From Planctomycetota bacterium (GTDB lineage Bacteria > Planctomycetota > Phycisphaerae > Sedimentisphaerales > Anaerobacaceae): 25,359 bases of DNA. Below are positions 1-25,359 of this stretch, piece by piece. How positions within the stretch are numbered: position 1 is the first letter of the stretch; each line of letters opens with the position of its first letter. Both the position numbers and the translations under genes were made by a program. Below the pieces are notes generated by a model. That model was given only the letters and a program-made list of their open reading frames with translations, searched no databases and was not told the DNA's origin. The stretch lies in NCBI GenBank assembly GCA_013202635.1, contig JABMRO010000264.1:1-25359 (forward strand). Reading direction: 5' to 3'.

Positions 1-256
1 CAAACCCAATCAAACCCAATTGCCGAAAGGGTAAAATTGATGCAAAGTGTGTATTTACAAAGGATTATGAAGAAAAATGCGGCTAAGGGCTTTGAAAAAA
101 CAAACCCAAAACAAACCCAATTAAAACCAATTCAAACCCAATTGATTCAAAGGCCAAAAATGATGCAAAGTGTGTATTTACAAAGGATTATGAAGAATAT
201 TGCGAATAGGAGCTAAAAAAAACAAAGCCAAAACAAACCCAATCAAAGCCAATTTC
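1..256. repeat. ~123-bp tandem repeat, at least 2 copies plus a partial one cut by the window edge; A/C-rich with CAAACCCAAT-like submotifs
   Basis: 37-bp core TGATGCAAAGTGTGTATTTACAAAGGATTATGAAGAA is identical at 38-74 and 161-197 (period 123). The rest of each unit is a similar AAACAAA(C/G)CCAAAACAAACCCAAT... tract. Confidence 0.9.
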
Positions 257-287
257 ACCTACCCTGAAGTATGAGTTGGTTTTTCAC

Positions 288-315
288 TTGACTTATGACA
301 GCAGATTGTTAAATT
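288..315 (+). promoter_or_regulatory. Putative sigma70-type promoter for the Gfo/Idh/MocA gene
   Basis: TTGACT (288-293), 16-bp spacer, extended -10 TGtTAAATT (307-315). Confidence 0.5.
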
Positions 316-418
316 GAATAAAAAGTCGGCAGTTGCCTACAAGGCGTAAAAAACTGCCCATATCAATATAAAAAACTAGCTTTTTTATGACTGTTTCAAG
401 ACCAGAGGAGATATTATC

Positions 419-1777
419 ATGTCAATTAACCGTCGCACATTTCTCAAAAGCTCACTAATATCCGGCCTGGCTTTTTCAGCCCCTGCCATACTCAGGGCTC
501 AGAATAACAGAAAATATCGCACCGCACTCATCGGCAGCGGCTGGTGGGGCATGAACATCGGCCGTACCGCAATGCAGTCCGGCCAATGCAAAATGGTCGC
601 TATGTGCGATGCTGACCTCAATCAATTAGAGCCAGCCGCAGCGGAAATTGAAAAGCTAACAGGCGACAAGCCCCGCAAATATCAAGATTTCAGAGAGCTT
701 CTGGACGCCGAGAAAATTGATATTGCCATCGTTGCCACGCCCGACCACTGGCATCCGCTCATTACCATTGCAGCCGTTAAGGCAGGTGCGCACGTTTATG
801 TAGAAAAGCCTATCGGCCATACCATCAAGGAAGGACGGGCAATGGTAAAGGCCGCCCGTGCCGCCGGCAGGGTCGTTCAGGTCGGCACGCATCGGCGAAT
901 CTCGCCCCACAATGTTTCAGGAATGGAATTCCTCAAATCGGGCAAGGCCGGAAAAATCGGTATGGTCAGGGCATTTGTCCATTACGGAGGCGGCCCCGAG
1001 CAACCGAGACCAAATGCAAAAGTTCCTGCCGGTCTGGATTGGGATATGTGGTGCGGGCCCGGGCCGATGAGGCCATTTAACACGAAAATACACCCGAAGG
1101 GCTTCCGTCAGTTCCTCGATTACGGCAACGGCACATTAGGCGACTGGGGCGTACACTGGATGGACCAAATTCTCTGGTGGACTGAGGAAAAATATCCTAA
1201 GCAGGTCTTCTCAACAGGCGGCCGTCCCATCAAAGGCCCGCCGGTAAACGACGAACGAGGCCAGACAACCGACTCCCCCGACCATCAGGTCGCCAGTTTT
1301 GAATTCGAGAACTTCACCGCCGTCTGGGAACATCGACAATTCGCCGGTAACAACGCTGAAAAAGGGGAAACTGTCGGCTGTTACTTCTACGGCACAAAAG
1401 GCACTTTCCACATGGCCTGGCGTGACGGCTGGACCTTCTACCCGTCCGGTAGAGGGCAAAAGGTCATCAATGAAAAACCAAAACTTAATCAGCCCGACAG
1501 CCAGAACATTAAAGAGCTGTGGGCTGATTTTCTAAAAGCTATTCAAACCGGCTCAACCCCCGTATGTGATATCGAGGAAATCCATCGTTCCACAAATATG
1601 AGCCTGCTGGGAATGCTCTCTCTAAAGCTCGGCAGAAGCATCGAATGGGACGGCGAGAAGGAAATAATCGTCGGCGACTATGAGGCCAACAAACTCCTTT
1701 CCCGTAAGTACCGTAAACCCTGGGTCTATCCGGATGAATCCCCGGGAATCCCCCTACTGCGGATTCCTGTAAGGTAA
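419..1777 (+). CDS. Gfo/Idh/MocA family oxidoreductase with twin-arginine (Tat) signal
   Basis: NRRTFLK Tat motif, IGSGWWG dinucleotide-binding loop, ATPDHWH, VYVEKP, DWGVHWMD; GAGGAG RBS upstream. Confidence 0.93.
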   Translation: MSINRRTFLKSSLISGLAFSAPAILRAQNNRKYRTALIGSGWWGMNIGRTAMQSGQCKMVAMCDADLNQLEPAAAEIEKLTGDKPRKYQDFRELLDAEKIDIAIVATPDHWHPLITIAAVKAGAHVYVEKPIGHTIKEGRAMVKAARAAGRVVQVGTHRRISPHNVSGMEFLKSGKAGKIGMVRAFVHYGGGPEQPRPNAKVPAGLDWDMWCGPGPMRPFNTKIHPKGFRQFLDYGNGTLGDWGVHWMDQILWWTEEKYPKQVFSTGGRPIKGPPVNDERGQTTDSPDHQVASFEFENFTAVWEHRQFAGNNAEKGETVGCYFYGTKGTFHMAWRDGWTFYPSGRGQKVINEKPKLNQPDSQNIKELWADFLKAIQTGSTPVCDIEEIHRSTNMSLLGMLSLKLGRSIEWDGEKEIIVGDYEANKLLSRKYRKPWVYPDESPGIPLLRIPVR

Positions 1778-1945
1778 AGAAAGCCCTGCTCTGGATCTAT
1801 CCGGAAATATAATAGCGAAAATGCCGATATAGTAATCATGGAATAAACTATCATTGTAGTCTGCCGTATGAATTGATATAATATTGGGCGTGGTTACGAG
1901 CGATTCAGCGGAACCTGATGTAAGACATATTTGAAAAGTGAATAC

Positions 1946-2301
1946 GGGGGCGAATGGCTTCGACCGGATGATGGACGGACAAGTCGCATGCCCAGGACGC
2001 CGGTTGGCCTGGCTAATCATTCCGGCACCTAATTTTTAAGCGACAACGCACAGTTGCGCATGGCTGCCTAAATTGGCGGCCCGTCCTGCCTGATTTTGCC
2101 TGTGGGTCGGGTAAGGGCGTCACAAAGCAGGCTGGCTGAACCGGTTGTTCGGGCCGGCAAAGCGAGACCTAACCGAAATAGCTGAGCCAGGAGCCTGTCG
2201 TTTTGGCGCCTGGTAAGGTGAAGAAAACAATAAAGCGACTAAGCATGTAGACGCTTGCCTTGAAGCATCTCGGGACGGGGGTTCGAATCCCCCCGCCTCC
2301 A
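1946..2301 (+). ncRNA. ssrA: tmRNA (one-piece); 3' CCA not encoded
   Basis: 5' GGGGGCGAATGGCTTCGAC pairs with 3' CGCCTCCA, giving an Ala-type acceptor stem with G3:U wobble; T-loop GGTTCGAATCC; GCATG...GCATGTAGAC helix; internal tag ORF 2042-2071 (GAC AAC GCA CAG TTG CGC ATG GCT GCC TAA). Confidence 0.97.
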
Positions 2302-2332
2302 TTCGACTCGCTGCGCTCGCTCATGGAAGGCC
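2302..2332 (+). repeat. REP-like GC-rich element ending in AGGCC, left of the GIY-YIG gene
   Basis: TTCGACTCGCTGCGCTCGCTCATGGAAGGCC directly abuts the tmRNA 3' end; contains CTCGCT twice; pairing is imperfect. Confidence 0.45.
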
Positions 2333-2587
2333 ATGATTTTGAAATTCTAATATGTTTATATACTCCACAGTATTGCAGACGCTGGCCGACACTATGTCGG
2401 TATGACCTGCGATATCGAGAAACACCTCAAAATACACAACACCGGAAAGTGTACACATACGGCTAAGTACCGACCCTGTCAAATTGAGACTGCGATTGTT
2501 TTTCGATGCAATGACAAGGCCATTGCGTTTGAGAAGTACCTCAAGTCTCATTCAGGTCACGCATTTGCCAAACGGCATTTTTGGTAG
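2333..2587 (+). pseudogene. Small GIY-YIG nuclease family gene with in-frame TAA at codon 6
   Basis: Frame reads MILKF*YVYILHSIADAGRHYVGMTCDIEKHLKIHNTG...TAKYRPC...AIAFEKYLKS...; YVY/YVG motifs and the C-terminal Glu are present; stop at 2348-2350. Confidence 0.85.
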
Positions 2588-2601
2588 GTACTATGACTTC
2601 T

Positions 2602-2623
2602 CCGAGCTACGACTCGGCAGGCC
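2602..2623 (+). repeat. REP-like hairpin ending in AGGCC, right of the GIY-YIG gene
   Basis: CCGAG-CTACGA-CTCGG stem-loop followed by CAGGCC. Confidence 0.5.
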
Positions 2624-2631
2624 ATTCACTA

Positions 2632-3774
2632 TTAGGGTACACAATTACAACAACCGATAGCGCTTTCCATATTCAAGGCTTTGAAAGTGTCATGTTCCTC
2701 CATACATAATCCAATACGTAACTCGGGTTTGAGCTTTTTGATTTTATCAATGAGATATCTATAAATGTCGATTCTTAGTTTAAGAGGGAACCGAACACGG
2801 CCATCGTTAGACTTCACTTTTTCAAGTCGATTTGAGATAGGATTATTCTTACCAAGTTTTCGTTCGGTAAGTTTGAGTGCTGCGGAGTAACTGCAAATCT
2901 GGCCGAGAGTGATTCGTTTGAGTGGTGTTGATTCCAAAAGATTCCCTATGAAATTGGAGTATATTTTTTGCCAACCTTCGAGAGGAATAATCGGCATAAT
3001 CACAGCACGTATGGGATAACCGGCTTCGACACATTTTTGCATAGCCGTGATTCTTTCGTCGGGTGAGGGTACGTTTTGCTCAAAGGCGGATGAAACTTCC
3101 GGTGGATTCAGACTCCATGAAAGAATCGTATTTTGTTTGTGGTCAAGATCCAGCAGATTCTCAACATTAACACTTTTAGTTAATAAAATTAATCTGGCAT
3201 ATCTTTGTCTGGCGAAAAAGGGGATTATTATGCGGGAATACCCTGTAAGCGAGTCAAGGGCTAAGCCATCCTGGAGCTTTCCTAAATAGAAAGCAGTAGG
3301 TGCGGTTAGCTGTGAAGCAACTCTACCAATCTGATTCAAGATTTCGGGGAGATTTAAAAAGATTTTCACGGTTGGTGAGTATTTAACTCCCGGTGTGCCT
3401 GCTAAGTAGCAATATTGGCAATCGTATGGACAAAAACCGTACGGCGAAAAATGCCAATAGTTCGGGCAGGTATTTCCGTCTTCATCACTATAGCGGAGTG
3501 CACTTTTATGTATACCCAAAACGAGAGTTTTTTTCCCAGCATAATGGAGTTCTAAATGGTCAGGGCTATCGAGCTGGACACGATTGTGCGGCCGGTCTAA
3601 TTTTTCGATAATCCGGGCTTTGGGATATACACTGCAAATCGCTTCTGCCAGATTGCATTGTTGCGGGGTTTGATAACTACCCCTGGTTATTATAATTGTG
3701 TCTGGATTGAAGTATGGAGCCGGCACTGGTTGATAACCTGGACCGAATTTTTCAAATAAAGACATATCAATCAT
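2632..3774 (-). CDS. Spore photoproduct lyase (SplB)-like radical SAM protein
   Basis: CPYDCQYC [4Fe-4S] motif, GKLQDGLALD, LLTKS, SWSLNP. Start placed at ATG 3774 (AGGA 7 nt upstream) rather than TTG 3867, which lies only a few nt from the predicted transcription start. Confidence 0.8.
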   Translation of the reverse strand: MIDMSLFEKFGPGYQPVPAPYFNPDTIIITRGSYQTPQQCNLAEAICSVYPKARIIEKLDRPHNRVQLDSPDHLELHYAGKKTLVLGIHKSALRYSDEDGNTCPNYWHFSPYGFCPYDCQYCYLAGTPGVKYSPTVKIFLNLPEILNQIGRVASQLTAPTAFYLGKLQDGLALDSLTGYSRIIIPFFARQRYARLILLTKSVNVENLLDLDHKQNTILSWSLNPPEVSSAFEQNVPSPDERITAMQKCVEAGYPIRAVIMPIIPLEGWQKIYSNFIGNLLESTPLKRITLGQICSYSAALKLTERKLGKNNPISNRLEKVKSNDGRVRFPLKLRIDIYRYLIDKIKKLKPELRIGLCMEEHDTFKALNMESAIGCCNCVP

Positions 3775-3878
3775 AATCGGTTCCTGGGCTTTGATTCGTA
3801 TGTGAAGGCTTGAGATGATTTGTTGGTCGATGCCATTTGTGTGTTTAATTAACCATATATCCCGCAACTTAGGCTGGT

Positions 3879-3907
3879 ATTATATTCTATTTTGCCGTAG
3901 ATGTCAA
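3879..3907 (-). promoter_or_regulatory. Perfect-consensus sigma70 promoter driving the SPL-like gene
   Basis: Minus strand TTGACA (3907-3902), 17 bp, TATAAT (3884-3879). Confidence 0.8.
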
Positions 3908-4051
3908 GAACATACGGTCATAATTTCGCCACCATATTTAACGAAAACAGGGAATTTTCAGTGTATATTACTCGTACGTTCAGATTTTTAAGACTGAAAA
4001 AATGGCTGGAGAATATCAATTTTTTGGCAGTAAAATAAAAATTAATAATGT

Positions 4052-4080
4052 TTGATTGTTGTCACGTCATATGTTAAAAT
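4052..4080 (+). promoter_or_regulatory. Putative sigma70 promoter for the small basic protein
   Basis: TTGATT (4052-4057), 17 bp, extended -10 TGtTAAAAT (-10 at 4075-4080). Confidence 0.6.
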
Positions 4081-4134
4081 TTCCTAAAGCGGGTTGCAAA
4101 CCACAGATCCGGTTAATGTAAAAGGAGTCATATC

Positions 4135-4347
4135 ATGGCCAAAAAGAAAAGGAAGAAAAGAAAAAAGCTCATCAGGGGTTTATGGTCGAGGAGCGAACTG
4201 GCTCTACTTAAGAAACTTTTCCCGAAAAATCCGACAGCCAAAATAGCCAAGGAACTCGGCCGGCCAAATGATGCGGTAAAAAAGAAGGCATCCAGAATGG
4301 GACTTCGCAAGTCGAAGAGATACCTAAAAACCCTCGGCAGAGCGTAA
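4135..4347 (+). CDS. 70-aa highly basic protein with a Myb/SANT-like helix-turn-helix
   Basis: AAAGGAG RBS at 4121-4127; WSxxE-L-LL...IAKELGR...V..KA.R.GL pattern; 27 K/R versus 3 D/E. Confidence 0.8.
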   Translation: MAKKKRKKRKKLIRGLWSRSELALLKKLFPKNPTAKIAKELGRPNDAVKKKASRMGLRKSKRYLKTLGRA

Positions 4348-4601
4348 ACTCCAAAAGCCTTCTTTTTTAGAAACAAACGGGGATATAGTCATCTATCTTT
4401 GCACTGAGACTCTACAAACGCCGAACACCATAAACACTGGAAGATTGCCAACAGGCTTTTCAGTTGTTTCACTTATTTGTTGGCCGGGTATGGGCCTTTG
4501 CGCTAATAGTGTTTAAATTATAAAGTCACTTGCAGCTTTTCGCCCCTTAATCTTCCCTTGTCATATCAGTATATCCACTCTCAAATCCTTCAGCTATTGA
4601 T

Positions 4602-4630
4602 TTGACTAAAGCATTGTTTTTTGTTATAGT
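4602..4630 (+). promoter_or_regulatory. Putative sigma70 promoter for the second Gfo/Idh/MocA gene
   Basis: TTGACT (4602-4607), 17 bp, extended -10 TGtTATAGT (-10 at 4625-4630). Confidence 0.7.
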
Positions 4631-4707
4631 TCTTCCAGTACCCACACAGCTCAAAGACAGCAGTCATGTTTTGTAAACCAGTCAGTTATAATAACAGGAG
4701 CTTAAAG

Positions 4708-6189
4708 ATGAAACATGTTACACGCCGAGATTTTATGAAAAGTTCGATGGCCGCCGGTCTTTCTCTTGCGCTGCCGTTTTCCCGTGTTAGGGGTGCGAAT
4801 GACGATATTCGGGCAGCCGTGGTGGGCTTTCGTGGTCACGGCAGGACCCACATTAACGCGTATTTAAAAATACCCGGCGTTCGGGTCGTGGCGCTTTGCG
4901 ATGCAGACAAAGATATTCTGGCTCGCGGGGTTAAGGAATCCAAGGCCCGCAACCAGAAAGTTGATGCCTATAGCGATGTACGTAAGCTCTTGGAGAATAA
5001 AGACATAGACGTTGTTTCGACTGCAACGCCTAATCACTGGCATGCGCTTGTAACCGTCTGGTCGTGCCAGGCCGGTAAGGATGTCTGCGTCGAAAAGCCG
5101 GTTTCACATAATATCTTCGAAGGCCGTAAGATGGTTGAGGCCGCACGCAAGTATAATCGCATCGTGCAGGCCGACCTTGATTTGCGTTCCAACGAGGGAC
5201 TGACTGAGGCGGTCAGGTACATCCAGCAGGGACAACTCGGCAATATCGTTGTTGTACGGGGCTTTTGCTATAAGCGACGAAGCAGTATGGGAAAGGTCTC
5301 AGGGCCGCAGAAGGTTCCTGAGTCGGTCGATTATAATTTGTGGTGCGGTCCGGCCCCGTTTGGACCATTGATGCGCAAAAATCTTCACTATGACTGGCAC
5401 TGGGTATGGGCTACCGGCTGCGGCGAAATAGGTAACAACGGCCCACATCAACTGGATGTATGTCGCTGGGTTTTGGGTCAGAGCAAATTGCCCAAGCGGG
5501 TAATGAGCATCGGAGGACGATTCGGATACGAAGATGATGGCCAGACACCGAATACCCAGATAGCTATTTTTGACTATGAGCCTGCTCCGATAATATATGA
5601 GGTACGAGGCCTGCCAGCCATGAAAGGTGATTCGAATATGGACATCTACCGCGCGGTCAGCACTTCCGGCGTTGTTATGCGAAGCGGCCGCCCGAGCCCC
5701 TCGCCCAACACCGGTGTGGTGGTTCAATGTCAGGATGGTTACGTTGATCTGACGGGCCTGGCAGCCTACAATAATAACGGAGAAGAAATCAAACGTTTCA
5801 AATCGAGCAGCCCCGGGCCGCAGGCCAGCTTCATCAAAGCAGTGCGCAGCCGAAAAATCGCTGATATCAGGACTGATATCCTCGAAGGACACCTTTCTAC
5901 CTCTCTCTGTCATATGGGAAATATTTCCTATCGAATAGGTACAGAATCCCCAAACGAGCAAATCAGAGAAGTAATTCGAGGCGATAAAGATACCCTTGAA
6001 GCTTTCGAGCGTTTTCAGGACCATCTTTCAGCTAATGGAGTGAACCTTAATAAGGCACCGGCTGTACTTGGCCCCTGGCTCAGGATGAATTCGAAAAAGG
6101 AAAGATTCTTCGGTAAGTTCTCAAGACGGGCGAATAAACTTTTGACAAGAGACTATCGAAAACCATTCATCGTGCCGGAGCAAGTCTGA
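4708..6189 (+). CDS. Gfo/Idh/MocA family oxidoreductase with Tat signal
   Basis: Start moved to ATG 4708 (ACAGGAG RBS); TRRDFMK Tat motif, VGFRGHG, ATPNHWH, VCVEKP, GNNGPHQLD. Confidence 0.92.
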   Translation: MKHVTRRDFMKSSMAAGLSLALPFSRVRGANDDIRAAVVGFRGHGRTHINAYLKIPGVRVVALCDADKDILARGVKESKARNQKVDAYSDVRKLLENKDIDVVSTATPNHWHALVTVWSCQAGKDVCVEKPVSHNIFEGRKMVEAARKYNRIVQADLDLRSNEGLTEAVRYIQQGQLGNIVVVRGFCYKRRSSMGKVSGPQKVPESVDYNLWCGPAPFGPLMRKNLHYDWHWVWATGCGEIGNNGPHQLDVCRWVLGQSKLPKRVMSIGGRFGYEDDGQTPNTQIAIFDYEPAPIIYEVRGLPAMKGDSNMDIYRAVSTSGVVMRSGRPSPSPNTGVVVQCQDGYVDLTGLAAYNNNGEEIKRFKSSSPGPQASFIKAVRSRKIADIRTDILEGHLSTSLCHMGNISYRIGTESPNEQIREVIRGDKDTLEAFERFQDHLSANGVNLNKAPAVLGPWLRMNSKKERFFGKFSRRANKLLTRDYRKPFIVPEQV

Positions 6190-6706
6190 TTAGAGTTGCC
6201 AGGGCATAATGCTTAATCATATTAAACTCTCTGTGTATCAGGTGGCATAGAACAAACAGATAGCCGTTACCGGTCTGCAAGGCTGGTAGTTAGATTACCT
6301 AATAAAAAACGCTTATATTTACCGATATATAACATACTTCATTTGTCGATATATATATAACTATCTCTCTAATACATATTATTTTTATTTCTTCATATTT
6401 TTTTCTTATCCTATCGCCCTACCGAACATCAAATTACAAACTGTAACATGATCTATGCGAAGCTAAGTCGAAGTTGCCAAGCTCGCGTCAGACTTTATCT
6501 ACTATGGCTGGATTCTTTTTTAACACCCCCCCCGGGTTTGCTCGGAATGATGATTGTCCTCATCGATATCATCCTTTAATTTCACTTGCGAAGAACCAAT
6601 AGGCTATTTTCTATGTTCATTTTGATTTTAGTTTCCTGAATTTATATTTTCGTTCTTTTTCTTCAGCCACACTGTATTATTTACATTTTTTTGTATTATT
6701 TAACTA

Positions 6707-6722
6707 TGTTTCACGTGAAACA
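6707..6722. promoter_or_regulatory. parS: parS centromere site (perfect palindrome)
   Basis: TGTTTCACGTGAAACA matches the canonical chromosomal parS consensus; parB lies downstream. Confidence 0.92.
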
Positions 6723-7231
6723 TTCCACATCGATAAACCTGTACCTTCTATCAAAAAATCAAGTCAAATATTACAAACGTTTATCTTGAATATGTCTATT
6801 TGAAGTTTTCAAATCATATTGTGTAACGAATTGCTCCTTCGTAGCCCTGGTCTTAGAATAAGTGCTTTAGCAAAGGATTAAATAAGGATGAAACTTTGAG
6901 CATTAAACTTTACTTTGCAGGGCCGCAATCGCCCTATCAGTAATTCGATATTCAAGAGTATGAATATTCTACATTAGAATCACAGATCCATCCAATCGAT
7001 TACATCATATAAACATTAAAGTATAACATGCTAACTAACCAATTTTACCTGGTCTTATGGATAATTTTTTCTTGTTATTTTAATAAACGTATAGATCTTA
7101 ACATAGCGATAGATAAGCAAAGCCAGCCAATTCTTAAAAAAACGTTTTCCTGTTTCTTACTCGTTATGATTTTCCATTTTATAATTCTTTATGTTTTCAC
7201 AAAGTTTTTTTTGCTTCCACTATTATATCAT

Positions 7232-7247
7232 TGTTTCACGTGAAACT
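7232..7247. promoter_or_regulatory. parS: parS centromere site (15/16)
   Basis: TGTTTCACGTGAAACT, 154 bp upstream of the parB start. Confidence 0.88.
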
Positions 7248-7401
7248 TTTTTTTATTAAATACTATTTTTTTGTCTGGCAAAGCTATAGATTTTCCGTTA
7301 AAAATTCCGAAATATTATTTGTATCTATTTGTAAACGTTAGCTGAGTTAGAGCGATAAATCAAAAAGGATTCCTAAACATGTTTTATGAAGGAGCATTTA
7401 T

Positions 7402-8346
7402 ATGGCCAAAAAAGAAAAAGCAAGACATCTCGGCAGGGGGCTTCAATCGCTGCTTAGTCCGATAACTGCCTCGCCTAAAGAACCAAAAGAACTATTATCT
7501 TCTGCCACACCCGATCCTAACATCCCGCCAGATAAGGAGTTACACGATTCCCTGCAGGAGCTCAACATTGATGTTATATCTCCAAATCCTTATCAACCGC
7601 GAACAGTATGGAATGAACAGGATTTATCAGATTTAGCAGAGTCCATCAGGGCCAACGGCATTATCCAACCGATAATTGTCCGCCCTTCCGGCACAAAATA
7701 TCAGCTAATTGCCGGAGAACGCCGATTTCGAGCCGCTCAATTAGCTTCACTTACAACAATACCCGCCCTGGTTCGCCCCGCAAGCGATAAACAATTACTC
7801 GAATGGTCATTGGTCGAGAACATACACAGAGTAGGTCTCAACCCTTTAGAGCGAGCAAAAGCCTATCAGGATTACCTGAGCACCTTCTCCTTAACTCAGG
7901 CACAGGCCGCAGAGCGACTTGGCGAGGACCGTTCGGCCGTAGCTAACTACTTGCGACTACTGGACTTACCGCATGAGCTCAAGCAGATGTTATCTGAAGG
8001 CCAGCTAACTATGGGCCACGCCCGCGCAATACTTGCATTGCCTACAGACGAGCTTCGCCGCAAGTTAGCCAATCGAGCATTGATCGGCCGGCTGAGTGTG
8101 CGTGAAGTTGAAAGACTGGTTCGAAAGCATCTTACAGGTACAAGCCAGGCCAAGACAACTGTTCGCTCAAAGCCTCCGCACATCCTGGACCTTGAACGTA
8201 AACTCAGCAGTCAGCTTGCAACAAAAGTGAATATTGATGCCCGGAAAAATGGACAAAGAGGAAGGATAATTATCGAGTTTTACTCTCTCGACGAATTCGA
8301 CAGCATTACAGAAAGAATCGGTCTGGCCTGTGGGGAAGAGGTCTGA
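7402..8346 (+). CDS. parB: Chromosome partitioning protein ParB/Spo0J
   Basis: N-terminal LGRGL ParA-activating motif, PNPYQPR, GIIQPIIVR, IAGERRFRAA CTP-binding motif, HTH and C-terminal dimerisation domain; GAAGGAG RBS. Confidence 0.96.
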   Translation: MAKKEKARHLGRGLQSLLSPITASPKEPKELLSSATPDPNIPPDKELHDSLQELNIDVISPNPYQPRTVWNEQDLSDLAESIRANGIIQPIIVRPSGTKYQLIAGERRFRAAQLASLTTIPALVRPASDKQLLEWSLVENIHRVGLNPLERAKAYQDYLSTFSLTQAQAAERLGEDRSAVANYLRLLDLPHELKQMLSEGQLTMGHARAILALPTDELRRKLANRALIGRLSVREVERLVRKHLTGTSQAKTTVRSKPPHILDLERKLSSQLATKVNIDARKNGQRGRIIIEFYSLDEFDSITERIGLACGEEV

Positions 8347-8523
8347 AAAACAAACACGAAAAAAGCTTATTTTCCACAATTTTAATATTAGAAATCGGTT
8401 ATTTTGTTGTATAATTAGTTAAGAGTAAATAAGAGTATAGTTGTGTATCTGTGTTAATAAAACTGTTAGTTAAAACCGTTAATTTTTTTTGATTAGCGAT
8501 CATCCTGTTTCGGAGGATATATT

Positions 8524-11103
8524 ATGAAGCGTCTTATTATTTCAATGTTGTTTGTACTTTTATTCACATCTTTCTGCATTGTGCCAGCTTATGCTCAGCT
8601 ACCGAATTTATCACTTTATCATGCCGCGGAGAAAACTCAATACAGATTGAAACTTGAAGCGGGCAAAGAGTATTACATGCAGACGATTACCGAGCAGCAG
8701 ATTTCTGATCCTACACCTGCTAATGAAGGGACTACGGTGATGACTGTCGGGACTGGTGCCCAACTTGAGGTCAGTGATATAGATGCCAATGGAAATGCGC
8801 AGGTAACATATACATACAAGTGGATAAAAATTGGAATCAAAGGGGCAACGGTGGAAAATATATATGATTCATCGAAAAAGGATTCGACTGTTCCTAAGGA
8901 ATTGCAATGGTTTGCCCCACTCCTGGAGGAGAGTTTCTTGTTAACAATAACGCCTGAGGGTCGAATTTCAGAGATAAAGGATTTGGATAAGGTACGCAGC
9001 AATGTGCGGCAGAAGCTGCCTCAGGGACCAATGCAGGAACTTGCGATGAACAGTCTGAACCAATGGCTTGATGAACAAACCATTAGAGAAAGTATCGAAA
9101 ATTCATTTGCGATATATCCCGACAGGCCGGTTGGTGTAGGTGATTCCTGGAGTAGAAATGTTACTTACTCAAGCGGTTCCGCGATGATTCTTGAGAGCAA
9201 ATGGACATTGAAAGAGCGGAAAAATGGTGTGGCAGTCATCGAAGTTGCCTCTACAATCAAGCCAAACTCCGAAGCAAAGCCGGTAGAAATGGGCTCTCCA
9301 GGGATAACAAGCAGCTCCGAATTTACTGGAAATCAGCAGGGGCTCATAGAAATGCAGGAATCAACAGGGCTGATCATAAGAAGCAAGATAAATCAACAAA
9401 TGTCGGGACAGAATACAATAACTCGTCCGGGTGTGCCAGACAACGTCACTCCTATGGAGATTACAGGTGTCATTAGTATGGAGACTTCTGATTGGGAGAA
9501 GGCCAGATCAAATATTGGTACTAATGTAGTTGCACAAGAGCAGCCCCGAAGAGAAGCCCCATCCACTCGCCCGGACAGCATTCAACGCAGAGCTAATATT
9601 AGTGCAGGAGCAGCAACCAGTCCATATCTAATCGACGGCGAAGATAGGATGATGCCGGCGGCTCGACCAAGGTCGGAACGGCAGAAATCAACATCAATTC
9701 ACGATGCCGCGCGCAACGGAGATGTCAACCATGCCCAGCAACTCATTTCAAAAGGCGCTGATGTGAATACGAGGAACAGAATGAACTGGACACCGCTGCA
9801 CACCGCAGTAACAAACCGCAAGCAGGCATTCGTAGAGCTGCTTATTTCCAAAGGCGCTGATTTAAATGCAAAGGACAATCGCGGGCAAACGCCCCTGCAC
9901 GTCGCAGTAAATACATACCAAAAAGAGGTAGTGGAGCTGCTGATTGCAAAGGGGGCCGATGTCAATATCATGGCCGGCAGCAATAACGCCCTGACATTAG
10001 CGAAAAGGAGAAATAATACTGAAATCGTTGATATTCTGGTTAAAAACGGGGCAAAAGAGCCGAGCCCTCAGGACTTGATGGGAGACAGATATTATGGGGG
10101 AGGGGCAAATCCATATTCGTCTTATCAAGAGCAATCAACAACTCAGCCCGGAACAATCCGGCGCGGAGGCCGAACCGGCAGAACAATTAATCAAGCGCCT
10201 GCTGCGGTAGATATCCTTGCCGACCCGAATGAGATTAAAGCCAGAGTCAAGACATTTGCTGGACTGGAAAAGGTATTGGAGGAAGTTGCGAACAAAAGCC
10301 AAAATGAGATGCGTCAGTGGCCACAAAGAAGATATGATAATAGAACTATGCTGGTAAGAGCTGTACAAAAGCAATTCGAAGATGAGATTAATTTAATACG
10401 AACAGTCTCTGTTAGTGAAAAAGCCAAGAAGACAACCGAGGCGATCGATAGTGTATTGACCACAAGACAGGAGCGAATTAAAAACATCAGCAGAGAGCTT
10501 ATGGCTCAGAAAAGACAGCTAAGACAAACACAGCAGCAGACCACCCGCACCCGCGGCCGGGGTAGAACCTCCAGCAGAAGCATGAGAGGGCAGACTTCAC
10601 AGGGCGGACAACAATATGAACAATACGGAGGAAACGCGACAGAGCAGGCATATGGTCGCGGCAACGTTATGCCCAGAACGAACAGGTACCCGGGCACGAC
10701 AAGGGGGCCATCTCAGCAGACAACTCAGCCGATAGACAGAGAAGCCGAAAACGAGACGCGTCAGTGGCTGCAGGCAAGCTTTGATAACAAATCAGACCTT
10801 GCCAGTGCGGTGCACGAGCAAATCCGGTTAGAGGTTACTTCCATAAGAGATCTTGCTGTTGAAGAAGCAGCTAAAAAGACCACGGCGACAATTGACGGCC
10901 TGTTGCTGGCCCGAAAAATGCGGCTCGATGCCTTTATCATAAAAATGGAAGAGCAACAGCAAGCACTTCGACAGCAGACCCAGGACCCCCGCATGGGGGG
11001 AAGATATATGCAGACCGGTCCCTCCAGAGGACAAACAACAAGAGGAGGTACAACAGGCGGGTATCAACAGGACAGTCAATCCAGGACCCGCCGGCGGCGC
11101 TGA
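8524..11103 (+). CDS. 859-aa secreted multidomain protein: signal peptide, DUF6263-like domain (tentative), four ankyrin repeats, low-complexity Q/R/G/T linkers, duplicated 59-aa helical unit
   Basis: MKRLIISMLFVLLF...AYA signal; ankyrin TPLH/GADVN repeats at about 9694-10053; GGAGG RBS. Confidence 0.85.
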   Translation: MKRLIISMLFVLLFTSFCIVPAYAQLPNLSLYHAAEKTQYRLKLEAGKEYYMQTITEQQISDPTPANEGTTVMTVGTGAQLEVSDIDANGNAQVTYTYKWIKIGIKGATVENIYDSSKKDSTVPKELQWFAPLLEESFLLTITPEGRISEIKDLDKVRSNVRQKLPQGPMQELAMNSLNQWLDEQTIRESIENSFAIYPDRPVGVGDSWSRNVTYSSGSAMILESKWTLKERKNGVAVIEVASTIKPNSEAKPVEMGSPGITSSSEFTGNQQGLIEMQESTGLIIRSKINQQMSGQNTITRPGVPDNVTPMEITGVISMETSDWEKARSNIGTNVVAQEQPRREAPSTRPDSIQRRANISAGAATSPYLIDGEDRMMPAARPRSERQKSTSIHDAARNGDVNHAQQLISKGADVNTRNRMNWTPLHTAVTNRKQAFVELLISKGADLNAKDNRGQTPLHVAVNTYQKEVVELLIAKGADVNIMAGSNNALTLAKRRNNTEIVDILVKNGAKEPSPQDLMGDRYYGGGANPYSSYQEQSTTQPGTIRRGGRTGRTINQAPAAVDILADPNEIKARVKTFAGLEKVLEEVANKSQNEMRQWPQRRYDNRTMLVRAVQKQFEDEINLIRTVSVSEKAKKTTEAIDSVLTTRQERIKNISRELMAQKRQLRQTQQQTTRTRGRGRTSSRSMRGQTSQGGQQYEQYGGNATEQAYGRGNVMPRTNRYPGTTRGPSQQTTQPIDREAENETRQWLQASFDNKSDLASAVHEQIRLEVTSIRDLAVEEAAKKTTATIDGLLLARKMRLDAFIIKMEEQQQALRQQTQDPRMGGRYMQTGPSRGQTTRGGTTGGYQQDSQSRTRRRR

Positions 11104-11108
11104 CAAGG

Positions 11109-11837
11109 ATGTCATAGCAATTAGCTTCAAAAGTCGCAATAGTAACAGGAGCCAGCAGGGGGATTGGCAGAGCTATCAGTATTGCATTGGCACAAGAGTC
11201 CGCGACGGTCGTCTTAGCTGCACGCTCAACCGAAAAACTGCAGGAGGTCGCTGGGAAGGTAACCAAAGCAGGCGGAAAGCCGGAGATTGTCGTTACTGAG
11301 CTGACCGAAGAAGAATCCATCAAGAACCTCGTTAAAACAACGAATGAAAAGTTCAGCCGGCTCGATATTCTCATCAACAACGCAGGCGTTACTCACTCAG
11401 CTAAATTAGAACAGACCTCAACCGAAGACTGGCAGCGCTGTATCAGCATAAACGCACGTGCACCGTTTATCCTTTGCAGAGAAGCTTTACCGTTGTTAAA
11501 AAAATCACAAGCGGGATACATCGTCAACATCGCGTCAGTCGTAGGGGTCAAAGGTTATCCGCTTCAAAGCGCCTATACCTCCTCCAAGCATGCCCTCCGC
11601 GGGATGACAATATCATTAGCTGAGGAGCTTAAAGGCTCGAATATCCGTGTTCATTTGCTATGTCCCGGCGGTGTGGATACCGATATGGTAGGGTCGGTTC
11701 GACCGGATATACCTAAAAAGGACCTGATAAAACCCGAAGAAATTGCAGAGCTGGCCCTCTACCTTGTTACACACAAAGGCAATGCCGTCATAGATGAGCT
11801 GCACATTCGAAGAGCAACCTCAACGCCGTGGTTTTGA
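11109..11837 (+). pseudogene. SDR family oxidoreductase with disrupted 5' end (pseudogene or sequence error)
   Basis: The frame upstream of the listed ORF reads MS*QLASKVAIVTGASRGIG (TAG at 11115-11117); NNAG and YTSSK catalytic motifs are intact. Confidence 0.65.
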
Positions 11838-11850
11838 GCTGGAAATTACT

Positions 11851-12300
11851 ATGAGAGCTGTTATACAACGAGTTTTGCAGGCCGGGGTTACGGTAGAAGG
11901 CCGACAAGTCGGCAAAATAGACAAGGGACTGTTGGTTTATCTCGGCGTCGGCAAAGAAGACACAATAAAGGACGCCCAGTTTATGGCCGACAAGCTGGTG
12001 AATCTGCGTATCTTTGCGGATGAAGCCGGCAAAATGAATCGAAGCGTGCAGGACGTTGGCGGGGCGATTTTGTTAGTCAGCAATTTTACTCTTCACGGCG
12101 ACTGCCGAAAGGGTCGTCGTCCCGGCTTTGACGCCGCAGCCGAGCCGGAAGCAGCTCAGCAGCTTTACGAAAAAGTGATTGAGCTGATTACCGAACAGGG
12201 CACAGCCGTCGAAAAAGGCACATTTGGTGAGTACATGCAAGTCAGCAGCATCAACGACGGCCCTGTAACCTTCCTGCTTGACAGCAGCAGGCTGTTTTAG
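11851..12300 (+). CDS. dtd: D-aminoacyl-tRNA deacylase
   Basis: MRAVIQRV start, SNFTL (SQFTL-type), GRRPGF, INDGPVT motifs. Confidence 0.96.
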   Translation: MRAVIQRVLQAGVTVEGRQVGKIDKGLLVYLGVGKEDTIKDAQFMADKLVNLRIFADEAGKMNRSVQDVGGAILLVSNFTLHGDCRKGRRPGFDAAAEPEAAQQLYEKVIELITEQGTAVEKGTFGEYMQVSSINDGPVTFLLDSSRLF

Positions 12301-12343
12301 CCAAAACTTCTCTGTCTGTACGGCAATAACATACAAATATCGC

Positions 12344-12372
12344 TTGACGAATCGGCCCTACATTCATAAACT
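12344..12372 (+). promoter_or_regulatory. Putative sigma70 promoter of argB-argD-argF
   Basis: TTGACG (12344-12349), 17 bp, TAAACT (12367-12372). Confidence 0.6.
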
Positions 12373-12413
12373 TCCCCTTTTGTTAAAGTATTGTTTTTAA
12401 GGAATCGCAGCAG

Positions 12414-13292
12414 GTGGAAGAAGCTATTGCAAAAGCTGGTGCGTTGATTGAGGCGATGGAGTATATCCGTCAGTTCCGCGGGCGAATTGTGGTCGTCAAG
12501 CTCGGCGGAAGTGTCCTCGACGATATCGCCCTGCAGAAAAAGCTGTTGACCGACATCGCCTTTATGGCAACGGTCGGGATTCGCCCAATCATCGTTCACG
12601 GGGGCGGGAAGGCCATTACAAGAGCGATGAACAAAGCGGGCCTCGAGGCCGTATGGGTGCAGGGCCGGCGATATACGGATGAGCGGACCCTGACAATAGC
12701 AGAGCATACGCTTGTCCATGATATCAATACTCCTATCTGTGAGATGCTCACCGAGTCAGGATGCGATCCGATGGGACTGCATTCACTGAGTAGTTGTGTA
12801 TTGTTTGCCGAGTTGTTGAGATTAACCGGCGAAGATGGCCGAAAACTTGACCTCGGACTGGTCGGGCAAGTTGCGAATGTAAACGGACGATTGTTAAAAA
12901 AACTTTGCTATGACGGGACCATACCGGTCATCGCCTCGGTAGCCAAAGATAAGGCCGGTGGAAAGCTGAATGTAAACGCCGACAGCGCCGCCGGCAAAGT
13001 CGCTGCCGAGGTCCGTGCCGAAAAGCTTGTCGTCGTAAGCGACACGCACGGGATACGAACCAATATCGATGACCCGGACAGTTGGGTTTCGAGCTTGAAT
13101 GAAACACAGATTAAGGAAATGATTGATGCAGGTATTATCACAGACGCAATGTTCCCGAAGGTCGAGGCCTGCCTGACGGCACTGGACGCAGGTGTGAAAA
13201 AAGCACATATTATTGATGGGCGAATCGCCCATTCACTATTGCTCGAAATCTACACCGACAAGGGAATCGGAACCCAGATAGTTAGAAAATAA
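12414..13292 (+). CDS. argB: Acetylglutamate kinase
   Basis: VVKLGGS, IVHGGGKAI, LNVNAD, MFPKVEAC, HIIDGRIAHSLLLEIYTDKGIGT; GTG start. Confidence 0.96.
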   Translation: MEEAIAKAGALIEAMEYIRQFRGRIVVVKLGGSVLDDIALQKKLLTDIAFMATVGIRPIIVHGGGKAITRAMNKAGLEAVWVQGRRYTDERTLTIAEHTLVHDINTPICEMLTESGCDPMGLHSLSSCVLFAELLRLTGEDGRKLDLGLVGQVANVNGRLLKKLCYDGTIPVIASVAKDKAGGKLNVNADSAAGKVAAEVRAEKLVVVSDTHGIRTNIDDPDSWVSSLNETQIKEMIDAGIITDAMFPKVEACLTALDAGVKKAHIIDGRIAHSLLLEIYTDKGIGTQIVRK

Positions 13293-13358
13293 AAGTGCCT
13301 GAAGTGAGCTAAAGTTGTAAGAATAGAGTTTACTGAATTTTAGGCACTTTAGGCACTT
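13293..13358. repeat. Intergenic inverted repeat built from tandem AAAGTGCCT / AGGCACTTT 9-mers
   Basis: Left arm AAGTGCCTGAAGTGAGCTAAAG (13293-13314); right arm TTTTAGGCACTTTAGGCACTT (13338-13358). Confidence 0.75.
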
Positions 13359-13373
13359 CGAAGGGAAGGAAAT

Positions 13374-14555
13374 ATGACTACACAGGAGACTATTGAGTTG
13401 TTTAATAAATACGTCATCGCTAATTACGGTCGGTTGCCTCGCGTTATCGTCAAGGGCGAAGGCTGTTACATGTATGACACCGATGGCAATAAGATGCTGG
13501 ATATGTTCCCCGGCTGGGCCGTCAGTGCGATAGGGCACTGTCATCCCAGGGTCGTTGATGCGTTACGCAAGCAGGCCGGCGAGCTTCTGCACATTGATAA
13601 TACTTTCTACTCCGAGCCGCAGGGTGAATTAGCCAAACTGTTAAGCGAACGGGCCTTTGGCGGCAAGTGTTTCTTTTGCAACAGCGGTGCCGAGGCCAAC
13701 GAGGCCGCATTGAAACTGGCGCGTCTGCACACCTCGCAGGAAAAATATAAATTCATCACCGCCGAGGGCAGCTTCCACGGACGAACTCTTGCAACCCTGA
13801 CGGCAACTGCTCAGCCGAAACACCACGAAGGTTTGCTGCCGCTGCTGCCGGGCTTCACTTATGTCCCGTTCAACGATATTACCGCGCTCGAGTCGGCGTT
13901 CAGTAATGAAGTTGCGGCCGTCATGGTCGAACCAATTCAGGGCGAAGGTGGAATTAATCTTGCTTCGAAAGAGTATCTGCAAACAATCCGTCGGCTCTGT
14001 GACGAAAATGCAGCACTGCTTATCTTTGATGAAGTCACCACCGGGATAGGAAGGACCGGCAAGTGGTTTGCATATCAGCATTTCGATGTCGAGCCGGACA
14101 TTATGACAATGGCAAAGGCCCTTGGCGGAGGCGTTGCTATAGGAGCTATGATGGCCAAAGAAGAAGTTGCTGCTTCATTGGTTCCGGGCAAACACGCTAC
14201 GACGTTCGGCGGCAATGCGCTGGTCTGCGCAGCAGCCGTGGCGGTTATAGAGGCAATAGAAGAAGAAAACCTTCTGGAAAACGCCGCTGAACTGGGACAA
14301 TATATTAAAGATAAGCTCGAACAGTTGAAGCAAAAACATTCTATTATAGACAGTGTTCGGGGCATCGGCCTGATGATTGGTGTTCAATTGACCGGCCCGG
14401 GCAAAGAAATAGTCGATAAATGCCTGGAGAAGGGCCTGCGTATAAACTGCACACAGGGCACTGTTCTGCGGTTTATGCCCCCGATGATTGCCACTAAAGA
14501 ACAAATCGACCAGGCGATTGAGATTCTTGATACTGTTTTGAAAGAGGGTGAATAA
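13374..14555 (+). CDS. argD: Acetylornithine aminotransferase (class III PLP enzyme)
   Basis: NSGAEANEAA, SFHGRT, EPIQGEGG, FDEV, MAKALGGG (PLP lysine), TTFGGN. Confidence 0.94.
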   Translation: MTTQETIELFNKYVIANYGRLPRVIVKGEGCYMYDTDGNKMLDMFPGWAVSAIGHCHPRVVDALRKQAGELLHIDNTFYSEPQGELAKLLSERAFGGKCFFCNSGAEANEAALKLARLHTSQEKYKFITAEGSFHGRTLATLTATAQPKHHEGLLPLLPGFTYVPFNDITALESAFSNEVAAVMVEPIQGEGGINLASKEYLQTIRRLCDENAALLIFDEVTTGIGRTGKWFAYQHFDVEPDIMTMAKALGGGVAIGAMMAKEEVAASLVPGKHATTFGGNALVCAAAVAVIEAIEEENLLENAAELGQYIKDKLEQLKQKHSIIDSVRGIGLMIGVQLTGPGKEIVDKCLEKGLRINCTQGTVLRFMPPMIATKEQIDQAIEILDTVLKEGE

Positions 14556-15466
14556 TGAGACATTTTCTTTCCATAATCGATTGTCCGAACGACCTGCTAA
14601 AAGAACTGCTGCGGATAAGCACCCGGCTAAAAAGTTTATACAGCGTAGGCAGCGAGGATTTATGCCTTAAGGGAAAAACTTTAGCGATGCTTTTCGAGAA
14701 GCCGAGCCTGCGAACCAGAATCAGCTTCCAGGTAGCTATGTCAGACCTTGGCGGTACCGCAATCTATGTCAAGCCCGAAGACATCGGCGGCATCGGCAAG
14801 CGCGAGCCAATCAAAGATATGGCAAGGGTTCTTAGTCGATATGTTACCGGCATAATGGCACGAACCTTCGAGCACAGCACTGTTACGGAGTTGGCCAAAT
14901 ATGCAACGGTCCCGGTAATAAACGCCCTGACGGACTGGTCGCATCCCTGCCAGGCGATGGCTGACGTACTGACTATCAGAGAACATTACGAAGACATAGA
15001 AGACAAAAAAATTGCATTTATCGGTGACGGCAACAACGTTGCCCGGTCGCTGGCCTTTGCCTGTGCAAAGCTGGGTATGAAAATGGTCGTTGCCTCACCG
15101 GCTGGTTACGAACTCGATGCCGAGACAATAGAAAAAGCAAACCAGCTTTCAGCCGACAGTGTCCGTCAAACAAATGACTCGGGCACCGCTGTTCTCGATG
15201 CCGACATTATCTACACAGATACATGGGTCAGTATGGGTCAGGAGGAGGAAAAGCAAAAACGCCAGGCCGATTTTGCAGCTTTTCAGGTCAACGCCGAATT
15301 AGTCAAGTCCGCACCGGCAAACGTCAAGATTATGCACTGTCTGCCGGCTTATCGCGGCCTTGAAATAACTGATGAAGTCGTCGAATCGCCCAATTCGATT
15401 ATGTTCGACCAGGCCGAGAACCGCCTGCACTTCCAGCGGGCCCTGCTGAAAAAACTCCTGAGCTAA
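14555..15466 (+). CDS. argF: Ornithine carbamoyltransferase
   Basis: FEKPSLRT, HPCQAMAD, GDGNNV, WVSMG, HCLP; start overlaps the argD stop (TAATG). Confidence 0.96.
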   Translation: MRHFLSIIDCPNDLLKELLRISTRLKSLYSVGSEDLCLKGKTLAMLFEKPSLRTRISFQVAMSDLGGTAIYVKPEDIGGIGKREPIKDMARVLSRYVTGIMARTFEHSTVTELAKYATVPVINALTDWSHPCQAMADVLTIREHYEDIEDKKIAFIGDGNNVARSLAFACAKLGMKMVVASPAGYELDAETIEKANQLSADSVRQTNDSGTAVLDADIIYTDTWVSMGQEEEKQKRQADFAAFQVNAELVKSAPANVKIMHCLPAYRGLEITDEVVESPNSIMFDQAENRLHFQRALLKKLLS

Positions 15467-15473
15467 TCGAATA

Positions 15474-15752
15474 ATGGATGACGAATATCCTCCAGTTTAT
15501 ATCAAAGAATATCCTGATGTATTCGACAGATTCACATTTGATTATCTTTTCAAAAGACTCTTGGCTGATGGATACGACAACGAAGAGGCAAAAGACATAA
15601 TACTGTATAACTGCGCTCTGAGCACGTTAGTAACGCAAGAGAGAATAGACAATGAGTATTATTTGGAAATATTCGTAAACGATGTGATCGCCCCTGATCT
15701 TCTGGATATATACAGGGAAGAATTTAATAAAGCCGTGTTTAACAAAAATTAG
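15474..15752 (+). CDS. 92-aa acidic hypothetical protein
   Basis: ORF starts 7 bp after argF on the same strand and fills the gap; no motif recognised. Confidence 0.65.
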   Translation: MDDEYPPVYIKEYPDVFDRFTFDYLFKRLLADGYDNEEAKDIILYNCALSTLVTQERIDNEYYLEIFVNDVIAPDLLDIYREEFNKAVFNKN

Positions 15753-15779
15753 TGGTTTGCAACATATGATTTGAGGAAT

Positions 15780-15849
15780 TGTCATTCCGCACTTAATGCG
15801 GAATTCAAATTATCAATACATCTGGATTCCTGCTTGCGCAGGAATGACA
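15780..15849. repeat. REP doublet: two inverted ATTCC...GGAAT hairpins with outer TGTCATTCC/GGAATGACA inverted repeat
   Basis: TGTCATTCCGCACTTAATGCGGAATTCA ... CTGGATTCCTGCTTGCGCAGGAATGACA. Confidence 0.85.
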
Positions 15850-15868
15850 TTTTTGGAATGATTTCTGT

Positions 15869-16510
15869 GTGGGAGTTATGTCGGGCGAAAACAAAAAAAT
15901 TCTTGTTGCCACTACTAACATCGGCAAAATCGCCGAATTGAAAGCTATGCTCGATTTAGATGCTCAGTGGCTTGACCTCTCGTATTACCCTGAAATCGAA
16001 GAAATAGAAGAGGACGGCCAGACTTTTGCTGAAAATGCCTGTAAAAAAGCAATCGGTTATGCTCAAGCCACCGGCCTGTGGATAATCGCCGACGACTCAG
16101 GACTGGAAGTTGACGCACTCGGCGGTGAGCCGGGCGTGAAATCCGCACGTTACTCCGGCGATAAAACAATAAACGATGACGGTACTCTAATTGACCATCG
16201 AAACATTGCAAAGGTCCTGGAACTTCTCGAAGGCGTCCCGCAAGAGAAAAGAACGGCGAGATTTTTTTGCTCTCTGTGTCTGGCAAGCCCGGAAACAATC
16301 CTAATAGAAACCGAGGGAACACTGGAAGGTCTTATAGCCAATAAAGAAATCGGAAAAAATGGTTTTGGTTACGACCCGATTTTTTTCGTGCCGCACCTGA
16401 ACAAAACCGTCGCTCAGTTAACCTCCGAAGAGAAAAACGCAATCTCGCACCGCGGCAATGCAATCAGAAAATTAAAACCCATGCTTGAAAAACTCCTGAA
16501 AAACAGCTAA
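15869..16510 (+). CDS. rdgB: Non-canonical purine NTP pyrophosphatase (RdgB/HAM1); start may be ATG 15878
   Basis: ATTNIGK, ADDSGLEVDALGGEPGVKSARY, GFGYDPIF, KNAISHRG. Confidence 0.95.
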   Translation: MGVMSGENKKILVATTNIGKIAELKAMLDLDAQWLDLSYYPEIEEIEEDGQTFAENACKKAIGYAQATGLWIIADDSGLEVDALGGEPGVKSARYSGDKTINDDGTLIDHRNIAKVLELLEGVPQEKRTARFFCSLCLASPETILIETEGTLEGLIANKEIGKNGFGYDPIFFVPHLNKTVAQLTSEEKNAISHRGNAIRKLKPMLEKLLKNS

Positions 16511-16634
16511 ATATCAAAACTTTCTGAAAGTAGCTTGAAACAAGCAACTGGTTGCGGGTATTATGGGACTTACGGAATAAAGTGCCGCTGCCGGTAAAAA
16601 TGAGGCGGTAATTTCAATAAATTAAGGATAAATT

Positions 16635-18158
16635 ATGAGCAGTATAAATCGCAGAAGTTTCCTGAAGAATTCTGTTGTGGCGGCTACTTCACTGGCTTTG
16701 GGCCGGGAATGCAGTCAGGCCAGCCGGGCAAATAATCGTATGACGGGTAATACCAACCGACCCAACGTGGTGGTCATAATGACAGATGACCAGCGATGGG
16801 ACTGTATGAGCTGTGAAGGGCATCCGTTTTTGAAAACGCCGAACATGGACCGCATCGCCGAAGAAGGCGCACGTTTTGCCAATATGTTCGTTACCACATC
16901 GCTTTGCTCACCAAGCCGTGCATCGTTTCTTTCGGGGCTTTACGCTCATACCCACAAAGTAACAAACAACTTCACCGACTATCCCGCCGACCTGCCGAGC
17001 TATCCTCTCCACCTGCAACAAAGCGGTTACCAGACAGCTTACATAGGCAAATGGCACATGGGCGAACAAAGCGACGAACGCCGCCCGGGCTTCGACTACT
17101 GGATTACTCACAAAGGGCAGGGCAAATACTACGACACAATTTTTAACGTTAACGGCAAACGGACGGTCAAAAAAGGTTACTATACTCACCGGGTAACCGA
17201 TATGGCAATAGACTGGCTCAAGCAGGAACACAACGAACCATACCTGCTGATAATAGGCCATAAAGCACCACACACGCCGTTTACGCCGGAAAAGAAATAC
17301 GAAAACATCTACGATGATGTGAAAATTCGCTATCCCCGGACGGCGTTTAACCTTGAAAGCAAACCCCGCTGGGTCAAAGAGCGGCTGAACACCTGGCACG
17401 GCATATACGGCCCGATATTCGGATTTCGTAAAGACTTCCCTGATACAAGGCCTGAAAGTGTGCTGAAATTCGCCGAGTTTGTCCGGGCCTATACAGCTAC
17501 GATCAAGTCGGTAGTTGACAGCGTCGGCAGGGTTTACACGACACTTAAAGAGCTTGGCCAGTTGGATAACACCCTGTTCGTATTCACCAGTGACAACGGT
17601 TTCTTTTTGGGCGAACATGGAATGACCGATAAGCGAACAATGCACGAACCAAGCATACGAGTACCGCTGTTAGTCCGATACCCCCGTCTTATACGGCCGG
17701 GCACAATCATCAGTAAGATGGTGATGAACGTTGACTTTGCACCGAGCATTCTCGATATCTGCCGAGCCAAACCACTTAAAAATATCCACGGAAAATCGTG
17801 GAAGAAGCTTCTTGCCGGCCAAACAAGCGGCTGGCGCAAGTCTTTGTATTATTCGTATAATTATGAAAAACAATTTCCATACACACCCAACGTTCGCGGG
17901 GTCAGAACGGATGAGTGGAAATATGTTCATTATCCGAACGGTGACAGCAAACCGGATCTGTACAAAGCAGAGCTGTACAATCTGAAGAACGACCCGCTCG
18001 AAACCAGGAATCTGATAGACGAACCAAAATATGCCGATAAAGTCAGGGAACTCAAAGCAGAACTTCACCGACTAATGGCCCAGACAGGAGCATTGCCGGA
18101 TAAAATGCCGCTATATTTAGGGATAAAAACAGAACTACCGGATGAAAAAATTAGATAA
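16635..18158 (+). CDS. Formylglycine-dependent sulfatase (family S1) with Tat signal
   Basis: NRRSFLK Tat motif, MTDDQ, LCSPSRA (CxPxR), GKWHMG, TSDNG. Confidence 0.94.
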
Positions 18159-18343
18159 ATCCCGAAGAGAATAGCTATATTTAACGTTCCGGCCTGTGTT
18201 TTCAGTGACCTGATTCGTTTTCTCTTGACATTTCCGCAGTTCATCTATATTTGTCCTTTTTTAAATATTGTTGTGGAAATCACCGATAACTGATTCATAT
18301 TGAGTGAATCGTAACTATTAGCAGCAATCGACTAAGTTTTGTT

Positions 18344-20716
18344 ATGGCAAAATCAAGTGTATCCAAAAAATCTCTGGTAATTGTCGAATCGCCCGCCAAG
18401 GCAAAAACAATAAACAGGTATCTCGGCCCGGAATTTGAGGTAAAAGCCTCGATGGGACACGTGCGGGACTTGCCTTCAAAGGGTCTCAATGTCGATATAG
18501 AAAATGATTTCGAGCCGACTTATGATATTTTGCCGGGCAAGAAACGCACGGTAATATTATTAAAAGCGGCGGCGAAAAAATGCGATAAACTGTTTCTGGC
18601 CACCGACCTTGACCGTGAAGGCGAAGCGATCGCCTGGCACCTTGCACAAATTCTCGGTGTACCCGAGAAAAAAACCTACCGCGTGATATTCAATGCCATA
18701 ACCAAAACGACTATAAAGCGTGCCTTTGCCGACCCGGGCAAACTTAATATGGACAAGGTTATGGCTCAACAGGCCAGACGAATCCTCGACAGAATTGTCG
18801 GCTATCAGATAAGCCCGCTGCTGTGGAAAAAAGTTACGCGCGGTTTGTCCGCCGGTCGTGTCCAGTCCGTGGCCGTTAAAATAGTCGTCGAGAAAGAAAG
18901 AGAAATTCAGCAGTTCAAGCCCGTCGAATACTGGTTTATTCCGGCCGTCTTTACAACCGACCTGCAAAGCAACTATACCAAGGAATGGCTCGATTTTATT
19001 ACGCCAAAAACTGAAGACGACAATCCACCCACAATTGCCAAACAGAATGAATGGCTTACAAAACACAATGCCCTGAAGGCCGAGATGTACAAGGTTAATG
19101 GCCAGAAGTTCGAGGCCTCTGATCAGGAGCAGGCCGGGCGGATATTCGAAGGCCTGAAGGATGCGGAGTTTAAGATTGCGGATATAGAAAAGAAGGAATC
19201 TGTTTCGCGCCCTTCGGCTCCTTTTATAACTTCGACTTTACAGCAGGCCGCTGCAAACCGGTTAGGCTTCACCGCCAAAAAGACGATGGCAATGGCCCAG
19301 CAGTTATACGAAGGCATTGATTTAGGCTCGATGGGTTCCTTGGGCCTTATTACGTATATGAGAACCGACAGCACGCACCTGTCGGATGAAGCTATCAAAG
19401 AGGTGCGAAATTACATCAGTATGCATCTCGGCCAGGACTACCTTCCTGCCAAACCAAAAGTTTACGCTTCCAAAAAATCCGCCCAGCAGGCTCATGAAGC
19501 CATCCGCCCGACCGACGTTGACCTTACCCCTGACGATATAAAGCCGTTTCTTCCCGACCAGCAGTTCAAGCTCTACGATTTGGTGTGGCGCCGCTTCGTA
19601 GCCAGCCAGATGGAGCCGGCCAAATGGAACGTTACAAATCTGATTATCACGGCCCAAACATCGGTGGGCGAATGCTGCTATAAAAGTGCCGGGCGAGTGC
19701 TCGTATTCGACGGCTATACGAAAATATGGACGACTACGTCAAGCGAACAGCAGTTACCCACAACAGAGGTTGGCCAAAAATTACAGCCGATTGATATCAA
19801 GGCCGAGCAGCATTTCACAAAACCACCGGCACGATATACCGAAGCATCTATAGTAAAAGCCCTCGAAAAAGAAGGTGTCGGCAGACCAAGTACATACGCC
19901 ACAATAATATCCACAATACAGGACCGACGTTACGTCGAGAAACAGGACAAAAAGTTCTTTGCCACCGACCTCGGCGAAGTAGTTACGGACAAATTGAACG
20001 AATACTTTCCGAACATAATGGACCTTGCTTTTACACGCTATATGGAAGGCCAGCTCGATAAGATTGAAGAGCAGCATCTGGACTGGATTGGTGTGCTGAA
20101 AGACTTCTATAGTCCGTTCAAGAAAAGTCTTGAGACGGCACAAACAGAAATGAAACATGCCAAAGCCGAAATGACCCCCAGCGAATATAAATGCCCGAAG
20201 TGCGGTCAGCAACTCTCCTACAGATTCGGTAAAAATGGCAGGTTTCTCAGTTGTTCGACGTATCCGGAATGCAAATTTGCCTGTCCCTGCGACAAAGAAG
20301 GTACTATGCTCGAAGAAAAGGTAAGCGAGCACAAATGCCACGAATGCGGTAAGCCGATGATGCACAAAAACGGCCGATTCGGCCCATTTCTCGGATGCAG
20401 CGGCTATCCGGATTGCAAAACAACTCTCAAAGTAGACAAGGAAGGCAATGTCCTGCCGCCAAAACCGCCGCCGGAACCCACCGGAATAAAGTGCTACAAA
20501 TGCAAAAACGGCGAGCTGGTAATCAGGCAAAGCAAAAAAGGACCTTTCATGGGCTGCGGCAAATTCCCGAAATGCAGAACCATAATCAGCATTAAGGAGC
20601 TGGACCATCTAAAAGAATTGCAGGCCGCCGGGCAATGGCCGCCTGAAACGTGGGAAGAAGCCGACGAAATCCTCGGAAGAAAAAAAGCCAGAGAGCGAGT
20701 AAAAATCAAGAAATAA
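18344..20716 (+). CDS. topA: DNA topoisomerase I (type IA) with three C-terminal C4 zinc-ribbon repeats
   Basis: IVESPAKAK, ATDLDREGE, SAGRVQS, ITYMRTDS (catalytic Tyr), GRPSTYA, CPKC/CHEC/CYKC ribbons. Confidence 0.97.
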   Translation: MAKSSVSKKSLVIVESPAKAKTINRYLGPEFEVKASMGHVRDLPSKGLNVDIENDFEPTYDILPGKKRTVILLKAAAKKCDKLFLATDLDREGEAIAWHLAQILGVPEKKTYRVIFNAITKTTIKRAFADPGKLNMDKVMAQQARRILDRIVGYQISPLLWKKVTRGLSAGRVQSVAVKIVVEKEREIQQFKPVEYWFIPAVFTTDLQSNYTKEWLDFITPKTEDDNPPTIAKQNEWLTKHNALKAEMYKVNGQKFEASDQEQAGRIFEGLKDAEFKIADIEKKESVSRPSAPFITSTLQQAAANRLGFTAKKTMAMAQQLYEGIDLGSMGSLGLITYMRTDSTHLSDEAIKEVRNYISMHLGQDYLPAKPKVYASKKSAQQAHEAIRPTDVDLTPDDIKPFLPDQQFKLYDLVWRRFVASQMEPAKWNVTNLIITAQTSVGECCYKSAGRVLVFDGYTKIWTTTSSEQQLPTTEVGQKLQPIDIKAEQHFTKPPARYTEASIVKALEKEGVGRPSTYATIISTIQDRRYVEKQDKKFFATDLGEVVTDKLNEYFPNIMDLAFTRYMEGQLDKIEEQHLDWIGVLKDFYSPFKKSLETAQTEMKHAKAEMTPSEYKCPKCGQQLSYRFGKNGRFLSCSTYPECKFACPCDKEGTMLEEKVSEHKCHECGKPMMHKNGRFGPFLGCSGYPDCKTTLKVDKEGNVLPPKPPPEPTGIKCYKCKNGELVIRQSKKGPFMGCGKFPKCRTIISIKELDHLKELQAAGQWPPETWEEADEILGRKKARERVKIKK

Positions 20717-20772
20717 CGCTCCGAAGAACGTTTAGCAGTAACTCTCAAGGATGCAGATGGAGAAAGCCGGAG

Positions 20773-22317
20773 ATGGATGGTTCTGGCAAAAAATGCTCGA
20801 TAGTTTTCATTGGTGCCGGCAGCTCTTCACAGGTGCATTCCTGCCTTCGCGGTTTACCAGCCAAGCGATTATCAGTTGAGTATGAATTACTTTTCGTTAT
20901 CGCCCACCAATCTCAAATTGATTCTGCATATTCATCGTCAACAAAGGCGCCCATCAAGTTTGTAGAGCCTGAGGGCGGTTTAGGATTCAAGCAGTTATGT
21001 ATAGGAGCAGCAAGACAGGCATCCGGCGAGTATATACTTTTTGTCAATAGTCCAATCAGTTACGAGCAGGTTGTTGAGGCGATGCGGCAGCTTGAAATCA
21101 GCGGTATGCATATTGACGCCCCGAAGGGAAAAAAGTATATCATTGTAAAAAAAGCTGCCTTCACACAAAATCCGGACTTTCTCAGACTGTCGCAAGAACA
21201 GCGTAAACAAAATGACCGCCAGCGAATAAATCAACTGATACATCTGGTTGCCGGTTCGGTCACTTATATAGAGGACGTTTTTTTCATTGTGAATAAGAAC
21301 AGACAATTATTCGAAGATGAAATAAAACATATAGACTTTACAATAACAGACGATTGTAACGTTTACAAACTTCTTTTCCTCAAGTCCGTTAAAGGATATC
21401 TGGATTCTGGCCTTGAATTTAACAACGTCACCCAATGTAATGATTTTTATCGCTCCGTTACTTTAGGACAACTAACGGAGGTCCCGTGGTTCGTCGGCAT
21501 TTTTCTAAGTGTTCCACACCTGAACGACAGCCCTGATTTGGTCCGTCATACTCCGACAAACCGGCAGCAATCCGCCGCCATCCTGGTTTCGGTTTATAAC
21601 GAAACCCGCTTTACAGAACTATGCTTCAAGGCAGTTAGAAAGTTTACAGATTTCCCTTATCGTCTCATAGCAGTTAATAATTCAACGATTGACATGCAAG
21701 ACTATAAAAGCTCTATGCTCCGAAAAGGTTTAATTGACGAGTGGTTTGACAGTGGTTGTACTTCTCACGCTGATGGGCTCCAAAAATCATTGGCCGGGGC
21801 CAGAACGTTCAGATACATAACTACTCTGGATAGTGATGCTATTGTGCTTAAAAAAGGTTGGCTTACCGAATTCATTGAACGGCTGAATCATGAAAATGCC
21901 GGTTTGATAGGCCCTCAAACCTTTCCCGGGAGCAATCCTTCGACAAAAGGATACGCTATACATCCATGTTGCATGGTCATCGACCAAAAACGCATAGGTT
22001 CGAAATTTGAGATAAATTTTGCCGGTAAATGGCCGTTTGATGTTGGACATTTATTGACCTGGGATTGTTTGGCCTTCGATATCCCGATAGTGAAGGTTAG
22101 TCACGAGGTAGATGGAGGTTATGCTACCGGTTCAAGCCTGGTCAATAAATCGGTCCGACACTATTGGTACACCTCCCGGATTTTAGGTCTTGAGGACGAT
22201 GCTCTTATTGATGGTAATAAAGTCGGGTTAATACGAAAAAAAATAAACAGGGCATATAGTTCCGCAGAGCTAAGCCAAATACTGGAGTATCGCATACCGG
22301 AGAAATCTCCAAAATAG
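20773..22317 (+). CDS. Glycosyltransferase family 2 protein (degenerate N-terminal GT-A-like segment plus C-terminal GT2 domain)
   Basis: ILVSVYNE...IAVNN...TTLDSD (DxD); N-terminal ARQASGEYILFVN. Start placed at ATG 20773 to avoid overlap with topA. Confidence 0.75.
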   Translation: MDGSGKKCSIVFIGAGSSSQVHSCLRGLPAKRLSVEYELLFVIAHQSQIDSAYSSSTKAPIKFVEPEGGLGFKQLCIGAARQASGEYILFVNSPISYEQVVEAMRQLEISGMHIDAPKGKKYIIVKKAAFTQNPDFLRLSQEQRKQNDRQRINQLIHLVAGSVTYIEDVFFIVNKNRQLFEDEIKHIDFTITDDCNVYKLLFLKSVKGYLDSGLEFNNVTQCNDFYRSVTLGQLTEVPWFVGIFLSVPHLNDSPDLVRHTPTNRQQSAAILVSVYNETRFTELCFKAVRKFTDFPYRLIAVNNSTIDMQDYKSSMLRKGLIDEWFDSGCTSHADGLQKSLAGARTFRYITTLDSDAIVLKKGWLTEFIERLNHENAGLIGPQTFPGSNPSTKGYAIHPCCMVIDQKRIGSKFEINFAGKWPFDVGHLLTWDCLAFDIPIVKVSHEVDGGYATGSSLVNKSVRHYWYTSRILGLEDDALIDGNKVGLIRKKINRAYSSAELSQILEYRIPEKSPK

Positions 22318-22491
22318 ATTCGTGCCAAAGCACCCTTTCCATACCATCCGGCAATCTTTACGGCTTGACTCTGTCGTGGTTCAGCAAAATCAGGAATTTA
22401 CAAAATCACTTTTTCGAAAAAGTTGAGTAGCTGCTGTCTAAGAAGGATATCAGAAGAATAGCAAATTGAAGTTCCGTTAAATATCTTTTTT

Positions 22492-23334
22492 TCAGTAGTC
22501 CTTAAATTTCCTCATCCATTCAGGCCAGTCAGACTGCCGGACACCACCGGCTTTTGTCCAGGCCCCTGTTACGTCAAAGTTTTTATGCCACTTCAACGTC
22601 CATAACTCCTTAAGGCCTGTCTTTCTGACGGACCAATCCATAAAAAGACTGTTTACAAACCCATCATGCCGGTTGATGCAGAAAGGATCCATGCTCTGAC
22701 TCGGCCAGATACTTAACTTCGGCGCATCCTCATAACGTGGCGGCCGGCAAGAGGCGCTCGGCCAGGCGCTTGGCCGGCGGCTATCCAACAATACAGGAAT
22801 GTTATTTGCGCCTCGGTGATTTACGTGATGCCAGAGTTCCGAATCCTCGAGATGACGGAAAGACCAGGAAGAACACCATGCGTTTAAGCCATAGCTGCCC
22901 GAAGGACGTTTGTGATTGGGGCAAATCCAGGCTTCAAACGTATGTACCTGCCGACCAACGCCAAATTTTCGAGCCATAGGGCAAAGGAAATATTCAGCAA
23001 AATCGCCACCATAGTATAATACCGGGTCAGCAGGACACTCCCATTGCTGCTCATCCCGCAGGGCGAAACGGCCTCCCTCATCCTGAAGACGCGTATTAAA
23101 GATAAAACCCCACTGGTTCAGGTTCGATTGACAGCCAACAGCCCCCGCCTGCTTTCTGACGCGCTGTAGTGCAGGCATCAATACCGCCGTCAATAATGCA
23201 ACGATGGCAATCACCATCAAAAGCTCTATTAACGTAAATCCCGTTAGTCCTAAGGACTCCTTTCGGAGAAATCTTCTCCTTTCCCGATTGGGAATTCCAA
23301 TTTCTAACGGGATAAAGCCATTTCGTTTGCACAT
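22492..23334 (-). CDS. Prepilin-type N-terminal cleavage/methylation protein (H-X9-DG class variant) carrying an in-frame 78-nt insertion
   Basis: G-FTLIELLMVIAIVALL...MPAL...C.SNL.QWG; C-terminal RH-X9-DW. Confidence 0.9.
   Translation of the reverse strand: MCKRNGFIPLEIGIPNRERRRFLRKESLGLTGFTLIELLMVIAIVALLTAVLMPALQRVRKQAGAVGCQSNLNQWGFIFNTRLQDEGGRFALRDEQQWECPADPVLYYGGDFAEYFLCPMARKFGVGRQVHTFEAWICPNHKRPSGSYGLNAWCSSWSFRHLEDSELWHHVNHRGANNIPVLLDSRRPSAWPSASCRPPRYEDAPKLSIWPSQSMDPFCINRHDGFVNSLFMDWSVRKTGLKELWTLKWHKNFDVTGAWTKAGGVRQSDWPEWMRKFKDY
23239..23312. mobile_element. 74-bp MITE-like inverted-repeat element, copy 1
   Basis: TCCCGTTAG...CTAACGGGA terminal inverted repeats; TAAA (TTTA on the coding strand) at both 23235-23238 and 23313-23316. 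Confidence 0.85.
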
Positions 23335-23345
23335 GGCGCTAAATC

Positions 23346-24128
23346 TTACCAGTCAGGTATTGGCGCACCGCTCGGCCAGCTTAATACAAAAGTATTGCCA
23401 GCCGGATATGCCGAGACCTGCTCGACATGCCCGTCCACAAACGACGCATTGGCATAACCCGTATTCAGGTCCCCGCCCGGAGCGCGATGGAAGGTAGCGA
23501 AACAATCAGTATTACAGGGAGGCGTGGAACGTAAATTGTTATCATTGATTGAAGCGCCGCTAAGGCCCGGAATAGACCACGAATTCTCCTCGGAGAAGAA
23601 AAATACACCTGCCGGATTCTTCACCTGGGATTCATTCCGAACTTTATCTATGTTGGTACGATATTGTTGCGGCACAGCCCCCCATGCGTCACCGTTGAGG
23701 TAGGAATTCATACAGTAACTGTATTGAGGTTCGATGGGAGTTGTAACACCATCACAATTATTGCAACCCATCATTCTGGCTACAACGTCGAATTCCGGAC
23801 ACAGGTGAATATCTTTACTCTTCAGATAGGGCCAAAGTTCACCGGCAAGGTCCGGATTTTCGTCAAGATTCATGCTTTTATCGTGCCATCGGCACCCTCC
23901 GGCTTGATCTTCGTAGAGCCAACTGAATGAATAAGGAAAAGCACCATCATAATCGTCCAGGTACATTCTCGAACTCAGGGTATACTGTTTCAGATTGGAC
24001 CTGCATAGAATTCCCCATACCTGTTTTTTCGCACGCTGCAGCGCCGGCATCAGTATCGCCATCAACAATGCGATAATGGCAATCACCACCAGAAGCTCTA
24101 TTAATGTAAAACCTTTTCGTTTGTGCAT
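23346..24128 (-). CDS. Prepilin-type N-terminal cleavage/methylation protein with H-Xn-DGH tail; no insertion
   Basis: MHKRKG-FTLIELLVVIAIIALL...CRSNLKQ; ...FATFH...NASFVDGHV; AAAGGAGA RBS. Confidence 0.92.
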   Translation of the reverse strand: MHKRKGFTLIELLVVIAIIALLMAILMPALQRAKKQVWGILCRSNLKQYTLSSRMYLDDYDGAFPYSFSWLYEDQAGGCRWHDKSMNLDENPDLAGELWPYLKSKDIHLCPEFDVVARMMGCNNCDGVTTPIEPQYSYCMNSYLNGDAWGAVPQQYRTNIDKVRNESQVKNPAGVFFFSEENSWSIPGLSGASINDNNLRSTPPCNTDCFATFHRAPGGDLNTGYANASFVDGHVEQVSAYPAGNTFVLSWPSGAPIPDW

Positions 24129-24155
24129 AATGTCTCCTTTCGTTACCGATTATTT

Positions 24156-24995
24156 TTAGTATTCTTTAAAGTTTCTCATCCATACCGGCCAGTCCGAGGC
24201 AGTGGTTCCGTCGGCTGTGGTCCAGAGTCCCTGAGTATCGAAGTTGCGGTGCCAATTAAGTGTCCATAGCTCCTTTAGACCGACCTTCCTCACATTAAGG
24301 TCCAGGAAGACGGTATTTATATAGCCATTGTGCCTGTTGATGCATACTAAGTGCATTTCGTTTGTAACAATGCCATCAACATCAGGCGGGCCTTCAGTAT
24401 GATTAGGATAGGTATCCCAGACTACACAATCAAAAAACAACGGTATGTTGCTCGCCTTTTTTTGCTCTCGAGTTCTCCAAAAGTTGTCCTCAGGTCGATC
24501 ACCGAGCCATTCATCAATGCCATAGCTGCCGTAATCTTCACCCGGCTTGCTCTCAAAGTCCGTCCAGCCTCCTCCTTCATGTGTCCATCGCCAGGCTCCG
24601 AAGGGGACCCTTCCTCCATCCGTATAAGGTTTTGTTGCCGACGGGCACAAGGTCAATGCCCCCCGCTCCTTGTAATATGGTCGCATTTTATCGGGCCAAT
24701 CTCCGGAGGCATCGGCACCAGTCGGAAACTTTCCATCGGAGTCCTCGAGATACATATGCCAGCAGTAGGACCATTGTTTGATGTTGGACATGCAGGCAAC
24801 CGCCTGTGCCTGTTTCCTGACCCGCTGCAGCGAGGGCATCAATATCGCCATCAATAATGCGATAATGGCAATCACGACCAAAAGCTCTATTAACGTAAAG
24901 CCCGTTAGTCCTAAGGACTCCTTTCGGAGAAACCTTCCCCTTTCCCGATTGTGAATTCCAATTTCTAACGGGATAAAGGCGTTCCGTTTACGCAT
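24156..24995 (-). CDS. Prepilin-type N-terminal cleavage/methylation protein (H-X9-DG class variant) carrying an in-frame 78-nt insertion
   Basis: Start at ATG 24995 (AGGAGGA RBS 5 nt upstream); G-FTLIELLVVIAIIALL...CMSNIKQW; C-terminal RH-X9-DL. Confidence 0.9.
   Translation of the reverse strand: MRKRNAFIPLEIGIHNRERGRFLRKESLGLTGFTLIELLVVIAIIALLMAILMPSLQRVRKQAQAVACMSNIKQWSYCWHMYLEDSDGKFPTGADASGDWPDKMRPYYKERGALTLCPSATKPYTDGGRVPFGAWRWTHEGGGWTDFESKPGEDYGSYGIDEWLGDRPEDNFWRTREQKKASNIPLFFDCVVWDTYPNHTEGPPDVDGIVTNEMHLVCINRHNGYINTVFLDLNVRKVGLKELWTLNWHRNFDTQGLWTTADGTTASDWPVWMRNFKEY
24900..24973. mobile_element. 74-bp MITE-like inverted-repeat element, copy 2
   Basis: 70/74 identical to copy 1; CCCGTTAG/CTAACGGG inverted repeats; TAAA at 24896-24899 and 24974-24977. 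Confidence 0.85.
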
Positions 24996-25102
24996 AAAGA
25001 TCCTCCTTCTCATTCAAATAAGGTTTTTTCAAACCTGCACTCTGTTTAAATTCGTATCTACTTCACCGATGAGTTGACCTTGAATAATTATAACATAAAG
25101 AG

Positions 25103-25131
25103 TTGCAAAACAACTTAAAAAACGTATAATT
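25103..25131 (+). promoter_or_regulatory. Putative sigma70 promoter for the GroES-like gene
   Basis: TTGCAA (25103-25108), 17 bp, TATAAT (25126-25131). Confidence 0.7.
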
Positions 25132-25176
25132 ATTATAGTATTTAAAAAAACAGATTTTTACAGAGAACCGGGCAAA

Positions 25177-25359
25177 ATGGATAAAAAGAAACAAATCGAA
25201 ACAAAGCCGCTTGAAATAGTCGAGCCGATAGGCAAACGTGTTTTGATTCGCAAAGACGAGGACAAAATTCAAACCAAAGGCGGTATCCAACTGCCCGACA
25301 ACTTAGAAATCCCCACGATAACGGTCCGAATCTTAACTATTTCCGCTGAGGTCGAAAAC
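25177..25359 (+). CDS. GroES-like co-chaperonin, truncated by the window end (not in the ORF track)
   Basis: MDKKKQIETKPLEIVEPIGKRVLIRKDEDKIQTKGGIQLPDNLEIPTITVRIL...; P(L/I)GxRVL and TKGGIxLPD are Cpn10 motifs. Confidence 0.8.
   Translation, partial: MDKKKQIETKPLEIVEPIGKRVLIRKDEDKIQTKGGIQLPDNLEIPTITVRILTISAEVEN

Follow-up and report, generated by a model that had tools for sequence, protein, structure and literature searches.

A miniature inverted-repeat element lying in frame at the prepilin cleavage site of a planctomycete, and a small GIY-YIG nuclease as its putative mobilising enzyme

What is the nearly identical segment that interrupts two prepilin-type genes of a planctomycete exactly at their cleavage site, how did it get there, and what becomes of it in the encoded proteins? 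The question is raised by genes A and C of the window, by which we mean the whole stretch of 25,359 nucleotides analysed here (contig JABMRO010000264.1). The explanation that we regard as the best one, and as probable when taken as a whole, is that the segments represent copies of a MITE family that landed in frame at the prepilin site, that are disposed of together with the leader and that are mobilised by a GIY-YIG nuclease. The features concerned are as follows.

22492..23334, minus strand: gene A, prepilin-type (N_methyl / GFxxxE), 280 aa, with the methylation motif from residue 32, not about 6
23235..23238, minus strand: target duplication of copy 1, downstream in gene direction; TTTA, covering the Phe codon and position 1 of the Thr codon, rebuilt G-F-T
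23239..23312, minus strand: element copy 1 (74 bp) in gene A; outer pair T/A complementary
23240-23311, minus strand: 72-bp core of copy 1, CCCGTTAG...CTAACGGG
23313..23316, minus strand: target duplication of copy 1, upstream in gene direction; TTTA from the original GGC TTT A..
23346..24128, minus strand: gene B, prepilin-type paralog, 260 aa, with an empty site (GGT TTT ACA; TTTA at 24107-24110)
24156..24995, minus strand: gene C, prepilin-type, 279 aa; ATG at 24995, AAGGAGG 7 nt upstream
24896..24899, minus strand: target duplication of copy 2, downstream in gene direction; rebuilt F-T
24900..24973, minus strand: element copy 2 (74 bp) in gene C; outer pair T/C (gene direction), complementarity lost
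24974..24977, minus strand: target duplication of copy 2, upstream in gene direction; original GCC TTT A..

Two prepilin-type genes with a 74-bp insert

On the coding strand, gene A reads ATG TGC AAA CGA AAT GGC TTT A/T CCCGTTAG...CTAACGGG A/TTT ACG TTA ATA GAG and gene C reads ATG CGT AAA CGG AAC GCC TTT A/T CCCGTTAG...CTAACGGG C/TTT ACG TTA ATA GAG (slashes mark the element boundaries), whereas gene B, with ATG CAC AAA CGA AAA GGT TTT ACA TTA ATA GAG, is empty. Read on the plus strand, all four duplications are TAAA. Each insertion adds 78 nt, corresponding to 26 codons without a stop, IPLEIGI(P/H)NRER(R/G)RFLRKESLGLTGF, and the two copies differ by four mismatches (70/74 bases the same) in host genes so diverged that A and C share 50% of their residues and show a dS of about 1.8. 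This anatomy had been proposed in the first-pass annotation of the DNA, and our recomputation reproduced it to the base. The inverted repeats of the window copies are complementary over 8-10 bp, and the copies hold no transposase gene, their sole frames being read-through of the host genes. All three proteins show a basic leader, Gly at -1, Phe at +1 and Glu at +5 ahead of a hydrophobic helix, and all are recognised by the N_methyl models PF07963 and TIGR02532; the match falls downstream of the insert in A and C, at residues 32-53 as against 1-27 in B, and the leader has grown from 6 to 32 residues upon insertion. An internal start that would skip the insert can be dismissed, there being no in-frame ATG, GTG or TTG within either copy.

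A family of elements with conserved ends and a 4-bp target duplication

A search for exact end pairs, CCCGTTAGAA-N-TTCTAACGGG, yielded 202 copies, spread over 18 of the 23 genomes available for the genus, and a reversed control pattern yielded none. The present genome has about 40 copies. The ends of the family take the form YCCCGTTAGAA...TTCTAACGGGR, copies are 25-123 bp long, and the target duplication comprises 4 bp, YNNR, with TTTA or TAAA being commonest. In 150 non-redundant copies the six end-flanking bases match with per-position frequencies of 0.42, 0.79, 0.73, 0.75, 0.80 and 0.46, the bases adjoining the two ends pair with each other in 129, and the 4-bp duplication is perfect in 88, with 24 different tetramers represented (TTTA 22, TAAA 16); TGCG, TTCA, CTTA, TCGG, TGAG and others also occur. 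The flank matches by position and the complementary end-adjacent base thus support the boundary originally drawn, in which an element of 74 bp is flanked by a duplicated TTTA (4 bp), and contradict the alternative that had been offered alongside it, 76 bp with a TT. Our own initial model, a 6-bp duplication with the consensus GTNNAC, is ruled out by the same per-position statistics, which are fitted by 4 bp plus an extra paired end base.

Copies occur in both orientations, in intergenic regions and inside housekeeping genes, and some are nested inside other copies, each with a duplication of its own (G000 C732 4722-4796; L008). They are found also in Omnitrophota, CPR, Nitrospirota, Desulfobacterota, Pirellulales and further groups, with at least five of the six flanking bases matching in 44/86 copies from these other phyla. 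Unpaired ends in G014, G016 and G017 are short or degenerate copies or solo ends. That we are dealing with a real mobile element is borne out by the variable duplications, the nested copies and the 202 exact-ended copies against none for the control. Being short and free of a transposase, with TIRs, variable target duplications, many copies and empty sites (see below), the window segments are, judging by their sequence, non-autonomous MITE copies of a widespread family of tiny TIR elements.

Empty and filled sites

Could the 26 residues instead be an old family-specific module, inherited along lineages and multiplied by gene duplication, and not mobile at all? Such a long inherited leader would agree with the existence of a 51-nt size class (PLEIKIPDRKSGRFLTG) that occurs in the genus almost exclusively at prepilin sites, with the recurrence of some inserts in apparent orthologs across species, and with the decayed insert versions known from two genes (G000 C95, C740), yet we deem it extremely improbable. 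At a syntenic locus represented in other metagenomes (L001-L003, with the gene order Cpn10, C ortholog of 255 aa, B ortholog) the insert is absent, and the nearest homologs of gene C (83-86% identity, 253-255 aa) are empty as well. Further homologs of C have other inserts at the identical Phe-Thr position, as do homologs of gene A, and among the close homologs of both genes filled and empty ones are intermixed; 11 filled paralogs placed on the tree imply 10 changes, compared with a shuffled mean of 10.4, i.e. they are scattered. Also at variance with inheritance, the ends are kept even at synonymous positions while the interiors drift, the same ends come with variable 4-bp duplications between genes and in unrelated genes, and the elements of A and C are 95% alike in hosts saturated at silent sites. 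The first-pass annotation had named orthologs always carrying the segment as an observation that would speak against mobility, and a lack of variable flanking duplications would do so too; both were looked for and neither was found. The mixture of filled and empty genes together with the similarity of the two elements supports its view that they arrived independently, as does the occurrence of the 72-nt subtype peptide (...RFLRKESLGLTGF) in proteins just 45-50% identical to A. The filled allele was seen in contigs of four public runs (short unitigs broken at repeats), and in the runs holding the window no empty allele of the A and C loci was seen, these runs offering short unitigs only and no informative joint.

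Excess of copies at the prepilin site

The exact G-F/T position accounts for about 19% of the copies in the genus. In the present genome, the element sits there in 12 of roughly 90 prepilin-type genes, and 12 of about 15 copies at NTTTAC sites are located at prepilin sites, though these constitute less than 1% of such sites. The initial notion that the element targets the prepilin site is thus borne out in part: the enrichment is strong, whereas active site choice would be one of several possible causes, the primary target being only YNNR. The excess might also arise because harmless insertions survive, or because copies pass from one paralog to another.

Copying between paralogs might proceed by ectopic homing and would then account, in place of fresh transposition, for most of the prepilin-site copies: the TTTA of an unfilled paralog would be broken, perhaps by the nuclease of the element itself, and mended from a filled paralog by repair or gene conversion, with the highly conserved 60-90 nt for the N-terminal helix serving as homology. 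The GIY-YIG enzymes count among the classic homing nucleases, and the excess at prepilin sites, the identity of the 21 nt 3' of the element between A and C, and the existence of prepilin-specific subtypes all fit such a process; the subtypes comprise the 51-nt class and a 72-nt RKESLGL subtype. We nevertheless hold ectopic homing to be rather unlikely, though it deserves to be kept in mind, given that only about 20 nt of homology are left of the site, where the leaders of A and C are 76% identical, and that the family inserts at unrelated sites with new duplications, which means that true transposition exists.

Read-through and the fate of the insert

As the sequence shows, each copy entered a TTTA that consists of the Phe codon of G-F-T-L-I-E and the initial base of the following Thr codon. 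Copy length plus duplication make a multiple of three, and translation therefore passes through the insert; the terminal GG+R supplies a new Gly codon and the duplicated TTTA restores Phe-Thr, and an intact G/FTLIE therefore again stands directly before the hydrophobic helix. The rebuilding of Gly-Phe-Thr by the right end, already pointed out in the earlier reading of the sequence, is true by the anatomy of the element and is seen in 12/12 filled genes of the genome. Prepilin peptidase would then presumably cut at the membrane-proximal rebuilt site. The mature protein would be unchanged and the insertion therefore nearly neutral, which in turn would explain the accumulation of copies in the prepilin gene family.

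How plausible is removal of the insert by prepilin peptidase? As far as sequence data allow us to judge, it is plausible. A Peptidase_A24 homolog is encoded in the genome (G000:C213). Natural leaders of the type IVb class are 15-30 aa long (PMC3927602). A length of 32 aa falls at the upper limit of what is known to be processed. Before the insertion, residue -1 of gene C was Ala. Compared with its empty ortholog, gene C has a dN/dS of 0.11, a value that mostly reflects pre-insertion history.

Across phyla, 43/130 copies, about a third, lie inside long open frames, and 40 of these 43 are a multiple of 3 long, while the 87 remaining copies are split 29/31/27. The suggested tabulation of lengths modulo 3 has thus revealed an in-frame excess within long open frames and none elsewhere, and because the in-gene copies are in frame in 40/43 cases, read-through appears to be selected. 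The frames through the ends are open in two of three cases (PLE...LTG and PVR...SNG).

A different fate of the filled genes is conceivable: the element may be mobile, and the filled genes may be cut at the first look-alike site or nowhere at all, such damage being tolerated among some 90 redundant paralogs. The left junction, G-F-I-P-L-E or A-F-I-P-L-E, indeed also resembles a cleavage site with Glu at +5, the gene family is very redundant, and one filled gene (G000 C70) runs just 15 codons past the cleavage site in this assembly. Nevertheless, the filled prepilin genes are in frame in 12/12 cases and 11 of them have long open frames, old decayed inserts persist in intact genes (C95 and C740, as well as P0006 and P0022), and prepilin peptidase acts at the membrane face, adjoining the helix, in line with the established topology of PilD. 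Together with the in-frame excess across phyla, these points make tolerated damage unlikely in our opinion. Among roughly 90 paralogs, a gene that no longer works could persist for a while.

The insert might also act as a regulatory switch, its hairpin after the start codon tuning translation or giving on/off variation by precise excision between the TTTA repeats. The insertion site is about 19 nt past the ATG, folding of the terminal stem with the inner hairpins gives -25 to -30 kcal/mol, with a z-score of -3.2 for copy 1, and palindromes flanked by short direct repeats are known to undergo precise deletion readily. Copy 2, however, folds no better than shuffled sequences (z = -1.1), and its terminal stem is absent from the best fold in its own mRNA-start context. 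The same elements, moreover, are found in either orientation, in intergenic DNA as well as within housekeeping genes, no mix of empty and filled alleles was seen in the runs (a weak test, the unitigs being short), and the element matches no Rfam family, either at the gathering threshold or at E-values up to 1. We therefore consider a switch very unlikely, and return to the MITE explanation to ask what moves the family.

A GIY-YIG nuclease in longer relatives

The earlier reading noted that the window holds no mobilising enzyme, to which we agree, and proposed looking for long copies enclosing one. Such copies do exist in other genomes: TIR-bounded units of 266-277 bp with the same ends (L173 from the same genus, L222, L225 and L226), each with a single ORF of 86-91 aa that ends with ...LTG within the right end and contains the GIY-YIG domain PF01541 (E 1e-15 to 1e-18). 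These nuclease-coding relatives are new in this analysis. Their proteins consist of the catalytic domain only, without a DNA-binding extension, and the units, bounded by inverted repeats and accompanied by a target duplication, occur at many unrelated sites. Since the 266-277-bp relatives with the same ends encode only that nuclease, the small GIY-YIG protein is a candidate for the putative mobilising enzyme, and it is by this association that the UPF0213-type nuclease would move the family. To our knowledge, a lone nuclease is not known to perform cut-and-paste insertion with target duplication. The only GIY-YIG copy of the genus has the ends CCCGTTAGAC, not ...GAAAT. No GIY-YIG copy with matching ends is present in the window or in this assembly (79% complete), nor was a full-length parent found in the genome among end pairs 250-8000 bp apart with matching flanks or among ends at contig edges.

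Other candidates were considered and rejected. None of the DDE transposases (PF01609, PF13701) of five genomes of the genus is bounded by the family ends; PF13701 (IS1380-like) had come to attention because the end, CCC...TAGAAA, resembles that of piggyBac and the target reads TNNA. A repeat starting with CCCGTTTGAAATTGG, found at about 50 contig ends, was examined as a parent IS and proved to be a 123-nt tandem repeat, its version in the window being devoid of the CCCGTT start.

Comparison with known systems

The Rickettsia palindromic elements (RPEs) are described, as far as the account of Ogata et al. (2000) given in PMC10969869 goes, as short palindromes lying in frame in many genes. The present family resembles them in comprising short palindromic inserts that sit in frame in unrelated genes, are translated and, in their short copies, lack a transposase. 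However, no sequence relation is apparent, the hosts belong to many uncultured anaerobic phyla, the copies measure 25-123 bp as opposed to about 100-150 bp in RPEs, and the family has clear 11-12-bp inverted ends with a 4-bp target duplication. Unlike RPEs, it also favours a site in the removable leader, which may leave the mature protein free of the insert, and it has full-length relatives that encode a GIY-YIG nuclease. As the family departs from the published account (PMC10969869) in its host phyla, length and ends, we do not file it under RPEs.

IS-derived bacterial MITEs (Correia/CREE, RUP, ERIC, Nezha; PMC10969869) share with it the small size, TIRs, target duplication, high copy number, hairpin potential and occasional in-frame fusions with host genes. 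The related coding unit of the present family is, in contrast, only about 270 bp long and encodes a GIY-YIG nuclease alone, with no DDE, HUH or Ser/Tyr transposase, and the DDE_Tnp_1 and IS1380-type genes of the genus (five genomes) do not have the family ends at their borders. Its interiors are also far more diverse than in usual MITE families, with the ends strictly conserved. A literature search covering open-licence papers and preprints found no published description of the element or of a link between GIY-YIG nucleases and MITEs.

Like REP/REPIN sequences (RAYT) and palindromes derived from IS200/IS605, the family consists of short conserved palindromes with variable loops, sometimes in inverted pairs, in many scattered copies. 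Those palindromes are extragenic and have neither a target duplication nor transposon-type TIRs, whereas the present copies have a variable 4-bp duplication and often, as detailed above, lie inside long open frames. The longer units recall free-standing GIY-YIG homing endonuclease genes (I-TevI type) in having the catalytic domain within a selfish nuclease gene, and their ORF is a sequence relative of UPF0213 proteins (PDB 1zg2, 1ywl). Unlike the I-TevI type, the protein has just 86-91 aa, no separate DNA-binding domain and termini read from the repeats; unlike homing genes, the units occupy many unrelated sites, not one cognate allele, and possess TIRs and a target duplication. This comparison concerns the ORFs of L173, L222, L225 and L226, as the 74-bp window copies encode no nuclease. 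Finally, inteins are likewise selfish in-gene insertions that are taken out only after translation, with the host protein left whole, a likeness that applies if removal occurs here. Unlike inteins, the element has no self-splicing domain, its removal, if any, would be accomplished by the host prepilin peptidase together with the normal leader, and only an N-terminal site is possible.

Significance

Whether these observations amount to a new class of prokaryotic transposable elements is a matter on which we are tentative, leaning slightly towards doubt. The autonomous form of such a class, about 270 bp long and consisting of inverted ends with a 4-bp duplication and one 86-91-aa GIY-YIG nuclease with termini encoded by the repeats, would be the smallest known; its miniatures would be spread across many uncultured phyla and would find a safe harbour in frame within genes, chiefly in the disposable prepilin leader, with the host peptidase performing the excision at the protein level. 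A nuclease-only unit of that size would add a transposon class beyond the DDE, HUH and Ser/Tyr families, and the link would explain what some of the numerous small UPF0213 / GIY-YIG orphan genes do. If the leader model is true, it would represent a new, nearly costless way for selfish DNA to live inside genes, with a host protease discarding the extra peptide and the element itself supplying the Gly codon that keeps the cut site. Annotation is affected as well: to gene callers and domain models the leaders look unusually long, or the N_methyl match is lost, and many filled homologs of genes A and C are without a Pfam match.

Insertions at the cleavage sites of two prepilin genes

Three prepilin-type genes occupy one end of the window, and two of them carry a 74-bp element.

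22492-23334, minus strand: gene A, prepilin-type, Pfam N_methyl and TIGR02532 matches at residues 32-53
23239-23312 (plus-strand coordinates): element 1, in gene A, flanked on either side by TAAA (coding strand: TTTA)
23346-24128, minus strand: gene B, prepilin-type, Pfam N_methyl and TIGR02532 matches at residues 1-27, site empty (without element)
24156-24995, minus strand: gene C, prepilin-type, Pfam N_methyl and TIGR02532 matches at residues 32-53
24900-24973 (plus-strand coordinates): element 2, in gene C, flanked on either side by TAAA (coding strand: TTTA)

The motif G-F-T-L-I-E is uninterrupted in gene B (GGT TTT ACA TTA ATA GAG); in genes A and C, 78 nt are inserted between its Phe and Thr codons. 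The elements differ at 4 of 74 positions, and the 26 added codons are stop-free, contain no in-frame ATG, GTG or TTG in either gene, and encode a peptide of net basic charge. The first-pass annotation had described the elements, TTTA flanks, insertion length, open codons, empty gene B and basic charge correctly.

A family of short mobile elements

The reading of these segments as copies of a mobile element family is supported by the family census, varying duplications, nesting and an empty syntenic site. With up to two mismatches per end and three per pair, the ends CCCGTTAGAA and TTCTAACGGG are found 21-155 bp apart at about 40 places in the assembly to which the window belongs, a 79% complete set of 832 contigs totalling 4.4 Mb, and enclose interiors that differ greatly. 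Among 150 non-redundant copies from this genome and other phyla, the six flank positions agree at 0.42, 0.79, 0.73, 0.75, 0.80 and 0.46, and the bases adjoining the ends form complementary pairs, C/G in 109 copies and T/A in 20. Given this flank agreement and complementarity, the element extends one base further at either end, and 4 bp are duplicated. The duplicated tetramer has the form YNNR (TTTA 22, TAAA 16, TGAA 7, TTCA 6 and others); a purine is weakly favoured before it and a pyrimidine after it. A 6-bp duplication, our first reading, was dropped on these per-position statistics, which exactly match the boundary drawn earlier (74 bp between two TTTA). Nested copies, each with its own duplication, occur in contig C732 of the same assembly (4722-4796) and at locus L008.

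A search for further copies with tabulated flanks, as had been proposed, found 202 copies with exact ends, 23-83 nt long, in 18 of the 23 genomes of the genus, the reversed control pattern giving 0 matches in the same genomes. In a wider scan of one genome per species across all prokaryotes, the matches listed include copies in Omnitrophota, Patescibacteria, Nitrospirota, Desulfobacterota, Pirellulales, Phycisphaerae and others, and at least five of six flank bases agree in 44 of the 86 copies among them.

Comparison of orthologs, likewise proposed, revealed both filled and empty alleles. The proteins closest to that of gene C (83-86% identity, 253-255 aa) read M-x-K-x-x-G|FTLIE and are empty; in other homologs this position is occupied by inserts that differ from one another, some retaining intact ends (TPLEIGITN...NFLTGF), others decayed (TPSQ...FTAAF). 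A similar mixture is seen among homologs of gene A. A syntenic locus on three metagenome contigs comprises a divergent Cpn10 gene and orthologs of C and B, lacking gene A; the site in its C ortholog is empty, and its upstream region is alignable to the window.

The elements of A and C appear to have arrived independently. Their hosts share 50% of residues and are saturated at silent sites (dS ~1.8), yet the elements agree at 70 of 74 bases, a discrepancy to which the first-pass annotation had rightly pointed. When 73 prepilin-type paralogs from the window's own genome are placed on a quick maximum-likelihood tree, A and C are not sisters and the 11 filled genes require 10 changes (mean 10.4 with shuffled labels). 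The same 72-nt subtype (...RFLRKESLGLTGF) also occurs in proteins only 45-50% identical to A. Alternatively, a short conversion tract may have connected A and C, the 21 nt following the element being identical in both genes. At another locus (L006; G016:C434:6000-9800), a composite element of 99-123 nt occupies the cleavage site in each of three tandem prepilin-type genes; the left halves of these elements are similar to the window copies.

Fit to the reading frame and to the cleavage site

Two frames are open through the ends: one reads C|CCG|TTA|GAA as P-L-E and CTA|ACG|GG as L-T-G, the other gives P-V-R and S-N-G, and the third is blocked by TAG and TAA. At prepilin sites the phase is fixed. 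Host GGN TTT A is followed on the left by Y CCC GTT AGA..., giving F-(T/I)-P-L-E; the far end, ...CTA ACG GGR TTT ACN, reads L-T-G-F-T, and the Gly codon therefore comes from the element itself, also where the host residue before the cleavage site is Ala (as in gene C and in P0027, which is related to it). The scheme applies to every one of the 12 filled prepilin genes of the window's own genome, although their elements differ (cores of 28-79 nt; 39, 57, 78 or more nt inserted), so the restoration of G-F-T claimed for the right end holds throughout. Two more prepilin genes contain decayed, still in-frame inserts, on contigs C95 (TPKKKRTLYIEGGRFIAG; minus strand, ~9766 from the far contig end) and C740 (TALEFKIHEEERGRFPTA; ~1894, Ala now preceding Phe).

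The reading that the element exploits the prepilin cleavage site is supported, and copies are in excess there. In the genus, 38 of the 202 exact-end copies (19%) directly precede NTTYAC-NYT-NRT-GAR; in the window's own genome, prepilin sites harbour 12 of ~15 copies at NTTTAC sites, yet the ~90 prepilin sites account for <1% of ~11,300 NTTTAC hexamers. The excess, suspected from the start at G-FTLIE, is still more than tenfold when only intergenic sites are roughly allowed for, and the 51-nt class and the 72-nt subtype are nearly restricted to prepilin genes. It may stem from recognition reaching past the four bases, from survival of harmless insertions, or from copying from filled to empty paralogs via the highly conserved helix-coding stretch.

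Across phyla, 43 of 130 copies lie within open frames of 150 codons or more. The length is divisible by three in 40 of the 43, and the remaining 87 are split 29/31/27 by frame class; this in-frame bias, for which a check of lengths had been advised, arises from selection. Other in-frame copies in the window's own genome lie in a 708-codon frame and a ferredoxin-like gene. Another genome (locus L138, 515-575 and 2744-2804) has two in housekeeping genes, encoding a PrmC-type methyltransferase (…RAR|PVRNSITHKMTQKEKASNGAR|PGT…) and adenine phosphoribosyltransferase. Copies also sit exactly on start codons (contigs C319, 3306-3386; C679, 8064-8159; C560, 3781-3876 of the window's assembly), the ATG being rebuilt from the element's outer A and the duplicated TG..; the genes behind include those for a signal-peptide protein and a Tat-signal protein (MNRRTFL).

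Putative removal of the inserted peptide

Prepilin peptidase works next to the helix and would remove the inserted peptide. In favour of removal we count the rebuilt site adjoining the helix, a Peptidase_A24 homolog in the genome, the frame kept even by old decayed copies, and a dN/dS of 0.11 between gene C and an empty ortholog, most of that history being older than the insertion. Natural type IVb leaders, moreover, reach 15-30 residues (PMC3927602). Against it counts the look-alike site at the left junction, where Glu at +5 had already been recognized.

At the RNA level, the two window copies fold into a terminal stem of 8-10 bp plus inner hairpins (-24.6 and -30.2 kcal/mol; z = -1.1 and -3.2). 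Since the fold is only moderate, a regulatory role of the hairpin is possible but not indicated. An Rfam search with the element gave no match.

A candidate mobilising enzyme

The long copies enclosing a transposase or recombinase that the first-pass annotation envisaged are absent from the window's own assembly, but a genome of the same genus (G003) has a 266-bp unit with a nuclease gene. Its ends, CCCGTTAGAC...GTCTAACGGG, lie between GTGAGC and GTGAGC (duplication TGAG), and its 91-aa ORF begins at the duplicated host start codon, runs P-V-R through the left and L-T-G through the right end, and stops at a TGA formed with the duplication. End pairs 233-293 bp apart occur in 6 of 401 sampled Planctomycetota genomes (control 2); in three of the units the ORF is intact and specifies an 86-89-aa homolog that ends in ...FLSLTG, and two others have a frameshift. 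The proteins of the coding units all have a GIY-YIG domain (E 1e-15 to 1e-18) and are related to the UPF0213 proteins 1zg2 and 1ywl; in genome G385, a coding unit and a non-coding 247-bp unit have 15-nt ends in common. Because full-length units with the same ends encode such proteins, the small GIY-YIG nuclease is the best candidate for the mobilising enzyme, by association only. We can only guess that the 4-bp duplication may result from a simple staggered cut, which host enzymes would then ligate and fill in, or from repair-templated copying. Two DDE transposase families were rejected as mobilisers, since in the five genomes of the genus that were examined their genes are not bounded by the ends of the element.

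Each genome of the genus contains between 1 and 11 small GIY-YIG genes. The window itself has a decayed one (2348-2557) with one in-frame TAA, directly following the tmRNA gene (1946-2304). This gene shares its small-nuclease family with the full-length-element ORFs (E 9e-5 to the protein of locus L173, same genus), is without CCCGTTAG ends, and perhaps represents a dead unit from a sister family. Elsewhere (loci L198 and L215; G014:C403, G016:C448), a 109-aa GIY-YIG ORF lies within a unit of 297 bp whose inverted end is of another kind (TCCCGCCCCTC...GAGGGGCGGGA); small nuclease units therefore have several kinds of ends.

Relation to known elements

The closest known things are Rickettsia palindromic elements (RPEs) and other intragenic miniature inverted-repeat transposable elements. 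As proposed earlier, the family resembles RPEs in its in-frame insertion into protein genes (PMC10969869). It differs in landing in a cleaved leader, in bringing its own glycine, in its extremely short and diverse copies, and in having coding relatives that carry a nuclease only. Among open-licence texts, we found no published description of such an element.

A separate repeat, 123 nt in tandem (2.1 copies, 83% matches) and rich in TTGGGTTTG / TTGGCTTTG words, occupies positions 1-254 and runs off the window start. About 50 other contig ends in the assembly carry sequence related to it, and this repeat is therefore a major cause of contig breaks.
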